IMG/VR virus record: IMGVR_UViG_3300034160_000027
Coordinates: 5,099 to 69,098 of that record
From: a virus
DNA length: 64,000 nt
Direction: 5' to 3' (one strand)
Shown: one piece after another, positions 1-64,000 of the stretch
Layout of the letters: every line of letters starts with the position of its first letter
Numbering within the stretch: position 1 is the first letter of the stretch
Program-made: the position numbers and the translations under genes
The notes under the pieces: generated by a model
Seen by the model: the letters and a program-made list of their open reading frames with translations, nothing else
What the model was told of the DNA's origin: nothing
Databases searched by the model: none

Positions 1-1893
1 GCAGGCTCCGCTGGAACGGGTTCCCCTACCTACGATTTAAACACCCCCTCGAACGTTGCGCGTCTAGGCGCACGCATACCCGTTCAACATGGAAAGGTGT
101 TATCGGTACCAGACTTGGCGTCTGCCCCGTACTCTGAATACGAAGGCAATCAACAGTATGTAAGGATGCTTCTGTGCTTGGGCCAGGGGGTGTTCGATGT
201 GCACGACGTACTGGTAGCAGGGACTCCGGTAACGTCGTTACCAGGAGTAGTTACCGCCCGTGTATTCTCCCCTGACGATCACAAACAATCGTTTGGTATG
301 ATACAGGCGATAAGCGGAGTACGCGAGAACGTATACACGTCCCCCGCGGTATCGGATCAGGAGTTGACCGCTGCGCTTGGCGGGGCTTTCAGTTCTACCG
401 GAAGACAGTGGAGTGGTCAGTTTAACCCCGGTGGCCCCGGAGGCTACTCTATTTTTTGGTTGGATACCCAAGCTCCTGAATACGCCGAGGCGTGGAGGAG
501 TGGAACCCCCATATGGATAGTAATAGCGTCAGGGGCCAATGCGGGCACCTACCAAGTGGGGTTCATCGTAAACTCTAGTAACGTGGGTGGAAACACCGCA
601 GCATGGGTGTACCAAAAAGGCCACTTGGCGCCTGGCGTAGACTGGGCGTCAGGTTCTCCGACATCTGATGTTATGACGCTAGCTTACAATATTGATGGGG
701 GGTCGGGTAGCGTTATAGGTCCCTTCGCAGCAAGCCCGGTAGGCAGGCAGACCGAGCAGTTAGAGTATGATGTGGTGTTCCCTTCGGGAGTATTCAAAGC
801 TAATACGACTACGGGCAGGGCGGAATCGTTCACTATTGCGGCCGAGTTCTTGGCTGAAGAGATAGATGACGACGGTAACACAACTGGCTACGCAGAGAGG
901 TACTACTACAGTGACGCATTTGCCACTACCACGCGGCAGCGTAAGACACTAATCCACGCGGTAAAGAGGGGGCGGTATCAAGTAACCGCCACCCGCACGT
1001 CTAAAAAGTCTGACCGCGTGCAAGATCAGTCCGCTATGCACTGGACAGGTCTAAAGTCTATACTCGGAAATACTTTCGGCGAGAACGTATACGGGGATAC
1101 TACAATAATCGCTATCACAGCTAAGGCTACAGAAGGTTTAGCTAGTGACGCCATTTCCCGTATTTCTGTTGATAGCACGAGGGTACTTAACGGAGCGCCC
1201 ACTCGCAACCCCGTAAAGGCGTTTAAGGACGTAATACTCAACCAACGTTATGGCGGACGAAGGTCCGTAGCAGAGTTAGATACAGACGTATTAGACGTGC
1301 TAGAAGGAGAGTGTGAATCGAACGGAGATTACTTCGATTTTAGATTTGAGACAGAAACTAATGTATGGGAGGCTGCTAGAGCTACGCTACAAGTTCAGCA
1401 TGTATTTCCTACTATGCAGGGGCCTGTTATAACGGTAGTAGAGGACAAGAACTACACTGTCTCTTTCATGGACTTTGATGTACACACGATAATAAAAGAC
1501 AGTATGACGCGTACTTTTATTACCCCCAATGAGTCAGATAAAGATGGGGTAGAAGTTTCGTACATAAACGCCGACGACGGGTCAGAACTTTACGCACTCT
1601 TCCCAGAGACTTCCGCTGATTCAGAGCAGGTTGCCCTGCCGGGGTGCCGGTCTTACTCTGTGGCAATAGCGTATGCAGAGCAACGGTGGAGGCAGGTGTG
1701 TCTGCGGCGTGAACTCATTTCGTTTGACACAGAGATGGAGGCGCACGTGATTATGGTCGGGGTGCCAATCAACGTAAGCCACCCGTTACTAGGAGATGAT
1801 CCAGTAATGTATATCGTAAACGCTGTGACCCCCAAAGACAAATACACAGCTACAATAGCGGCTCATAAGCACGAGCCCGGAGTGTTCTTATGA
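1..1893 (+). CDS. Tail tip / host-specificity protein (lambda gpJ-like), 5'-truncated by the window edge
   Basis: The frame is open from base 1 (AGSAGTGSPTYDL...RLGARIPVQHG..SVPDL). It contains gpJ-like segments (LCLGQG, FPSG, GRYQVTATR, RNPV.A..D, FD.RF...VWEA, GVEVSY) and heads a tail-gene cluster. Confidence 0.8.
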   Translation, partial: AGSAGTGSPTYDLNTPSNVARLGARIPVQHGKVLSVPDLASAPYSEYEGNQQYVRMLLCLGQGVFDVHDVLVAGTPVTSLPGVVTARVFSPDDHKQSFGMIQAISGVRENVYTSPAVSDQELTAALGGAFSSTGRQWSGQFNPGGPGGYSIFWLDTQAPEYAEAWRSGTPIWIVIASGANAGTYQVGFIVNSSNVGGNTAAWVYQKGHLAPGVDWASGSPTSDVMTLAYNIDGGSGSVIGPFAASPVGRQTEQLEYDVVFPSGVFKANTTTGRAESFTIAAEFLAEEIDDDGNTTGYAERYYYSDAFATTTRQRKTLIHAVKRGRYQVTATRTSKKSDRVQDQSAMHWTGLKSILGNTFGENVYGDTTIIAITAKATEGLASDAISRISVDSTRVLNGAPTRNPVKAFKDVILNQRYGGRRSVAELDTDVLDVLEGECESNGDYFDFRFETETNVWEAARATLQVQHVFPTMQGPVITVVEDKNYTVSFMDFDVHTIIKDSMTRTFITPNESDKDGVEVSYINADDGSELYALFPETSADSEQVALPGCRSYSVAIAYAEQRWRQVCLRRELISFDTEMEAHVIMVGVPINVSHPLLGDDPVMYIVNAVTPKDKYTATIAAHKHEPGVFL

Positions 1894-2270
1894 GCGCGAC
1901 GTTTCCTCCAGAAGCGTGGGTGGTAGTGCACACTGCCTACCGTAACGCGATAGACGCAGCGGGCGCCACGGCTGAGATACGAGTGAGGGGAGCAGACGGG
2001 GCGCTGCTTTCTACCGTCCCATTGTTGTTCCCGTGCGCCACAATTGATCTGGCTACGGGGAGGTTAACGTTCGAGGTAGGCGCCCGAGATGAAGATGCGG
2101 CAGCGTCCGGAAGAGCCACGACAGTCCAAGTGTGTAGCCACGTGGGGTTCGTGTGGGGCACTTACACGTGCGCTGCCGGAACTACGCCGGTGGTTAATAC
2201 CGCGGTGTTCCGGTCTCTTGATATCATAGCGGGGCAACCCGTTGAACTGTTGAGCTTTACTATCGGCTAA
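1890..2270 (+). CDS. Small minor tail protein
   Basis: ATGA overlap with the upstream gene; beta-rich 126 aa; DAAASGRAT motif of the kind seen in small virion proteins. Confidence 0.6.
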   Translation: MSATFPPEAWVVVHTAYRNAIDAAGATAEIRVRGADGALLSTVPLLFPCATIDLATGRLTFEVGARDEDAAASGRATTVQVCSHVGFVWGTYTCAAGTTPVVNTAVFRSLDIIAGQPVELLSFTIG

Positions 2271-2285
2271 CATGAGAATGAGCAA

Positions 2286-2675
2286 ATGGCTATATCTTGG
2301 ACTCTCGTAGATAAGATCGCGGCCAATATGGGTCGCCTAACACGCCTACAGCAAGGCACGGGGGTAGCCGGATTCGGCCTATACAGTGCCTCTAACGTGC
2401 TGCTGGCTACCTTCGCCGTAGACACGGCTGCGTCAAGTGTAGTCACCGATACCGGAGATTTGGTGCTAGCCAATGCTTCTGGGGCCGTTGGCGTTGCTGC
2501 TGGAGTCGCTGTTACCGCTAAGCTCCAGGCTCGCGATGGAGGGGTGCTGGTGGATGCTATCCCCGTGGCACAGGGGGTAGTAGCGGTAGCGCAAATGTTA
2601 GTGGTGGACAGCACCACCATAACGGTAAGCGGCCCCCTGACGTTAGTCTCTGCATACATTGTAGCCTACCCGTAG
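2286..2675 (+). CDS. Small minor tail protein (possible distant paralog of 1890..2270)
   Basis: Similar size, composition and layout to the upstream gene; within the tail operon. Confidence 0.55.
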   Translation: MAISWTLVDKIAANMGRLTRLQQGTGVAGFGLYSASNVLLATFAVDTAASSVVTDTGDLVLANASGAVGVAAGVAVTAKLQARDGGVLVDAIPVAQGVVAVAQMLVVDSTTITVSGPLTLVSAYIVAYP

Positions 2676-2683
2676 CCACCTTA

Positions 2684-3514
2684 ATGTCCTCCGTGACGTT
2701 TTCTTGGAGACTGGCAAGTTCTGCTATCGTGTCGGGAACCGTCACGATAGACCAGGACAGCCGTCTACTGGTGTACAGTGGACAGGTGGTATGCCGTGAA
2801 ACGGTGGTGGCTACCATACCTCCTCTGCGCACAGGGGACACGCTGACTGTCGGTAGTGCGGTACTGTCCGTACAGGAGCACGGCCAAATAGTACAGTATC
2901 TAGGCTCGCGTCCGACGTTAGGCGTGGCACTAGGCTCTAACGAAGTCCCAGACCCTAACCCAGACCCTGATCCTGATCCGCCCCCTCTCACCCCTCCGGA
3001 CCAGACTTGGGCCTACGGCCCAGTAAGTTCCAACATCACCGTGTCTTACTTCGGCTCCGAGGTACGCGCTAGCAGCACTGCGCCAGGCGTGGCCTTCTAC
3101 CGCTGGGCGTTGGCCATTGCCAATGTGGTCAGTGCCAAGGCGTACTGGGAGTTCGTTGTTGCCGGGGCCTCTACGACTACCTACGGTGGATTTGGCGTGG
3201 GGCCTTGCTCGGTCGACACCGGGGGCCGGCCAGGAGTCGGCACGAACCCCGGCTGTATGCTGTATTGGGAGGGCGGTGAGGCAGCGGTGTGGTGCGACGG
3301 CACCGAGCACGCGGTAGACGCGCCCGCTGAGCCAACTCGAATCGGGGTTGGTATTGAGGTCATGACTAGCGAGGTCTGTCACGTCGTGTTTTATAGTAGC
3401 GGGGTTGCGCTTAATGCCGAGCCTTTTGCGATGATCCTGGAAGGGTCGATTGTCGTGCCGGTGGTCTGCGCCCTCAACGCCAATGCAGTATTCACACTGG
3501 ATGACCGGGTATGA
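2684..3514 (+). CDS. Virion protein with Pro/Asp linker and C-terminal SPRY/lectin-like beta domain
   Basis: PDPNPDPDPDPPP linker followed by KAYWEF...GFGVG...IGVGI...VFY, a SPRY-like pattern. Confidence 0.5.
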   Translation: MSSVTFSWRLASSAIVSGTVTIDQDSRLLVYSGQVVCRETVVATIPPLRTGDTLTVGSAVLSVQEHGQIVQYLGSRPTLGVALGSNEVPDPNPDPDPDPPPLTPPDQTWAYGPVSSNITVSYFGSEVRASSTAPGVAFYRWALAIANVVSAKAYWEFVVAGASTTTYGGFGVGPCSVDTGGRPGVGTNPGCMLYWEGGEAAVWCDGTEHAVDAPAEPTRIGVGIEVMTSEVCHVVFYSSGVALNAEPFAMILEGSIVVPVVCALNANAVFTLDDRV

Positions 3515-4296
3515 GCATCCAACACCTACCGGACGGCTATACGGCGCTGCGGTCGATTCCGGGTGCGCGCTATGACGCGCAAAATATCTGTATTGCAGAC
3601 GATAGCATACAAATCGATTGGATATGGCCTTCTCCAGGCTACGTCACAAAAGCGCAAACACTCTCCCGCGCGAATGGGGGCAGCGTAGAAGGCGGCAATA
3701 GGCCACCTGCGTGGCGGCCGAGTGGCGCACCCCCACAGCGGGGACCGATAATGACCTGGAACGTCTACGAAAACAGCCCGTCGCGCAACAGTTACTACGA
3801 TTGGGTGAACAACCAGGGTTACGCCTTTAGGCTGGACGCAATAAGGATACAAGGGGCCGGTCCAGTAGGCACCAACGGCAGCGCCACCGGGGCTAACCCG
3901 AATACGAATACGATGGGCATAACCCCAGGCCAAGGTATTAGCGGTGCCTGGGAGTGGAGTTCGATGGGTACGGATGCGCAGATAGAAGACGCTAGGGTTG
4001 AGGTTAGGATCGCGGCGGCTACGGGGTCTTTTACATCGCTTGCATTGTCTGACACTAAGCTCATCGACAGTATGACTGGATCATGGGTCACAGAGACATA
4101 CGACGGACTCCCAGCGCAGACCCCAGCGCAGACTCCGATCAACAAGACCTTTATTCCTACGCTGGCAGCCGGGTCGCGAATTGTTCCAATCAATGGTCGG
4201 GTGCGTATCCAATTTTATCAACTCGGGGGGATTACGGAAAGCCCGAGTGCCGTGTTATCCGATCTGACAATTCAGCTTACTGTCACCCCTGTGTGA
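3511..4296 (+). CDS. Putative tail/virion protein
   Basis: Translationally coupled (ATGA); G/S/T-rich; tail operon context. Confidence 0.5.
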   Translation: MSIQHLPDGYTALRSIPGARYDAQNICIADDSIQIDWIWPSPGYVTKAQTLSRANGGSVEGGNRPPAWRPSGAPPQRGPIMTWNVYENSPSRNSYYDWVNNQGYAFRLDAIRIQGAGPVGTNGSATGANPNTNTMGITPGQGISGAWEWSSMGTDAQIEDARVEVRIAAATGSFTSLALSDTKLIDSMTGSWVTETYDGLPAQTPAQTPINKTFIPTLAAGSRIVPINGRVRIQFYQLGGITESPSAVLSDLTIQLTVTPV

Positions 4297-4311
4297 CCAC
4301 GAGACCGTAGC

Positions 4312-5301
4312 GTGGCTTGTCCCACAACACTCTGTACCATCGCGCGGCCGGCCGAGCAGCAAGGGCTCACCGTCCTCACCGCTCCGGCTCCGTCGCTCCT
4401 GGCGCTGGGAACCGTGCCCCCTGTGGTGGCTGCGCGGGTGCAGTTGAGCGCGCCTGCCCCCGTGCTGTACGCCTTCGGGAGCACGATCCCGCCGGTCGGT
4501 GCACGAGTGCAGTTGAGCGCGCCTGCCCCCGTGCTGTACGCCTTCGGGAGCACGATCCCGCCGGTCGGTGCACGAGTGCAGTTGAGCGCGCCTGCCCCCG
4601 TGCTGTACGCCTTCGGGAGCACGATCCCGCCGGTCGGTGCACGAGTGCAGTTGAGCGCGCCTGCCCCCGTGCTGTACGCCTTCGGGAGCACGATTACCGG
4701 TGCTGTGCGTGCGCGGGCCTTGTTGGAACCTCCCGCGCCCTTGCTGTTCGGTGTGGGGGTAGGGAACGGGCAGTCCTTGATAGGAGAGTCGTACTTACTA
4801 TTTAGCATGGTAGCTAATAGCTTTGTTGTAGCGTCTGACGGACTTATCGGGAGCGCGTCTCTGACCTCATCTAACGTAGGGGTAGGCACCGTAGCAGGGA
4901 GCGGGCTAATCGGGCCATCAAGAGTCCTGTTCACTACTTCCGGAGATGTGTGGGCTGTCAACGGTTTCCCCCCTCCGATGGTAGAAGGGTACGGGTACAC
5001 TCGTCCGTCTGGCCTAGTGCGTACTCCATATGCTTCTGGGAGGACTAGGCAGCGTAGGCAATGGCGTAATGGATTTAGACAAGCTACGGTCAGTTTTGAT
5101 ATTGACCGCGGCATTCTAGGCGACGTTGAAAGGTTTATCAGTTTAAAGGGGTACGAGTGGTTCAGCATGGGTCTGATCACTGGCGATAACGTCAGCAGCG
5201 TGTTGGAGACGCACACTGTAAGAATTATTGGAAACCCGTCAAAAGGCAATGTCTACGGGAGTCAGATGACACTCTCCTTAAAGATAGAGATAGCTTCATG
5301 A
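4312..5301 (+). CDS. Tail protein: 23-aa repeats fused to a gpM/Dit-like C-terminal domain
   Basis: Repeat VQLSAPAPVLYAFGSTIPPVGAR; the C-terminal GYGY....GLVRT...SGRTRQRR...WF pattern resembles distal tail proteins. Confidence 0.6.
   Translation: MACPTTLCTIARPAEQQGLTVLTAPAPSLLALGTVPPVVAARVQLSAPAPVLYAFGSTIPPVGARVQLSAPAPVLYAFGSTIPPVGARVQLSAPAPVLYAFGSTIPPVGARVQLSAPAPVLYAFGSTITGAVRARALLEPPAPLLFGVGVGNGQSLIGESYLLFSMVANSFVVASDGLIGSASLTSSNVGVGTVAGSGLIGPSRVLFTTSGDVWAVNGFPPPMVEGYGYTRPSGLVRTPYASGRTRQRRQWRNGFRQATVSFDIDRGILGDVERFISLKGYEWFSMGLITGDNVSSVLETHTVRIIGNPSKGNVYGSQMTLSLKIEIAS
4438..4694 (+). repeat. 69-bp perfect tandem repeat, about 3.7 copies
   Basis: Units start at 4438, 4507, 4576 and 4645 (gtgcagttgagcgcgcctgcc...), identical at the DNA level. 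Confidence 0.95.
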
Positions 5302-6050
5302 CTTGGATCGACCTCGGACTCCCTGCTGCGATAGCGAATAGCTATGGGTACACAACGGACGCTGGGCTGCGGCGCACTAGTCAGTCGACGGCTGAGCCCC
5401 GGCAGAAACGTGATTATGCTACAGATAAGCGCGAGTTCAGCGTGTCTTTTCTGCTTACCACGGCGCAGTTGCGAACAGCAGAAAACTATCTACAAGAGTA
5501 CGGGTACACGTGGTTTCCCTTGCCCTTGTCATCAGGGGACTCTACCGAGGGCGTATCCACGCTTTATGTAAAGCTCATTGACGACCCGACAATCACGGCC
5601 GCGGGGTCCAAGAACGCGTGGGCAATGGCGGTAAAGCTAGAGCAGTACGTCGCTTTTGAGCAATCTGTTTTCGTAACTACCACCTTATATCCGCAGGACG
5701 CGGAAGAGCGGTTTTACTTAGCGGCGCCGGGTCCCCTGACCTGGGTAGTCGGGGGGAGCGTCATCTACGACAGTGACCAAATGTCGTGCACGGCACCCCC
5801 AAGCATTAGCGGAACACTGGTGTTAACCCATTTGCACGCGTGGGCAGAGCCAGATTCCACGAACATGGTGGCGCCTAGTATCAGTGGAACGCTGATACTA
5901 ACGCAACTACACACCTACGTCCTAGACACGGTGGGCGCGGCGGCGCCCAGCATATCCGGGCAGTTGGACCCTTATACCGAGGCTTTTGTTTTCGGGTCTG
6001 AGGATACGGGTGTATCCGCTCCTACAACCATTTCAGGAACGCTAGCATGA
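5298..6050 (+). CDS. Tail protein with N-terminal gpM/Dit-like domain
   Basis: YGY....GLRRT.....RQKR...WF matches the C-terminal domain of the upstream gene; degenerate APSISGTL repeats in the C-terminus. Confidence 0.6.
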   Translation: MTWIDLGLPAAIANSYGYTTDAGLRRTSQSTAEPRQKRDYATDKREFSVSFLLTTAQLRTAENYLQEYGYTWFPLPLSSGDSTEGVSTLYVKLIDDPTITAAGSKNAWAMAVKLEQYVAFEQSVFVTTTLYPQDAEERFYLAAPGPLTWVVGGSVIYDSDQMSCTAPPSISGTLVLTHLHAWAEPDSTNMVAPSISGTLILTQLHTYVLDTVGAAAPSISGQLDPYTEAFVFGSEDTGVSAPTTISGTLA

Positions 6051-7018
6051 CCGCACATATCTGGGTACCTAGTACCAAAATCATTGAGCCCCGGGATGCT
6101 ATCGTACTTTCACCTGTGGGGGTATCAGGGTCCATTTTATCTATTGTGGCCGTGAAGCCTGATGGGAGAAGACAAGAACTGTGTGGGGCGTTCCCCAACT
6201 TAGTAACGAATGGCGGGCTAGAGATGTGGGGGACGTACAGCCCATTCGGGTACTGCTCCCTCGGATCATCAAGTCAAGCTCCAGTGAACACCGATAGCGG
6301 GCTGGTATCTTATGTGGCACACACCAGCGCAGTGGTCTCTACGGTTCACACGTTCCACGCCGAGGAAGGAGTCATGCCCGCGTACTGGTCCATGGTACGG
6401 GTGTATAACTTTGTTGCACAGGGGTCCTCCTTCAACATCAGCGAAGTTGGGGTGGGACGCTCGGCTGGGGGAGTAGACTTATGGAGTCGTTCTCTGTCGC
6501 GCGACCAAGAGGGGAACCCCGTGACGGTGCCATGGGCAATGGGTGATACCATAGACGTTACTTACGAGGTACGAAAGTACCCGTTCACAGAAACTACCTA
6601 TTCCGGGGACATTGGAGGAATCACTAGAACCGGGATAGTGAGACCGTCTGAAGTAGACACTACGTTGTGGGAAGTGAACGTGACCCGGCAATACTACAAC
6701 AGGCCCGCTTATAATGTTAGCAGTCTGGCATACTCTCAAGTATACGATGGGGCTATAGGCGACGAGTACTCTTCTCCGTTTGGAGCATCCGCAAACAACT
6801 CGGGCGCCGCGGAGGACGCTTACGACGCCAACAGTAAAAAGAGAACAGGGACTCTTATCTACGGGCCATCGGTAGGAAACTTTGCCGCGGGCATAACCTC
6901 CTTCCGCCACGTCAATACTGTAGGAGTGTATCAAATGCAATTCTCTCCCGCCATAATGAAAGCGGCTGATAAAACGTTAACATTGTACGTTGCGACTCCC
7001 ACGTGGGGTAGAGTCTGA
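6047..7018 (+). CDS. Minor tail protein (paralog A)
   Basis: Motifs NL.T..GLE, EVGVG, LWSRSL.RD, YEVRKY and terminal TP.WGR, all shared with the next gene. Confidence 0.7.
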   Translation: MTAHIWVPSTKIIEPRDAIVLSPVGVSGSILSIVAVKPDGRRQELCGAFPNLVTNGGLEMWGTYSPFGYCSLGSSSQAPVNTDSGLVSYVAHTSAVVSTVHTFHAEEGVMPAYWSMVRVYNFVAQGSSFNISEVGVGRSAGGVDLWSRSLSRDQEGNPVTVPWAMGDTIDVTYEVRKYPFTETTYSGDIGGITRTGIVRPSEVDTTLWEVNVTRQYYNRPAYNVSSLAYSQVYDGAIGDEYSSPFGASANNSGAAEDAYDANSKKRTGTLIYGPSVGNFAAGITSFRHVNTVGVYQMQFSPAIMKAADKTLTLYVATPTWGRV

Positions 7019-7020
7019 AA

Positions 7021-7935
7021 ATGATGGTGTGCGCGCCCTTGGTAGGTACGTCGGGTAGAGTTTCTGCCTATGTAACGAAGCCCTGTGGCAGACGCCGCGT
7101 CATATTTGAAGACTCGCCTAACCTTATAACTGACCCGGGGTTAGAGAGGATGGCTGCTTTCCCTGTAATAAGCCACTGTTCAGTGGGTGGGAGTGCGCAG
7201 GCACCCGGCTACACGGATACCGACTTGGCGCTATACTACAGAACGCACACTTCTATATCTAGCACGCTATATGGAGCCTGCGCTGTCCCCCCGTACTACG
7301 GATGGATGCAAGTCACGTTTGTATTCGCTCCTCCGACCGAGGACTTGACCGTGGCAGAGATAGGCATTGGGTGGGCAGCAGGCGGAACGGGGCTGTGGAG
7401 CCGATCCCTCACACGAGACCTAAGTGGGATTACAGCGCCGTTCCCATGGGCGGCGGACGAGGAACTGACCGTCGTGTATGAAGTGCGGAAATATGCCTTT
7501 AACGAGGCACAGTATTCTGACCAAGGGTGCCTCTACATAGTGCGCCCCGCGCTCGTTACCGATGTCTCAAGTTGGAGGTTCTATAATGGGGGCCAAGAGA
7601 TAGGGCGGACGCCTGGCGTACCGACTATTTATCCTCCTACGCTGTATGCCGGAGAGTTGGGCGGTCCTGCTGAAACTCCGTCTGGTCTATCATACTCTCC
7701 CGGTGCAGTAGCGTGGACTAATAGATATCCTTACGTTGACGGGAGCCAGAAAAGGGTTGGTGCGCACACGTACAGCAGGCACGCAGGGCATCTTAGTGGC
7801 GGGGTACGGTCCATACTGGTGCTGAGTACAGTAGGCGCGTACCAAGTGTCAGTCGACCCACCAATACAGAGGTCCTCATCCCAGTATTTATCGCTTACAG
7901 TAGAAACACCTAAGTGGGGGAGGGCGCCCGCGTGA
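7021..7935 (+). CDS. Minor tail protein (paralog B)
   Basis: Collinear with 6047..7018 over its full length. Confidence 0.7.
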   Translation: MMVCAPLVGTSGRVSAYVTKPCGRRRVIFEDSPNLITDPGLERMAAFPVISHCSVGGSAQAPGYTDTDLALYYRTHTSISSTLYGACAVPPYYGWMQVTFVFAPPTEDLTVAEIGIGWAAGGTGLWSRSLTRDLSGITAPFPWAADEELTVVYEVRKYAFNEAQYSDQGCLYIVRPALVTDVSSWRFYNGGQEIGRTPGVPTIYPPTLYAGELGGPAETPSGLSYSPGAVAWTNRYPYVDGSQKRVGAHTYSRHAGHLSGGVRSILVLSTVGAYQVSVDPPIQRSSSQYLSLTVETPKWGRAPA

Positions 7936-8537
7936 TACCCAGGAATCGGCTATCTGTTCAACCGCACGAAGGCCCGTATCTTTTTCCTGACGAAAACAAG
8001 AGAACCCCTCCTTCTAGTTTGGTATACCCGTATGACGTGGCATTAGGCGGCAAAAGCGTAGGTGATACGTCTGAGGGTATCATGTACCAGTTATGGACTT
8101 TTAGTTATGACGGACTGAATATACGAGCCCAGCCGTCAAATTTCGGTACCTCCGTGATAATTCTCGGGGCCGGACCCGGAGTCACTGCTTTATCTGGATG
8201 TTTTGACGCTAACATGCACCCAGTCTTAGCATATACGCAAGGCAGCGTAGCGAAGCTATACTGGTACGATAGCTCGGTCCCGGGTTATGCTACTACCGAA
8301 TTGACGGATTGCCTTAGTCCTCGTGTTACGTTCGACGATAAGCGTGCTACCATGCTGGCCCTCAACGATGTTATATTGTTTTATATAAAAGACGGGGCAC
8401 TATTTTATAGACAACAAAGGGATAGGTACGGGGTGGAACGGCGCTTATGCGATTGTCCCAATACCACTATAAGGATTGAAAGGGTAAGCATGAACACTCT
8501 GAACAGGCTTCAGATAGAGTTTATTGTAGCCGTATGA
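7932..8537 (+). CDS. Tail-associated protein
   Basis: GTGA overlap gives a start at 7932 (MIPRNRLS); FD.NM.P..AY, LYWYD, DDKR and RQQRDRY motifs resemble siphovirus tail-end proteins. Confidence 0.65.
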   Translation: MIPRNRLSVQPHEGPYLFPDENKRTPPSSLVYPYDVALGGKSVGDTSEGIMYQLWTFSYDGLNIRAQPSNFGTSVIILGAGPGVTALSGCFDANMHPVLAYTQGSVAKLYWYDSSVPGYATTELTDCLSPRVTFDDKRATMLALNDVILFYIKDGALFYRQQRDRYGVERRLCDCPNTTIRIERVSMNTLNRLQIEFIVAV

Positions 8538-8680
8538 GGTACTTCAGGCTCAAGGCTGCTAATCGCGATGATGCGATCTGCCAGGCACTAGCGTTGCGTA
8601 GGTGTGTCGTCCAGTCCTACGCTGGAGTGAGTTGGGATGAGAACGGCGAACGCAAGATGCTGAAGTGGAGTGAGATATGA
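8534..8680 (+). CDS. Hypothetical 48-aa protein (not in ORF track)
   Basis: ATGA overlaps at both ends; MRYFRLKAANRDDAICQ...KWSEI. Confidence 0.55.
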   Translation: MRYFRLKAANRDDAICQALALRRCVVQSYAGVSWDENGERKMLKWSEI

Positions 8681-8835
8681 CCGTTGCAGAACTACCCACT
8701 GAAGAACGCACTAAGTGCGAGATTTACTCCAGAGTCATGGGGTACCATCGCCCTGTGGAGTTCTGGAACAAAGGTAAGCAGCAAGAACACAGGGATAGAG
8801 TGGCGTTCAAGGAGTCGATGGTGATAGGCAATTAG
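8677..8835 (+). CDS. Stand-alone class III RNR (NrdD-type) glycyl-radical domain, 52 aa (not in ORF track)
   Basis: Translated by hand: MTVAELPTEERTKCEIYSRVMGYHRPVEFWNKGKQQEHRDRVAFKESMVIGN. It has the RVxGY glycyl-radical loop plus the NrdD C-terminal N.GK..E...R motif; GGAG upstream and an ATGA overlap. Confidence 0.85.
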   Translation: MTVAELPTEERTKCEIYSRVMGYHRPVEFWNKGKQQEHRDRVAFKESMVIGN

Positions 8836-9047
8836 CTGGTAAAGCGAAACCGCCTAAATGACTCCCTGATGTAGTTGATAAGCGCGCGGCACTCGGGGCA
8901 GGTAACTAGGCCACCCGCAGTAGCAAATATCACGGGGTCGTCTACGTCTCCTGTCTCATACGCATCAAACGCTAGGCCGCAAAGCGAATGTTCTCCTTGC
9001 CCGTTACCGGGCGCGTGAACCGCGGGGTTAGCTATGCGTCTAGCCAT
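8832..9047 (-). CDS. Hypothetical small Cys/His protein
   Basis: H..LCG...VTCPEC putative Zn motif; converges on the tail operon. Confidence 0.55.
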   Translation of the reverse strand: MARRIANPAVHAPGNGQGEHSLCGLAFDAYETGDVDDPVIFATAGGLVTCPECRALINYIRESFRRFRFTS

Positions 9048-9347
9048 GGTGATCCTATTCAGCTAGACGACGCGCGCTTCTGGCTGGCTGTCAGTATTGG
9101 AGAAATAACGCAGAATAGCCCGTGCTTTCCGCAGTAAGTCTTACGCCACTGTCGGTAGCTTGGGAGCATGGGAAGGCCGTTTATCTCCCGGCTTCGCGTG
9201 TCTCTTTCGTAAAGTCTAAACATGAGTTCCCTTTGCTCTCTGCTAATAGGGTACATAGCTATTGTTACTCATCCGAAGCGAGCCCCGCCGTCAGGGCTCT
9301 TAGCTGTTGATAAACCCCGAGTGGCGTGGCCGCTTTAGTCCTGCGCG

Positions 9348-9545
9348 TTAGAGGGCCAGCGAGTCAAGGTAGTCAGCCAAAGCCGCGGTACTGCACCACC
9401 CGTCAGATGGGTCTTCGTCTTGAGCCTCTAGCCCCCATTCGGTTGGTGGGTGCACCTGAACATCAGGTAGGTTCCAGTCGCTCGCAATCCGCAGCGCACT
9501 CGCTGCAACCACTAACGCTCTCTTCATTTCGTCTTGCGTTGCCAT
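9348..9545 (-). CDS. Hypothetical protein
   Basis: ATG ORF directly downstream of the promoter at 9581-9629. Confidence 0.55.
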   Translation of the reverse strand: MATQDEMKRALVVAASALRIASDWNLPDVQVHPPTEWGLEAQDEDPSDGWCSTAALADYLDSLAL

Positions 9546-9580
9546 AGGCTTGATGCTGTTACATTGGATCGGTGTTAGCG

Positions 9581-9629
9581 ATTATGCGCCACGCGTGTCC
9601 CCGTTGCACGAGTATCCGACGAACGGTAG
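9581..9629 (-). promoter_or_regulatory. ACCGTTCGTC-box promoter (box, 8 nt, GTGCAA, N17, CATAAT)
   Basis: Core box at 9618-9627; same geometry as the promoter at 40416-40462. Confidence 0.65.
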
Positions 9630-9720
9630 CGTTGCACCGCGCTCCAAGGCTATGCTCGCGCCCTCGACTGGAACTGCTATCCCTCCGGGGTTTATTCTAG
9701 CGACACGAGAACCGCCCTTA

Positions 9721-9773
9721 GACCCCCGGTACGATTCAATGGCGTCCCGCAAGCCCTCTTGCGTGCGGTCCTT
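9721..9773 (-). pseudogene. Orphaned duplicate of the SNF2 helicase 3' end
   Basis: Encodes KDRTQEGLRDAIESYR versus the helicase end KDRTQENLRSAIAGYR. Confidence 0.8.
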
Positions 9774-10321
9774 CATGCGGGCACGGATACTTTCCCGTGG
9801 TTCTCATGAAAAAACTCGTTAATCCTAGTGTCCTTTGCTACTTTCGCAGCTTCGGCTAGGTCGGAGTAGTACCCTAGGTGCTTACGCTTCCCTCTTATCG
9901 TAACGTACACCATCCATTTGTTTCGCGCTGCATACCAAATAACTTCGTTGTACCCAGATTTATTATCTCCACGAAGAGTTATGTTTCGGCAATTATCTTC
10001 CCTTTGCACTTCACGTAAGTTGATTAACCTGTTGTCTGTCCTCACGTGGTTTATGTGGTCTATCTCGTGAGTAGGAGGACTCCCGCTAACCATGGTCCAA
10101 ATGATTCTGTGATTCAGGCATCCTTTCTTGAATAGCTGCATCTGGTAGTATCCAGTGTTCGCTATGGACGTTCCCGCTCGTTTCCCCGCCAACCTCGTGT
10201 TCCAAGCATCACATTGATGCTGGTCTGTGAACCATTTAACACTTCTAGCCTTCCATGTTAAGAACCCGGTATCTTTGTCGTACAAAAGTAGCTCATTAAG
10301 CACGCTGGCAGTGTGTATCAT
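9773..10321 (-). CDS. Free-standing HNH homing endonuclease (HNH_3 + AP2-like)
   Basis: Motifs YDKDTGFLTW, HRIIW, IDHINHVRTDNRLINLR, NKSG, HLGYY and FHENHG. Confidence 0.9.
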   Translation of the reverse strand: MIHTASVLNELLLYDKDTGFLTWKARSVKWFTDQHQCDAWNTRLAGKRAGTSIANTGYYQMQLFKKGCLNHRIIWTMVSGSPPTHEIDHINHVRTDNRLINLREVQREDNCRNITLRGDNKSGYNEVIWYAARNKWMVYVTIRGKRKHLGYYSDLAEAAKVAKDTRINEFFHENHGKVSVPA

Positions 10322-11754
10322 GACTTCTTTCTCCTGTACCCGGCTATAGCTGACCTCAAGTTCTCCTGCGTGCGGTCTTTCGTCTCGATGAGTGCCACCA
10401 GCAATTCATCCACGGTGTTGCGAGTCAGTATCCTACGGATGCGAACATTGCTAGCAGTCTGCCCTTGCCGCCGTATCCTTCCGTTAAACTGGAGCCAGAA
10501 GCTAAGGCTATCTGTGGGACTGAACCAGGCTATCTCACTTCCTCCACCTTGGAGGTTTACACCATGCGCGGCACTGGCAGGATGAGCCATTAAGAGAGGA
10601 TACTGGCCCGCGTTCCATGCGTTAACGACTGCACTCGGGTCTTTTACTCCGGGGCCTAAGTACCCGACTTTGTATCCCTGCTTTGTGTATCGCTCCTTTA
10701 TCCGGTGCATGTCATGCCGGTATAAGTACGATAGGAATATTGGGCTGCCCGCGGCTTCGTGCATAATGCTATCAAGAACTTCTAGCTTTAAGTCATGCAC
10801 CAACATGACCGCCCCACTATTATCCGAGTGTAAGACGGCACCGTTGGCGACTTGGCGGCACTTCGCCCTGGCGGATAGGACGCAGTGGACTTCTAAGTCC
10901 CACTCACCGTCAACAGGATCATCTTCATGGCGATCTAACTGAGCGAAGTACTCCTTCTCTAGCCTGTCGTACTCTCGCTGTGTCTTAGGGTCGAGGTCTA
11001 CCCAATGGTCGAAATATTGATAGTCGGGTAGTTTCAGGTAGTCCTCAGACCGCATGGACAGCGTGATATCTGCAATACGGCTTTGTATCTCTTCTTCGGC
11101 GCCAGGTGCCAACGACCACGTTTGCATGGCGTATCCGGGACGGAACCATTTCGTCCTGAAGTCCCCGATGTTCTTGTACAGGCGTTCCCCTCCGTCAATA
11201 ACAAGGTATTGCCCGTGGAGGTCAATGAAACCATTAGGTATCGGGGTCCCTGTCAACCCCACCCGATACGCGAAATGGTCCTGTAACAGCAACTCTAACT
11301 CTTTGAACCTCACGCCTTGCGCGTTCTTCAGTCGGTCGGACTCGTCTATCACCAGCATGTTGAACGGTAGGTACCGTCCGCGCGCGAGAAACTGGTCATT
11401 GAGGGCACGTACCAACCAAGGGATCGACTCAAAGTTTATGATCCATATATCGCAGTCACGGCGATGCAGGTCACGCAGCTTTTGTTCTTTTGGGCCGCGT
11501 AGCAAGCATGTACGCAGGCCCCGCAGATGAGACCACTTGGCTACCTCTTGACGCCACACAGTCTCAGCCACTAGGCGCGGCGCTATCACCAAAGCTCCGT
11601 AGACCTTCAAGTCGTCTATCAACCGGCCGATAGCAGTCAGCGTGATACTGGTCTTCCCCGCGGACAGGAAGAGCCATTCCATGCTCCGTGGGTTAGCGCA
11701 CACGTGGTCTACCGCACGGTGCTGGTACGGATGGAAGTCACTTAGTGAGAGCAT
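10318..11754 (-). CDS. SNF2-family (SF2) helicase
   Basis: Motifs HPYQ, AGKT, IAP, VIDES, GLTGTP, HPASAAHGVNLQ and Q..GRIRRQGQ. Confidence 0.92.
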   Translation of the reverse strand: MLSLSDFHPYQHRAVDHVCANPRSMEWLFLSAGKTSITLTAIGRLIDDLKVYGALVIAPRLVAETVWRQEVAKWSHLRGLRTCLLRGPKEQKLRDLHRRDCDIWIINFESIPWLVRALNDQFLARGRYLPFNMLVIDESDRLKNAQGVRFKELELLLQDHFAYRVGLTGTPIPNGFIDLHGQYLVIDGGERLYKNIGDFRTKWFRPGYAMQTWSLAPGAEEEIQSRIADITLSMRSEDYLKLPDYQYFDHWVDLDPKTQREYDRLEKEYFAQLDRHEDDPVDGEWDLEVHCVLSARAKCRQVANGAVLHSDNSGAVMLVHDLKLEVLDSIMHEAAGSPIFLSYLYRHDMHRIKERYTKQGYKVGYLGPGVKDPSAVVNAWNAGQYPLLMAHPASAAHGVNLQGGGSEIAWFSPTDSLSFWLQFNGRIRRQGQTASNVRIRRILTRNTVDELLVALIETKDRTQENLRSAIAGYRRKKS

Positions 11755-13226
11755 TTAATCAGTTTTCCGTGCTCGCACCGATACTCCTCGTACACCCCGT
11801 CATCGCGCTCCGTCAGCGGGCGGATACTGGTCATGCGCCCGCCTTTCTCTTTGGCAAAGATCGTAGCAGCTAGGGAGAGTTCACGCCGATCACCTGTGGC
11901 GATTATCTCAATGCTCTCACGGCCTGTTGTCACTCGTACATAGCAGCGTGCGTTCATCTTAATCCTCGCGGTAGTAAAGGCGCGGAGCGTCCCGCAGTAT
12001 CATAAGGACGTGTTCTCGTTCCAGCGAGCATGGTTGCTGCGCAAGCCACTCAATATCACCATTCACGAGGTCTATAAATTCCGCCCTCGTCAGCAACTTT
12101 TCTTGTAGAACGCGGAGTGGGTTTGTACTCTTTTGTGACACCGAATAGTCCAGTTGAAAGTCAGTGTCGAACATGGTTATAGCTTCACTTCAACGCGCAC
12201 GCTAACCAACAGTTTTTTGGTCTCCTCAGTGCCAAAAAACCGCTGGTCTGTGGTGTGTACCCAGATATTCGTTGGTACCAAGCCTGTGGCCTTCTCGTAC
12301 TTGCGTAGCAGCGCGAATATCTCTGACTCCAGTTGGGTGCGTAGCGTGATAGCGTCTTGTACGGTTGGTTCATTGCTCATTGTCGTTACCTCATTTTCAG
12401 TCAAGTAGAAACGTTCTTCAGCGAGCCTCTCAACTTCCACGGTCGTGGACTCGCTGAAGTATTGCAGCGCCGCGCAGATACGGCGGCCGTCTTCTTCGCT
12501 GATCCACCCCCATTCTGATGAGCCGACGATAAGACCCGGGGTATCTCCGACGTGGGTCTCCTTTGTCGCGGCTTCTGTTCCTTGCTCGAAGACTATTGCT
12601 TGGTGAGTTGTGTCGGGGTTAAAGCCGTATCGTTTCATGCCTACCTCTTCATCACAGGTTTGCCGATCCCGTTCAATCCCGTAGCCACCCACCACCCGCT
12701 TGCTGCTGCGATTAGCGCCTGTGCCAACCCAGGGGAGTGAAGAACACTAGCAGGCTGTCCAGCGCAACGAGCATGGTCAGTCCTGTGGTGAGCGCGGCGC
12801 CGTCTACCTTCACTCTGGCCTCGCTCCACGGCTGACCTTACGCGCGGGTGCGTACTCGCCGCACCAATGGTCACGGGATTTTGGTGTCGGGTCTGGGTAC
12901 CTGTGGCACTTACCAGCGTCAGGGCCGCCGACGCGGGTGCGATAGTACGTGCACGTTGAACATTCTGCTTTCATGCTGTTCTCCTAAAACCCGAATTGTT
13001 GCTTTACGTCGGCTTCCCATACCTCCGGGTCCTCCATGATTATTGAGCGGCCTTTTTCCCGTAGCGATGCCCACCGTTTCGTGGGCCAAGGCTCTACGTC
13101 TCCTTGCTCTTCCATGCTCCCCAGTTCGCAGTGGCGTGCGTCTTCGTAGTCCATCAAGAGACGAATCCCATGCGGGCTACTCAAAACCGCTTGCTGCTCG
13201 CCTTCCGTCATTGCTTCGTCTTTCAT
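11742..13226 (-). CDS. Cluster of small hypothetical genes (11742..11957, 11959..12174, 12177..12638, about 12810..12973, 12984..13226)
   Basis: Tightly packed co-oriented ORFs with RBS-like sequences; no recognisable motifs except CxxC...C.R.P...WCGE in the 12810..12973 ORF. Confidence 0.5.
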
Positions 13227-13462
13227 ACATAGTCTCCGGGCCGTGGAATGTTTAACCCCGTTAGCGCGTAATTGTACCCGCGCATAAACATGTCGTAGTC
13301 CCTGTTTCTCCTTTTGCTTTCAGCGGTTTCCTGCGTGTTCCCTAGCCATGAAGTAGTGAACTCGCGGCCCGGAGGACCCTTTGGTGGGTAGGGCGTGACT
13401 ACGCGAGGGCGAGAGGTCTTTTGGTCGTTCATGGTGTTTTCTACCGATGCTTCGTTGGTCAC
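13223..13462 (-). CDS. Hypothetical protein, tandem duplicate copy 2
   Basis: MNDQKTSRPRVVTPYPPKGPPG...RDYDMFMRGYNYALTGLN, nearly identical to the neighbouring gene. Confidence 0.7.
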   Translation of the reverse strand: MTNEASVENTMNDQKTSRPRVVTPYPPKGPPGREFTTSWLGNTQETAESKRRNRDYDMFMRGYNYALTGLNIPRPGDYV

Positions 13463-13683
13463 ACGTAGTCTCCAGGTTGGGGGACATTTAGCCCCGTTAG
13501 CGCGTAATTGTACCCGCGCATAAACATGTCATAATCCCTGTTCCTCTTTTTGCTTTCAGGGGTCTCCTGCGTGCCCCCTAGCCACAAAGTAGTGAACTCG
13601 TGGCCCGGAGGACCCTTTGGCGGGTATGGTGTGACTACGCGCGGGCGAGAGGTCTTTTGGTCGTTCATGGTGTTTACATCCAA
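13459..13683 (-). CDS. Hypothetical protein, tandem duplicate copy 1
   Basis: Near-identical to 13223..13462. Confidence 0.7.
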   Translation of the reverse strand: MDVNTMNDQKTSRPRVVTPYPPKGPPGHEFTTLWLGGTQETPESKKRNRDYDMFMRGYNYALTGLNVPQPGDYV

Positions 13684-13920
13684 CTGGTAACGATGATAGG
13701 CGTGCCTTCAGTCACTCGGGTGCGGGTTCCACCATACTCGGCTTCTCCTCGCAACACCTTGTCTAAGAACGTGATCGTGGCGAGCGAGCGTAGTTTTGTC
13801 GCTTCGTCCATTAGCCCGTTCCCGATGTGTAGCCAGATCAGTTCCATCTGTGCGCTGACCACATCTTGCACGCGTTCCAAATTGCACCTTTTCATGATAT
13901 CTCGTGCTTCCGAGGATACT

Positions 13921-14355
13921 TTATAAAAACTCGTTGTCATCTTCTCTCTCCACAATGACGCCGGCTTCACGGAACATCGTGAGCGCAACGTCGAATAATT
14001 CTTGGGGCATGTGCGTCTCCTCGTTGCCGATAACGACGACCGCCACGCCCGCGTTTATCATCATCCGGGCGCACGCGTTGCAGCACAGGTGGGTCACGTA
14101 GACCGTCGAGCCCTTGAGCCGTGAACGCGCCGCGGTCGCCACCAGGTTCTCTTCAGCGTGCGCGGTCCACAGGTATTTGGCCGGGCGCTCCATGCGCTCA
14201 GGCCGGTCCTCCACGCGCCGGGGAAGGCCGTTGAACGCGACCTCCAGTATCTCGTTGTCCGGTCCTACCGCGACCGCCCCCACGTGCGTGGAGGGGTCCT
14301 TAGACTTGATGGACACGTAGCCAGCCATACCGAGGAAGTATGCGCGCCAGTTCAT
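13921..14355 (-). CDS. dCMP deaminase
   Basis: SKDPST.VGAV, NGLPR, HAEEN and CNAC Zn-deaminase motifs. Confidence 0.9.
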   Translation of the reverse strand: MNWRAYFLGMAGYVSIKSKDPSTHVGAVAVGPDNEILEVAFNGLPRRVEDRPERMERPAKYLWTAHAEENLVATAARSRLKGSTVYVTHLCCNACARMMINAGVAVVVIGNEETHMPQELFDVALTMFREAGVIVEREDDNEFL

Positions 14356-14772
14356 GCTGGTAGGCTCAACTCAAGCGCCTCGCGTGCCTTTATCACGAAG
14401 CCGTGGCGGTCTTCAAACCACTGCTCGTGTGACTCCTTGTCATCGGTGCTTCGCCCGCGGCGATGAAACCCGTCGGTAAGGATTCCGTCGAGTGCGTCCG
14501 CTACCACAGTGAGTTCCGCCCTGAGCATCTGGATAACCTCTGTGTCCTTTTGTGGCGTATCACGACATGAGTACCCGTGCGTATTCATGCCGGCGCCCTC
14601 AATCTAAACTCGCACTCTCGGATGATACCGGCGTCGGTGCTCACGTACCCATCATGCAGTTCAGATAGGTACACGTCGTGCAGGCCGTCATCTCGCCACT
14701 CGGCAAAGTCTACATCGTCATCTCCAAATGTCTCGCGGTACTCTTTCAACATTTTCTCAAGGTCGCTGACTT

Positions 14773-15162
14773 TCATAACGGCATTCTCATCAGGTCAATC
14801 AGCGCCTTTCCGGCGGCCTCGTTGTCGATGACGTAGATGGCGTGCCCGTACGCACGCATCCGTACGTGCTCCCGCTCTTGTGACTCCGTGGCAGGCTCGC
14901 CAGGTCGCTTGAACTCAACGAAGAACGTCCTCTTGTGCAGCGTCGCCACAAGCTCTTCCATCGTAGCGCCCGGAGGACCGGGTGCCGTAAAGATGTCATC
15001 CGGGACCGATCGGTGTGCAGGAGACACGAACTTACGAACCCAGAAGCCAAGGTCCTTGGCGTACTCTTTTACCGGCCCCTCAACATCCTTCTCCAGTATC
15101 TCTTTCTTCCGGATACGGATGGCCTTCGGGCGTGGCGGCTTACTCGGGGGTTTGAGGTTCAT
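14773..15162 (-). CDS. VRR-NUC domain nuclease
   Basis: Motifs LEKDVE, KFVSP.HRSVPD, FVEFKRPG and Q...H; typical partner of phage SNF2/polA. Confidence 0.85.
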   Translation of the reverse strand: MNLKPPSKPPRPKAIRIRKKEILEKDVEGPVKEYAKDLGFWVRKFVSPAHRSVPDDIFTAPGPPGATMEELVATLHKRTFFVEFKRPGEPATESQEREHVRMRAYGHAIYVIDNEAAGKALIDLMRMPL

Positions 15163-16117
15163 TTGACCGATACGCTTGAATGATGTCGCCTACTTCGCAT
15201 AGAAACCGTTGTTCCATGGTACGGATGCCGACTCTGAACCACACCCACGCAGCAGAGAGCCAGGCAAGGGCGATGGCGGCATAATCCACTAGGTCGAAGT
15301 GATGTGTCCACCCGGCTAGTAGAGCCAGGAGTAAGAACGCAATCGGTGTCGTCTTCATTTACTTCACCATAAGGACAGCGTGGCGTAATGCGCCGAGACG
15401 CTTACCCACCCTATCAGCCAGAAACGCTTCTACCTGAAGCATTTGATTATACGTCAGTGGAGCATCTTTGGCGATGACACGCTCCTCCAGCCAGACAACG
15501 TAGACCGCGGGGGACAAATCCAGCGGGAGTCTGCACGATTCCTCAAACGCGTCTCGTAGGCGCTCGTGTTCCAGACTTGCGTCAAAGGATGTGAGTTCTT
15601 CGCGTGTCACGGTTTTTCTCCTGCACGGGATGCCTCAACTTTACGTTTAGCCCAGTGCAACGCCCGTGTATTCCATTCAAACACTTTCTTCAGCGTCCAA
15701 GCAACGGGCTCGGACCCTACGGAGTATACCCTATCCAACAATATGCAGCGAGAATCTTCGCGCAGGGCTATGACAAACTCTACGTCATAGTCAGCGTACT
15801 CCGGGTCGCTGAGAATCCTCAGTAGGTCAGAAACCTTTACACCGTTTGGTTCCGTCACTTTTACGCCTCCTTCTGCGTTCGTAGGTCTCGGCGCTACCCC
15901 GGAAACTCTGCGCAGAGGAAGTCGATCATGTCCTGCGCTTTATCAGCGATGCGCTGACTACGTTCTCGCTCATCGCACACGTCCATGCGGGCCATCCCGT
16001 AGTGGCGGCTGCCAATGTTGTGCAGGGCGTCGATGATCCGTCGAATAGCAGAATACTCAAGGCCGGTCTGAACGTCGTGCGGGGTTGATTCAAAGGGGTG
16101 CATGGTGTTCTCCTACG

Positions 16118-17566
16118 TTAAACAGCGATGGGCGCTTTGATCGCCGGCCAAGGGTTATAGCCGACTAACTTGCAGTCGGCCAGCGTATAGTCGAAAATCG
16201 ACTCTTTCCGGTTCAGTGCAAGCTGTGGAAGTGGCATAGGTTCTCTCGCCAGTTGAGAGAACACGATATCCGGGTGGATGTGGTTCTGGTACAGATGAAG
16301 GTCTCCGAAATGGATGATAAGGTCGCCAACAAGCATGTTGCATTGCTGTGCCAGCATGTGCGTAAGCAACGCGTAACTGGCGATATTGTAGGGAACGCCG
16401 AGGAACGCGTCCGCGCTGCGTTGATCCATGCGCAATGATAACCGACCCACCGGCGCGGTGCCGAACATATACGGCTCACGCTCCTTTGGCGTCAGTGGAT
16501 CGACGTTACACTGGAATAGGCAATGGCACGGAGCGAGTGCCATGAAAGGCAAGTCCGCGGGGTTCCACGCTATAACAACGTGTCGGCGAGAGAACGGGTT
16601 AGCCCGCAGGTTATTGATGAGTTCGCTTATTTGGTCTACGCCCGGTTCCCCGTTAACAGAAAAGCCCCTCCACTGTTTTCCGTATATAGGTCCTAAATCT
16701 CCGCGGTTTATGAGTCTCCTCCGGATTCTAGTGTTAGAGTGCGGCACGTATTTTTGAAATGCCCACCCCCGTGCTGTTACATTGTTCCCTTTTAAGATGG
16801 CAGGCAAGCCCTCGGTAACAAACCTATGGATAGATGTTTGGCTAATGCCGCAGGCGTTAGACGCTGCTCTCAGACCTTCATACACTTTTGTTACACCTTC
16901 CGGGTTGGTTATGAGGATATATTCACTATGCACATTTTCTTCCTTCGGAAGCCATATGCACGTGTCTGGCCCGTACTGGTTAGACCCGTAGTAGTCTTTA
17001 TCAAGTTCGTATCCGGTCCAGTCGTCCCTTTTATATTCCCAATGAGGTATCATTTGTACATCAGAAACAAACGCCTCTACGTCTTCCCATCTCTCGCATA
17101 CTGTAACGCCTTTTTCTCCGTAATGTTTGTAGTTGTGGGCTCGCACGTTGTAGCAACGATCAAACATCTTGGCCCATGTACTCCTTAGCTTGTCCTTCAC
17201 AGTCCCTTTGGTGTACCCTGGAGACGCGTGCGCGCTGCTCAATCTCTTTTGGGACGGCCGCGCCGGTTCCCTTACGGAGACTGTAGAAAAGCCCCTGTCA
17301 TAGAACCAAGGTCTCTTCCATTCACTCCAGATAGTAACGCCCTGGTCCTCCAGTGTGCGGCTGTTCGTATCGCCACTCAAAAACCAGATTAACTCTGCCA
17401 CCACTGACTTCCAATGAATCTTCTTGGTCGTCAAGAGCGGGAAGCCGGCCGTCAGGTCGAAGCGAATCTGCCGGCCAAAGACAGACCGCGTGCCAGTGCC
17501 CGTGCGGTCCTCCTTGTTACGTCCGTTGTCGAGGACGTCACGGAGAAGATCGTGGTATTGTTTCAT
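16118..17566 (-). CDS. thyA: Thymidylate synthase with a 205-aa in-frame HNH endonuclease insertion
   Basis: Motifs DRTGTGT, FPLLTTKK, ELIWFL.G.TN, GDLGPIYG.QWR, SRR, ALAPCH, QRSAD.FLGVPYN and HLY.NH. Confidence 0.95.
   Translation of the reverse strand: MKQYHDLLRDVLDNGRNKEDRTGTGTRSVFGRQIRFDLTAGFPLLTTKKIHWKSVVAELIWFLSGDTNSRTLEDQGVTIWSEWKRPWFYDRGFSTVSVREPARPSQKRLSSAHASPGYTKGTVKDKLRSTWAKMFDRCYNVRAHNYKHYGEKGVTVCERWEDVEAFVSDVQMIPHWEYKRDDWTGYELDKDYYGSNQYGPDTCIWLPKEENVHSEYILITNPEGVTKVYEGLRAASNACGISQTSIHRFVTEGLPAILKGNNVTARGWAFQKYVPHSNTRIRRRLINRGDLGPIYGKQWRGFSVNGEPGVDQISELINNLRANPFSRRHVVIAWNPADLPFMALAPCHCLFQCNVDPLTPKEREPYMFGTAPVGRLSLRMDQRSADAFLGVPYNIASYALLTHMLAQQCNMLVGDLIIHFGDLHLYQNHIHPDIVFSQLAREPMPLPQLALNRKESIFDYTLADCKLVGYNPWPAIKAPIAV
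16703..17317 (-). mobile_element. HNH + NUMOD1/HTH-type homing endonuclease embedded in-frame in thyA
   Basis: W..M..RCYN....YKHYG.KGV.VCERW...F, LDKD, YGPDTCIW....N, then VYEGLRAAS..CGIS..SI; no intein termini visible. Confidence 0.85.
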
Positions 17567-17817
17567 GGCGCGTCTCTAAGTGCAGAAGGTTTCACCATAT
17601 CTCGTACTGTACGTTCCACCATACTTCGGTAGAACAGTGAATAAGATACGTGTTTTACCACCCAGTAGGCGCCATACAACGCGGCTAGCCCTAGCAGGAT
17701 GAATAGTAAGGCGGGCGCCACGTGCGTTATCAGTACGCTTCTTCTTGTCATTTGAAACTTTGCTCCAAGATGGCGTTTCCAAGCGCCTCGTGCTCTGCCT
17801 TTGAGATACGCCAGCAA
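17563..17817 (-). CDS. Small membrane protein
   Basis: Hydrophobic segment; coupled to the thyA start. Confidence 0.5.
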   Translation of the reverse strand: MLAYLKGRARGAWKRHLGAKFQMTRRSVLITHVAPALLFILLGLAALYGAYWVVKHVSYSLFYRSMVERTVRDMVKPSALRDAP

Positions 17818-18179
17818 CCGATGATGGCTGCGGTAGACTTAGGAATCTCACGTTTCCTGCGCGCCAGTCACCCTCCAGGTCCCTCATCGGTGGTCACGTT
17901 CAACCGAAAGTCACTTATCTGGATGGCTAGCAAATGGTAACGCTTAACCTGAAACGCTGCCATAAAGGCACCGGCCTTCGTTCGCGCTAGAGCCAAGACT
18001 TCAGATATGGTTTTCATGAGTCCAGACATCCTGCGGCAGCGTACAGAATGTTAAGGTACTCTACCGCCCACTCCAGAGCATGGCGATCTGGCATGTTGCG
18101 CACCTTGTAGAAATTGTTAGCCTCCATGTATCGTCTGGCGTCCAGTAGGTTCGTGACTATGCTCATTTAATTTGTCTCT

Positions 18180-19047
18180 CTACTCTTCAAGCCATTGTTT
18201 AAACTCATTCTCGGCAGCTTTCTTTCCGGCCTCGTACGCGTCTACGGCGATTCTTGATATTAGCTGAGCCTCAAGTAGCGTCTTAGTGTGATACGTGTAC
18301 ACAGACCCAAACTCATGGTTAGGCGACGCTACCTCAAAGCTGCAAGCGTTCGGGTCATTCCGCTCGCATAACTCCAGCGTCCCGTTGGTCATATGATGAG
18401 ACGCGCGTATGGACGTAATGGTCGTCATAAGGGGCTCCACGCGTCGATTAGATAGTCCAGCTTGGGCTTCAAGAAAGCCCTCACCGCTGGCTCGTCTTCC
18501 TCGCTGACAGAAACCTGAACAAAGAGAAGTCGGCCGAGGCGCTGCTGTAGGTACGTCAGTTGCAGTACCTCGTCAACCCAATCCCACTTGACCAGCATGT
18601 TGTAGTCTTCGTTACCCCAGTCAGGGTGTGACTGGTCACGAATGAATTCGGCCCACGACTCAAACGTCACCGGAGGGACTAGCCGCATACCAGGCTCTAG
18701 CCGCACACCAGGCTGATGGCATTTATACCTATCGTTCTCCCATAGGCGTAGTATGTTCCCTCCGCACGTGGAGCACACTTCCATATCATCTTTCTGGGTA
18801 CTCGACTCCGCGCCACATTTGGGACACGCTCTCATTATGACACCTTTCTATCCTGAAACGAGTTACCCAACTCTAAGGATTCCGCCTTTGTTATCGGCCA
18901 GTAGCCAACGAGGGCTACCGGAGCATTCGGAAATCTTGCCGCCATGTTAGAGAGGGTGTACCCCGCGCGTTCGTTGGTTACGACACTAATTGGCGCTCCG
19001 TCGACCGATAAAGTCGCCAAGTAAACTCTTTTACGCCAGAACATCAT
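18180..19047 (-). CDS. Three small hypothetical genes (18180..18440, 18425..18835 with Zn ribbon, 18835..19047)
   Basis: Overlapping start/stop codons; CPKCG...CSTCG motif in the middle gene. Confidence 0.55.
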
Positions 19048-19421
19048 GATATCTTCCCATGCTTGTAGGGCCGGGCCTTGTTGTACTCCATCTTGGCGTC
19101 AACAGCGCCCTGGAGGTCGTAGCCGTAGTACCCGCAAAGGTCGAAGATACGGACCACGGTGTCAGACAGTTCTTCCTCCATGTGGGAGAAGCCCGGTATC
19201 TTCTCGGACTCCGGGTTGCCGTGGCGCAGAGCCTCTACGGCTTCCCCAATCTCGCTGACGATCCGTGCGAGAGACGCGAGTTGTAAAGCATGGGCAACGC
19301 CTGGAAGGTGCGCGTAAGCCTGGTCCACATCATGGAACCCGCTGGCGGTAGCGGTTTCGCAAGCTGATTGGCAGTAGTCGTTGATGTTCATGTTATTTAC
19401 CTTGGTCTCTGTTCGCGACAT
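19044..19421 (-). CDS. MazG-like NTP pyrophosphohydrolase
   Basis: SEIGEAVEALR...EEELSDTVVRIFD...KMEYNKARPYKHGK. Confidence 0.85.
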   Translation of the reverse strand: MSRTETKVNNMNINDYCQSACETATASGFHDVDQAYAHLPGVAHALQLASLARIVSEIGEAVEALRHGNPESEKIPGFSHMEEELSDTVVRIFDLCGYYGYDLQGAVDAKMEYNKARPYKHGKIS

Positions 19422-20493
19422 CCGCCGCGAGGGTTATCACGGCCAATGCGGCTTTGGCGGCTTGGAGAGACACTTCGTATACCGTGAGTCGGTAGCCATA
19501 TTCTCGTAGTGCAGAAAGGTCAGGTTGAGCCTCTATCCACTCACCTACAGCTACTTGCAGTCTAACGAACGCCCCACCGCGGGGATTATAGACACTCATA
19601 TCACTTACTCTTGTATCTGCTGTAGATGAGGCTTCCGATAGCAAATAATCCTCCGACTATCACTATAGGGGCTAGAATACAGATAACAAATACGTCGAAG
19701 GGGGGCATACTGCTACTCCCATACACCGTAGATGTGGAAGGATGATGGGATAACAGGGTCATCCTGATAATTGAAGACTCCGATCTCGAAGTCCGCTGCC
19801 AATCTTGCTGCGGCGGCTGGGTGCGTTACTACAACGCCTATGAAGCTATCCTTGGCGTTAAGCCAGCCCGGAGTGACAGTAAAAGGGTCGACGTACCCAA
19901 CATAGCAAAGCTGTACGCTCTGTCGTTCCGCTAGCGCGGTATGCGCTGCGGTCGGGGGCTCGTGTCCTATGTACGCGAAAGGTGTCATTTGTTTCTCCTA
20001 GTCCAGACGCGCGGAAAGCCTTAACTGCTTCTCCGGTGTGATTTTGGTTTCTGGTACTGCGCGTTCCACGCGTCGAGTACCGCATTGTCGGTCTTTTGCT
20101 TTCCCAGTAGCGCAGTTGCTTGTTCCTTACGCCACTGCAACTCTTCCTTAGTAGTAATTTCCTTGCCGCTGATTCCCGTCAGGTTACCGTCTACTTTCAT
20201 CTATTGTCTCTCATGTAGGCTTGAGCACCAAGGGTAGCAAGTGCGCCACCGACAACGCCTATGGCTACGAACACCAGATAGGTAATACTCGGGTTATACG
20301 CGTGGACTACACACGATACCGCTACCGCAACCCGCACAGAAAAGCGCGCTAGTTTTATCACTTACACCACCCCGCGCGGCGCACTTGCATCGGGCGCCCG
20401 AGCCCGTGTGCGATGAGTTCGTGTCCTAGGTTGCGGCCCTCTACTAGCACTTCGCCGAGGTCCCGGCGATAGAAGTCAGCGCCGGGCCGGTAG

Positions 20494-20817
20494 TCATGCA
20501 GCGTGAAAGACCGGGCTTCCGTCTTCTTTCGTTCCGTAGGTTACCGCCACCCAATCCAAGCATGAACTCCCATCATCATACTTAACACCCTTCATATATA
20601 CTATAAATTTGTCTCGTTTCTGTTTAGAACGGTCGCTTTCTGGCCATCCGGCTTTACTCCCATCGGGGCAGACCAAGAATGTCATAAACCCATTCAGCAC
20701 CCTCACGCCGGGGCCTATTACTTTGAGCCCCGTCTTACGCGCCTCATCCGCTGCGGCGGCTATCGCCTCCGCGTTCCAACTCGTTACAACGATAGCGTGG
20801 TGTACTATATGACTCAT
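20494..20817 (-). CDS. Hypothetical protein (paralog of upstream gene)
   Basis: MSH...HAIVVTS, F.VCPD and WV.V.YG..EDG.PV motifs shared with 20814..21137. Confidence 0.65.
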   Translation of the reverse strand: MSHIVHHAIVVTSWNAEAIAAAADEARKTGLKVIGPGVRVLNGFMTFLVCPDGSKAGWPESDRSKQKRDKFIVYMKGVKYDDGSSCLDWVAVTYGTKEDGSPVFHAA

Positions 20818-21137
20818 TGCTTTGCTCTTGATATGCAAGTTAAGACCGGATTTCCATCTTCTCCTATACCGTAAGATATCGTTACCCACTCCACTCCCTC
20901 GTGTAACTCAACGCTTTTTATGAATCGGTCGGTGGTCAACCTATCCGGGCAGACTACGAATACCGTGAAAATGTTTTTTATCACTGTGCTAGAGACTAGA
21001 ATTTCGAGACCTTTCTTACGAGCGTCCCTGTTACCTGTGTGGCATAGCCAAGCTGCAAGACCCACTTTGCGCGCCTCTTGCGTTATATCGTCAAGAGTAT
21101 CAAGAGACCGGCTTGTTACGATAATCGCGTGGCTCAT
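20814..21137 (-). CDS. Hypothetical protein (paralog of downstream gene)
   Basis: MSHAIIVTS, FVVCPD and WVTISYG..EDGNPV. Confidence 0.65.
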   Translation of the reverse strand: MSHAIIVTSRSLDTLDDITQEARKVGLAAWLCHTGNRDARKKGLEILVSSTVIKNIFTVFVVCPDRLTTDRFIKSVELHEGVEWVTISYGIGEDGNPVLTCISRAKQ

Positions 21138-21891
21138 TGCTGCTTCCCCGGTAAGCAGACGTACCAACGTCGCTCGGGCTCTGTAGACGTGCTGGCCCAG
21201 TCCCGGCCTGCTTCTTCACACCGCTCTTGCGATGGCGCGGAGACGGCGTAGGACTCCAATTCGTGGAACGGAGTGATAGAGGCCAAGAGTAGTAGGACGT
21301 ACATAGTCAAGCCGACGCTTCGTCCACCAACCGGATGACCTCGGCCTTGAGACGCAGCAGCACAAGCTGCCATACGGCAATATCCGCGGGCTCGGTACGC
21401 TCGCGCCAGTTTGTTTCGAGCGCGAAGCACTCGTTCAACGTGATCGCTTGCGCCATGCGGAGAATGTCGGGGTCAATCTTTTCGATGTTCATCTTGTTAA
21501 TCCGGAAGCTCAACACTTACCGCAGTGCGGGCAGACGTAGGTCTCGTAGTCGCCCCCACCAAGTAGTAGGATGTATATCACTGCGCGCCTCGTACCGCTG
21601 GCATGTCCCATAACTTCACGGGAAACGCTGGCGGGTTAGTAAGGACTTTCCACTCGTCTTGACTGCACGCGGGCTCGAACCCGCGAGGGCCGCCGAGGGA
21701 GGGTGATTGCCGGCCTATCTTCTTCCCGCTAAGGTCGTACAGGACCACATCAACGAATCCGTCGTATACGTCTCTTGCCACACCGAAGAAGTTGGTTGAC
21801 GCGGATACCAGCCAGTCTCCTTTCTTCATCATGGGTCGCTCTGTTAATGTTTATGGACGAAGTATGCCAGAAACCACCACCCCGTCGCTCA

Positions 21892-22416
21892 TTATCCGAC
21901 GAGCGGTAGGTCAAGGGCCTTGAGCACCTGTGCATAAGCCTCGTCACCGCACTTCAAGGCCGGCCACAACCCGAGGTCGATGACCTTGACGCCCCATGCC
22001 TTGGCGATCCGGAGGGCCTGGCCCGTGCCACCCTCACCCCTGCCGCCCTCCGTCCAGCACACCACGAGGCCCACCGGACTCTTCAGGCCTGGACCGAGGA
22101 CGATGAAGCCGTTGCGTGCGTGAAGCATCTGAGCGGCCTGCGTGCAGCGGCCCCACGCTGGGTGGAACCGCTTGGCGAGCCATAGGGCTGCGTCTGTGAT
22201 GGGTGGGCAGTCGGCGTAGAGCCCGTTGTAGCCTTGCCACGGGAGATAGAGTTCCAGTGGGCCTGTGCCGCAGCCCGCCCTGAACGCTTCGTCGGCACCC
22301 AAGGCGCCACCTGTCCGCAGCCTATCGCCTCGGGCAGCGGCTTCGTGCGCGTACCGGCTCATGAAGTTGAGGATGTGGTGCGGGGTCTCTCGGGAGCCAA
22401 TACCGGCGTAGATCAC
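21892..22416 (-). CDS. SLOG-superfamily (DprA/Smf-like) nucleotide-binding protein
   Basis: Motifs YAGIGSRETP, LRTGGA.GAD, LHARN, VCWT and GGTGQA. Confidence 0.8.
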   Translation of the reverse strand: MIYAGIGSRETPHHILNFMSRYAHEAAARGDRLRTGGALGADEAFRAGCGTGPLELYLPWQGYNGLYADCPPITDAALWLAKRFHPAWGRCTQAAQMLHARNGFIVLGPGLKSPVGLVVCWTEGGRGEGGTGQALRIAKAWGVKVIDLGLWPALKCGDEAYAQVLKALDLPLVG

Positions 22417-22881
22417 GGCAGTACATCCTCTAGTCCCGTGGGCGACGCTAGGAACACCAAGCTGCCGTACAAGGTGTGCGAGCTATGGGTTGCCACGACT
22501 CCATGCTCGTCACAATGATAGGAGGTCTCGTCCAAGCGGTATCCGTCGTCAAGAGAGCTACACACGTCCTTTTGCAAAACTGCCCCGCAGACAGGACAGT
22601 TAAGCGTCTTTGTGTTTTTCTGGAATGGCTGACAAATAGGCGGTGGAAACATCGTATTAACCCTCCATCCAGGCCAGCATCTCTTCGGGTGAACGCTCGT
22701 CCGGGAACACTGCGAATTTCCTTTCAGGAAAGGACTCAGGGCGCATTTCAGAGATTTGCGTCTGCTCGGTGTCGCTGAACTGCAAGCAGATCGGCTCGAT
22801 GGAAGAGTCATACCAAGTGTCTTGGATTTTCACGCGCATGATCTTACCTTTGGTGGGATGCTGTGACTTATGTAGGTCGCG

Positions 22882-23268
22882 CTAAAACTGCCCGTTCTTG
22901 ATACGTGCGCGAAGGAGGGCGTCCCAGGATGGGACGACAGGAACCTCGTTTTGCCGGCAGTACTCTATGTGCACCGGACAGTGTTCGCCATGCCCTGATC
23001 CGTTGCGTAATATGTTCCTGGGATATTGGCACGTGCACTTCGGTGCTCGCGCGGCGCTACCAGTGGTGGTTGGAATACCATTTTGCCGGTAGCACGCGAG
23101 GTGCACAGGGCAATGAACAGCGTGCCCGGACTCGGTATACGCAATGGTCAATGGGTAGAGACATTTGCACTTTGGCGCGTTTGCATTCGGTGCTGCCTTC
23201 TGTGCACTGTCCGGAGGGGAGGTCGGCACATCGTCCACGTGGGTGATAATGTCTGCGATAGTGATCAT
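22882..23268 (-). CDS. Protein with duplicated CxC-x12-H-x3-C putative Zn-binding module
   Basis: KCKCLYP...SGHAVHCPVH and KCTCQYP...SGHGEHCPVH. Confidence 0.6.
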   Translation of the reverse strand: MITIADIITHVDDVPTSPPDSAQKAAPNANAPKCKCLYPLTIAYTESGHAVHCPVHLACYRQNGIPTTTGSAARAPKCTCQYPRNILRNGSGHGEHCPVHIEYCRQNEVPVVPSWDALLRARIKNGQF

Positions 23269-23788
23269 TATTAAGTCTCCTCTTCAGGTGGAGTTGCACG
23301 CTCGTATAGGCGTATATTACGAAATTCAAAGAGAGAAAACGCCGTGTGCCGGTACTTGTGGAATTTCCAAAACACGCGCTCTTGGTGTGTGCACGGGCTG
23401 CTACGGTACCGCAGCTCTCCCTGCTTTCTTAGCACGCGCGGGATTTTCCGGAAGTACTCTGCCTTGGTTTGTCTCACGTACACAGGGTACACTACAAAAA
23501 TCATGGCTTTTTCCATCACGTCTGTGTCGTGAGGCATAGTAGCAAACTCTGCGGACTCCATTTATCTATCCGACGAACGGTACTACGTGCGTTGCGAAGC
23601 CCCGGGTGGACGAGTTCTGACGGGGATGTCTAGCGGCGCCTGAAGCGCGCAGCCCCTTATGATACGAGGGTCCTTAGACCACACGTTTAAGATGCACCTT
23701 GACGCACCAAACCAAGGCCGCGGGGCGAACGGGTGCAAGCACGCTCCCTTGTCGTATAATTTACAGTTTTGTTCCACCTTTGTCTCCT

Positions 23789-24353
23789 TCACGGCACGGG
23801 GCACATCGGGTTTGGTAATGGTGCGTCTAAGCACCCGTGGCCGCTCATGACGCCATTTGCCGTGGCTTTCCAATAATGGCCTGCTTTACATTTGAACGTA
23901 CTTTTCTCATTCACATTACCGGCATATTCTACGCAACTAATATCTTTCGCGCGCAATCGTATATTTACTTCTTCATGCGATAGCCTAGCGTTTCCCGCGC
24001 ATGAAGGGCACCCAGTTCCTAGTGTGACGTGGCTGGCTGGCTGTCGCGTTCCAAACGTGCCCTTTCGCGCAAATGAAAGAGCTTTTCCCTTCTACGCGTC
24101 CCGCATACTCTACACACTTTATGCCGCGGCCTGCTAAACGTCTATTTACTTCCTCATGTGACACGGGAAAGTTTCCCGCGCACGCTGAGCACCCGCTACC
24201 TCTCAACACGCTACTAGCTGAAGTAACCCATGTGTGTCCTGCTTTACATAAGAACATGCTCTTCCCCAATACGTTCCCGGCGAAGATTTGGCATACTATA
24301 CCCCTGTCATCAAGTGATAGTAGGTCGTTCACAACTTGAAGGGTGTACGCCAT
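23789..24353 (-). pseudogene. Frameshifted zinc-ribbon-repeat protein (homing-endonuclease-type DNA-binding repeats)
   Basis: Three C..GH.W......GC..C repeats. The frame is broken by an extra 4-nt unit at 24031-24043; removing it restores HVTLGTGCPSCAGN...CKAGHYW. Confidence 0.8.
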
Positions 24354-24356
24354 GCT

Positions 24357-26456
24357 TCAGTCCTTTCTATATCGTTTAGCATTTGCGTAGCCGTCGGCTC
24401 CGAGGTAGAACCCCGCATCCATCCACGGGAGTTTTCGTGTCATGCAGCCGAGTATACGGTCATACGCGGTAGGATCGTCCAATCTGGTCAAGCAGATCGC
24501 CTCATCGTACGTGCTACCTACCAGTTCTATTAGTGGATCGGCGTCGATGAGTTCAAGCCCAGGGTACAACACGTCACGACACATTGCCTGGGTGTCATTT
24601 TCGCTGCATCCCCCACCCCAGGTGGAGATAAAAGACCATGCTCCGGAGCGGTCCTGGTCTTTACCCCAGTATGTTAAGGACTCCACTGAATAGATGCTAC
24701 CGTCCTTCTTGCTTCGCATCTCCCGTCGTATGATCTCGGGCTTGTAATAGAATAGCGTTCTCCCGCTCGGGATAGTGCAATGCAAGAACGTCCCATCATA
24801 GAAATACGCGATACGCGGCCACTGGCGGTACGTGTGAAACTTAGCGCCGAACTCGGAAAAAGACTCACACGCATAGGCAAAGAAAGGCTGCCCGGGATTG
24901 CGGATTGCGTTCTTCGCCGCTGTCTCCAGGTTGCGCCATAGGAGGGGGATTTCCGGAAACGACTTACGAAACACTTCGACCATCTTCTCTCCTACCTCTT
25001 CTTCCATGATAACACCTATCGCCTTTGCGTATCTGACGATAGCAGACCCGCTGCCGCCGTACCCACACGACAAAACAGGCGCTTTTGAAAACGTGCGTTG
25101 CTGCTTGGTTACCGCATCATATGGTATACCATAATAGCGTGTAGCGAAGTCTTTGTACGTGTCTTTACCTTCATGAAACAGATCAAGGATCGTCTGGCAA
25201 CCAGCGAGCCATGCAAGACCCACTGACTCTATGCTCTTGAGGTCTACCGCAGTTATGCCATAGCCCTCTGGCGCTTTGATTGCGCCTCGCACGCTAGACC
25301 CGAGCATAGGCATCAACCCCTGCTTGCCGCCCACCCAGAACTTGATGTTCTCCGGGTCTCCCGTCTCGACCCAATCGGCCGTCCAGTCAGAGAGATCGGC
25401 GTTCCACCCTTTCTGCGAGAGCTTTGGTCTCTCTAGATTCGCTAAATTGATGCCCCGGGACGCATCGCGTCCGGTCCTCGACGCACCGCATAGCGTATAC
25501 GCGTTATTGATGCGACCGTTGACCTGTTTATCGGCCATCGCCTGGAACTTCTTCACGGAAGCACTACCAATAGCCATCCGCGCATTAAGCACTTCTGCTA
25601 CGACTTCCGGCATATCGGGGTCTTCCAGCACATCCCGAATAACAGGGGCCTGCATGTTCGGCATCGGGTAGCCCTGTTCTGCGCACCACGTAAGCAATTG
25701 CTGCACGCTGTTCGGATTACTCAAGCCTGTTAACTCTTTCATCCGTGCCATCAGGCGCTTAGTTTCAAAAGCCTGTAACTTTAACGCGCCATTGATAGTC
25801 TCCATGCTCACGGGGATACCACGCGCGTTAATACGCTGGTTGAGTAGCCACTGGCGCTGAAGCGTAGCGATCATCGGGTAGAACGCAGGTTGGTCAAGCA
25901 CCGCGAGGCACTTGCGCAGTAGGGCTACCTCCACGTAAGCATCGTTCTTGCAGTAGTCCGCAAACAGCGCCCACTTCTCCGGGTTATCGTACCAGGGTGT
26001 CTCCTGCTTGCAGAAGATGTTAATCAGTCGCTTTCCCTCCGCGCTCTTCTTCAGCGGATTGCCGTACTGATCGCGCACGTCGAACTGCTTTAATACGTCG
26101 TCGAGAGTCCCAGCGAACGCGAGAATGTAGGCGATTAGTTGAATGTCGAGCCACTTGCTCTTATCAGTCTTGATACCAAGTCGTAGCATCGCCTCGTAGT
26201 CGAAGGCCGCATTGAATGCGGCGTACATGCACTCCTCTGGCGGCAACGCGGCCGTCTCGGTAAGCATTCCCGGAACTGTGTGAAGATGCGGCTGGTAGAG
26301 GAACGTGCTCTCAGAGTGCAAGTCCTGGAACCCGAGCATCAGCGTGCGTGTGCGCTTGTCCGCCCAGTAGCGAGCGGCACCGTGCTTCTTTAGATCGATG
26401 GGGCTGGATGTCTCGGCGTCCAGGACGATGATGCGCTTGGTGAGGCCGAGGATCAT
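24357..26456 (-). CDS. Family A DNA polymerase with 3'-5' exonuclease domain
   Basis: Exo motifs DAET, FNAAFD and YCKND; polymerase motifs TGR, A (DLKSIE), B (R...K...L...YG), EN.TQA and C (TYDE). Confidence 0.93.
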   Translation of the reverse strand: MILGLTKRIIVLDAETSSPIDLKKHGAARYWADKRTRTLMLGFQDLHSESTFLYQPHLHTVPGMLTETAALPPEECMYAAFNAAFDYEAMLRLGIKTDKSKWLDIQLIAYILAFAGTLDDVLKQFDVRDQYGNPLKKSAEGKRLINIFCKQETPWYDNPEKWALFADYCKNDAYVEVALLRKCLAVLDQPAFYPMIATLQRQWLLNQRINARGIPVSMETINGALKLQAFETKRLMARMKELTGLSNPNSVQQLLTWCAEQGYPMPNMQAPVIRDVLEDPDMPEVVAEVLNARMAIGSASVKKFQAMADKQVNGRINNAYTLCGASRTGRDASRGINLANLERPKLSQKGWNADLSDWTADWVETGDPENIKFWVGGKQGLMPMLGSSVRGAIKAPEGYGITAVDLKSIESVGLAWLAGCQTILDLFHEGKDTYKDFATRYYGIPYDAVTKQQRTFSKAPVLSCGYGGSGSAIVRYAKAIGVIMEEEVGEKMVEVFRKSFPEIPLLWRNLETAAKNAIRNPGQPFFAYACESFSEFGAKFHTYRQWPRIAYFYDGTFLHCTIPSGRTLFYYKPEIIRREMRSKKDGSIYSVESLTYWGKDQDRSGAWSFISTWGGGCSENDTQAMCRDVLYPGLELIDADPLIELVGSTYDEAICLTRLDDPTAYDRILGCMTRKLPWMDAGFYLGADGYANAKRYRKD

Positions 26457-27103
26457 GACGATTTACTAAACTCAATAATCGCGTTAATGAAAGCCTTCCA
26501 TTGCTCCACGGTGAACTGTAGCTCCCCGTACTCTTGCACGCCGTCAAGGTACAAACCCGTGCTCGTGTACTTAATGTGTGAGTCTTTCCCCTTCGGCGCC
26601 CACCGTGCTCCTCGTATCGACGTGCCCCACTCTATACGGTTTGCGAAGAAGGGCATGTTTACCATGACCAGGAACCATTGGTAGTTATCCGTGTCCTTGA
26701 TATACTCGTACGTGGTACCGTCACTTACCGCCCCGCATACTTCGAGGGCTTTGGTGGCAAATAACTCGTCCATGTCGCCATCGTCAGTCGTGAAGTCGAA
26801 TACAAATGACCCGAGGTAACTGAGTCTAGTAAAATCGTGGTCCTCTTGCGTGGCCACGAAACCTTCTTCCAACGCTTGCCGGTATTTGCTCTCAGGTATC
26901 ATTTTTTCATTCCACCAAAGCCACAGGCCAACAGGCCACAAAGTCAGCACCAACGGTTGTGCGAACCACGCGACTTTACGAGGGCAGTCTTTGTACCAGT
27001 TGTACATTTGCTTGTCTTCCGTGTCTATGCCGGACCAGACGAAAGAACCTACTACTAGGTTAAGAGAGAAAAGCAGAAAGCCGATGACGATACCTGTAGT
27101 CAT
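26453..27103 (-). CDS. Hypothetical protein with N-terminal membrane segment
   Basis: Coupled between the MTase and polymerase genes; contains EWGTSIRGA. Confidence 0.6.
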   Translation of the reverse strand: MTTGIVIGFLLFSLNLVVGSFVWSGIDTEDKQMYNWYKDCPRKVAWFAQPLVLTLWPVGLWLWWNEKMIPESKYRQALEEGFVATQEDHDFTRLSYLGSFVFDFTTDDGDMDELFATKALEVCGAVSDGTTYEYIKDTDNYQWFLVMVNMPFFANRIEWGTSIRGARWAPKGKDSHIKYTSTGLYLDGVQEYGELQFTVEQWKAFINAIIEFSKSS

Positions 27104-28314
27104 TACTTTAACCCCATATATGCACGAATGAACATTTCAGCCAACGGCGCCACGATGGCGTTTCCGTACCCTTCGATCATGCCTTTTGCCCACGGGCCTT
27201 CCGTGCGGAACGGGTGGGTGCCATCGGGGAACAGTGATCCCATATCGACGGCAGTCCGATCAACCAGCGCGGAAGAGCCGGATTCAGCCGGCCGCCACAG
27301 TCCATCCGTGCAGAAGAGCCAATCAGCAATAGCCCATGCACCGTTAACCGGACCGGGCCTTTGCACAACCAGACTTGGCGCCCCAAGAGTCCGTTCGTTG
27401 GCGCTGTGCCGTCCGAGGTCCTGTCCTTCCAGTCCCGCGATGTTGGAGTTGCCCACGAGGCTAGGCACGCCGCCGTTTGGATGTTCAAACCACCCTCCCG
27501 GCCCGCTGAGCCCGCACCCGTTGTCGCCGATGCTGTTGGAGTCGGCCACGAGGTTAGGCACGCTACAGCACTCAGGTCTGGCCCCTTGCTGCGCATTGCC
27601 TCCTGCCGTCCGCCTTCCACCGTGCGCACTGCTTTGTCCGCCAACGAGGCTGTCGGTGTCGGCCAACCCGTCCACTTGACCGCCCCCGGCAACTTCAGCG
27701 CGATCTTGCGCGAGCCGTCCTCGTTCACTCCCTTCACGTAGCAGTGTGTGCTCCCGAGTCCATCGTTCATCAGGGGCGTGGGCCACCCAGTACAGTCGCT
27801 CCCTTTCGTGCGGAGCGCCGACGCACGCAGCATTGGTAACAACCGCCCCTGTGGTGTAATGTGCTCTTTCCAAGTCTGCTTGTACAACGTCGATCCAAGC
27901 GGGGCTACCAGCGTCTTTAAGGACGCCGCTAGAAGGGCCGATAACGTCGGAGGACGAGACCTGTTCTCCGAAGATAACGGGTGGTCGGCAGGCTCGTATG
28001 AGTCTGTAGAAATCAGGCCATAGGTTTCGTTCGTCATCGTGTCCTTTGCGGAGTCCCGCAACTGAGTAGGATTGACATGGGCACGAGCCCGACCAAACAG
28101 GCTCATCATCAGGCCAACCTGCTTTACGCAGTGCATACGACCACACGCCAATGCCCGCAAACATATGCACTTGGCAGAACCATGCGAGGTCTTGTGGTTG
28201 CACGTCAACGATAGATCGCTCGTCTACGACGCCCGGGGCTATCGCGCCCTCCGCGATCAGGTTACGTAGCCATTGAGCGGCGTAGGGGTTTATCTCGTTG
28301 TAGTAGGCTACCAC
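27103..28314 (-). CDS. DNA cytosine-C5 methyltransferase, alpha chain (motifs I-VIII and X)
   Basis: FAGIG (I), SCPCQ (IV), EQV (VI), H.RERLY (VIII) and GYGNAI (X). Confidence 0.9.
   Translation of the reverse strand: MVAYYNEINPYAAQWLRNLIAEGAIAPGVVDERSIVDVQPQDLAWFCQVHMFAGIGVWSYALRKAGWPDDEPVWSGSCPCQSYSVAGLRKGHDDERNLWPDFYRLIRACRPPVIFGEQVSSSDVIGPSSGVLKDAGSPAWIDVVQADLERAHYTTGAVVTNAACVGAPHERERLYWVAHAPDERWTREHTLLREGSERGRLAQDRAEVAGGGQVDGLADTDSLVGGQSSAHGGRRTAGGNAQQGARPECCSVPNLVADSNSIGDNGCGLSGPGGWFEHPNGGVPSLVGNSNIAGLEGQDLGRHSANERTLGAPSLVVQRPGPVNGAWAIADWLFCTDGLWRPAESGSSALVDRTAVDMGSLFPDGTHPFRTEGPWAKGMIEGYGNAIVAPLAEMFIRAYMGLK
27177..28208 (-). CDS. Overlapping out-of-frame beta chain of the C5 MTase (true start probably internal)
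   Basis: Four W[PA]TP repeats and a motif IX-like GRLNP...RWLIGLP in a long alternative frame nested in the alpha gene. Confidence 0.75.
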   Translation of the reverse strand: MTCNHKTSHGSAKCICLRALACGRMHCVKQVGLMMSLFGRARAHVNPTQLRDSAKDTMTNETYGLISTDSYEPADHPLSSENRSRPPTLSALLAASLKTLVAPLGSTLYKQTWKEHITPQGRLLPMLRASALRTKGSDCTGWPTPLMNDGLGSTHCYVKGVNEDGSRKIALKLPGAVKWTGWPTPTASLADKAVRTVEGGRQEAMRSKGPDLSAVACLTSWPTPTASATTGAGSAGREGGLNIQTAACLASWATPTSRDWKDRTSDGTAPTNGLLGRQVWLCKGPVRLTVHGLLLIGSSARMDCGGRLNPALPRWLIGLPSIWDHCSPMAPTRSARKARGQKA

Positions 28315-28535
28315 ACATACACCACTTCGGTGCCTCGCAAAACTGCTACATGAGCCGTGCCAGTGTTCGCATTTCTAGGGATATTGAACACGATCTCTCC
28401 TTGTGCTGCACCGTCTACGAACGGCACCGTCTGTCGTGTCCCGGGAATCTCGTTGGCAGGGTTTACGTCTCCTAACGCCGGGGGCTGAGAAAACAGTGCA
28501 ACATCTAGGTATTCTATGGTGCTCATGACGCACTC

Positions 28536-28793
28536 TTACATATACAAGAATTTTGTGTAGTCTGGGCGCATGTTAGAACCGAAGTCAGTACGCACGCGGA
28601 GGGGGTTATCCTCAAAGGGAAACGAGAGCCTTTTTCCGGTAAGTGCGTTATACGCCATCGTCTCTTGCGTCTCCCTCATACAGTCAAGAACTGATTCAGC
28701 GCACAACTCCTTCAGGCTAGCGATGGTAGCCGGGTGCATGGCGCACCCGGGCTTACGTCCAAGGGTCTCCAAGTCAAGCATTATTCTGTTCAT
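28536..28793 (-). pseudogene. Remnant of a DEDD 3'-5' exonuclease
   Basis: Starts with the ExoI-like MNRIMLDLETLG..PG.A, but later Exo motifs are absent. Confidence 0.5.
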
Positions 28794-29181
28794 CGTGCAC
28801 CTTGTTAGAATACCGGCAGAGACAAGGAATGTTGACAGGCTCTCCCCACGGGTAGGACCCTCCAGAATCTTCAAGCCCGGTGCCTTTGCATATTTTGCAA
28901 TGCGGGTCAGGACCACAAAGCACGGGCTCCTCGCTTTCATTAGGCGCCGCTGTACTTAAGTCCCACGCGACACTACTCATTGCACCAGTACCACATCAAA
29001 CGGTAGGCCCGTGTCTTCAGGCTCAAAGATAGTTGCTGATTCTGTAGGGGTCCATCCTCCAGTCGGCGTATATGTGTAGGTAGGGGTACCGTCAGGTACA
29101 TCCTTCAGGTAATCAATCAACTCGCGCTTTGTCATATCGTGCCTCCTGTTACCCGGCCCCCGAAGGGCCGGGCTCGTCGTG

Positions 29182-29985
29182 TTAATCGAACAGGCCGCCT
29201 TGCGCCGGGGCCAACGGTGCCGGGGCCTGCTGGAGAGGGGCAGGCGTGGGCCACGTGGCGGCGGTCGGGAGCAGGGCGCCGGGGCCTGCCACGTTCCCGT
29301 AGAGCGGGGCCTGCGACGGGTACAGAGGCGCGGGGACAGCAGGCGCCGTGCTGCCTCCGAACATCTGGCCCGGGGAGGGACGCGAGTCGAAGCGACCGAG
29401 GTCCCGCCCCGTGAACGCGACGCCATTTAGGCCCGCGGAGATGCCGACTTGCTGCCCGCCCTTGCTGTAGGCGTAGACGCTCACGTTGGCGAAGGCTTCA
29501 GCGCCCGGGTACACCGCCGCACGATCCACGAGGTCCACGGACCCGTTGATCGTATTACCATCCGGGGAGAGGATGGCCTGGTGGAGCACCGGCTTTGATG
29601 CCTCGGGGCTTGTGGTGATGAGCACCCAGCCCTTCGCGTTCGGGTCATCAGGCCACTCAGTCGGACCCCACACCAACGGGACCCGTAGGGACCCGGGAAT
29701 GCGGTTGGTCCACATGGCCGGGTCGCCGCCGATCTGCGCACGCAAGGGCGGGCGCATCCGCTCGTCCGGCCATTTGCGCATGTACGCCTCGTAGATGGCT
29801 TGCTGTACCAGTGGGATGAATTGCGGTGGCGCGTTATCGAGATGCAGGTTGCAAGAGTAACGCGGTGCGCCAGTTTCTTGTCCCTGCGACGTAACGCGGG
29901 CCGGCTCCCACAGATGGGGGTACGCAATGCGTACCCAGGGGATCGTGGGAATGCGTGGGCCGGAAGTAGTGGTAGGTGCGCTCAT
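29182..29985 (-). CDS. ssDNA-binding protein (DUF2815-like)
   Basis: VRIAYPHLWEP, RYS, VYPG, YAY....GISAGLNGV; sits in the DUF2800-DUF2815-polA context. Confidence 0.85.
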   Translation of the reverse strand: MSAPTTTSGPRIPTIPWVRIAYPHLWEPARVTSQGQETGAPRYSCNLHLDNAPPQFIPLVQQAIYEAYMRKWPDERMRPPLRAQIGGDPAMWTNRIPGSLRVPLVWGPTEWPDDPNAKGWVLITTSPEASKPVLHQAILSPDGNTINGSVDLVDRAAVYPGAEAFANVSVYAYSKGGQQVGISAGLNGVAFTGRDLGRFDSRPSPGQMFGGSTAPAVPAPLYPSQAPLYGNVAGPGALLPTAATWPTPAPLQQAPAPLAPAQGGLFD

Positions 29986-30986
29986 GTGAACATATCCTCA
30001 ACTTGAGTGTCGGTTGGGCCTTGAGCCACAATTGTGATAGCAGGCGCTTTAACGTCCTTGAATAAATCGTCTACTGTGACATCCGGCGCAGCGTATACCG
30101 TATCCGCACCTTCGCCGAACATAGCCTCCGGGTCTTTTGGGTTTGCCGCGGGCCGGGGATCGCTTATTGGTACCAACTGCAATGCTCCCGCGGGTTTCGT
30201 AACGAGGCGCTTGTACGCGTCCCATAACGTCGGAACGAAGTTCTCATTGCCGCGGGCCGCAGCTTTCAGCATCGTCTCCACTTGTGCCGGACTTTTCAGT
30301 TTTTGCTCGGTGATGTCCCTTTTACCAAGCCCTGTGGTCTTCTCGGTCGCCGGGTCCTTCCAGCGAATCTTCATGAGCGCCTGCATTACGCTCTCCGGGT
30401 TTTCAAAAGCCCAGTGTCGTTGGCTGTTACCCCGGATCAGCTTGAACGCGTTCGTGATAGCCGGCGGCGCGGTGCCGGTGCGGATACCCTCGTGTGCCCA
30501 CTCCTCGTAAGCGCGAATCATGCCACGCAAGATATCCGCGTTTTCCAGGAACTTGGCGACGGCTTCCGGGGCCATGCCGCCAGGCGCCTGTGTCGCCCAG
30601 TGACAGAGGTCACCACTGAAAGTGCTCGAATCGAAGTCCTTTGGGCTACCGACATCCGCGGAGACCCACTCCGCGTACTCCTTGCAGATAACGCGCGTCC
30701 CATCGGAACGATACCCGGCTTTCGCCGCGCAGAACTTGCATCCTTTCTCGCTCGCGACCCGAGGCGCCCCCGGCACGATAGCCGCGTAGGCACGGAGCAC
30801 GCGGGCCACGAACTGCTTGAGCATGTCATCCGTGACGACGAGTGAGCGAACGGTGCCGCGGTCGTCCGGAATGCGTGGTTGAGCGACGGTGATACGCATC
30901 CTCCGCGGCTCGGCGGAAGGCGCGATGAGCGCGGGGTCAAGCGCGCCGAGCAGGTAGAACATCAATTGCCCGTTTGGGTTAGTCAT
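29982..30986 (-). CDS. DUF2800 / Cas4-like PD-(D/E)XK nuclease, C-terminal part
   Basis: GGAGGT SD then ATG at 30986; N.QLMFY.LGA, QPR, CKFCAAK...C and KSPAQ.E motifs. Confidence 0.8.
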   Translation of the reverse strand: MTNPNGQLMFYLLGALDPALIAPSAEPRRMRITVAQPRIPDDRGTVRSLVVTDDMLKQFVARVLRAYAAIVPGAPRVASEKGCKFCAAKAGYRSDGTRVICKEYAEWVSADVGSPKDFDSSTFSGDLCHWATQAPGGMAPEAVAKFLENADILRGMIRAYEEWAHEGIRTGTAPPAITNAFKLIRGNSQRHWAFENPESVMQALMKIRWKDPATEKTTGLGKRDITEQKLKSPAQVETMLKAAARGNENFVPTLWDAYKRLVTKPAGALQLVPISDPRPAANPKDPEAMFGEGADTVYAAPDVTVDDLFKDVKAPAITIVAQGPTDTQVEDMFT

Positions 30987-31476
30987 AGGTAGATACCTCC
31001 ACCCGCACGCCACGGCCGTACTTGAGGTCAATGACTTCAACTTCCGTGTCGCTTACCAGCGTGCAGTCCGCAGTTCCGTCTGAGTCATCGTGCCCCGTTG
31101 CCCACTTCGGCGTGACCCGCCGCTCGGGGTAGACGATGCACGTTGGCCCCATCTCCGCGACCCGCCGGGCCACGTAGTCGAGTACATCCTGCACGTGCTC
31201 AGCCATCTCTTGGTCCACGGAGATGAAGATAGGCTCCTGCCCTTCCTCGGCCACATTGAACTTGTGGCCTATCCATCGGTAGGCCGTTACATTCTCATCA
31301 GGGAATAGCCCCTCGTATCGCTCACGCAACAATGCCTCAAAGAGCGCGTGTGCCGCAGTGCCCTCGCGGGCGTAGCCTGATCCCCGGTCCTCGACGCCCT
31401 CCAGGGCGTAGACAGAACCGGGGCACGTCATCCATCGGTCAGCCGCCGATGGGGAGAGTTTGGCGTGCCCCGCCAT
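30979..31476 (-). CDS. DUF2800 / Cas4-like nuclease, N-terminal part
   Basis: HAKLSPS...RW..CPGS, EGTAAH, GTADC, IDLKYGRG, then a stop codon. Confidence 0.85.
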   Translation of the reverse strand: MAGHAKLSPSAADRWMTCPGSVYALEGVEDRGSGYAREGTAAHALFEALLRERYEGLFPDENVTAYRWIGHKFNVAEEGQEPIFISVDQEMAEHVQDVLDYVARRVAEMGPTCIVYPERRVTPKWATGHDDSDGTADCTLVSDTEVEVIDLKYGRGVRVEVSTYD

Positions 31477-31478
31477 GG

Positions 31479-32093
31479 CTACGCTCCCGCCAAGCCCAAG
31501 GCCAGGTAGGGGGCGGCGACAGCCGCGTGCTTCGGGTCTGCCAAGAACGCATCAAGCAGCGGCACCGGGAACGGGGTGCCGGATGCTGCGGACGGGTTGG
31601 AGACGGCCCACGTGCGATACTGGTTGAGGTCCTGGAACGCGTAGAGAATTTCGTTCAGCCACGCAGAGTATTGAGCCGGCTGCAAAGCCGAATGACTGGC
31701 GATCCCGAAACGAGCGTTGACGGCCGTCACAGGGTCCTTGGAAGGCGTCGGGCCGCCGTACTCGCGGCTGATCGCGTTGGCGACGCCCTTGAGGGCGGTG
31801 AACGCGTGCTGTTCGGCGGGGGGGACCATCAAGGGGGCTGGGGCGACGGGAGCCAGCGGAGCCGGGGCCGGTGCGGCGGTAGGCGCGGCTTGGAGTGCCG
31901 GGGCCGGTGCGGCGGTAGGCGCGGCTTGGAGTGCCGGGGCCGGTGCGGCGGTAGGCGCGGCTTGGAGTGCCGGGGCCGCAGACACGTAAGCGGCGGATGC
32001 AAGGAGCGCGGAAGTCTCTGCGTCGTTGGCATCCGCGAATTGGTTCAATGCGGCTGCGACGTGGCGTGCAAGGGTGCTGAGAGGCAAGGACAT
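31479..32093 (-). CDS. Ala/Pro-rich hypothetical protein upstream of DUF2800
   Basis: Start MSLPLS after a GGAG; APALQAAPTAAP repeats. Confidence 0.6.
   Translation of the reverse strand: MSLPLSTLARHVAAALNQFADANDAETSALLASAAYVSAAPALQAAPTAAPAPALQAAPTAAPAPALQAAPTAAPAPAPLAPVAPAPLMVPPAEQHAFTALKGVANAISREYGGPTPSKDPVTAVNARFGIASHSALQPAQYSAWLNEILYAFQDLNQYRTWAVSNPSAASGTPFPVPLLDAFLADPKHAAVAAPYLALGLAGA
31861..31978. repeat. 36-bp tandem repeat, about 3.3 copies
   Basis: Units start at 31861, 31897, 31933 and 31969. Confidence 0.95.
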
Positions 32094-32121
32094 ATGGATA
32101 TTCTCCGGTTGGTTGATGCCG

Positions 32122-34091
32122 TTAACGCGGCAGGGTTTCACGAGCGGTGTTGAGAATGACCTCTGGTCCGCCTGTTTCTTGGAGTCGTGGGGTATCAAAC
32201 CACACGCTATCTTTCAACTCGTTACCCTCACACCGCGGGGCAACGAGGGCCTGCGTGCGGCCAGTAATGTATTTCGTGACGCCGATAACAATGCCAGTGA
32301 AGCCGGTAATGATGTCTTTCACGGGTTTTCCGAGCAGGGGATGTGACATACAGATGTTCCTCAGTTGGTTGACGCCTTTTCCGGCTATTTGCGCTCAGTT
32401 TGCTTTGGCATAAGCACCGTGGTCAGCGCCACGCCCCCACTCAAGACTAGCACGTCATGCACGTCGTCCGGCAGGACTCTCAACGCGCGGTCTTTGACAC
32501 GTGCTACTGCTTCGGGCGATAACCCCACGTTAAGGGTGAGCACAACCACTGCGCCCTCAGTGCCCATAAGGATGGCGACGCTGCTGATCGGCTCAGATGA
32601 AAGGATACGAAAGAGTAATCAACAGCCCACGGTGTATACGAAGCCACTGCGCTCTTTTGCGCGTGTATAAGCAGCGGCCACAGCGCCGAGATTATGCTGC
32701 CATAATACAGCCAGCAATATTCCGTCAGCGCGCATGTGCATAACGCCATCGCTGTACTTATCATCTTTGTCACACATCTCATCAAGCTCAGCAATTGCGC
32801 TTTCCGCACTGAGCTTTTCCGGTGCTGTCAATTGAGCGAGCAGTTCGCTCACGGTCATATCCACAGGGACTTGCCGCAACGCAGCAATCAGGTACTCTTG
32901 TTGGTTCATATTATTTCTCAATCGGTTGAATTTCAAACCCGGCTTCACGTAAGTAGCCTTCCATTTGCAACGCGAACGCCCACCCCTCGTCCTCTACGCT
33001 CAAGACCTTTACTGAGGCATCCATGGCCCGAGCGATATCCCTGGCTAGAACGTTACTGTTAAGACGGCGCTGCGCGCCCCGCGTGGTAGCTAGGTGCTGC
33101 ACCGCCAGCAACATGTCAAACCACTCTGATTTGAACGGCACTACCTTTTCTGGCATTTCGGGCGCTTCCAAGTAACGCAGGAACTCCTTCACCGTCACGC
33201 CCGTTATGAGCATCCCGCCGCATACTTCACCAGGGCACGCCTCCCGTACAGCGTTCGCCGACTCTTTCTTGTTCATACTTGCCTCATGGTTGTGTCAACT
33301 ATTTCGTCAAGGGCGGGCGACTCCCAACCGTCTTTGAGCGGTAGAGCTACGAGGTTCAAGTCCGCTACCACACTATCCCACCGACGGGTGTTAAAACCCT
33401 GAAACCGCTCGCGCAGAAACCTGTACCGCATTGCGTCCACGGTTTCTGACTCTAACTCCTCTACCAACCTAGACGCCGGAATCTCTTCCGGGGTTCCTGG
33501 GAATAGCTTGTCTAGGCCCTTTAACACCCCCAATAGGTCTTGTTTAGTCATAATACTTTCACCGGTTGCATGGAACGTTAGTCGACCAACGCTGGTAGCT
33601 CATGAGCCAAGGCCCGTATCTGTTCAGGCGCGCAAATCACACGGAAGAATTCATCGCACGCTTCCACCAATACTATGCTTCCGTCGTCGTTCTTCTCTAT
33701 GGAGAAGATACGAGACTCTGATAAGGCGTCGAGCATCGTTTCAAATGATTTGTCACCGCCCGGGTAGGACGTATTCAAAGTGAACATTTTACACCCCGCG
33801 CTAGCCTATCACTTGCAGGTTGGTGACGTTCACCCACGTGCCGCCTGAGGGCCGATCAATGAACGCTTGTGCTGGTTGCGCGGCTGCCAGGTACTCCACC
33901 ACAGCGGTCACGACGCCCGAGACTCCCGTGCCTATCTCCTTCACAGTTTTCCCTAACAGCCCACTAACCGCAGCACTGCATATCGCCCCCGCGTACCGGG
34001 AGTCGTAGTACCTGTTCTGTCTGCTGCGCTCCGTCAGCAGTTCATCGTAGGCTTGTTGAAGCCCGTCATAGCTCATTTGGCCTTCCATCAT
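32122..34091 (-). CDS. Cluster of small accessory genes (32122..32349, 32385..32567, 32619..32909, 32911..33276, 33273..33551, 33578..33787, 33801..34091)
   Basis: Co-oriented packed ORFs; several are paralogs of genes elsewhere in 32-36.6 kb. Confidence 0.55.
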
Positions 34092-34144
34092 TACACCCTC
34101 ACCGTAATGCGCTTACGCGCTCTCGTTAATGCTACATATGATAG
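34091..34144 (-). repeat. Degenerate copy of the Dda-like helicase 3' end
   Basis: Encodes LSYVALTRARKRITVRV* versus the helicase end LAYVALTRARERVTVRV*. Confidence 0.9.
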
Positions 34145-34173
34145 CGTGGTGTACAGACACTACGGACAGTGCA

Positions 34174-35757
34174 TCAGTCCCACCTGTCCAAGCAGTAATC
34201 CATCTGGTGCCCGTTCGACCGGACGCGCACCATAGCGGCCCACTCCTTTCCCGCTTCCAGCATGACTCCGGCTGCGTGGGGTTGGCTTATGCCCTCAATA
34301 CTGGCACTGCGTGAATAGGCTTCCAGCACTGACCTGATTCCGTGGAACTCTGCCTTAAGTATCTCCGGGAACAACGCTGCACCTGCATTCCGGCTTTCGC
34401 GTGCATCAGCGACAACGAACACGACGCCCCTGCCTTGATGTTCATTCCCGCCATTCCACATGGATGGCTTAAGCGTCACCGCAGACACTTCATGGAATCT
34501 ACCTGCTACCAATCCGAACTGCGCGGCAGTAGAGCCTCCGTTCCACACATACCACGAGAACGGATTACGCGCGCCCTCGTTATCCCATTGCAGAATGGGT
34601 GGAGCGTCAGCGTTTACCGCTGTCACCAGGGCGGTATAATTCCAGCGGTGCGGCGCCGCAATCTCGATACAATCCGCGGTAGATAGCACGGTACGCCTGA
34701 ACTTGTCCCACGTCATCGTTTGCGTCGGGGCGTGCATAGCCAAGGTGTCAGCGCCTTTTGATTTCAAGTGGCCAAACACACTAACAGTAGATGGCGCGTC
34801 CTTCTTCGGTGCGGGCCGCCATAACGCCTGAATCTCATCCACACGCGCGAAGCGTCGTGCCAACGAGCCCGCGGACCCTAACTGCTGCACGACTTTCTCG
34901 GCCGCTGCTATCGCTCCCGCGGTCGGTGCCGCCTGCGGGCGCTGGTACGATAACGGGTGCATCTTGGCTGCGAAGGCGCGCGACACGGCATCAAAGCTCT
35001 TGCCTGCAGCTAGGTCCTCCAGAAGCGTACCGATTATGCTGCTGCGTGGGTGGCAGAAGCCTGGCGTCGCGGTCGCAACAGCACGCCACACATGGTTGAC
35101 CGAGGCTCTTCCGGCCTTGGACCATCGCTTCTCCAGACCGCGCAGCCACATGGCCTGGCCCAGTACCTTTTCCGAGCGGTAGAGCGCGTCCGACTCCAGC
35201 AGTCTGACCGCCGTGTCCAGATCAGCGCCCGTGAACTCGGTGAGTGCACGCAGGACGGTCTTGAAATCCTCAGCCTTCTCGGCCATTGCTTGGCTGGCAG
35301 ACTTCAAAGGGTTCTTGAACGCCGTGAACTGGTGAATTGCCAGGTGCATCCACGCGCCCGTCACCGGCGTTCCCAGCACCGTATCGGAGGACAGGAAGAC
35401 GCCAGTAACATTGGCACGCCGTACTGCTCGCGACATTGCGGCCAACGCGGGGCGATAGATTGGTGGCGCATCGTCCTCGTCCCAGATAGCAGACGTAAGC
35501 GACCCACTATCATTGATGACCGCCAGCGCGCCGAATCTCTCAATGAAGTGGCGGCAAGCATGGCAATTGTGGTGTTGGCGCTCATCCGGGTCCGTGAACG
35601 AGTCCAAATACAGGCCCCACAGACCGGAGGCATTCGTGGTAAACAAAGGGCTTCCGCCGTGCTCGTAGTTGAGCGCAAACCTCCCGTTGACGCGTGCTAG
35701 GAATGCCGCGTAATCGTGGTCGTTGGCGCACCCTACATTGGATAATTGAGTATTCAT
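34174..35757 (-). CDS. Large hypothetical phage protein (527 aa)
   Basis: Long clean ORF with an HHNCHACRHF motif; function not recognised. Confidence 0.75.
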   Translation of the reverse strand: MNTQLSNVGCANDHDYAAFLARVNGRFALNYEHGGSPLFTTNASGLWGLYLDSFTDPDERQHHNCHACRHFIERFGALAVINDSGSLTSAIWDEDDAPPIYRPALAAMSRAVRRANVTGVFLSSDTVLGTPVTGAWMHLAIHQFTAFKNPLKSASQAMAEKAEDFKTVLRALTEFTGADLDTAVRLLESDALYRSEKVLGQAMWLRGLEKRWSKAGRASVNHVWRAVATATPGFCHPRSSIIGTLLEDLAAGKSFDAVSRAFAAKMHPLSYQRPQAAPTAGAIAAAEKVVQQLGSAGSLARRFARVDEIQALWRPAPKKDAPSTVSVFGHLKSKGADTLAMHAPTQTMTWDKFRRTVLSTADCIEIAAPHRWNYTALVTAVNADAPPILQWDNEGARNPFSWYVWNGGSTAAQFGLVAGRFHEVSAVTLKPSMWNGGNEHQGRGVVFVVADARESRNAGAALFPEILKAEFHGIRSVLEAYSRSASIEGISQPHAAGVMLEAGKEWAAMVRVRSNGHQMDYCLDRWD

Positions 35758-35798
35758 TTACACCTTCACTGTTACCGTTACACGCTCTCGTTTAGCCT
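35758..35798 (-). repeat. More degraded copy of the helicase 3' end
   Basis: ...RERVTVTVKV*; DNA aligns with about 36627-36669. Confidence 0.7.
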
Positions 35799-36098
35799 CG
35801 GGCTACTCATCGTAAGCGCAGTAACACAAGAAGTTGCATCGCTCGGACGCGGCTAGATGCGCGCCCACAACGTTGGAGGCACCATACCATCGCAACACGG
35901 CCAATAAGATTTGGTCGGCACGTTCATGGAGAGACGCACTGTCGTGCATCGAGTCCATCGTATTGAGTTCGGCGACGGCTTCTGCGGGAGCCATGGACTC
36001 AGGCTTTTCCAAGTCCGCTATCAGAGCGCGGATAGACTTGTAGCCCTCGCCCTGCATTTCATGTAGGGTTTTCAGCAGGGTTTGCTTTTCATCGTTGG

Positions 36099-36186
36099 TC
36101 ATACTTTCACCGTTACACACTTACATGCTCTCGTTAACGCCACGCAGGCCAGTGCCCGTCCAAGTCGCCCTCTCACTTCCAAGAGG
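36099..36186 (-). repeat. Degenerate copy of the helicase 3' end
   Basis: Encodes LLEVRGRLGRALACVALTRACKCVTVKV* versus LLGVKGRLGRALAYVALTRARERVTVRV*. Confidence 0.92.
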
Positions 36187-36626
36187 GTACTGACAACTCG
36201 ATTTCTATGAGTACGTCCACATGAATTTGACGAAGGATACCAGCAGGCCAAGAGCAGCGACAAAAGTCGCCACGTCCGCTCTCTTCAGACCGCCGAAGGC
36301 CCCGCCAACCGACCTATTCCACGACAGGAGTGCAAGTAACGCTACCAGGTTGAACGCAGACATCGCTGCTAGCATAAGACCGTTAAGCAATGTGTGCGTC
36401 ATGCTATTCAACCAACGCCAGTAGCTCGCGGGCCAACGCACGCACTTGCTCAGACGTAAGCAATGCAAAGAAGTAGTCGTCACATGCCTCTGTGATTCTG
36501 ACTCTCCCGTCTGGCTCGCTTGACAAAGTGAACACCCGCGCGTTGTGTAACGCGTCCAATAGTGTCTCAGAATTCTTTGACCCGTTGATTCCGTAAGAAC
36601 CGTTTCCGGTTGTTATTGTGACCATG

Positions 36627-38138
36627 TTACACTCTTACCGTTACGCGCTCACGCGCTCTTGTTAATGCCACGTAGGCCAGTGCTCGTCCGAGCCGACCTT
36701 TAACTCCCAGGAGAGGCAGTGGGCTTGTGTAGCAGTAGTCAACCGTTTGACCTTGCGCCCGATGCACGCTAGTAGCGTAGCAGTAGGCGATGCTCACGAA
36801 GTCATTCTGTAGCCTTTTATACTCTTTCCAGTCCTTGGTGTCTTTGCAGTTCCGATAAGCGGTAGCAAGGGCCTCGGCGTACTCCGGCCCGCCCCGCTTG
36901 GTCGGGTCCATCTGAGACTCACTGACCGCAAAGACCACGCGCACGGGGTCCCGCCGTCCTTGGAATCGGAGTAGCCAGCAGGGGATTCCCTGGTAATCGC
37001 TGTACGCCGCCTCGACAACCGTGAACGTCTGGCCCGAGTAGTAGCGCGTCACGTCCCCCACTTCTGCCTTCTCGACGTATGGGTAGTCACTGGTTCGGAG
37101 GATCATGATTTGCTCTCCGGGCTCAACGTCATCGGAGAACACCCCGTACAGGGAACGACGTATTACGTTATTGAAGTCGACTACCTCAGCACGACGGAAC
37201 GCAAGTAGTCGATGCGATTTACCCGGATCAGCGTAAAAGTTTCCCACGAATGATGACACGAGGTCGTACGCGGACGCGACCTTAGTGACTTGTTCGTTGC
37301 TGGTAAGCTGAACCAAACTCTCGGTCAGCGTATGCGGGTTGTGCCGGGCCTGTTGCTCCAATTGGAACAGATGCGAGTCCCTGCTGTACCGCATCGGCTC
37401 CGTGAGTGTGGCTGCGTCGTCTGGTGTCGTGCTGCATATGGATAACGTCTCTTGCTTTACGGGGGGTAGTTGGAACTCATCGCCGACAAGGATAAGCAGG
37501 CCGCCACGTGTGCGGGCGGCTTCAATTAGCATCTCGCCTATCAAGTCCGCTACCATTGAGCCTTCGTCCACAACTAGAACGTTGCCCGGGGACAGGATTT
37601 TAGCGGCGGCCTCATATGAGTCTGGCGTCAGTATATAGTCCTCCACGCCGTCCTGAAACACTTTCTGCAATTTCACGGTGCGCGCGACGGTTGCGCACTC
37701 GAATCCGTAGGGCTCCAACTGCTGTGCGAGCACTTGTGTAGCCACGTAGGACGTTGCGCACGCACGGCATTGGAGCCCGCGTTTGCGTAGCTCCGTAAGC
37801 AACTTGAGCACTGTATAAGACTTTCCATACCCCGCGCCGCCGGACAGGCGGACCACGTTGTATCCGGCGTCAATCTGACTGAGCAGTTTGTCCACTGCCT
37901 CCTGCTGGTGGGGTGTCACCGTAACCGGGCCAGCCGCCTGCATCATCGCATCGGACTTCGCGTTCAGGATCGCAAGAATCGCGTCCTTGTGGCCCGCCAC
38001 GAAGTCGGCTACCCGGCCGAGTCCAGAGACACCGAGCATCCATCGCAGGTAGGACTCGTCGGTCGCGATCTCACTGAGGAGCGCGCCGCGGTACTTACCG
38101 AACGTGATGACCGGACTACTTTCGCGTGGCGCCATCAT
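36627..38138 (-). CDS. Dda/RecD-like SF1B helicase with N-terminal FGKY domain
   Basis: ITFGKYRG, GGAGYGKS, VVDEGSM, VGDEFQLPPV, YATSVHRAQGQT and YVALTRAR. Confidence 0.9.
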   Translation of the reverse strand: MMAPRESSPVITFGKYRGALLSEIATDESYLRWMLGVSGLGRVADFVAGHKDAILAILNAKSDAMMQAAGPVTVTPHQQEAVDKLLSQIDAGYNVVRLSGGAGYGKSYTVLKLLTELRKRGLQCRACATSYVATQVLAQQLEPYGFECATVARTVKLQKVFQDGVEDYILTPDSYEAAAKILSPGNVLVVDEGSMVADLIGEMLIEAARTRGGLLILVGDEFQLPPVKQETLSICSTTPDDAATLTEPMRYSRDSHLFQLEQQARHNPHTLTESLVQLTSNEQVTKVASAYDLVSSFVGNFYADPGKSHRLLAFRRAEVVDFNNVIRRSLYGVFSDDVEPGEQIMILRTSDYPYVEKAEVGDVTRYYSGQTFTVVEAAYSDYQGIPCWLLRFQGRRDPVRVVFAVSESQMDPTKRGGPEYAEALATAYRNCKDTKDWKEYKRLQNDFVSIAYCYATSVHRAQGQTVDYCYTSPLPLLGVKGRLGRALAYVALTRARERVTVRV

Positions 38139-40381
38139 AGAAGTTCCACCATCCGTAAGGTACTATCAGCAGTGCCCATAGTCCCGCGCCAGCATAAAAG
38201 AGCGCGCAGAAGGTTGTTAAGAACACTGCTGCGTCGGTAAATCGCCTTTTCGTGAGTGCTGTCATCTCACTCTCCCTCAACCGTGAAAAGAGTCCATCGG
38301 TTACGTTTGTTATACCACTCTTCATCGTGGCTCGGCGTTAAGAAGTGACTGAGATGCTGTTGTCTCAATTCTTTCATCTTCCGTTCAGCTTTCTCCGAGT
38401 CATCTATAACAGCGTGCTAGGGGGTGCCGTTTAACGTTATAACGTGGACTTTCATTTGTCCACTAGCTCCTTTCCCACCTCGTCGCTGGACACCATACGA
38501 AAGCCTCCCTTTTCGTCTCTTACAAAATAGACGAGCTCCTTTTCTCTAAACTCAGCCCGCACGTGGTCTGGCAATACAACAACGCCGTCAGCGTACAAGA
38601 CGGATGATACAGATTGCTCGCTAGAGTTAGAAAAGCACGGGCATTCCCGATGCAGGTCCTTCCCGCGCGTGATCTGCCCGCCGCTGGTACTCGGTTCCAC
38701 CCCTACTGCGTACCCCCAGTACTTTGACGCCGGGATAGGAGGAAGGGCGGGGTCCGGGTACGCACAACGACCTTCTTTATTTGGGTGCAGCCGCCCGTTA
38801 GACGTGCGATTCCACTTCGCGTGCGTGCAGTTATCACATTTCATAGTTTACCATCCACAAAATAGTTGATCGCCATTTTACGATTCACCGTGACGACGCT
38901 GCCTGCGATCTGTACTTTATAAAATGTCATGCCGTCAATGACGACAGCGAGCACGATACCAGATTCTTGCAGACCAGCTAAGAACGTGTCTTCCGCATTC
39001 CGTAGCGCCTTGCGAGCGGCCTCTACTCTCAATGCGCTCATGCGCTGAGTACGTTGAAGAGACTTATCACCGCGGCCTCCGCGTCATCCTGCGTCTTGAA
39101 CGCTTCAGAAGATTGGTTGTTGCCATGCTTCACAATTACCGCGTAGTCTCCTTCACCACGTGGCGGTGGGTAAGTAAACAAACTGGGGCGCCGTAGGACA
39201 CAATCAACCGTGGAAAGACGGATCAGGTCTCCACCGAACTTGATGAAAACAGGTACCTGTTGAGGGGCTTCTGAGGCTACGACGATGTTCATAATTTACT
39301 GTACTCGTTACCAGACCGTGTTGCTCTTCCCCTCTTGACCAACGAGTCCCACGTGCGGCGGGACGAGTACGCGGGTGTCACAGGGCCTTGCCCCAAGAGT
39401 TCAAGGGCCCCGCGCTGCTTGCCCGTGAGCCCCTTGTCCGGGTCTCGGCTATTGCACGCCGCACGTGGGTCCTTGCGCCCTCCTCCAAACATGCACTCAG
39501 AGCACGTGATGGAGGGGCCGTAGCCGCAGTCATCGGGGCTTGTGCCGCGGCACTTAGGGTGTTTCATGGAGGTTACGGAAGTGCCAGCCCACGAGGTTCA
39601 ACCTGTCGTCCTCCACTGCGCCTACCTCAACCAAGCGATCGGTCGCTGCGCTTGCTCCTAGATTGAAAGGGCCGTCAGGAGGATACGTCACACCTTCTAC
39701 ACCGAGAGGCGTGTGATCGCCCCGTAGCAAAGACCCCGCGGCCCAGTCGTACCCGCTACGGTACGCGCGGTCATACGCAGTCTGTCGGCGTTTTTCCAAC
39801 CATTGCTTTAACATATTATGCTCCGTATCCGCTCAGCGTAAGGGAACTTAGGGTGGCTCACACCCGTAGCCCGAGCACGTCTTTTTCCGCTTCGGTCAAC
39901 TTGGCAAGCGCCGCAGCTTTGAGGACGTGCCTTTCGTAGCGTCGTTGCTCCGACTTCCCGATTTCAGACGCGGGCATCGGGACTTCGCAAGGGGAGAGCC
40001 GAACGTAGCACTCTGCGTTAGGGGAGACCCGTCGCAACGCCTCATGCTTTTGATAGAGCGCTTCAACAGCATCAACCAATTCTTCGATTTCTTTCAACAT
40101 TATCATGCTCCGTAGATTTCTGCCCAGTGCACGGGCTTGACGATCAACGACTCTCGGGAGTACCGCCATTCGCCCGTCTGTGCTGGATCGACGCGCCAGG
40201 TGCGCGCCGCATCATCCCACTCGGTCTCCGCGTACAGGCGCCCGACCACATAGCCGTCAGCGGGACCGAGGTCAAGTAGCAGGGGCCGGCTACGGAACAC
40301 GGACTCGCAAAGCGGGTCCTGCCCGAGTTCTGGCATATCGCTCATCGGGCGCAACGGCCCAGTAGCAGGTGGGAGTCTCAT
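38116..40381 (-). CDS. Cluster of small hypothetical genes downstream of the 40416 promoter
   Basis: Packed minus-strand ORFs with overlapping start/stop codons. Confidence 0.5.
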
Positions 40382-40415
40382 GTGTTTCTCCGTTCTAGGA
40401 AAGTTGATGTCGCCT

Positions 40416-40495
40416 ATCTTAGCCTCTCCTGCCCGACGTTACAGCGAAATCCGACGAACGGTGCTAGTTGACATCCGATGTACCGCGGCTATACT
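40416..40495. promoter_or_regulatory. Divergent promoter pair sharing one ACCGTTCGTC box
   Basis: Box at 40453-40462. Leftward CTGTAA-N17-TAAGAT lies 8 nt from the box; rightward TTGACA(40468)-N16-TATACT(40490). Confidence 0.75.
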
Positions 40496-40532
40496 GTGCT
40501 TGCACTAACACCAACACACCGGAGATTTTATC

Positions 40533-40937
40533 ATGTCTGCTAAGCCTGCTCTCGTTCCCGCCCTCGTTGCTGACGGCGCCACTACCGCCGAGACCCCTGC
40601 CCTGAACCCCGCGATCAAATACGTTGAGGGTCTAGGCTACTTGATCGGCTCTGGCGCCACCATCAAGGGATTCACGACCTACGACGCCGCTGCCAAGTAT
40701 CTCGCCGAGAACGAGGTCGGAATGCTCGTTGAAGCGTTCTATGCCCATGTTGTCGCTAACCCAGCGGACTACTTCGTCGTCAAGGGCAAGAAGGGCCGCA
40801 CCAAGAAGGATGGAACAGTCACCGCGGATACCCCGGATCGCGTCCTGGAGGGCAAGATGCAGGACGCTGCAATGACTCGCCTGCTGCGGGCCGCCCGTAA
40901 GATCTACGAGTTCGAGGCTTCCCGCGGCTTGGCCTGA
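40533..40937 (+). CDS. Isolated plus-strand gene (moron-like), function unknown
   Basis: Own promoter, GGAG RBS and terminator; codon usage looks highly expressed; basic KGKKGRTKK patch. Confidence 0.8.
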   Translation: MSAKPALVPALVADGATTAETPALNPAIKYVEGLGYLIGSGATIKGFTTYDAAAKYLAENEVGMLVEAFYAHVVANPADYFVVKGKKGRTKKDGTVTADTPDRVLEGKMQDAAMTRLLRAARKIYEFEASRGLA

Positions 40938-40956
40938 TCCTGATCGTCCGCAAATT

Positions 40957-40981
40957 GAAAGGGCGCTTCGGCGCCCTTTTT
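40957..40981 (+). terminator. Rho-independent terminator (possibly bidirectional)
   Basis: aaaGGGCGC-TTCG-GCGCCC-ttttt. Confidence 0.9.
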
Positions 40982-42053
40982 ACTATCTGTCCTCCGGTTC
41001 CGAGTCATGCAACCAATCAAAGAACTCGGAGGCAGCGCCTACACGGCGCTCCTATTTCCGTTTTGCAATCCACGCAGACCGTAGATCGGTATCCGTGAAC
41101 CCCTGCTCACTAAACACAGGTGAGTAGTTATCTTTCAGCCACTCGATAAACGTCATCTTCGGCTCCTTCTTTTCTACAGTAGCCCGGTATCCAAGCGCCC
41201 GAAATGCGTGCGCTATATGCTCCGCAACATCTTCTTTCATCGGCGTCGAGCTGTCTTTCACGCACGATGCAGCGTGTATCATATCCCGTGGGTACCTAAA
41301 AGCATAGCCGTTCATGCCTTCTACACAGACAGCTTTCAGACTAGCCGCGAGCCCGCAGACTTCGCACACAGCCTCACGGGGGCTCTTCACTTCCAGTTCG
41401 CCGTGGCAGTCGTCACACGTACAGTGCCAGCATCCTACCAAGCCCTCGTAAAGCTCGGTCCCAGTCTCCCCGGTGCCGCCACACTCCCAGCAATCTTCGC
41501 TTAGATGCTTACTCACTTTCCTACCTCCCGTCTAATAGTCTTTCCACAATACTCGCAGAATCGTGGTGCGCGGTCTCCGTACGCGGAAAAATCTATGAAA
41601 TGCCAACCAGAGTCTTTTCCTGCGCACCCAATCGTCCAAAAAGTCTCTTTATACTCTGGAATTGCTGTCCACGTGCACTTTCCCCGAGGCGCGTACCCCG
41701 CTAAGAATCCGAGGATGGCCGGTACGGTAAGGAACCCGAACATGGCGATGGGGAAAGCCGCGGTAGCCTGAACGCACTCGCACCGCTGGTGGTGAACACC
41801 ATAAGCGGTCAGTAGGCACCAAAACACGATGTAGGCCGCCAGGAGTAAGGCCGCAACCTTTCGTATGCTCATGCTTTTATCCTCACATAGTAATCCATGT
41901 TTCCGAGACTTGCGGAGTACCTGTACTGCTTTGCACGCGGGTCCAGACAGTCAAAGAGCCTGCGCCCGTCCAAGGCGTAATATGTATTCTGTAAGGCCGT
42001 CCGGTACATTTTCTCCGGGCATTGCTGCACAGCATAGTCCACCCGGTCGTCGC

Positions 42054-42344
42054 TCATAGATCGTCCTTCACACCGCACTCGCCGCCACAGGCTGCATAGC
42101 CCGCTAGATCTACCCACGAGTCAATGTGATTACCGTCGCACGCAATCAGCCGTGCTATCTTGAGCAACGCCATCATGCACGCCACATCATGCGCCCGTAA
42201 GACGCCGGTATGGTGGTGTCTGAGATATGCGTTCCACAGGTCCTCGATGATATCAAAGCTGTTCTCAGGACCTCCGTAGGAGTTCTCACGTTCGCCCTCA
42301 ACGATGGAGAGGGCGGTATTCAGAATTACTTTTCGAGTTGTCAT
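42054..42344 (-). CDS. DUF6378-like protein (phage nucleotide-modification-associated helical domain)
   Basis: IL..A..IV.G.R...YG.PE..F..I..LW..YL...VA.MMALLKIAR...DSWVDLAGYAACG. Confidence 0.75.
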   Translation of the reverse strand: MTTRKVILNTALSIVEGERENSYGGPENSFDIIEDLWNAYLRHHHTGVLRAHDVACMMALLKIARLIACDGNHIDSWVDLAGYAACGGECGVKDDL

Positions 42345-42398
42345 TTGTTGATCTCTATTATCGGGACTATGGGCCAGATCATACGTTCCTCCCTATGA

Positions 42399-43556
42399 TC
42401 AAAGAAATGTACCGCTAGGACGAACGGACTCTCGATCAGGGCCGGACGCAACAAGGACTGCATCATCCCGCAAAACCTCATACGCTTCTCCTATATTCGA
42501 GTCGGCTGCTTGTGCCCCTGAATTAGCCCACGTTACTGCCAGCCGTGGAGAACGTACTTGACATAAGTCCGCCGTGGTAGCGACTTCGTAGTCCCGAGCT
42601 ATCGCGTATCTCATCTGAGCTATTGACAGCCTAGCATAACGCAGCGCTCCTTGCCACTCATTCGGCGGGTTGGTCCCGTCGGGTAGCGTAGCACCGTCCT
42701 TCTGAAGCACGTGTTCCGCACCTTCTCTTGCAGGGCCCTTCACTGGTACCCAGTCTAAGTACATTGGCCCCGGGCCGTGCCTAGTGAGGTACGTCCGAGT
42801 GACGTAGATCGGCTTAACAGGAATCCGCGACCTGGCGAGAAGCGTGCACACGTTTGTCATTCCAGTATTTGACGGGGTGACGTACGGAAAGAACCCGCTG
42901 TTCTGGTCAAGCAGCAGCCCTTGTGAGCCCTCAAAGATGCACGGGTTGCGGGTGACATCCTCGTCGTTTCGAATCGTGACCCGGCCCATTAACTCTTCTA
43001 CCGCTGCGGCGTAATGGTGATCGTCACTTGATGCCACAAAGTCCGTCAATAGCGAGTGAAAGATCCGCGCGTGTTTGCACAACGTCAATGCAGCTTGCCT
43101 GCTCGCAAGCACGGCTGTCAGCCGCAAGTCCGGGTACGCAGAGCGGCGTACTGCGTGCGCTACACCATGCCCGACTGACCCGTGGCGCGCGACACCCCGT
43201 GCAACCTCTCGTTGTTGGTTGGCCTCAATATCGGCCGGCACAATAAATCGGGTACGCGGGTCTATGGAGATAAGGGGACGAACGCCAAGACTCTCCAGCA
43301 CACTGACCTCCCGTAAAAGGTACACTGGGTTTATGAGCATGAAACGCGAGATGTGCGTTGGCACGCCCGATAAGGCTCCTGATCCGACTTGGGCGAATGT
43401 AAACGTGCCGTCTGGGCATGTAACAGTATGCCCGGATTGTGACCCCCCGCTGAAGCGGACCACGGTCTCGTGGTTTCCCTGCGACGCCAGATAGTCCACT
43501 ACCTGCCCTTTCCCCTCGTCCCCAAAGCCCGCCCCAATAACTGCGATATGATTCAT
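42399..43556 (-). CDS. Divergent adenylosuccinate-synthetase (PurA)-like ligase
   Basis: GDEGKG, RF.GG.Q.GHT, EGSQG.LLD, FPYVT.S and TRHG.GP are present; the Asp-binding and guanine-specificity motifs are altered. Confidence 0.85.
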   Translation of the reverse strand: MNHIAVIGAGFGDEGKGQVVDYLASQGNHETVVRFSGGSQSGHTVTCPDGTFTFAQVGSGALSGVPTHISRFMLINPVYLLREVSVLESLGVRPLISIDPRTRFIVPADIEANQQREVARGVARHGSVGHGVAHAVRRSAYPDLRLTAVLASRQAALTLCKHARIFHSLLTDFVASSDDHHYAAAVEELMGRVTIRNDEDVTRNPCIFEGSQGLLLDQNSGFFPYVTPSNTGMTNVCTLLARSRIPVKPIYVTRTYLTRHGPGPMYLDWVPVKGPAREGAEHVLQKDGATLPDGTNPPNEWQGALRYARLSIAQMRYAIARDYEVATTADLCQVRSPRLAVTWANSGAQAADSNIGEAYEVLRDDAVLVASGPDRESVRPSGTFL

Positions 43557-43606
43557 AGCACCCTCTAGGGGTGCCCAACCCCTCGGTTGAGCACCGTGGT
43601 TAACGT

Positions 43607-44542
43607 TTAGAAACGCACGATCCCGGTTCCGCCAGTACGTGCAACCGACTTGGCGCCTGGCTTGACCCCTTCCAGGGCCTTACCGACCACCAATGCAGTA
43701 GACCCCGACCAACTTGTGGCAACGACATCGGCGTCCCGCCCCTCAATGACCTCAATCAACGATACGATGACCTCGCTCATCTTAGAGATGTCGGACAGCG
43801 GAACCGCCATCTGCCCGAGCACCTGCTGCCAGGACCGCTTCACTGCGTCCGTGTGCAGGCGCATGTGCTGGCCCTCCTCCACCATCAAGTGGATGACGTG
43901 CCACTGCGTGGAGAGCGCGTCGAGCATCTGTGCGTTCGTGGGGGCGCTTTGCGGGGCGCTTCCGAACACCCGGGTGATTTGATCCGGAGTCAGGTCCGGC
44001 GGGCACTCTTCGTCCCCCACCGTGATAAGGTATCCCTTCTCACCCCGCCTCTCGAAGGCGTCATGCGACACCCGCGTTAGGGTTGCGTACCAGGCGAGGT
44101 TGGTCGATTCACTGCTGTTGCCGCCGCCGCCGCCCTCCAGCCACAGTTTCTCCACCTGTGGGACCAGTGACGCCGTGTCGCTCTCAAACTGCGTCAACTG
44201 GAGCGGGGCACGGTCTCCCGCGGCCACGTCCCCGAAGCCTCCGACAGCCACCTGTGGGCCGATAACGACCTGCCGGGAGATGAGTTCCTCAAACAACTGT
44301 CCGATACCTTTCTTCGCCAACTGCTCTGCCAACGGTCCCATGGAACCAGTCACATCGAGGACCCAGACCACCGGCCGAGTGACAGGATTGATGTCGGAGT
44401 CGCGGGACTCCCGCAGGGTGATGTTGCGCGGGTCGAGGTCCGGGCTCATCGACCGAGCCGAGTAGAGCCGGTCCACGGGTGCGCTGGCAACGCGAGCCGA
44501 ATGCTTTGCCCAGTCTGCGCTGCTGAATGTCGTACCACCCAT
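43607..44542 (-). CDS. von Willebrand factor A (vWA) domain protein
   Basis: Start MGGTTFS after GGGAG; MIDAS-like DVTGSM, QFESD, EGGGGGN..ES and TVGDE. Confidence 0.85.
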   Translation of the reverse strand: MGGTTFSSADWAKHSARVASAPVDRLYSARSMSPDLDPRNITLRESRDSDINPVTRPVVWVLDVTGSMGPLAEQLAKKGIGQLFEELISRQVVIGPQVAVGGFGDVAAGDRAPLQLTQFESDTASLVPQVEKLWLEGGGGGNSSESTNLAWYATLTRVSHDAFERRGEKGYLITVGDEECPPDLTPDQITRVFGSAPQSAPTNAQMLDALSTQWHVIHLMVEEGQHMRLHTDAVKRSWQQVLGQMAVPLSDISKMSEVIVSLIEVIEGRDADVVATSWSGSTALVVGKALEGVKPGAKSVARTGGTGIVRF

Positions 44543-44543
44543 A

Positions 44544-45542
44544 TCATGTCTCCCGAGCACCGTAGATGGCGCTCTCTGCGTAGTTGAACTGAATGAATTT
44601 ACGTGCGCCGAACCCGGCGTCACGCGCCTGTTCCCACTCTCGGTACACCGTGACCGCAGGTCGCCCTGCAAACGGTACCGCCAGGAACTCTCGAACCGTC
44701 CTTGGTATCTCTTTCCTCCCCATTAGCTGCGTTGGGGACTCTACTCCGAATAGGTTTGCTATCGTGTATCGAATAACCTCCAAGTCAAGGTCGTGAGTGA
44801 GTAGGGGCTTACCTGTTGGACCCGGCTTCGCTAACTCCGCACTTTGCATCGGTAACGCTACAGCAGGCGTCCCGGCTCTACCAGAGTACCACCAGCCTCC
44901 ATACAGGTGCAGCGTATGGGCCTCAAGATTGGCATAGAGATGGTTAATGGAAATGGCGCCGTGCACGGTTCCGTGCCACTCCAGATAGCAGGCTACGTGC
45001 AACAGCCTACCGGTCATCCATGCAACGTGTCGCGGGTCAAGGGGCGCGTATGCGCGCAGCACTCGACGTAGCGGGTGGACAAAAGGCGGTCTAGCAATCC
45101 GCAGTACGGTGTCCGAGCAACCGCAGACTTCTGGTAAGATTAGCAGAGTCTTCTCGCGGAGCCCTTTGTTATCGGTTGGACCGGGACGCGCAACGCACGC
45201 TGCTATAGTTTTTCGTGCATTTTGTAGTAGGTCAGCGTTATCCGGGCCAACAGCAAACACGACCGCACTAGGCCCTGTGTAAGCCGTTTCGATATCTGCC
45301 TCGTCACGTACCCAATAAGCCACACGCTCTTTGCTACTGAGGGTGATAGTCCTTCCATCATCCCACGGGAGTCCTTCTTTGACTACGCGCAGGGCACTAT
45401 CGTATGCCTCCTTTAACTCTTGGAAGGCTTTATCACTGCCTCCCCCGTCGGGGTGGGCAGTACGCCGTAGCCGTTTATATTGTTGAATGATATCCTCTTC
45501 GCTACCGTAAGAGAATACGCTACCGGGTAGTACGTTTGACAT
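44544..45542 (-). CDS. J-domain fused to a protein-kinase-like fold (probable pseudokinase)
   Basis: YKRL...HPDGGG...FQEL..AY is a J-domain signature. The kinase C-lobe-like W...LL....YL..HG.VHGAI...H and LYGGW lack the catalytic Asp residues. Confidence 0.75.
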   Translation of the reverse strand: MSNVLPGSVFSYGSEEDIIQQYKRLRRTAHPDGGGSDKAFQELKEAYDSALRVVKEGLPWDDGRTITLSSKERVAYWVRDEADIETAYTGPSAVVFAVGPDNADLLQNARKTIAACVARPGPTDNKGLREKTLLILPEVCGCSDTVLRIARPPFVHPLRRVLRAYAPLDPRHVAWMTGRLLHVACYLEWHGTVHGAISINHLYANLEAHTLHLYGGWWYSGRAGTPAVALPMQSAELAKPGPTGKPLLTHDLDLEVIRYTIANLFGVESPTQLMGRKEIPRTVREFLAVPFAGRPAVTVYREWEQARDAGFGARKFIQFNYAESAIYGARET

Positions 45543-45553
45543 AGTTTCCGCCT

Positions 45554-45943
45554 TTAGGCCGGGATGTTTTTACCCGTGTTGAATACGCGCCAGGTCTTTT
45601 GAGCCTCCGCAAAGCAGGCCCCGTCCATACCGGGCAACTGCACTGGCTCCCCCGCTAAGAGTAAGTAGAACTCTCGTGGCTCTAGGTACCCTATGTGCTC
45701 CCCGAGACCGTAGGCGCCAAAACGATCGGACGCGCGCCAAAAGCCATCGGTTCCTTGCTTTAGCACCAAGTAAGAGTGGAAGCCGTCCCCGGAGTGCCCA
45801 ATGCACAGGCACACGGCTCCTTCACCCGGAGGCTGTACGCCGTGCCCCATGCGGAACGTGCCCCGCTTCTCGGAGTACCTGTGCAGACTCCCGTTCGGGG
45901 TAATTGATGTCCAGGCCCTTGTGCCGCCGTCTATTATGTCCAT
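45554..45943 (-). CDS. Hypothetical protein
   Basis: AGGAGG RBS; in an operon with the J/vWA/PurA genes. Confidence 0.65.
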   Translation of the reverse strand: MDIIDGGTRAWTSITPNGSLHRYSEKRGTFRMGHGVQPPGEGAVCLCIGHSGDGFHSYLVLKQGTDGFWRASDRFGAYGLGEHIGYLEPREFYLLLAGEPVQLPGMDGACFAEAQKTWRVFNTGKNIPA

Positions 45944-46434
45944 GCTGACCTCCTGTTAGTGTGTTTGATTGGTTCATCAGTTGTTTGCTCTTGCGTATAA
46001 CCAAAGACGAGGTATGGGTACCCATTACCGACGTTTACGCCTGCCACAATGTGCACGAGTACAATTGTGGGGTCTTGGAAGAACTCCCGAAGCGCCTCTT
46101 GAAAGAATAGCGCAGTACGGCGTGGGTACTTTTCTTCTGCGGCTTGCTGTGCCGCTGTCCAACTACGAGTGCTATCGTCGGCCAGGCGATCGGAATAAGT
46201 GTAACCTGCGCCCGGATACGTGGCCTCCTCGTACTGTCCTGAAACGAGCTTAGACTTGTCCGCAGCCCACACTGTTCGCCCGTCGCTGAACCCGGAACAC
46301 GACTGTCTGAAACGATCATCCGTGTAGTGGGGGCTCAGATTATCGAGCACTCCATTGCCTGTTTGGCATAACGGGAAACTTGAAGACCTCCCTCTGCGTC
46401 CATACATCACCCCTAACACGTCTACTTCGTTCAT
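45934..46434 (-). CDS. Hypothetical protein, first gene after the 46468 promoter
   Basis: Start MNEVDV after an A/C-rich leader; YSDRL and N..NGYPYLVFGY motifs. Confidence 0.65.
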   Translation of the reverse strand: MNEVDVLGVMYGRRGRSSSFPLCQTGNGVLDNLSPHYTDDRFRQSCSGFSDGRTVWAADKSKLVSGQYEEATYPGAGYTYSDRLADDSTRSWTAAQQAAEEKYPRRTALFFQEALREFFQDPTIVLVHIVAGVNVGNGYPYLVFGYTQEQTTDEPIKHTNRRSAWT

Positions 46435-46467
46435 GCTGCTCTCTCGTTGCGTTGTTATGATGTGCTC

Positions 46468-46512
46468 ATAGTAGCCGAATACTAAGACTCTGGCCACTAC
46501 CGTTCGTCGGAT
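46468..46512 (-). promoter_or_regulatory. Box promoter: ATCCGACGAACGGTAG-TGGCCA-N17-TACTAT
   Basis: Same geometry as three other promoters at 46951, 48497 and 48778. Confidence 0.8.
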
Positions 46513-46921
46513 GCTATCTGCTTGCTCAACCGATCATAGAGGACCACGTTCACAGCGGCGGCTAGGTTCTTCGTAGGAACGTATACCACGAGAGCACTCT
46601 GGAGCCGAGCGTCCCATCTTCGGGACCAAACACATAGAACGTACGTTCCGGGTGTTTGTAGCCCACTAAAGACACCGCTCCGGGGACTAGATCAACTGCC
46701 ACAGGGATACAGTCGAATGGAATTACGTCATGGAGGTCTTCGCACTGTATCAACGGGATATGACGGTAGACCTTCATCGTATCCGCGGGGGCGCGGCTGT
46801 AGCGGTGCCCACTTGTTGCAACCATTGCTGCGCCGTAGCACCCGGCCACACGTAGTACGGAGCCGATGTTCACGGGTGTTTTCGGATGATCTGACCCGGT
46901 TGCTGCATATCCTCCGGTCAT
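46497..46921 (-). pseudogene. SpoU/TrmH-family (SPOUT) RNA methyltransferase, frameshifted
   Basis: PKTPVNIGSVLR and YVFGPEDG are in one frame; the motif 3 remnant VYVPTKNLAAAVNVVLYDR continues in another frame after about 46585. Confidence 0.8.
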
Positions 46922-46950
46922 CGTATATTCCTCGTTATTGTGGCGCGCTT

Positions 46951-46995
46951 ATGGTAGACGCGCTGCACTACCTTGACCACTACCATTCGTCGGCT
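46951..46995 (-). promoter_or_regulatory. Box promoter: AGCCGACGAATGGTAG-TGGTCA-N17-TACCAT
   Basis: Conserved geometry. Confidence 0.75.
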
Positions 46996-48496
46996 TCGTG
47001 CTCTTCTAGCGCCACGATCTACCACTTTGAGAGGGTTGATGTTCCAGAATTTGGGCGTTAGAGCCTAGGAAGCGCCCAGAATTTCGTGCCCAGTCTATAT
47101 ACGCAAGATCTGGCCTATAGCCATACCCGCATTCAGTACGAAGATCGAAACAAGCCCAAACACCAGTAGTACAACTTATGCGCAATCTAGGTTTGGTTGC
47201 AGTTACGTTCATGTTAAGATTCCTGTGTGGCTCAGTCGGTGACCGGAGCATGGTGTACGCACGTGCGTTAAACGGTGGCTCGCTGACTGGTGGTCCCCCC
47301 GTGCGCGTCGTCTAGCGGGTAGGTTTGAAACCGCAACACGTATCCGAGAGATAGAGCTTCATCAGGGCTTATGGCGTCCGCTCCTGACGGTGCGTCGGAG
47401 TGACTCACAAACGCGCTGACTTGCGTGCGCTCCTCAAAAGACACCGTGTTGCGCGAGAAACAAGCTACGAACATGTTGAGTCCGGCCATTGTATTCCCCC
47501 TTAAAGCAGGCCACTATCCAAACACCCGGCCACTTCCAGGAGGCAGTCATCATCTTCGGGCGTGCTGTTGTCCCACCCTCGCCACACCCAGAACGGTTCC
47601 GTATTCGCGGCGGGATAATACCCGTAAGAATGTACCCATCGCGGGTCGATGTAATGCCGCAACGGGTGCATGATGGCGTGGTAGGATTCGCTAGACATTA
47701 CGGTCTCCGGTGAGCCCCGTGGCCGGGGCATGGTGGTGGCTACAGGTTCCAGTCGGCTTCGGGCTCGTCGTCGTCCGCGTCCGCGTCCGCTTCATTCCAT
47801 CCTTGGTCATACTCCTGAGCGAACACCCTGATATCGGTTCCGGGCGGGTTGTCTGGCGGGTTCCAAGTCCCGAGTTCGTAATCGCGGTAGCCGTCAGCGT
47901 AGAAAGTGCTCACGCGGTAATCCTCCCGGCAGCCTTGTCGCGCAGCACGTCCAAATAACGCTCTACCGCGGCAACCGCGAGGGTCTTTGTCGGGTACAGG
48001 GTAGGCGCCCCGCGGACGCCGCAGAAATCCATCCAGCCCCATTTGCGCCCTATCTTCTGCACAGGGTATCCGTCACTGCCCCACATGCGCGTGTGGCGCA
48101 GGAATGAGTTTTCGTTATCGGTTAGGGTTGGGTACATTTCGTGCTCCGCGCCCGTCCCAGGGCGGTGGTGTGTATCAGACTTCGATGCGATCAACGTTCG
48201 TGTAGCTATTTTCGGCCACGAATTCGATGAAACGCGTAGAGGCTTCGCCAGATACGCGCGGGCTGGCACCCTCGTGTTTTTTTCTGGTCCAGGCTGACGG
48301 ACAGCTCGGCGAGGGCTTCAGCGTATGAACCAAAGATCACTGTCCGCCCGCTTTCGTCCGTCAGCGGGGACAACGCAGCGAGCCTAATGTTGAAGGGGCC
48401 CATGATGATGTAGCCAGGGCCAAACATTTGTCTTGTTACATACAACGTCTTTCTCCTCTTTGTCGTTGTCGTTGTCGTTGTCGTTGTGACGTGTCT

Positions 48497-48541
48497 ATAT
48501 TAGACGCACGACGTGGCTCTGCCTACTACCGTTCATCGGAT
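48497..48541 (-). promoter_or_regulatory. Box promoter: ATCCGATGAACGGTAG-TAGGCA-N17-TAATAT
   Basis: Conserved geometry; followed by an (ACAACG)n leader and AGAGGAG. Confidence 0.75.
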
Positions 48542-48777
48542 GCGGATTGGCCTACGCGTGCCGTGCGCAGACGTAAGGCTTTTGCAACGTCCTCACGAAC
48601 TATTTCGTCTAGCTTGTTGTATAATTCAGCGACCAGCACGGCCATTAAGATCAGGTCGCCGCCAGACTCTACCCAGTCCGTGTCTTCATTTTCCACTATC
48701 GACCATATAACGTTGTCATACGCGTAACGTGCTGCTCGTGACATCGCGTTCTCTCGTTGCGTTGTTGGGTTGTGCTC

Positions 48778-48822
48778 ATAGTAGACGCGCTACACGGCAT
48801 TGACTACTACCGTTCGTCGGAT
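48778..48822 (-). promoter_or_regulatory. Box promoter: ATCCGACGAACGGTAG-TAGTCA-N17-TACTAT
   Basis: Conserved geometry; its leader is nearly identical to that of the 46468 promoter. Confidence 0.8.
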
Positions 48823-48894
48823 GCGAGCAGTCTCTTGTGCCCCCGCTCCCTGTGGGCGTAGACTGTCTTACATTTTTCGCTCTCGGAGCCCACC

Positions 48895-49065
48895 ATGTCG
48901 GCGCTAAACTCATCCATAACATTTCGTGTCCCCAAGGACTTGCGTGACAAAGTTAAAGCCAAAGCGAAGGAGGAGGGGAGGTCTGAGGGTGCGTACTTGC
49001 GTGCTCTCCTGACCGCCGCTGTCCAGCCGCCGCGCACCCGGCGCACCTCGTCCCCCTCCCTCTGA
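48895..49065 (+). CDS. Ribbon-helix-helix (Arc/CopG-like) DNA-binding protein, 56 aa (not in ORF track)
   Basis: MSALNSSITFRVPKDLRDKVKAKAKEEGRSEGAYLRALL...; GGAG RBS; immediately upstream of the primase gene. Confidence 0.8.
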   Translation: MSALNSSITFRVPKDLRDKVKAKAKEEGRSEGAYLRALLTAAVQPPRTRRTSSPSL

Positions 49066-49076
49066 GACTCCTTGAT

Positions 49077-51782
49077 ATGACATCTATCGCCACCGGGTTG
49101 GTCGCACGTGAGTATCAAAAGTTAGGCTGGGTGATGACTCCCTTTATACGGGGGACGAAAGGGCCAGTAAGAAGGAGCTGGGGCGTGAGGGAGAAGTGTG
49201 TGGTACCCGAGGACTGGGTTGGTAACTTCGGATTAGTGCACGGCTACAGCGGCACTTGCGCGATTGATATTGACAACATTGAGAAGGCGCGCGAGATACT
49301 AGACATCGACGCACTGATGAGTGCACCTGATGCGGTGTGGATCATCGGCAATCCTGCGAATCATGCGAAACTGCTATACAGGCTGCCTTCACCAATGGTG
49401 AGTGTGAAGTGGCGTGAAGAGAACCGGGACGTACTGAATTTCAGGTGTATGCCCGCGGACATGGGTCTCGGGCCGCGGGGCTGTTCAGTGCAAGACGTGC
49501 TCCCTCCATCGTTGCACCCGGACACCGGGGGCCTCTACCAGTGGGGAGGGGCCGGGGACCATCGACAGCTACCCCTGATTCCGTTGAGCGTAGCGGCGCT
49601 GTGGGCTGAGAAGTTGCGGGTGGACAGGCCTGCGGATGGGGCGGGGAGGGGCGTGGTGGATCCGGAGGCCCGGCGGCTGGAGACCGACGTAGACGAGTTG
49701 ACGGCGGCACTGCGGGCCTTGGACCCGGATGTGGACCGGGAACTGTGGGTGCGGGTCGGGTTCGCCTTCCAGGCGGGGGGCGGCGAGTATGAGGACTGGG
49801 ACGCCTGGAGCGCGGGGGCGACGGAGGCAGGGAAATACGCGGGTCCTGACGACACGAGGAAGACGTGGGTCAGCTTCAAAGGCGACGGGGGTGTGGGGCC
49901 TGCCACGCTCTATGGTATGGCCCTGGCGGCTGGGTGGCGGCCGGCGATTCGGTGGGGGTTCGAGGATGCAGGACCAGCACCGCGGGTGGACTGCGGGGCG
50001 GGGGCGCCGGGGGGCGGAGGGGCCGAGGGTGGGACGGGCGCTCTTGGGCAGACAGTAACCGCGGCATCGAGAACCACGGATGAGAAAGCCGCCGACGCAG
50101 CGTTGATCGCGCAGCTATCCCGCGACGCAGAGGGGGCAGCTAACGTGGAGCGCGTGATCGGGGAGTTGTGCCGCGTTGCGCGTAGCATAGTCGAACTAGA
50201 CTTGTTACAGAAAGTCGTTGCAGACCGTTCTGGCGTGTCGATCAAGACGATTCGTGACCAGTTTAGCGCAGAGCTAAAGCGCAATGAGAGGAAACCGGGA
50301 AGCGCAGTCAATCGCTATGCCGCAACGCTTGAGGGTAGGTTTGAAAGAATTAGCGGCATTCTGGCGAACGAGCCCGCGGCAGACCCCCGTGACTTTCCGA
50401 GCCTAGCGGGCAGGTACGTGTATATCCAAGATTGTGGCATGTTCTATGATCGGCTTCGATGCAAGTTGGTTAAACGCGAAGCATTGGACATGATGTACAG
50501 CCACCTTAAATGGGATGTGTGCCGAAACGAGGCCGCTGCGGGCGAAGACGGTGAGTATGAGGTGGACGGGGACGGTGCGCCCCCTCCACCTTCTACGGCG
50601 CTTACTCTGTCTACCGTGAGCGCGAAGGTCGAGGGGATGGACTACTGGCCGGGCGTGCGTACCGCGGTATTCCAAGAAGAAGGTGTGCTGGTCCTTAACT
50701 CATGGAAGGATGACGGACTGAAACCCGTAGAGGGAGATATAACGATGTGGCTAAACCACCTAGAATGGCTGGTTCCTGACCCGGCACAGAGGAAAATACT
50801 ACTACAGTGGATGGCGTTCTGTCTGAAACACCAAGACCAAAAAATCAACTATGGTGTACTCATGCTCGGTGTTCCCCGCACCGGCAAAGACTGGTTGATG
50901 TTGGCGCTGAAATTAGCGTTGGGTCGAACGAACACAGGGACTTTCGCGCCAGATAGGCTAGCCGAGCCGTATGAGGATTTCTTGGTAGGCAAGAAGCTAA
51001 TCATCCTAAATGAGCTTCACTTCAGCGGCATGTCACACTCTAAGCTGGAAAACAAGCTAAAGCCTTACTTGGCGGCCCCTCCAGAACGTCTATCTATGCG
51101 TCGTATAGGTATTGGAGATGCAGACCAGCGCAACATCGTGCAGTTGGTAGCCTTCACCAACTACCGGGCAGCTATGACACTGGCCACTAGCGCCGAGCGA
51201 TGGTTCTGCGTAGACACTGCCCCTGAAGAAGCGAAGGACGTTGACTATTACACTAGGGCATACAATTGGATGCTCCATGAAGGGGGCGCAGCATCAGTGG
51301 CATTCCATCTACTGAACAAGGTGGACTTGTCAGACTTCTGCCACACGTCGTCGGCCCCAACAACTGCGTGGCGTGAGACGCTAGAGGCGATGTCCGCTGG
51401 CACCGACGCGTTGACGAGTTCCGTTAGCGAGATGATCGAGGATCAGGCTGGGCCGTTCTACCGGGACTTGGTGCGGATTCAAGACGTGGTGAACAGCCTG
51501 CGGCACATGTTAGCCGGACAAGATGTGAGGGTGAACAGTTCCACGGTGCGGCGGGCGCTGGTGTCGTGTAGCTGCGTCCAGTCAAAAGAAATTTCTCTGC
51601 GCGTCAAATCCGACGACGAAAAAGAGAAAGTAAAAAAGATTCAGTTGTGGGCTGTGCGTGACGTGAAAAAATGGGCTGGAGAAAAGAAAAATTCTGTATG
51701 GATAGAAAAATTTGAGCAGGAAAACGGAATAAAAATTTCCGCGCAAGCTGCGGTTAGCAACGTGGTTCCTTTCCCACGGTAA
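49077..51782 (+). CDS. Primase-helicase: Prim-Pol (AEP) + PriCT-2 + D5/SF3-like NTPase
   Basis: KGP...W, AIDID and VLPPSLHP..G..Y.W; W..VG......W..WS...KY; Walker A GVPRTGKD, Walker B ILNE and AFTN. Confidence 0.9.
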   Translation: MTSIATGLVAREYQKLGWVMTPFIRGTKGPVRRSWGVREKCVVPEDWVGNFGLVHGYSGTCAIDIDNIEKAREILDIDALMSAPDAVWIIGNPANHAKLLYRLPSPMVSVKWREENRDVLNFRCMPADMGLGPRGCSVQDVLPPSLHPDTGGLYQWGGAGDHRQLPLIPLSVAALWAEKLRVDRPADGAGRGVVDPEARRLETDVDELTAALRALDPDVDRELWVRVGFAFQAGGGEYEDWDAWSAGATEAGKYAGPDDTRKTWVSFKGDGGVGPATLYGMALAAGWRPAIRWGFEDAGPAPRVDCGAGAPGGGGAEGGTGALGQTVTAASRTTDEKAADAALIAQLSRDAEGAANVERVIGELCRVARSIVELDLLQKVVADRSGVSIKTIRDQFSAELKRNERKPGSAVNRYAATLEGRFERISGILANEPAADPRDFPSLAGRYVYIQDCGMFYDRLRCKLVKREALDMMYSHLKWDVCRNEAAAGEDGEYEVDGDGAPPPPSTALTLSTVSAKVEGMDYWPGVRTAVFQEEGVLVLNSWKDDGLKPVEGDITMWLNHLEWLVPDPAQRKILLQWMAFCLKHQDQKINYGVLMLGVPRTGKDWLMLALKLALGRTNTGTFAPDRLAEPYEDFLVGKKLIILNELHFSGMSHSKLENKLKPYLAAPPERLSMRRIGIGDADQRNIVQLVAFTNYRAAMTLATSAERWFCVDTAPEEAKDVDYYTRAYNWMLHEGGAASVAFHLLNKVDLSDFCHTSSAPTTAWRETLEAMSAGTDALTSSVSEMIEDQAGPFYRDLVRIQDVVNSLRHMLAGQDVRVNSSTVRRALVSCSCVQSKEISLRVKSDDEKEKVKKIQLWAVRDVKKWAGEKKNSVWIEKFEQENGIKISAQAAVSNVVPFPR

Positions 51783-51802
51783 CTTCACCAGCAAGGTTTG
51801 CG

Positions 51803-51830
51803 AAAAGCGGGCTTCGGCCCGTTTTTTATT
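51803..51830 (+). terminator. Rho-independent terminator
   Basis: GCGGGC-TTCG-GCCCGT followed by a T-tract. Confidence 0.9.
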
Positions 51831-51855
51831 GCCTGTGAAATCAAGTAGTTACTCC

Positions 51856-52250
51856 GTGTAGAGGAGGTCGAAAACTTGTAGAGGTCTCTGTAGAGGTACA
51901 CGAAACGATCCTCTACATTTTTAAGTCCTTGTTTGGCTTCTCTTTTATTTCTTATTTTATAGTATGTAGAGGGTAGAGAACAGTATCTCATTGGACCAGT
52001 CTGCTGGAAAACAACAATACACACAAAAAGTAGTTTATTAAGAAAAGTTTTATTTGGCCTCGCGCGCATGCGCGTGCGCGCACGCGTAAGGGTACCGGGG
52101 CAGCGCCTCTACGCTCTACAATCGGGAAAAACTTGAATGGGGTCAGCGGGTTGGGTGTTGTAGAGGCGTCTAAAAGAGGGCTCTACAGAGGCTCTACAAG
52201 CCCTTGGAGGGCTCTACATCGTTGATTCGGTTAAAGTTCCTTCCTCTACC
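51856..52250. repeat. Putative replication origin: GTAGAG(G)/CTCTAC iterons, AT-rich tract, RY-alternating tract
   Basis: More than ten TGTAGAGG/CTCTAC copies in both orientations, directly downstream of the primase gene. Confidence 0.7.
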
Positions 52251-52402
52251 GAGTGTGCAGCGTGGCGGGGAGCCACGGCACGAGCCAACCCTACTCCTGA
52301 CGGTTGGCCACGTCAATAGCTGGAGGTTGACCCGTGTGCGGGGTCGGCGTAGGATGGTCCTTACGTTGTTGGGTTGGCCCCCTCTGCGTATAAGCACCTA
52401 AA

Positions 52403-52499
52403 GACCTCTTCGGAGTCGAACCAGGCACGCGTGTCTAGTTTGGTGCTTGCCAAACATGCGTGTTCCGCCCTAGCCAGGCGGTTCGACTCCTAAGAGGTT
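52403..52499 (+). promoter_or_regulatory. Long branched hairpin occluding the RBS of the HNH gene
   Basis: gacctcttcggagtcgaacc pairs with ggttcgactcctaagaggtt; additional internal stems. Confidence 0.65.
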
Positions 52500-52504
52500 T
52501 TTTT

Positions 52505-53129
52505 ATGGCTACCGCAAAAGAACAGAGAATTGATCCTGCATTACTTCGTGTTATGTTCAGCTACGATGCGGAGACTGGCACTTTAACCTGGTTGGTAAGG
52601 CTTTCTAGCCACTACGCTCGGCGCGGCCACGAGAGACCGATGAGTCGAGCGCACGTAGGTAGAGTAGCGGGGTCTTTGTTACCCAACGGATACATGAATA
52701 TCTCCGTGAAGGGGGAACGGCTTATGGTGCACAGGGTCGTGTGGGCTTGGTGTTACGGTGCGTGGCCCGCGGGACAGGTGGACCACATAAACCACGTAAG
52801 GAGTGACAATCGCATAGTTAACCTGAGAGACGTGAGCGCATCCGAGAATCAGAGGAACGCGTCTAAGCGTTCGGGCAACCTCAGCGGGGTAGTTGGAGTT
52901 AGCTTTGACAATCAAAAAAAGGATATGGGTAGCGCAGGCTACGGAAGGAAGTAGGACTATTCGTTTAGGGTCTTCTAAGACGTTTGAAGATGCGGTAGCG
53001 ATGCGTAAGAAGTACGAAGAAGGTAAAGGTTTCCACGAGAACCATGGGAACCCTCCTTCCGTGAAATACTGGGATGGTAAAACCGCTAGTTCTTATGCCG
53101 AGTTTAAGCGAGAAAACCTACTGTGGTAG
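52505..53129 (+). pseudogene. HNH/AP2 homing endonuclease with a +1 frameshift in an A7 run
   Basis: YDAETG, HRVVW and VDHINH.RSDNRIVNLR; the C-terminus RIWVAQ...FHENHG is in the +1 frame after 52914-52920. Confidence 0.8.
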
Positions 53130-53264
53130 CTACTCGGTTGAACGCGCCCTTCACGCCATCTTCGACACCCGCCGCACGTCAGGTGAGTGGTTCGACATCA
53201 CCGAGCACGATGCCTCGTGCGTCCTCAACCCGCTGTTTCGCCAAGAGCACGGGATTGTGTAGCT

Positions 53265-53333
53265 ACCGTCTATCCGCCATATCATACCGTCTATCGTTTG
53301 TTTGTACCGCTGCGTTCAGGACTCGTATATCAT
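53265..53333 (+). promoter_or_regulatory. Tandem-box promoter (ACCGTCTATC x2, 21-bp period)
   Basis: Boxes at 53265 and 53286, then 9 nt, TACCGC-N17-TATCAT. Confidence 0.6.
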
Positions 53334-54102
53334 CACTCCACGTTAAACAACCAACGAAAACATGATGACTGGTACAGCCACAAGAAACGTTCCCGCACGC
53401 ACAGTGCTCAGGGCACCGTATTCTTGGTTCCCTGTAGGAACAGAGTTCGTGGTAAACAAAGACCCACGATACTACGTGGAAGTGACACCTGACGGCGGGG
53501 GCGACGTACCTCCGGTGCTTGAAGCCATCCGGTTGCTTGCCGCAGGTGTTCTTGTGGATTCTACCGCGCGGGGCCGTGCTCCGGCGTAAAGGCCCGTATA
53601 CCATCACTTCACGTTAAACAACCAACGAGGCTACGATGATCGAGACACTTTCTTTCGAGCGTAGTAACACGTCCCGCGTGGAGTGCTCCTGCGGAAAATC
53701 TTGCACCCTTTGGTTCAACCCGCGAGAACAGAAGTACATTGCTCTTGGGTGGGTGTTCTCCGCGCGCGGGTGGACCTGCGGCCAGTCCGGCCACACGCAG
53801 AGGCTCCTGCGCGATACCCCTGACCCCGACAGCCAGTACTACCCTAAGCTCTTTCGCGTAGGGTCTATCATGAGCACAACCCGTGAAGTAAAGACTGTTG
53901 AAACCGACCCCAACCATGCAGTCATCGGCAAGGTGTTCCACGCGTGGGACGGCAAGGACTACCTCTGCGACTCGTGGGATGAGAACATGGGGTTCTGGAT
54001 GACCGATGTTTCTGACCCAACGAACCGCAAGAACGTTTCAGAACGTGCTATCGGCGCCACGTTTCATTTCAAACGCTAAATTTCCGCAGAGGTTCTATTA
54101 TC

Positions 54103-54657
54103 ATGGTAGCAATTGAAACAAACGAAACCGGGGTCACCGTCACCGCGCCCTACAACTCTGGGTTCATTGACGGAGCGCGCAAACTCGGAGGCAAGTGGAA
54201 TCCACCCTCATGGGTGTTTGATACCCGTGACGAGGTACGCGTGCGTGCATTATACTATGACTGGTACGGAACGTGGGACGATCTCTGCACGCTGCGTATA
54301 ACGTGGTCAGAGGCTAGTAGTGTCGCGCAAGGGCCAGTCAGCGTTCATGGGCGTGATATCGCTAAAGCGTTTGGCCGCGATAGTGGCGCAAAACTGGCGG
54401 CAGGCGTCGTTGTGCTCGCGGGGGGCTTCTCATCCGGTGGAAGCGTGAAGAACTGGGTTACGCGGGTCTCGGCAGGCACCGTGGTTTCGGTACGTGACTT
54501 CCCGGGGCACGTGGCGCGCGCACTGGCTTCAGACCAGCCCGCAGAAAAGAGGGTATACGCTATTGAGGATGAAGGGGTTGACCGGGCGGCTTTGACCGCT
54601 GAGCGCGAACGCCTGGTAGCGCGGATCGCTGAAATTGACGCGGCGCTAGCGATATGA
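54103..54657 (+). CDS. Hypothetical phage protein
   Basis: PYN..F...ARKLGGKW....W motif; C-terminal coiled coil. Confidence 0.65.
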   Translation: MVAIETNETGVTVTAPYNSGFIDGARKLGGKWNPPSWVFDTRDEVRVRALYYDWYGTWDDLCTLRITWSEASSVAQGPVSVHGRDIAKAFGRDSGAKLAAGVVVLAGGFSSGGSVKNWVTRVSAGTVVSVRDFPGHVARALASDQPAEKRVYAIEDEGVDRAALTAERERLVARIAEIDAALAI

Positions 54658-55375
54658 ACGCCATCGGCTACGCACTGATCGCCTGCGGCCCGGGCACGCA
54701 GTTAGCCGTTGTCTATCGTGGCCCACGTGGGGGATTGCTGAAGCGCGCGATGGACGCGAAGACGAGGCGTTGGACGCAGAAGTCACCGCGGTCTGTGCTT
54801 GATTGTTGCATTGTGCACTGGTGGACCACGAGCCCGGAGTACGCTGATGTGATTGCAGCGAAGAGGAGGTACCTCGATGGCTAGGCTTGCGTGCCTTTGT
54901 GGGAGCGTCCTTTCAGACAGTACCGTGCCTAATGAAATGGTGGGCGTGCTAATAAAGGACCAAGACGTTGACCTGGATTGTTGCGCAGCGGACGTAGGGC
55001 GCATAGTTTGGGAGTGCAATGCGTGCGGTAGGTTAGCGATAAGTTATCCTGCGAAGCACGGGATAGACGTTAAGTGGTATGTGCCTGAAGATGGGGTGCC
55101 GGGGTTGCTGATGGCCTTTAGCGTAGACTCGGAGGAATAGTTGTGAGCGCCTTCGCCAGAGGTCTATTACAAGACTCCCGAAACGAGGCTAAGCGTTCGG
55201 GCGTTAAGGTGCCGCCGGGGCTGCACGCGCACATGGACTGTAACGGGGTAAACCCGTGGGCCGAAGTGCGGGACCGTAACGGAAACATAGTGTGGAAGGG
55301 TTCGGCTTCCGACGCATGGGAGGCCAGGTCGAACGCGATTGACGCTTTGATTGAGGACTCGGGGCGTGCTACGCC

Positions 55376-55684
55376 ATGAGCGATCCTAACATCTACAGAA
55401 CGCCAGAATGGCAAGCCATCAGGGCTCGTGTGCTTCGTGAGCAACCAATCTGCGCTGCGTGCCGCATGGCTAAGTCCTCAAGAGTAGATCACGTCAAGGC
55501 GCACAAGGGCGACCGCACGCTGTTCTTGGACAGGAAGAATCTGCAAGGGTTGTGCGAGTCCTGTCATAATTCAAAGTCGGCTTCACGGGATGGTGGTTGG
55601 GGTCGTAAACCATCTGAGCGGCCTTTGAAGGGCGTGGATGCGAAGGGCAATCCTACTGATGTAAATCATCCTTGGAACAAGTAG
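55376..55684 (+). CDS. Packaging-type HNH endonuclease (HK97 gp74-like)
   Basis: Y....W...R..VL...P.C..C......VDH...HKGD..LF.D..NLQ.LC..CH..K. Confidence 0.85.
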   Translation: MSDPNIYRTPEWQAIRARVLREQPICAACRMAKSSRVDHVKAHKGDRTLFLDRKNLQGLCESCHNSKSASRDGGWGRKPSERPLKGVDAKGNPTDVNHPWNK

Positions 55685-55903
55685 TCATGTTCGTACAAGA
55701 AAACGGTGTAACGAAGAAGTTCTGCGCAGACTGCGAGCACAACGTCAGAAATCGGTGTCAGTCTGCCAACGTAATCCGTGGGCACAATAACTCGCGTTTG
55801 TTAACGACGGCCCGGGCGGTAGGTGTGTGCCAGGGAGTGTTTAAGAGCGTGCGTCACGCGGGCACAGACCGCGAGTAGCCGTCTATCGCGGGGGAGTTGC
55901 TTT

Positions 55904-56081
55904 ATACATAGGTTCGTCTAAGGTGTTCGAGGAAGCCGTGGCGATGCGTAAGAAGTATGAAGAAGAAAATGGATTTCACGAGAACCACGGAGATGAGTTA
56001 GAAGAGCGGTATTGGAATCATGGTAATGGCTCTTACGCGGAATATAAAAGAGAGAAGATTCTGGCTTCGCTTTTCGATTAA
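55904..56081 (+). pseudogene. Orphan 3' remnant of an HNH gene paralogous to 52505..53129
   Basis: IGSSKVFEEAVAMRKKYEEENGFHENHG...YW....SYAEYKRE versus LGSSKTFEDAVAMRKKYEEGKGFHENHG...YW....SYAEFKRE. Confidence 0.8.
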
Positions 56082-56087
56082 CCACAC

Positions 56088-56583
56088 TAGAAATTTTTGG
56101 TAGCTCATGTCTATAAGGGAAATTTTGGTAGCGACCCTCTATTAGAAATTTTTGGTAGTGGTCGTCTATCTAACCATTACACGTGCCCGTGCGCCCGCCT
56201 GCGCGTGCCCGTGCGCCCGCCTGCGCGTGCCCGTGCGCCCGCCTGCGCGTGCCCGTGCGCCCGCATCCATGCGCCCGCCTGCGCGTGCCCGTGTGCCCGC
56301 GCGAATAGCATTTTTCGTGCCTGAAATGTTGGATACTCGGAAAACCGCCGGGTTTTTCCAGGATCGGCACGCTTGACCCTGGCGAGCGGCTACAGGTCCG
56401 CGAGGATCGAGACCGAGGCCATCGGCACGCCGGGCCCTGGCGAGCGGCTACAGGTCCGCGAGGATCGAGACCGAGGCCATCGGCACGCCGGACCCTGGCG
56501 AGCGGCTACAGGTCCGCGAGGATCGAGACCGAGGCCATCGGCACGCCGGACCCTGGCGAGCGGCTACAGGTCCGCGAGGATCG
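56088..56583. repeat. Non-coding repeat junction: 3x GAAATTTT(T)GGTAG, 22-bp tandem (56182-56303), 58-bp tandem (56363-56583)
   Basis: Directly visible; 58-bp units start at 56377, 56435, 56493 and 56551. Confidence 0.9.
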
Positions 56584-56625
56584 GCCGCCGCTTGCGCGCG
56601 CTTCTTATACGCTCGATACCCGTTT

Positions 56626-56694
56626 GCCGTTTATCTGGCAAAAGCTACCGTTCGTCTCAAGTCGAGTGCAAGCTAGTCCGTGAGTGCCTACATT
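56626..56694 (+). promoter_or_regulatory. Tandem-box promoter heading the early block
   Basis: GCCGTTTATC(56626) and ACCGTTCGTC(56647), then 9 nt, GTGCAA-N17-TACATT. Confidence 0.75.
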
Positions 56695-56743
56695 GCATCC
56701 AAGGCGAAGCGATACCCGCGACGCACCTTGAGAGACGAAGGAA

Positions 56744-57313
56744 ATGACGAAAACGCAAATGTTGGTGAATCTGGCCAGTGATCTGGGCGCGTTTGGACAA
56801 GTCGAGTATACCGGCGGTTGGTTCGTTCTGTCCGACGTGTGCGGGACGGTTCGCTTGGGACGGTCTTTCGATACCGCGGAAAAGGCGTTGCGCGAGACTT
56901 ACGAGCGCGCCGAGTCCACGGACGCCGACACCACGGCCGCCGACACCACGGCCGCCGACACCACGGCCGCCGACACCACGGCCGCCGACACCACGGCCGC
57001 CGACACCACGGACGCCGACACCACGGCCGCCGACACCACGGCCGCCGACACCACGGCCGCCGACACCACGGCCGCCGATACCACGGCCGCCGATACCACG
57101 GCCGCCGATACCACGGCCGCCGATACCACGGCCGCCGATACCACGGCCGCCGATACCACGGCCGCCGAGCTCGCGGTCACCGAGCCACGTATCATCCCAG
57201 TTTTCGTTTTCCCGGCCGGTCCGACCCCATCGTATCTCGCTAAGCAGCGCGCCAAGCGTCGCGACAAAGCGCGCCGGGCGCAGAAGGTTGCACGGCGCAA
57301 TAACCGCGGTTAA
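56744..57313 (+). CDS. Early protein with (DTTAA)16 tract and basic C-terminus
   Basis: AAGGA RBS; 15-bp unit x16 at 56927-57166. Confidence 0.75.
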   Translation: MTKTQMLVNLASDLGAFGQVEYTGGWFVLSDVCGTVRLGRSFDTAEKALRETYERAESTDADTTAADTTAADTTAADTTAADTTAADTTDADTTAADTTAADTTAADTTAADTTAADTTAADTTAADTTAADTTAADTTAAELAVTEPRIIPVFVFPAGPTPSYLAKQRAKRRDKARRAQKVARRNNRG

Positions 57314-57649
57314 GCCAAACCTCGCCGCGCGACTAGCGCGCGGCTTATCGGGGTATACGAAGTGAAAGCAAAAGTTACGGTATCGTATAAGATCAAGCTC
57401 ACCGAGTCAGAGTTATTGCTGGTGTTGGTCGTTTTACGCCAGAGCACAGAATCCGGTGCCATGAGACTAGCCGCGAAGCTGGAAACGCGGAAGATAAAGG
57501 CATCGGAGGCGCTAAAGTGAGAATCTGGCATACCGTTGACGGAGTAAAGCGCGTGAATAGTGCGGCCTTTACTCAGATACTTATGCGGCTAAGCCCCGCG
57601 GGCCAGCAAAAATTGATTGCGTGCGTTATGCGCGCCGGAGTGAGTTGAA

Positions 57650-60600
57650 ATGTCATACATTGTCATGTCATCAGCGGCGAAAATGCCCGGGTCCTGCAAG
57701 GGCGTATACAAGCGAGTCGCCGTGATGGAAGTCGAGCCCGGAGCGGAACCGAAGATGATTTCCGAGCGCGCTAAGGGCGTCATCCGGGTCGTCCAGACTT
57801 GGGAAAACCTTAATGTCGGAAAGACGGATAAATGCGCGTACTCGCGCGCTTTGCGCGTCGCTGAAATGATGGCAAAGCGTTTAACCGATGGGGGCGCTTA
57901 AAATGTATAAGATCGTCAGAGTGTATCTCAAGGGCGGTTCTCGGACGATAAAATCCGGGTTGGCGCTAGCGGAAGCGCAAGCGCACTGTAAAGACCCTGA
58001 GACCTCCTCCCGTACGTGCACGGGGTCAAAGGCTAAGGCCCGGACTCGTAACAGTGGGCCGTGGTTCGATGTATACCAGGAGTGCACGAAATGAAGCTAA
58101 AAGAATTCATCGAATCGTCGCACATTGACGCGGGTCGTATTCGCGCGGTTGTCGGGCAGTTAGGCGGTTGGTCCGAAGCGCAAACGGCCATGCCCGATAT
58201 TGCGCGGTATGGTATCGACGGCGGGTTTTGCGGCTTTGTGTATTACTGTGACACGGTTGCATTTTACAATCGCAACCGGCACGCGATTATTGCGCTAGTA
58301 GAGGGCAGGGCTAGTGACCTTGGCGAAGAATGTGCAGGTATGGTCGCAAATTTTACCTGCTTGCGGCCCGTAGACACTGACGCGCGGCGTAGTATTTACC
58401 GCGCGTTGTCCGGTTGTAAGATGTGGGATGCTGACACGGAGGTAGCGAACGCCTTGGCGTGGTTTGCAGGCGAAGAGGTAGCGCGATCTTTTGATGATAC
58501 GCGCGGGTGAAACGATATGACCAAGAAAGATTACATCGTGTTGGTGCGGGCATTGCGCAACGCTGAACCCACGGTCGCGAGCGAATCGCTAGAGGCCCGC
58601 ATAGCGCAATGGCAGCATTGTGTCAACCGTATTGCGGACGCACTCGCGGCCGACAATTCGCGGTTTAATCGCGAGACGTTTAATAAAGCCTGCGGAATTC
58701 AATCATGAGCACATACGCGTATCGTGTAGTCCATAGAAGCGGATGGGGTACCGGCTTCGGCCCGCGTCCGACCCATTGCGCAACCTGTGGCGAGCCGTTG
58801 CCCGCGCCTAACCCGGGAAGTTGTACCACGGGTTACGGCTGCGGAGAATCCGAGCGGATCGCGGAGCACAGCGACGCGCCGGAAATGAAGCCGGGAGAAT
58901 TTTTGGAGCGTTCTCCGGCTATCTGCTATCAATGCTGTGCGGCCGATGATAAGCGGCACATGAATGAAACGGGCCGCATCATGTTATACCTGGACAAGGC
59001 CCGCGGTAGCGCCATTGCCGGCGGGTACAAGGTGAGTAATTGGCCCGGTTCGCTGAGTTTCCCGGTTTCTTACGTCAACGTCGGGCGCCACAATTGGGCA
59101 CGCGTCAGGTATGATTTTCGGTTCTCAGGGCCAGATGGCGAGCCGTGGCGCGGTACGCAATACGGGGACAATACGCAAATTGCGCATTGTACGCGGGTGA
59201 AAAAGTGAAAACTTTTCTTATTGCCTTTTTCACTCTCTACTGTGCGGCCATGGTTGCCGAGCAATTCCTTTACGGCTGTCTCGCTGTGCGGATTGTACTC
59301 GGGTCCGCTGTCGCCTTCCTGCCCGTCATTCTGATACAGGTGCTATGAAATGAAACGTTACCAGCAAATAGCCCGGGATGTCGCGTGGTACAAGCACGTT
59401 TATGCTATGGACGAAGTTCGGCCAGACTTGGAAGAAATGGCCGATGAAAAGCTCCATGTCATTGAAAAAGATTTGCCGTCTGGTTCAGGTATTGATTCAG
59501 GGTGCAAGGTCGACCTCGACGCGTGCAACGAAAACCGCCTGGTGATTACCTTCAAGTTTCACCACATGGACGAGCACGGATACTACTGCGGCTGGGCGGA
59601 TTACAAGGCCACACTGCGCCCGAGCATGCAATACGGCTTTGACATGAAAATCACGGGCCGGTATAAGAATCAGATAAAGGATTACCTCTACCAGACTTTC
59701 GATTATTACTTCAATCAGGAGGTAAATTGAAATGTCGCAGCCTAAATGGTCCTGTGTCGCGAATCTCGGTGACTCGATTGAATACGGTTCGGCGTTTGTG
59801 TACGTCGATACGACAGGCGTTTATGACCCGGAAATGGAAATGGTAGAGCCGCCGTGCGACGATGATCCGAAAGGGCCGTACATGATTTACCGGGTTTGCC
59901 TTGAGCCGCACACTTTCCGCGGCGGCGTCCTGAGTGACAACTCATTTCATCCTGCACACCCGGCTTGGTACTGGTACGGCACGGGTGACAAATGGCACAA
60001 ACCTGGTCTGTTGGACGTCTGCGAATCCTGCGACAACCTGCAAGCGGATTTGATCGGGTTATTGTGCAATACCGACCCGATTAAACGGGCGGCAGGCTAT
60101 CAAATCTTGATATCCTATTATGGGTTGAGTGAATTCGACTCGTACCCGGTAGACCTGGGAAACAATCTGAGCCGTGTTGCTTTCCGATACCGCACGGAGA
60201 TCAGGCGGACCACGGATAGGCGCCCTTGGCGCGTCGGGTATCTCAACAAAGATCGTCGGGAACGGTGTAACCTGAAACGCGGTCGATTTGTCAACGCGTG
60301 GCGAATTGTCGACCACAGGGGACGTGATATGGTTCAACCGTGGTCCGACACCAAAGGCGAAGCGCGGCGCACGGCTAAAGACCTGAGGATCGCACTCGTT
60401 GAAAAAGGGGCGGAGTAAGACATGGGATACCCAACCGTTAAGACCTTGCTCCGGATCACTGACGGTGACGCGGACAAGGCTAAAGAGATTCGCGGTATTC
60501 TTGATGAGTTGATTGAGTGTGGCTCGTATGCCAGCGTCCAAAATTTGGATCGGCAATCATACAATCCGCAACCGCGGCATATGCGCAAACTGGTCGCGTG

Positions 60601-60785
60601 CAATGAGGCTCTCGGGTTATTCGGCATTGAGTACTGCACCAACCGGGATCGATACCCGTCCGGTGACGATCCAAAGGCTTTCGAGCACATCAACACGGGT
60701 GAAACGTACTGCGAAACCCTGTGTTATCGCAATGGTCGGTTCTTTGTCGCATCATGGGGAGACATCGCAGAGCGCTGGAAATGAA
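57650..60785 (+). CDS. Early small-gene cluster 1 (about 9 ORFs, including 58091..58510, 58705..59208, 59350..59730, 59732..60418, 60422..60784)
   Basis: Packed co-oriented ORFs typical of phage early regions; functions unassigned. Confidence 0.6.
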
Positions 60786-60790
60786 CGAAA

Positions 60791-60859
60791 GCCGTTCATC
60801 TGGTAAAAACTACCATCCGTCTCAAGTTGAGTGCAAGCCTTCCGGGTGAGGGCCACACT
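60791..60859 (+). promoter_or_regulatory. Tandem-box promoter, paralog of the 56626 promoter
   Basis: GCCGTTCATC(60791) and ACCATCCGTC(60812), then 9 nt, GTGCAA-N17-CACACT; shared leader GCGATACCCGCGACGCA. Confidence 0.75.
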
Positions 60860-61932
60860 GTACCCATGGCGTCGCGATACCCGCGACGCAGCCACCTTGA
60901 GGACGCCGTAGAGAGAAGATGAGCGATTTTAAGAGCTGCACGAAATACGAAATCCGCGCCGCTTTAGTTCGCGGTGAACAGGTATGGGCGCTTGATACCG
61001 GAAGCGAAGGGCTTGACGATCATTTGATCGGCACGCGCGTCCAGGTAGAAGCGGACATTTTATTCGCCTATACCCTGGATTCCATTCCCGATGAATGGAC
61101 GCTCGATTTAGTCGATTGGGCTATTTAGTGGTAGGTTAGGGTGGGCAGGAACCCCAACCACCACCCGAAAACAAATAGGTGGAAGCATAAATGAATGAAA
61201 CCCCGAATCTGGATTGCATGGGTATCACCGAACTGCGCGAGTACACGAAAACCGCGAGCGGCCAACTGCGGGAATATGCGGAAAACAAAGCACGCGCTAT
61301 CGAATGCCGTCTGACCGGCGGAATTCTTCAGGCGCGGTATTTCGAAAGCCGGTGCGAGCGGATTTACTGCTAATTGCCCAAGTCTGAGAAATGATGAAAT
61401 ACGAAATAACCGACTCGCGTTGTATCATTACCGCATCAAGTAGCACCGAGCGGTTTTACGCCGATACCGCCTTTTTCTACGCGTTGAAGGTGGCGATGCA
61501 AGCGGCCGGTCTTGATGTCATCAAGCGCCGGATGTGGAAAGACGGGCACATGGTTGACGATTGCGACTACTATATTCGCGATCGGAAATGGCGTTTCTGT
61601 GTCCACGATGCGGATTCGCAGATTCGCGCGGTTTACACCGCGTTCAACGATAACCGCGCGGTCAATTTGACCTATGTTGATTGGAGTAAATGAAATGAAA
61701 GACCCGTGTATCAAACGCTCGCGATCAAACAACCCGGTTCTGGACGTTACGGGTTACATTATCGAGTGTACCGTAGCAGGTGGGGCGCGCTATGTGTCGC
61801 ATGAGTATTGTATCGCGACTCTGGCGTTTAAAGCGGATCGGTTGTCTGAGTATACTGATTGTTTTTTGGCTACCGAGCCTGCGTTGGCACTTATGCGTAA
61901 TCGCTACGCTGAAATATACGGGAGTAAATGAA

Positions 61933-62330
61933 ATGTCAGACTTGACCCAAAATCTCGCGTATCTAGCTGGCCGCGACGAAAGCCCCTACCTGGATTCATT
62001 TGTTCGCAGCTACCTGGAATGCGCGGCATGGTCTAGTGGCGATGGCGAAGAAAATGAAAGCTTTGAAGCTTTCGACTTCGCATCTGAAACTGAATCGAAA
62101 GCTAGGGAAGACTGCGCCGCGTTTATCGCGCTGGACGATGAAACCGGATATCTAGACAGCCTTGCCCCGAATCGGCCGGGCAGGATTTTTGGCTTACTCG
62201 GTGCGGGCACGGCGCGGGTTTCTGGGATAGGGGCTTAGGTGGTGTAGGGGACGCTTTAACCGAGAGGTGTAAGTCGTTCGGAAATATTGATCTTTACATC
62301 GGTGACGATGGCATGATTTACGGGGTTTAA
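61933..62330 (+). pseudogene. Early phage protein with a 1-nt frameshift
   Basis: F...YLECA.WS...DC..F in one frame; AGQDFWLTRCGHGAGFWDR continues in another frame after the C4 run at 62165-62168. Confidence 0.7.
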
Positions 62331-62864
62331 CCATGTCTGATTTATTCGCCGCTTTCCATCGTCCGGGGGATTCTTTCGTCTACCCAGGAAAGCCTTTGTA
62401 CCGCCGGGTACCGAGTATCCGGCCACTCGGTTCGGGGGAGTACACGGCTACAGTTTCCCGCGGGATCGGTGTTGAGCATTCGCGGCATACTGTGCGACTC
62501 GCGCATTTGCGGGTAAAGGTCGGTGCGGAGTAGTACGCGAAGCGATTGCAACGGATGGGTATTACCCCTTAGATGGGCGGCTCGGGCATTGGCGCGCGTG
62601 GGCTGAGGCGAAAGACCACATGGACAGGATAAATAAATTTTATGGACGGAAATACGTTGTAGGTTTTTCGCTTCGGCGCTGCGGTCGAGAAGACCCGCTT
62701 AGGTCTTTCCGCGAGTATGCGCGGGACTTTCCTGAGTGACCATTGGACGTTTACAACGTACCATTCGTCGGATGCCGTCTTTGCATCCGACGAACGGTCA
62801 TACTTTTTCCAGGAAATCACTTATATTTGCGTTACACCCGCGCAACAACCTATCGGAGCCTGAA

Positions 62865-63864
62865 ATGTTCGAATGTACCCGCAAAGTCTACTGTGTAGTC
62901 CGCGTCACTCCTGGAAGTGTTGATACACATTTCGCGGTTTACGAAACGGTAGCCGAAGCGGAAGCCGCGCACGCTGGTTGGTACGATAACGGGCGTTGCT
63001 CAATCGCTTCCGTCATGGCTCCGTGCTCTGATGATGGCGACTTTGAATTTTGCGAGTTTGACCGTGATGCAATTACCCGCGACTTGCGCGCGATGTTCGG
63101 TTTTGACCTTTCGGCGGAAGAGTTGAAATCGCTCAATGGCTCGCCTGATACGGTTACGTTTGATTGGAACTTTGAGGTTGTGGCGGCCGATCAAGTGGTC
63201 ATCACGGTTGAGACTAACGCTATGTTGACGGCAGATGACCTAGATGGCCGCGATAGTATCACCGAATATGCGCAAGATTCTGGCCTGTCTGCGGCTCGCA
63301 AGTTGGTGAAAAAATGGGCCAAAAAGCAAGGCCGTGAATTTGTTAACGTGGCGCAAGATACTTACGGTTATCGTTGCGCCGTGTTGGCCGCAAACCGCGG
63401 CGAAGCCTGCTAACCCCGGGAGATTGAAATGCTTGATCAGTACACTGAGCCTGCTTGTACGCACGGCAAAACCGCCAAGGCTACATGCGGAAACTGCGGG
63501 AATTCGTGGTGCGATGATTGCGACCCTACACCATCGGCCTTGTGTCATTGGTGCAACGGGCGCGGGTATTCAACCGCGCCTATCGGCCGCGTCAAGGCGT
63601 TGAGGGTCGAATTGTGGGATACCGAGCCTGCGACGCGCACACAGAAACACACCGGAGAATGAAAAAATGATTATCACTAATGACACAACATCGTGGCAAG
63701 TAGCTGAATTGATGGGGCCGGACGCCGATGAACGGGATGGCGCTATCATGGTGGGGTTATTGTTGGGTATGTATGAGCCCGATACGGATGCAATTTCCGA
63801 AAGTACCTGGATTGAATTGTCGGACAGGGCCGCGCAAATTCGGCGCGATGAGAGCGGCGGGTAA
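62865..63864 (+). CDS. Early small-gene cluster 2 (62865..63413, 63429..63662, 63667..63864)
   Basis: GGAG RBSs, co-oriented, acidic or Cys-rich proteins. Confidence 0.6.
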
Positions 63865-64000
63865 CCGCTACCCGTGAGCCCGAGCCCGCTGGTCAGGGCC
63901 ACCGCTCCCCTTGAGCCTGGCCTCCGAGCCGGCCGGCCGCCGCTCCCCTTGAGCCCGGGCCAGCCGGGCACCGCTCCCCCTGATGCCATGCCCGGGCCAT
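63865..64000. repeat. GC-rich imperfect repeats (CCGCTCCCC[T/C]TGA)
   Basis: About 4 copies at the window end; truncated by the edge. Confidence 0.65.

Follow-up and report, generated by a model that had tools for sequence, protein, structure and literature searches.

The thyA locus and its genomic setting

The window, by which we mean the whole 64,000-nucleotide stretch analysed here, belongs to a 69-kb IMG/VR virus record with an estimated completeness of 76%. On its minus strand, positions 16118–17566 carry a thyA ORF of 482 amino acids that is matched by both Pfam and NCBIfam and that runs as one unbroken frame, insert included. The Pfam family Thymidylat_synt covers the ORF in two stretches (E 1.2e-101, 339.8 bits against a cut-off of 24.3), as does NCBIfam NF002497 (357.7 bits against a cut-off of 327), and within the genome record Pfam matches as two blocks, profile positions 1–84 and 86–266, without an intervening stop. 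The N-terminal ThyA segment (residues 1–83; 17318–17566, minus strand) ends in IWSEW and corresponds to ThyA HMM positions 1–84. The C-terminal segment (residues 289–482 plus the stop codon; 16118–16702, minus strand) begins with GDLGPIYGKQWR, corresponds to HMM positions 86–279, and contains Cys347 (in PCH), R383, S384, D386, N394, H424, and Y426, all in invariant columns.

Between these segments lies the insert (P0001; residues 84–288; 16703–17317, minus strand), at a position referred to below as site A; it was delimited by translation, PHROG matches, alignment, and modelling. The earlier note, made from the sequence alone, had described about 205 stop-free codons between IWSEW and GDLGPIYG that begin with KRPW and end with LINR, and translation of the 615 bases does give 205 residues without a stop and with these termini. 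Insert-free relatives carry 4–5 residues at this position (ADEY in P0015). The borders are uncertain by about three residues per side, as the xxP following EW and the xx preceding GDLGP resemble the native loop. By our own arithmetic, the chance of an open stretch of 205 codons is approximately (61/64)^205, or roughly 5e-5.

Both junctions of the insert were bridged, with 0 differences, by contigs from two peat-metagenome runs (X3 and X4), neither of which was flagged as a possible source of the record. Because of this bridging, an assembly chimera is excluded and the insertion is taken as real DNA. Neither a deletion joint across the insert nor an insert-free allele of this phage was seen in the X3 and X4 contigs, with X4 lacking cover in half of the bins. 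A second copy of the insert was not found in the genome record, nor was a second thyA or a thyX in the estimated 76% of the genome that the record represents, and the other reading frames of the insert held nothing suggestive.

The neighbourhood of thyA is a replication and nucleotide-metabolism module. Elsewhere in the window, positions 42399–43556 (minus strand) encode a PurZ-like adenylosuccinate-synthetase homologue (phrog_1211, "2-aminooxy adenylosuccinate synthetase," 4e-56; Pfam Adenylsucc_synt, 4.4e-41). Judging from this homologue, the phage may carry 2-aminoadenine in place of adenine in its DNA, which, if true, would affect which DNA any endonuclease of the phage can cut. A C5 DNA methylase of 403 amino acids is encoded at 27103–28314 (minus strand). 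Its Pfam match spans only residues 75–186 and phrog_363 (327 positions) spans residues 1–402, and from these extents the methylase may contain extra segments.

Integrity of the thymidylate synthase

For assessment of the ThyA part, alignments of 30 and 50 sequences mixing insert-bearing and insert-free enzymes were inspected. Residues C347, H348, R383, S384, D386, N394, H424, Y426, R21, W80, and W83 occupy invariant columns in both, and among them are the Cys, Arg, Asp, Asn, His, and Tyr residues that we take to have catalytic or substrate-binding roles. A model of the full-length fusion was obtained with high confidence (pLDDT 94.2, pTM 0.89).

ThyA is an obligate homodimer in which an Arg is donated across the interface. 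When two copies of the fusion were modelled together, the canonical dimer was obtained with a score of 0.76, against 0.00 for the best control; among proteins of solved structure, 20 of 30 that form pairs of one chain and 1 of 23 that are single chains reach the mark applied to this score. The runs shared at least 73% of their contacts, and partner pLDDT was at least 85, a pass that may reflect likeness to solved ThyA dimers. As such dimers have already been solved, the model is read as likeness and not as binding. The modelled contacts involve residues 16–35 and 302–422 only, none of them from the insert, and R327/R328 touch R383/S384.

On these alignments and models, the catalytic part of ThyA looks intact. 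It could be argued that the insert simply disrupts ThyA and that the gene is a dead carrier, with thymidylate supplied by the host: the insert adjoins W80 and W83 of the active-site wall, the activity of the fusion is a prediction, and the record is just 76% complete. We hold this to be very unlikely, given the invariance of the catalytic residues across the 30 and 50 aligned sequences, insert-bearing ones included, an NCBIfam score that exceeds its cut-off, a frame that stays open into ThyA in 122 diverged proteins, and the confident predicted folds.

Search for an intron or intein

To look for splicing elements, the locus and the insert were compared with RNA and protein family models. Rfam Intron_gpI (RF00028) gave no match at E ≤ 10 over positions 15800–18000, a search of low sensitivity given that a phage locus taken to hold an intron reached just 14.7 bits. 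That positive control consisted of Staphylococcus phage loci taken as intron-bearing, which returned nothing at gathering level and 14.7 bits at the E-value threshold. For Hint splicing blocks, no Pfam family matched the insert at E ≤ 10 and no NCBIfam intein model at E ≤ 1. Junctions were then compared in those relatives where motifs anchored them (47 of 61 site-A and 36 of 61 site-B proteins, the remainder being left out; site B is defined below). The H[NQ][CST] junction signature was present in 0 of the 47 and 0 of the 36. The first insert residue was Cys or Ser in 9 of the 47 site-A junctions and in none of the 36 at site B, so there is no conserved N-terminal nucleophile.

An ORF within an intron ends in a stop and is under no constraint to keep the frame of the downstream exon. 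Here the frame is open through the insert into ThyA in 122 proteins of 30–60% identity, protein-level conservation reaches both junctions, and outside the matched protein domain the insert has just ~31 and 18 codons. That there is no stop, and that 122 diverged proteins read on into ThyA, argues against a group I intron ORF, and this comparative argument outweighs the Rfam result, as the latter is a weak test on its own. Together, the comparisons support the conclusion that the insert is spliced neither as an intron nor as an intein. They also agree with the earlier note, which had seen no visible intein or intron and had proposed the intein HMM and group I scans: Pfam, NCBIfam, and Rfam came back empty for the insert in this respect.

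An unrecognised self-splicing element, whether an atypical intein or a group I intron filled by its ORF, appears extremely unlikely to us. A large ORF makes a group I intron difficult to recognise, as the 14.7 bits of the presumed intron locus illustrate, and odd inteins with non-canonical endonucleases exist (bioRxiv 10.1101/2025.01.02.630785). Such an element would, however, have to fit into the few codons left beyond the protein domain, to lack any Intron_gpI or Hint match, to do without the junction signature at all 83 junctions and without a conserved N-terminal Cys or Ser, and to show protein-level conservation across both of its ends. The in-frame passage into downstream ThyA in 122 proteins would have no reason in an intron ORF.

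Domains, fold, and putative catalytic residues of the insert

The insert opens with a conserved entry strand of the xVxVxPR type (strand residues 10–14, insert numbering) followed by a loop of lower confidence (pLDDT 69 for residues 21–30), together spanning insert residues 1–35 (17213–17317, minus strand). The N-subdomain (insert residues 36–132; 16922–17212, minus strand) carries the PHROG label "HNH endonuclease," lacks a conserved His, and is marked by the motifs W..M..RCYN, Y..YG..GV.V..W, and ELDKDYYGSN.Y.P.TC.W...EN. It is followed by a helix-turn-helix C-subdomain (insert residues 130–192; 16742–16930, minus strand) that resembles the C-terminal DNA-binding domain of I-HmuI. From conservation and the model, insert residues 193–205 (16703–16741, minus strand) form an exit strand of the xRRxL type (strand residues 196–200) that returns to GDLGP. 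Within the N-subdomain, a candidate internal start lies at 17165–17186 (minus strand), where AAGGAG (17186–17181) stands 13 nt 5′ of the in-frame ATG of Met134 (17167–17165). In four truncated relatives (P0122, P0137, P0202, and P0215) gene callers place the start at the equivalent Met. That the Shine–Dalgarno-like AAGGAG and this ATG might give an internal product is speculative.

Database searches with the insert gave a mixed picture. Pfam returned no family at E ≤ 10, neither HNH nor NUMOD1, and NCBIfam only a stray helix-turn-helix match (0.072). In PHROGs, the insert matched five families whose labels read HNH or restriction endonuclease, phrog_2081 most strongly (3.9e-32); all of these matches were reproduced by the N-terminal 97 core residues alone, and the C-terminal 76 residues matched none. 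A PDB sequence search with the insert alone gave no match, a single-sequence homologue search at near lengths found only 3 proteins, and an Atlas search returned unnamed clusters only.

An AlphaFold model of the insert, built from a 65-row alignment, reached pLDDT 93.8, and its helix-turn-helix matched the I-HmuI DNA-binding domain in both structure and profile comparison. The helix-turn-helix can thus be regarded as established by these comparisons. The "HNH" assignment comes from the PHROG labels and a weak fold match, and the N-subdomain may have the beta-beta-alpha-metal catalytic fold. No conserved His, whether as general base or as the Asn/His metal ligand of the I-HmuI type, is present in the insert family; the equivalent motif reads L105-D106-K107-D108 ... 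N128, and D106, K107, D108, and Y115 show no or almost no variation. According to PMC3384342, the general base of I-HmuI is His75, PacI seems to use a tyrosine instead of His and still cuts, and SMAD MH1 is a catalytically dead beta-beta-alpha-metal fold that serves as a pure DNA binder. With no His conserved and with precedents of both kinds, "HNH nuclease" is only a remote-homology label for this insert. Of the HNH and NUMOD1/HTH content claimed in the earlier note, the helix-turn-helix therefore stands, with structural and profile backing; neither HNH nor NUMOD1 was recovered by Pfam at E ≤ 10, and the HNH part is carried by the PHROG labels and the fold match. The reading of the insert as a nuclease, and hence of the protein as a bifunctional TS-nuclease, is put forward as a hypothesis.

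These observations bear on what we regard as the main rival explanation, namely that the insert is a domesticated DNA-binding domain, derived from an endonuclease whose catalysis was lost or never present, that was spread by recombination between thyA alleles and equips ThyA with something new, such as regulation or an anchor to DNA or to the replication complex. An HNH-like domain without a conserved His would suit this, as would the survival of the same fold as a pure DNA binder in SMAD MH1 and the confident fixed packing of the insert in the model (pTM 0.89). The PacI active site, however, cuts without His (PMC3384342), and the near-invariance of D106, K107, D108, and Y115 is as expected for an active site. 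Overall we consider a domesticated insert unlikely, in view also of the distribution and tree evidence given below.

Recurrence in other phages

To identify relatives of the insert, HMMER searches were carried out against 1.84 billion representative sequences. At E ≤ 0.001 these returned 30,671 proteins, of which 678 also passed E ≤ 1e-10. Among the best 150 relatives, 96 were ThyA proteins into which the module is inserted in frame, at one or the other of two loop positions. The one-off event implied by the earlier note has thus given way to a large, recurrent class that includes three cultured phages. Site A, used in the window, falls at ThyA HMM position ~85/86; site B falls at ~105/106, about 20 codons downstream. 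Near-complete ThyA proteins selected for comparison comprised 61 with the insert at site A, 61 with it at site B, and 75 without it. The inserts are only 30–47% identical and yet are conserved in the 122 ThyA proteins that bear them, which would also be compatible with a domesticated role.

Loci in IMG/VR were also retrieved by means of the LDKDYY motif, and 26 of 28 had ThyA sequence in frame both before and after the module. ThyA stops at HMM position ~182–185 within the frame in two of these 26 (L015 and L029). In L015, which lies on a 237-kb viral contig, the insert-bearing thyA (2195–3457 and 3790–4104) is broken at HMM position ~180 into two ORFs ~330 nt apart, and the break may represent a second intervening element. 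At another locus (L045, 2938–3696), the N-terminal part of ThyA runs to near site A (...IWNEWANDDG) and is followed by unrelated sequence, with the C-terminal part absent within 2.5 kb. A close relative of the window's own thyA was not found in IMG/VR, the best being 47% identical.

The cultured phages that encode the in-frame module as one CDS are Enterococcus phage vB_EfaM_A2 (site A), Bacillus phage Kioshi (site B), and Tenacibaculum phage PTm1 (site A), the CDS in PTm1 being named "thymidylate synthase..." or "HNH endonuclease." Insert-bearing ThyA sequences are thus already public, unremarked in deposited phage genomes. Outside thyA, Staphylococcus phages have relatives of the module lodged between segments of DNA polymerase, and a weak group I match lies downstream. 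In Shewanella phage SFCi1 (KX196154.1), the DNA polymerase CDS contains an intein-like region, with a Cys after ...AEN at its start and ...VVHN|C at its end, that encloses a 224-amino acid ORF of the insert's family (L046, 2836–3510; LDRRDN variant, out of frame). The SFCi1 polymerase had been considered as another host of an in-frame module, a candidate that was rejected: comparing its annotated protein with the insert by BLASTP gave nothing, and the module there is a separate, out-of-frame ORF. It looks like an out-of-frame, intein-associated endonuclease resembling those reported by the Gogarten group.

Stand-alone relatives of ~195 amino acids were also recovered (P0149, P0152, P0158, P0160, P0166, P0168, P0172, P0193, and P0216), in which the initiating Met falls right at the insert's first strand and the stop just past its last. 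As these proteins share its exact borders, the insert is taken to be a whole family unit with naturally close ends. In the insert tree, 16 stand-alone relatives form a clade with one site-A insert (support 99). A metagenome scan with the stand-alone P0149 found no relative. Two longer proteins, P0182 (433 amino acids) and P0185 (661 amino acids), repeat the N-subdomain two or more times, each copy followed by an AP2-like stretch, presumably a DNA-binding domain of the AP2 type; such tandem arrays would fit a domesticated DNA-binding role.

Evidence for mobility

For phylogenetic analysis of the host enzyme, the insert was cut out of each sequence by hmmsearch coordinates and the remainder aligned with MAFFT; 50 rows were hand-picked from 197 for a second tree. 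The ThyA part of the window's protein is 79% identical to the insert-free P0015, 63–71% identical to other insert-free enzymes, and 48–61% identical to insert-bearing ones. With the insert excised, the window's ThyA is sister to P0015 (support 95*) in a clade of 73 rows, of which 72 are without an insert. IQ-TREE on the 50 rows agrees in nesting it among insert-free enzymes. An AU test rejected a single clade of all 26 insert-bearing rows (delta lnL 136.6, p 0.00034), a grouping that was named after the tree had been seen.

The two insertion sites were also mapped onto the trees. On the ThyA tree, the site labels require 34 (A) and 32 (B) changes, whereas on the insert's own tree they require 9 and 9. 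One side of the insert tree holds 54 site-B inserts among 59 rows, and the other holds 59 site-A inserts among 84. Site preference thus passes down with the insert rather than with the thyA around it, which is what a site-specific homing element would be expected to show. The insert is also AT-richer than its host gene (GC3 0.537 against 0.653), with 2.8% of equal-sized windows as low. Two observations speak against recent activity: identity to the nearest insert is no more than 47%, and the X3 and X4 contigs showed no insert-free allele of this phage.

From the conflict between the ThyA and insert trees, the two sites, and the foreign GC content, the view that the insert acts as a mobile element in permissive loop sites is supported, and with it the proposal of the earlier note that a homing element sits in a permissive loop. 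The same data weigh against a domesticated domain spread by thyA recombination: site tracks the insert lineage and not the host (9 as against 32–34 changes), the nesting of the window's ThyA among insert-free enzymes would require repeated site-specific insertion, and relatives of the module occupy intron and intein positions.

Discussion

Phage td/thyA group I introns (I-TevI, I-BmoI) share a target gene with the present insert, each being a homing element in the conserved coding sequence of thymidylate synthase. These introns splice as RNA and encode GIY-YIG enzymes as separate ORFs, and their positions are, we assume, elsewhere in the gene. That this part of the enzyme takes extra sequence is familiar from the "small domain" of Lactobacillus casei thymidylate synthase, in which the loop region accommodates ~50 additional residues unrelated to endonucleases. 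The small-domain region contains site B, and site A, used in the window, lies ~20 residues upstream.

Inteins with in-frame HNH endonucleases (bioRxiv 10.1101/2025.01.02.630785) resemble the insert in that an endonuclease is translated in frame within a host protein. They self-excise by means of Hint domains, whereas the insert has neither such blocks nor the junction residues. I-HmuI (PDB 1U3E), a nicking homing endonuclease of the HNH type from Bacillus phage SPO1, is similar in its C-terminal helix-turn-helix. It differs in being a separate ORF inside a group I intron with His75 as general base (PMC3384342); here the module is an in-frame part of an enzyme and has LDKD without His.

The nearest precedent comes from actinophage DNA methylases (PMC11855218), whose ShiLan insertion and "lone LAGLIDADG" share with the thyA insert an open host frame, no detectable intein or intron, and a disjunct distribution. 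The ShiLan insertion is likewise predicted there to loop out of its host protein (PMC11855218). In that case the HNH lies in another reading frame, and no fold can be recognised in the in-frame product. What is translated in frame in the present case is the endonuclease-type fold itself, within ThyA as host, and the insertion recurs at two sites across hundreds of protein clusters. No published account of an in-frame endonuclease module in ThyA was found in a literature search that covered the main text of openly accessible papers.

We consider it rather probable that the insert is a non-splicing, evolutionarily mobile homing-endonuclease module related to I-HmuI and retained on the surface of a functional ThyA as one of its domains. 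The open frame, domain identities, two-site recurrence, tree conflict, base composition, and catalytic residues on which this reading draws come from sequence and its comparison, and the fold and dimer from modelling. That the module acts as a nuclease, which site it targets, that this copy still moves today, and that the ThyA is active are inferred only. A module made up of a divergent HNH-like domain followed by a helix-turn-helix would have invaded a surface loop of thyA just after IWSEW. It would be translated within ThyA and fold as a separate domain, its expression coming free with that of thyA. The first and last strands of the module, adjacent to each other, would join its ends such that the ThyA fold, active site, and dimer interface stay undisturbed.

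Such a module would move between thyA alleles, one lineage using site A, as in the window, and a second using site B. In the manner of standard homing, the fusion may bind the conserved DNA coding GDLGPxYGxQWR, between sites A and B, in insert-free thyA, and would then nick or cut that gene nearby, with repair from the invaded allele copying the insert in. The invaded allele would be immune, as its own recognition site is disrupted.

In the textbook view, a homing endonuclease gene inside a conserved gene needs removal with an intron or intein; here, a folded module is predicted to stay in the mature enzyme. A more far-reaching possibility, which we raise tentatively and with some doubt, is that this represents a third lifestyle of homing endonucleases in essential genes, as a tolerated surface domain without splicing, its own promoter, or its own start codon. 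The ThyA class would then be large and actively homing in two site-specific lineages, and the enzyme dimer would pair two nickase-type modules to make double-strand breaks in the insert-free thyA of competing phages or the host. For annotation, long phage "thymidylate synthase" genes are labelled either plain ThyA or "HNH endonuclease," and the architecture is missed by both. If the module does cut DNA, it would amount to a simple third strategy for selfish elements and to a natural case of domain insertion into an enzyme, and the class would be a source of compact I-HmuI-like DNA-binding and nicking modules with known target genes.

What the first reader, a model, noticed from the sequence alone, without database searches (positions are those of the whole stretch)
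42054..46512. Phage operon: J-domain pseudokinase + vWA + substrate-switched PurA-like ligase + DUF6378
Seen: one promoter (46468) leads into two unknown ORFs, then an HPD J-domain fused to a kinase-like fold whose HRD and DFG positions read HGA and GGW, a vWA protein with a MIDAS-like DVTGS, a PurA-fold enzyme and a DUF6378-like protein. The PurA homolog keeps the catalytic GDEGKG Asp, His41 (GHT) and Gln224 (EGSQG). However, the aspartate-binding loop (E. coli GATTGRRRR) is replaced by TNPPNEWQGALR, IGTTGRG by HGSVGHG, and the guanine-reading TKLD by TWAN. Knowledge: PurZ of Z-genome phages has Ser in place of Asp13, so this is neither PurZ nor standard PurA. Inference: it activates a 6-oxopurine nucleotide and ligates it to an amine other than Asp, possibly using ATP. 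The acceptor could even be a protein presented by the vWA/pseudokinase pair, with host DnaK recruited through the J-domain. This is a candidate uncharacterised nucleotide-modification, signalling or anti-defence system.
Basis: partly seen in the sequence, partly recalled or inferred. Interest (0 to 1): 0.9.

Follow-up and report, generated by a model that had tools for sequence, protein, structure and literature searches.

The report
Phage pseudokinase, vWA, PurA-like cassette
This phage carries one copy of a widespread but undescribed gene set (a chaperone-recruiting dead kinase, a metal-binding vWA protein and a re-tooled relative of the purine enzyme PurA) that is not ordinary AMP synthesis and that many bacteria place next to a sensor of NAD breakdown.

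Summary
The genes and motifs are real; only the claimed promoter was not reproduced. Three genes belong together: a J-domain pseudokinase (44544-45542), a vWA/MIDAS protein (43607-44542) and a PurA-like enzyme (42399-43556). Across 163 related loci from phages and bacteria, the vWA gene lies beside the PurA-like gene in 158; the other 5 are cut by contig ends. The J-pseudokinase is present in 74. DUF6378 and the two leading ORFs occur in none of 160, so they are only neighbours.

The enzyme keeps the phosphotransfer residues (Asp13, His43, Gln212 in 162-163 of 163). It has lost two of the three arginines of the aspartate loop. It scores far below the PurA and PurZ cut-offs. In 5 of 5 bacteria it coexists with a full-length purA.

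New here:
- The vWA protein starts Met-Gly in 152 of 155 loci.
- A C-terminal GVVRF-type tail tracks the J-pseudokinase (51 of 71 against 1 of 76).
- An NrtR regulator directly flanks the cassette in 38 of 80 bacterial loci.

The function is unknown. My best guess is an NTP-dependent purine-nucleotide ligase that uses a non-aspartate nitrogen nucleophile and is tied to NAD/ADP-ribose stress. No paper found describes it. This scan has noted the same cassette before on other DNA.

The parts
44544..45542 (-). J-domain fused to a kinase-fold domain without catalytic motifs (pseudokinase), 332 aa. Frequent but optional third member of the cassette.
   Evidence: AF2 pLDDT 94.8. Foldseek: 4wb7 J-PKA chimera E 2.6e-6, then ROP2 and VRK3. 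Homologue in 27 of 80 viral loci, 46 of 80 bacterial loci and phage Sebata.
45447..45455 (-). HPD tripeptide of the J-domain (residues 30-32)
   Evidence: H30 and D32 invariant and P31 at least 90% conserved in 24 sequences.
44889..44900 (-). GGWW (residues 215-218) at the DFG position; HGA stands at the HRD position
   Evidence: G215 invariant; G216 and W217 at least 90% conserved. The residue at the HRD-Asp position varies among 24 sequences.
43607..44542 (-). vWA/MIDAS protein, 311 aa. Obligate partner of the PurA-like gene. Its ATG lies 4 nt after the stop of the J-pseudokinase gene.
   Evidence: AF2 pLDDT 92.3. Foldseek finds integrin beta-I, Ku80 vWA and ArnB. phrog_2971 E 1.5e-32. Beside the PurA-like gene in 158 of 163 loci. 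The junction was read.
44537..44542 (-). Met-Gly start of the vWA protein (family motif MGxx[RST][WFY])
   Evidence: A start codon followed by Gly in 152 of 155 evaluable loci. M1 and G2 invariant in 44 of 44.
44342..44356 (-). MIDAS motif DVTGS (residues 63-67)
   Evidence: D63, G66 and S67 invariant and T65 at least 90% conserved in 44 sequences. GGGN (139-142) and T174/D177 are also invariant.
43610..43624 (-). C-terminal tail GIVRF-COOH of the vWA protein, after a low-confidence linker
   Evidence: The tail motif occurs in 51 of 71 loci with a J-pseudokinase and 1 of 76 without. It holds on independent pairs, median p 0.031. pLDDT is below 50 for residues 301-311.
42399..43556 (-). PurA-like P-loop ligase, 385 aa, of a clade distinct from PurA and PurZ
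   Evidence: PF00709 E 4e-41 over model 1-273 of 416. NCBIfam scores below all cut-offs. A tree split with 100% support separates it from 5 canonical PurA.
43506..43523 (-). P-loop GDEGKG with the catalytic Asp13
   Evidence: D13 and K16 each in 162 of 163. Aligned to E. coli PurA.
43425..43433 (-). GHT (His43 of this protein = His41 of E. coli PurA)
   Evidence: His in 163 of 163; alignment.
42918..42932 (-). EGSQG (Gln212 = Gln224 of E. coli PurA)
   Evidence: Gln in 163 of 163; alignment.
42639..42680 (-). DGTNPPNEWQGALR, the family-specific loop that replaces the aspartate loop TTGR-x-RR
   Evidence: N296 and Q302 in 163 of 163, T295 in 160, R306 in 160. Position 305 is L/I/F where all 5 canonical sequences have Arg.
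42522..42533 (-). TWAN at the TK(L/I)D guanine-specificity motif
   Evidence: Position 343 is C in 126, H in 30 and W in 6 (canonical K in 5 of 5). Position 345 is D in 155 and N in 6, the window among the 6.
42054..42344 (-). DUF6378 protein, 96 aa. A neighbour, not part of the conserved cassette.
   Evidence: PF19905 E 1.2e-28. No homologue in 0 of 160 other cassette loci.
45554..46497 (-). ORF-A (45934-46497, or from the ATG at 46434) and ORF-B (45554-45943). Unknown, specific to this phage, tightly packed upstream of the cassette.
   Evidence: No Pfam, PHROG, NCBIfam or PADLOC family. No homologue in 0 of 160 other loci.

Best explanation
Genes 44544-45542, 43607-44542 and 42399-43556 are one copy of a mobile cassette shared by large and medium phages and by many bacteria. 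Its core is an obligate pair: a vWA/MIDAS protein and a PurA-fold enzyme.

Shown:
- The enzyme keeps everything PurA needs to move the gamma-phosphate of an NTP onto the 6-oxo group of a purine mononucleotide: the P-loop, the Asp base, the His acid, the Gln, and the Arg and Thr that align near the canonical phosphate-site region.
- The aspartate pocket is rebuilt. Two of its three arginines are gone, and an invariant D-x-T-N-x-x-N-x-[WYF]-Q-G-x-[LIF]-R loop and a new invariant His260 take its place.

Inferred:
- The enzyme still forms a phosphorylated nucleotide intermediate but hands it to a nitrogen nucleophile that is not a dicarboxylic amino acid.
- It does so only together with the vWA protein.
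- The J-domain pseudokinase, where present, grips the GVVRF-type C-terminal tail of the vWA protein and brings in host DnaK through its invariant HPD.
- In bacteria an NrtR (Nudix plus winged-helix) regulator sits directly and divergently upstream. The cassette would then be switched on when NAD is broken down to ADP-ribose.
- In the phage it would serve nucleotide or NAD homeostasis against host depletion-type immunity.

The substrate, nucleophile and product are unknown.
For: Linkage:
- vWA lies upstream on the same strand in 79 of 80 IMG/VR loci, 76 of 80 bacterial loci and 3 of 3 named phages. All 5 misses have the PurA-like match within 470 nt of a contig end.
- Distance matrices of the two proteins correlate at r 0.851 over 151 loci, and 0 of 500 permutations reach that value.
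- The genes overlap or abut in many loci.

Catalytic core over 163 family rows:
- D13 162, K16 162, H43 163, Q212 163, R138 162, T231 158.

Pocket change:
- Canonical TTGR-x-RR becomes [WYF]QG-x-[LIF]R.
- N296, Q302 and H260 are present in 163 of 163.

Not housekeeping:
- 5 of 5 genomes hold a separate purA at 572-636 bits over the whole model. The paralogue scores 132-178 bits over positions 1 to about 280-314.
- NCBIfam scores lie below every cut-off.

J-pseudokinase to vWA coupling:
- The tail motif occurs in 51 of 71 loci with the J-pseudokinase and 1 of 76 without (Fisher 8e-22).
- On 8 independent pairs it goes the same way in 5.5, the opposite way in 0 and shows no difference in 2.5 (median p 0.031).

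NAD link:
- An NrtR gene (PF21906 E 1.4e-23 plus NUDIX) flanks the first cassette gene in 38 of 80 bacterial loci. It is divergent in 37, with gaps of 30-220 nt in 33.
- A NAMPT-family gene lies within 8 kb in 7 of 80 viral and 5 of 80 bacterial loci. NADAR lies in 3 of 80 viral loci and in phiKT1024.
- NadM-Nudix and a PRTase sit upstream in Rhizobium phage Y65.
Against: - No member has any biochemical datum that I could find.
- This phage's own record (69,098 bases, 76% complete) holds no NAMPT, NUDIX or NMNAT-type gene.
- Only about 10 of 80 viral loci have an NAD-related neighbour within 8 kb, so the NAD link is mainly a bacterial observation.
- The vWA protein has 24 invariant positions, many of them polar, in 44 sequences. 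That is more than a scaffold needs, so it may itself bind the ligand or do chemistry.
- The 5'-phosphate pocket is not intact. Asn38 of E. coli PurA is Gln in 159 of 163, and the second Thr of IGTTG is Cys or Val in 159 of 163. The nucleotide may therefore not be IMP.
- Co-inheritance of adjacent genes (r 0.85) does not show physical contact.
Confidence: 0.4

Rival explanations
1. Protein-nucleotide conjugation. After removal of Met1, the free alpha-amine of Gly2 of the vWA protein takes the place of aspartate and attacks the phosphorylated purine nucleotide. The vWA protein then carries a nucleotide joined through the base to its N-terminus. The J-pseudokinase and DnaK handle the modified protein.
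For: - A start codon followed by Gly occurs in 152 of 155 loci, with a conserved MGxx[RST][WFY] peptide.
- In the exhaustive search most of the listed alignments start at residue 1 of both proteins.
- The aspartate pocket has lost two arginines and gained Asp, Asn, Gln and aromatic residues.
- The two genes are always adjacent and often overlap.
- Removal of Met before Gly is established knowledge (recalled).
Against: - The first ten residues are modelled with mean pLDDT 88 as part of the fold, not as a free arm. Gly2 may therefore be structural.
- No mass or biochemical datum exists.
Confidence: 0.13
2. NTP-driven sensor or chaperone-like switch of a conflict system. The PurA-fold protein acts chiefly as the NTPase partner of a peptide-binding vWA protein, as MoxR or GTPases do in known vWA systems, with a J-domain adaptor to Hsp70. 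The cassette would sense or disarm a protein of the opponent and would not make a metabolite.
For: - vWA proteins are described as peptide-binding co-chaperones of MoxR AAA+ or GTPase partners, some with Hsp70 or DnaJ, in conflict systems (PMC7159879, passages read).
- Phage and bacterial copies interleave on the tree, with 10 label changes of which 6 are forced by well-supported branches.
- The flanks differ from locus to locus.
- The vWA tail varies by class with the partner.
Against: - Residues needed only for chemistry on the nucleotide (Asp13, His43, Gln212) are kept in 162-163 of 163.
- No effector domain travels with the cassette.
- No PADLOC model matches at a meaningful score.
- An NrtR neighbour points to metabolism.
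Confidence: 0.15
3. Ordinary auxiliary metabolic gene: the enzyme is a divergent adenylosuccinate synthetase that boosts AMP synthesis during infection.
For: - Best matches in Pfam, NCBIfam and the PDB are PurA.
- Records annotate relatives as adenylosuccinate synthase.
Against: - Two of the three arginines of the aspartate loop are lost in all 163 members.
- The C-terminal subdomain of roughly 55 residues is deleted.
- It scores 120.7 bits against a cut-off of 402.
- It has an obligate vWA partner.
- It coexists with a full purA in 5 of 5 genomes.
- No PurB-type lyase is found in the phage record.
Confidence: 0.05
4. Nucleic-acid base chemistry: the enzyme makes a non-canonical purine (deoxy)nucleotide for phage DNA or RNA, in the manner of PurZ.
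For: - PurZ sets the precedent of a phage PurA relative with changed substrates (PMC12884076, section 24 read).
- PHROGs files the protein with the PurZ-named family phrog_1211 at E 4e-56.
- The gene lies among replication and nucleotide-metabolism genes.
Against: - Asp13 is kept, whereas that paper reports Ser in all 147 phage PurZ sequences.
- The PurZ model gives 51.8 bits against a cut-off of 300.
- No YfbR-like (DatZ) or PF04447 gene is in the record. This is weak evidence: the record is 76% complete, and the PF04447 control rang in no genome.
- The same cassette sits in ordinary bacterial chromosomes beside NrtR.
Confidence: 0.07

Closest known systems
Adenylosuccinate synthetase PurA (EC 6.3.4.4; PF00709, TIGR00184; E. 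coli structures such as 1ADE and 1CG3)
   Same: Same fold over the first 270 or so residues. The P-loop GDEGKG with the Asp base, the GHT His, FEG(A/S)QG with the Gln, TR-x-G-x-GP and the C-terminal GP-x-R are kept. It probably works the same way in its first half-reaction.
   Different: - The aspartate loop TTGR-x-RR is replaced.
- A C-terminal subdomain is deleted.
- The Lys of TKLD is absent in 163 of 163.
- His260 is new.
- It scores a third of the equivalog cut-off.
- It is always paired with a vWA gene and is a paralogue beside a true purA.
PurZ / PurZ0 of Z-genome phages (NF038379; 6FM1, 7ODX, 7VF6 as named in PMC12884076)
   Same: A phage-borne PurA relative with changed substrate use. 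PHROGs and RefSeq give relatives of this protein the PurZ-type name.
   Different: - Asp13 is kept, whereas the paper reports Ser in all 147 phage PurZ sequences (section 24 read).
- 51.8 bits against a cut-off of 300.
- phmmer E 7e-4 to 6fm1 against 8.5e-27 to a bacterial PurA.
- No DatZ-type gene is in the record.
- PurZ keeps aspartate as its substrate; here the aspartate loop is gone.
MoxR-vWA and GTPase-vWA 'ternary' conflict systems (Kaur, Burroughs, Iyer, Aravind 2020, PMC7159879; passages read)
   Same: A P-loop NTPase gene coupled to a vWA gene plus a third variable component. Hsp70 and DnaJ elements occur in some of them.
   Different: - There is no MoxR AAA+ protein, no TRAFAC GTPase and no effector domain.
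- The NTPase here is a PurA-fold ligase with an intact nucleotide-chemistry site.
- The vWA protein is a small stand-alone protein with a Met-Gly start.
TerY-P triad (vWA TerY + Ser/Thr kinase + PP2C phosphatase; recalled from Anantharaman, Iyer and Aravind 2012, not read here)
   Same: A vWA gene next to a kinase-fold gene.
   Different: - No phosphatase accompanies it.
- The kinase fold lacks the HRD Asp in most members and the DFG Asp.
- It carries a J-domain.
- The vWA protein hits no Pfam vWA or TerY model.
Phage NAD+ reconstitution pathways NARP1, NARP2 and NARP3 (search listings and abstract openings only)
   Same: Carried by phages. In bacteria the cassette sits under the NAD/ADP-ribose regulator NrtR, and in some phages beside NAMPT, NadM-Nudix or NADAR genes.
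   Different: None of the NARP enzyme families (PRPS-like Adps, Namat, NAMPT, NMNAT, PnuC, NadR) is part of the cassette. No NAD-related activity is shown. This phage record has no NAD salvage gene.
Phage J-domain protein Rki of RB43 (recalled from Perrody et al. 2012, not read here)
   Same: A phage-encoded J-domain with HPD that would act on host DnaK.
   Different: Here the J-domain is fused to a pseudokinase and co-occurs with a matching tail on a vWA protein. The cassette is also bacterial.

Membership tests
PurA (adenylosuccinate synthetase) | P-loop GDEGKG with catalytic Asp, His of GHT and Gln of FEGAQG | tested here: met
   Aligned to E. coli PurA. D13 in 162, H43 in 163 and Q212 in 163 of 163.
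PurA (adenylosuccinate synthetase) | Aspartate-binding loop TTGR-x-RR with three conserved arginines | tested here: not met
   The window reads NEWQG-ALR. One Arg is kept (160 of 163), one is replaced by L/I/F and one falls in a gap, against 5 canonical sequences.
PurA (adenylosuccinate synthetase) | Score over the curated equivalog cut-off along the whole model | tested here: not met
   NF002223 120.7 against 402; TIGR00184 107.8 against 395.55. Pfam matches only model positions 1-273 of 416.
PurA (adenylosuccinate synthetase) | Guanine-specificity motif TK(L/I)D | tested here: not met
   The window reads TWAN. In the family Lys occurs in 0 of 163 and Asp in 155 of 163.
PurA (adenylosuccinate synthetase) | Being the genome's AMP-branch enzyme | tested here: not met
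   5 of 5 bacterial genomes with the cassette hold a separate full-length purA.
PurA (adenylosuccinate synthetase) | Catalysis of IMP + L-Asp + GTP to adenylosuccinate | not testable with these tools
   Needs an enzyme assay or purA complementation.
PurZ / PurZ0 | Ser (or Gly) in place of the catalytic Asp13 (definition from PMC12884076, section 24) | tested here: not met
   Asp in the window and in 162 of 163 relatives.
PurZ / PurZ0 | Score over the cut-off of the NCBIfam PurZ model NF038379 | tested here: not met
   51.8 bits against 300.
PurZ / PurZ0 | Company of Z-genome genes (DatZ, MazZ or DUF550 type) | tested here: inconclusive
   No PF12917 or PF04447 match in the 69-kb record. The record is 76% complete, and the PF04447 control rang in no genome.
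von Willebrand A (vWA) domain with MIDAS | vWA Rossmann-like fold | tested here: met
   AF2 pLDDT 92.3. Foldseek finds integrin beta-I, Ku80 vWA and ArnB at E about 1e-6. No Pfam vWA model matches by sequence.
von Willebrand A (vWA) domain with MIDAS | MIDAS motif D-x-S/T-x-S plus later Thr/Asp | tested here: met
   D63-V-T65-G-S67, GGGN 139-142 and T174-x-G-D177 are invariant or nearly so in 44 sequences. Metal binding itself was not tested.
J-domain (Hsp40 co-chaperone) | Helical hairpin with an HPD loop | tested here: met
   HPD conserved in 24 sequences. The model has helices at 15-29 and 37-56. The best fold hit contains the DnaJB1 J-domain. Pfam DnaJ gives 20.5 bits, below the cut-off of 27.8. 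Stimulation of DnaK was not tested.
Active protein kinase | HRD catalytic Asp and DFG Mg-binding Asp | tested here: not met
   The window has HGA and GGW. GGW is conserved (G215 invariant) and the HRD-Asp position varies in 24 sequences. The fold is kinase-like.
MoxR-vWA ternary conflict systems | MoxR AAA+ ATPase next to the vWA gene, plus an effector | tested here: not met
   The only families widely shared among 163 loci are the PurA-like enzyme, vWA, the J-pseudokinase and NrtR.
NrtR regulon (NAD metabolism) | NrtR regulator gene adjacent to the cassette | tested here: inconclusive
   Met in 38 of 80 bacterial loci. No NUDIX match in this phage's record. I did not search for operator sites, and ADP-ribose response is not testable here.

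The most novel reading that the evidence does not exclude
The PurA-like enzyme joins a purine nucleotide, through the C6 position of its base, to the free N-terminal glycine of its vWA partner. That would be a kind of protein-nucleotide bond not known from any system. The GVVRF-type tail then hands the tagged protein to a J-domain pseudokinase and DnaK. The whole would be an ADP-ribose/NAD-stress-responsive switch used by both bacteria and phages.
Probability: 0.12. Interest if true: 0.92.

Novelty: new variant of a known kind. Interest (0 to 1): 0.7.

Why it matters
**How common it is.** The vWA partner alone has 1390 cluster representatives at E up to 0.001 among 1.84 billion. At least 582 stretches turned up in bacterial species genomes and 345 in IMG/VR contigs.

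**A model is at hand.** About 140-200 cultivable cluster C mycobacteriophages carry it, Bxz1 among them.

**Nothing in print.** None of my ten literature searches found a description, and databases label the enzyme as PurA or, wrongly, as PurZ.

**What an answer would give.** It would be a second case, after PurZ, of the PurA scaffold turned to new chemistry, this time with an obligate protein partner. It may also be a new player in the NAD/ADP-ribose contest between phages and bacterial immunity. The three features found here are the Met-Gly start, the tail that tracks the J-pseudokinase and the NrtR neighbour. Together they turn 'unknown function' into specific bench tests.

Tried and rejected
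- **Complex prediction.** I ran the PurA-like enzyme with the vWA protein, both as 44-row alignments. The score was 0.14 against a mark of 0.32. This gives no verdict and is no evidence either way.
- **Fused forms.**
  - The 'longer' search with the enzyme found only an intein-bearing copy.
  - The 'longer' search with the vWA protein found three apparent vWA-PurA fusions. When read they are frameshift or wrong-frame read-throughs in high-GC contigs. I rejected them as evidence.
- **RNA evidence.** The look-up of sequencing runs listed 4 DNA holders and no RNA holder. I laid no reads.
- **Near-identical DNA.** Megablast against the phage collection found no match.
- **PADLOC.** No meaningful hit.
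- **ESM Atlas.** It returned only unnamed clusters and generic vWA leads.
- **A third conserved gene.** In the viral clade without a J-pseudokinase I found none. A 209-aa 'cluster 9' ORF in the Rhizobium loci is a shadow of the NrtR gene on the other strand.
- **PurZ in the tree.** tblastn at E 1e-3 found no PurZ, so the tree holds no PurZ sequences. The distinction from PurZ rests and on the paper.
- **Literature.**
None describes the cassette.
  - PMC10892097 lists both words only in a gene table.
  - PMC12363180 holds none of the four terms.
  - The preprint 10.1101/2025.10.22.683976 does not mention vWA.
  - Supplements are closed. Supplementary Fig. S8 of PMC12884076, a tree of 767 PurA homologues, may show this clade, and I could not see it.
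- **NrtR operators.** I did not search for them.

Full report
**Setting.** The window is part of a 69,098-base IMG/VR virus record that CheckV estimates as 76% complete. Its other long ORFs are phage tail, helicase, DNA polymerase, primase, exonuclease, methyltransferase and thymidylate synthase genes. The flagged region is a tight run of minus-strand ORFs:
- ORF-A: 45934-46497, or from the ATG at 46434 (sequence read).
- ORF-B: 45554-45943.
- J-domain/kinase-like gene: 44544-45542.
- vWA gene.
- PurA-like gene: 42399-43556.
- DUF6378 gene: 42054-42344.

**Observation: J-domain pseudokinase.** Pfam finds a sub-threshold DnaJ match. In 24 aligned homologues H30 and D32 of the HPD are invariant. 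A conserved GGWW replaces DFG, and the HRD-Asp position varies. The AF2 model has pLDDT 94.8. It best matches the DnaJB1-PKA chimera, then the pseudokinases ROP2 and VRK3.

**Observation: vWA protein.** It has no Pfam hit. Its model has pLDDT 92.3 and is an integrin beta-I/Ku80-type vWA fold, with an invariant D-x-T-G-S MIDAS motif. Homologues show that the gene starts at the ATG at 44542, 4 nt after the stop of the upstream gene. It does not start at the TTG that the ORF listing reports.

**Observation: PurA-like enzyme.** It aligns with E. coli PurA over residues 2-266 with GDEGKG, GHT and EGSQG in place.

**Observation: promoter.** The consensus scan did not reproduce the promoter at 46468.

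**What belongs together.**
- A scan of IMG/VR with a family alignment found 345 contigs that encode a relative. I kept 80 loci.
I kept 80 loci.
- tblastn with the window's proteins finds the vWA gene upstream on the same strand in 79 of 80 viral and 76 of 80 bacterial loci. It also finds it in phages phiKT1024, Sebata and RHph_Y65. In all five misses the PurA-like match lies within 470 nt of a contig end.
- The J-pseudokinase is present in 27 of 80 viral loci, 46 of 80 bacterial loci and Sebata.
- DUF6378, ORF-A and ORF-B are found in none of the 160 loci.
- Clustering all flanking ORFs gives no other widely shared family except the regulator described below.
- Distances between PurA-like proteins and between their vWA partners correlate at r 0.851 over 151 loci, with 0 of 500 permutations as high. 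This shows co-inheritance, not contact.
- On a FastTree of 168 rows, the five canonical PurA sequences split from all 163 PurA-like ones with 100% local support. Viral and bacterial copies interleave. The window groups with two viral loci, L005 and L006. FastTree warns of long branches, so I use only these coarse features.

**What the enzyme is not.** Every NCBIfam PurA equivalog scores far below its cut-off; the best is 120.7 against 402. The PurZ model gives 51.8 against 300. In five bacterial genomes that carry the cassette there is also a full-length purA at 572-636 bits, beside the paralogue at 132-178 bits. PMC12884076 (section 24 read) defines phage PurZ by Ser at the Asp13 position in all 147 sequences. 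It leaves the remaining phage PF00709 homologues uncharacterised. Here Asp is kept.

**What the enzyme keeps and changes, over 163 rows.**

| Position | Family | Canonical PurA (5 rows) |
|---|---|---|
| D13 | 162 | D |
| K16 | 162 | K |
| H43 | 163 | H |
| Q212 | 163 | Q |
| H260 | 163 | Val |
| N296 | 163 | His 4, Lys 1 |
| Q302 | 163 | Thr |
| R306 | 160 | Arg |
| 305 | L/I/F | Arg |
| 343 (Lys of TKLD) | C 126, H 30, W 6 | Lys |
| 345 (Asp of TKLD) | D 155, N 6 | Asp |

- A C-terminal segment of roughly 55 residues is missing.
- The window is one of the 6 rows with Asn at position 345.
- I infer that the first half-reaction of PurA survives. That step is phosphoryl transfer from an NTP to a lactam oxygen of a mononucleotide.
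- I also infer that the nucleophile is no longer a dicarboxylate.
- Which NTP this subclade uses is open.

**New features of the partners.**
- The vWA protein begins with a start codon plus Gly in 152 of 155 evaluable loci, followed by xx[RST][WFY]. Met would be removed before Gly (established knowledge, recalled), which leaves a free glycine amine.
- The last residues follow [VILMF][VILMFT][RKEQAS][FLIMVW]-COOH (window: GIVRF) in 51 of 71 loci with a J-pseudokinase and 1 of 76 without.
- On phylogenetically independent pairs the tail goes the same way in 5.5 of 8 and never the opposite way (median p 0.031).
- Loci without the J-pseudokinase carry other tail classes, for example RRLLPFF in Rhizobium.
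- I read the tail as the handle by which the pseudokinase, or DnaK recruited by its J-domain, holds the vWA protein. This is inference.

**Link to NAD.** Earlier notes of this scan pointed to NrtR, and I tested that lead. A cluster of about 236-aa ORFs is an NrtR: PF21906 at E 1.4e-23 plus NUDIX. It directly flanks the first cassette gene in 38 of 80 bacterial loci. It is divergent in 37, with gaps of 30-220 nt in 33. These loci fall in several clades of the tree.
- NAMPT-family genes lie within 8 kb in 7 of 80 viral and 5 of 80 bacterial loci. NADAR lies in 3 of 80 viral loci and in phiKT1024. NadM-Nudix and a PRTase lie upstream in phage Y65.
- NrtR as an ADP-ribose-responsive repressor of NAD genes is recalled knowledge (Rodionov et al. 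2008, not read).
- Against the link for this copy: the phage record holds no NAMPT, NUDIX or NMNAT-type gene, no Hsp70 and no PurB-type lyase.
- In Clostridium carboxidivorans the three genes sit among ordinary chromosomal genes.

**Comparison with the known, and verdict.** The enzyme works like PurA in its first step but fails the membership tests for PurA and PurZ.
- The gene set resembles NTPase-vWA pairs of conflict systems (PMC7159879, passages read). It has no MoxR, GTPase or effector.
- It resembles the TerY-P triad (recalled) only in having vWA next to a kinase fold.
- Ten literature searches found no description.
- This scan has noted the same cassette on other DNA many times (143 notes), so it is not new to the scan.
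- I rate it a new variant of a known kind at the level of the enzyme. The system-level combination has no described counterpart. Interest is 0.7.
- The boldest reading not excluded is nucleotide tagging of the vWA N-terminal glycine, at about 0.12.

Noticed in passing
window 16118-17566 (-): A 482-aa ORF matches thymidylate synthase in two stretches, with an HNH endonuclease domain (residues about 115-270) in frame between them. This could be an inserted homing endonuclease or an intein-like element in the thymidylate synthase gene.
   Followed up: no
window 46562-46921 (-): A 119-aa ORF just upstream of the operon matches SpoU rRNA methylase exactly at the Pfam cut-off (29.7 bits, model positions 7-113 of 142). 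It could be a short or truncated methyltransferase.
   Followed up: no
window 41052-41516 (-): A 154-aa Cys-rich protein downstream in the same gene run carries a CxxCxGxG motif. It matches the DnaJ central zinc-finger domain weakly (E 0.009, below cut-off). It would be a second DnaJ-related element near the J-domain gene.
   Followed up: no
P0122 (metagenomic protein, 840 aa): One PurA-like relative carries intein domains (PF14528, PF14890) inside the enzyme.
   Followed up: no
L002 (Mycobacterium phage Sebata) and other cluster C phages; phrog_1211: RefSeq and PHROGs name these genes '2-aminooxy adenylosuccinate synthetase', a PurZ-type name. Sebata's protein keeps the Asp of the P-loop (GDAGKG) and belongs to the vWA-linked clade. 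The name looks like a mis-annotation.
   Followed up: partly
L096, L101-L105, L108, L115, L116, L119, L128, L141, L158 (Rhizobiaceae loci): Where the J-pseudokinase is absent, the vWA protein ends in a different conserved tail (RRLLPFF or KRFLNFF type). A viral clade ends in PKMLGAP-like tails. This suggests other, unidentified docking partners.
   Followed up: partly
window 43607-44542 (-): The ESM Atlas holds this vWA protein only from residue 32. The ORF listing offers an upstream TTG at 44671. Both miss the conserved Met-Gly start at 44542, so automatic gene calls may hide the N-terminal motif.
   Followed up: yes
window 42412-42427 (-): A weak terminator-like hairpin lies at the 3' end of the PurA-like gene, before DUF6378. 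The number of such sites in the region (5) is no higher than in shuffles (4.7).
   Followed up: no
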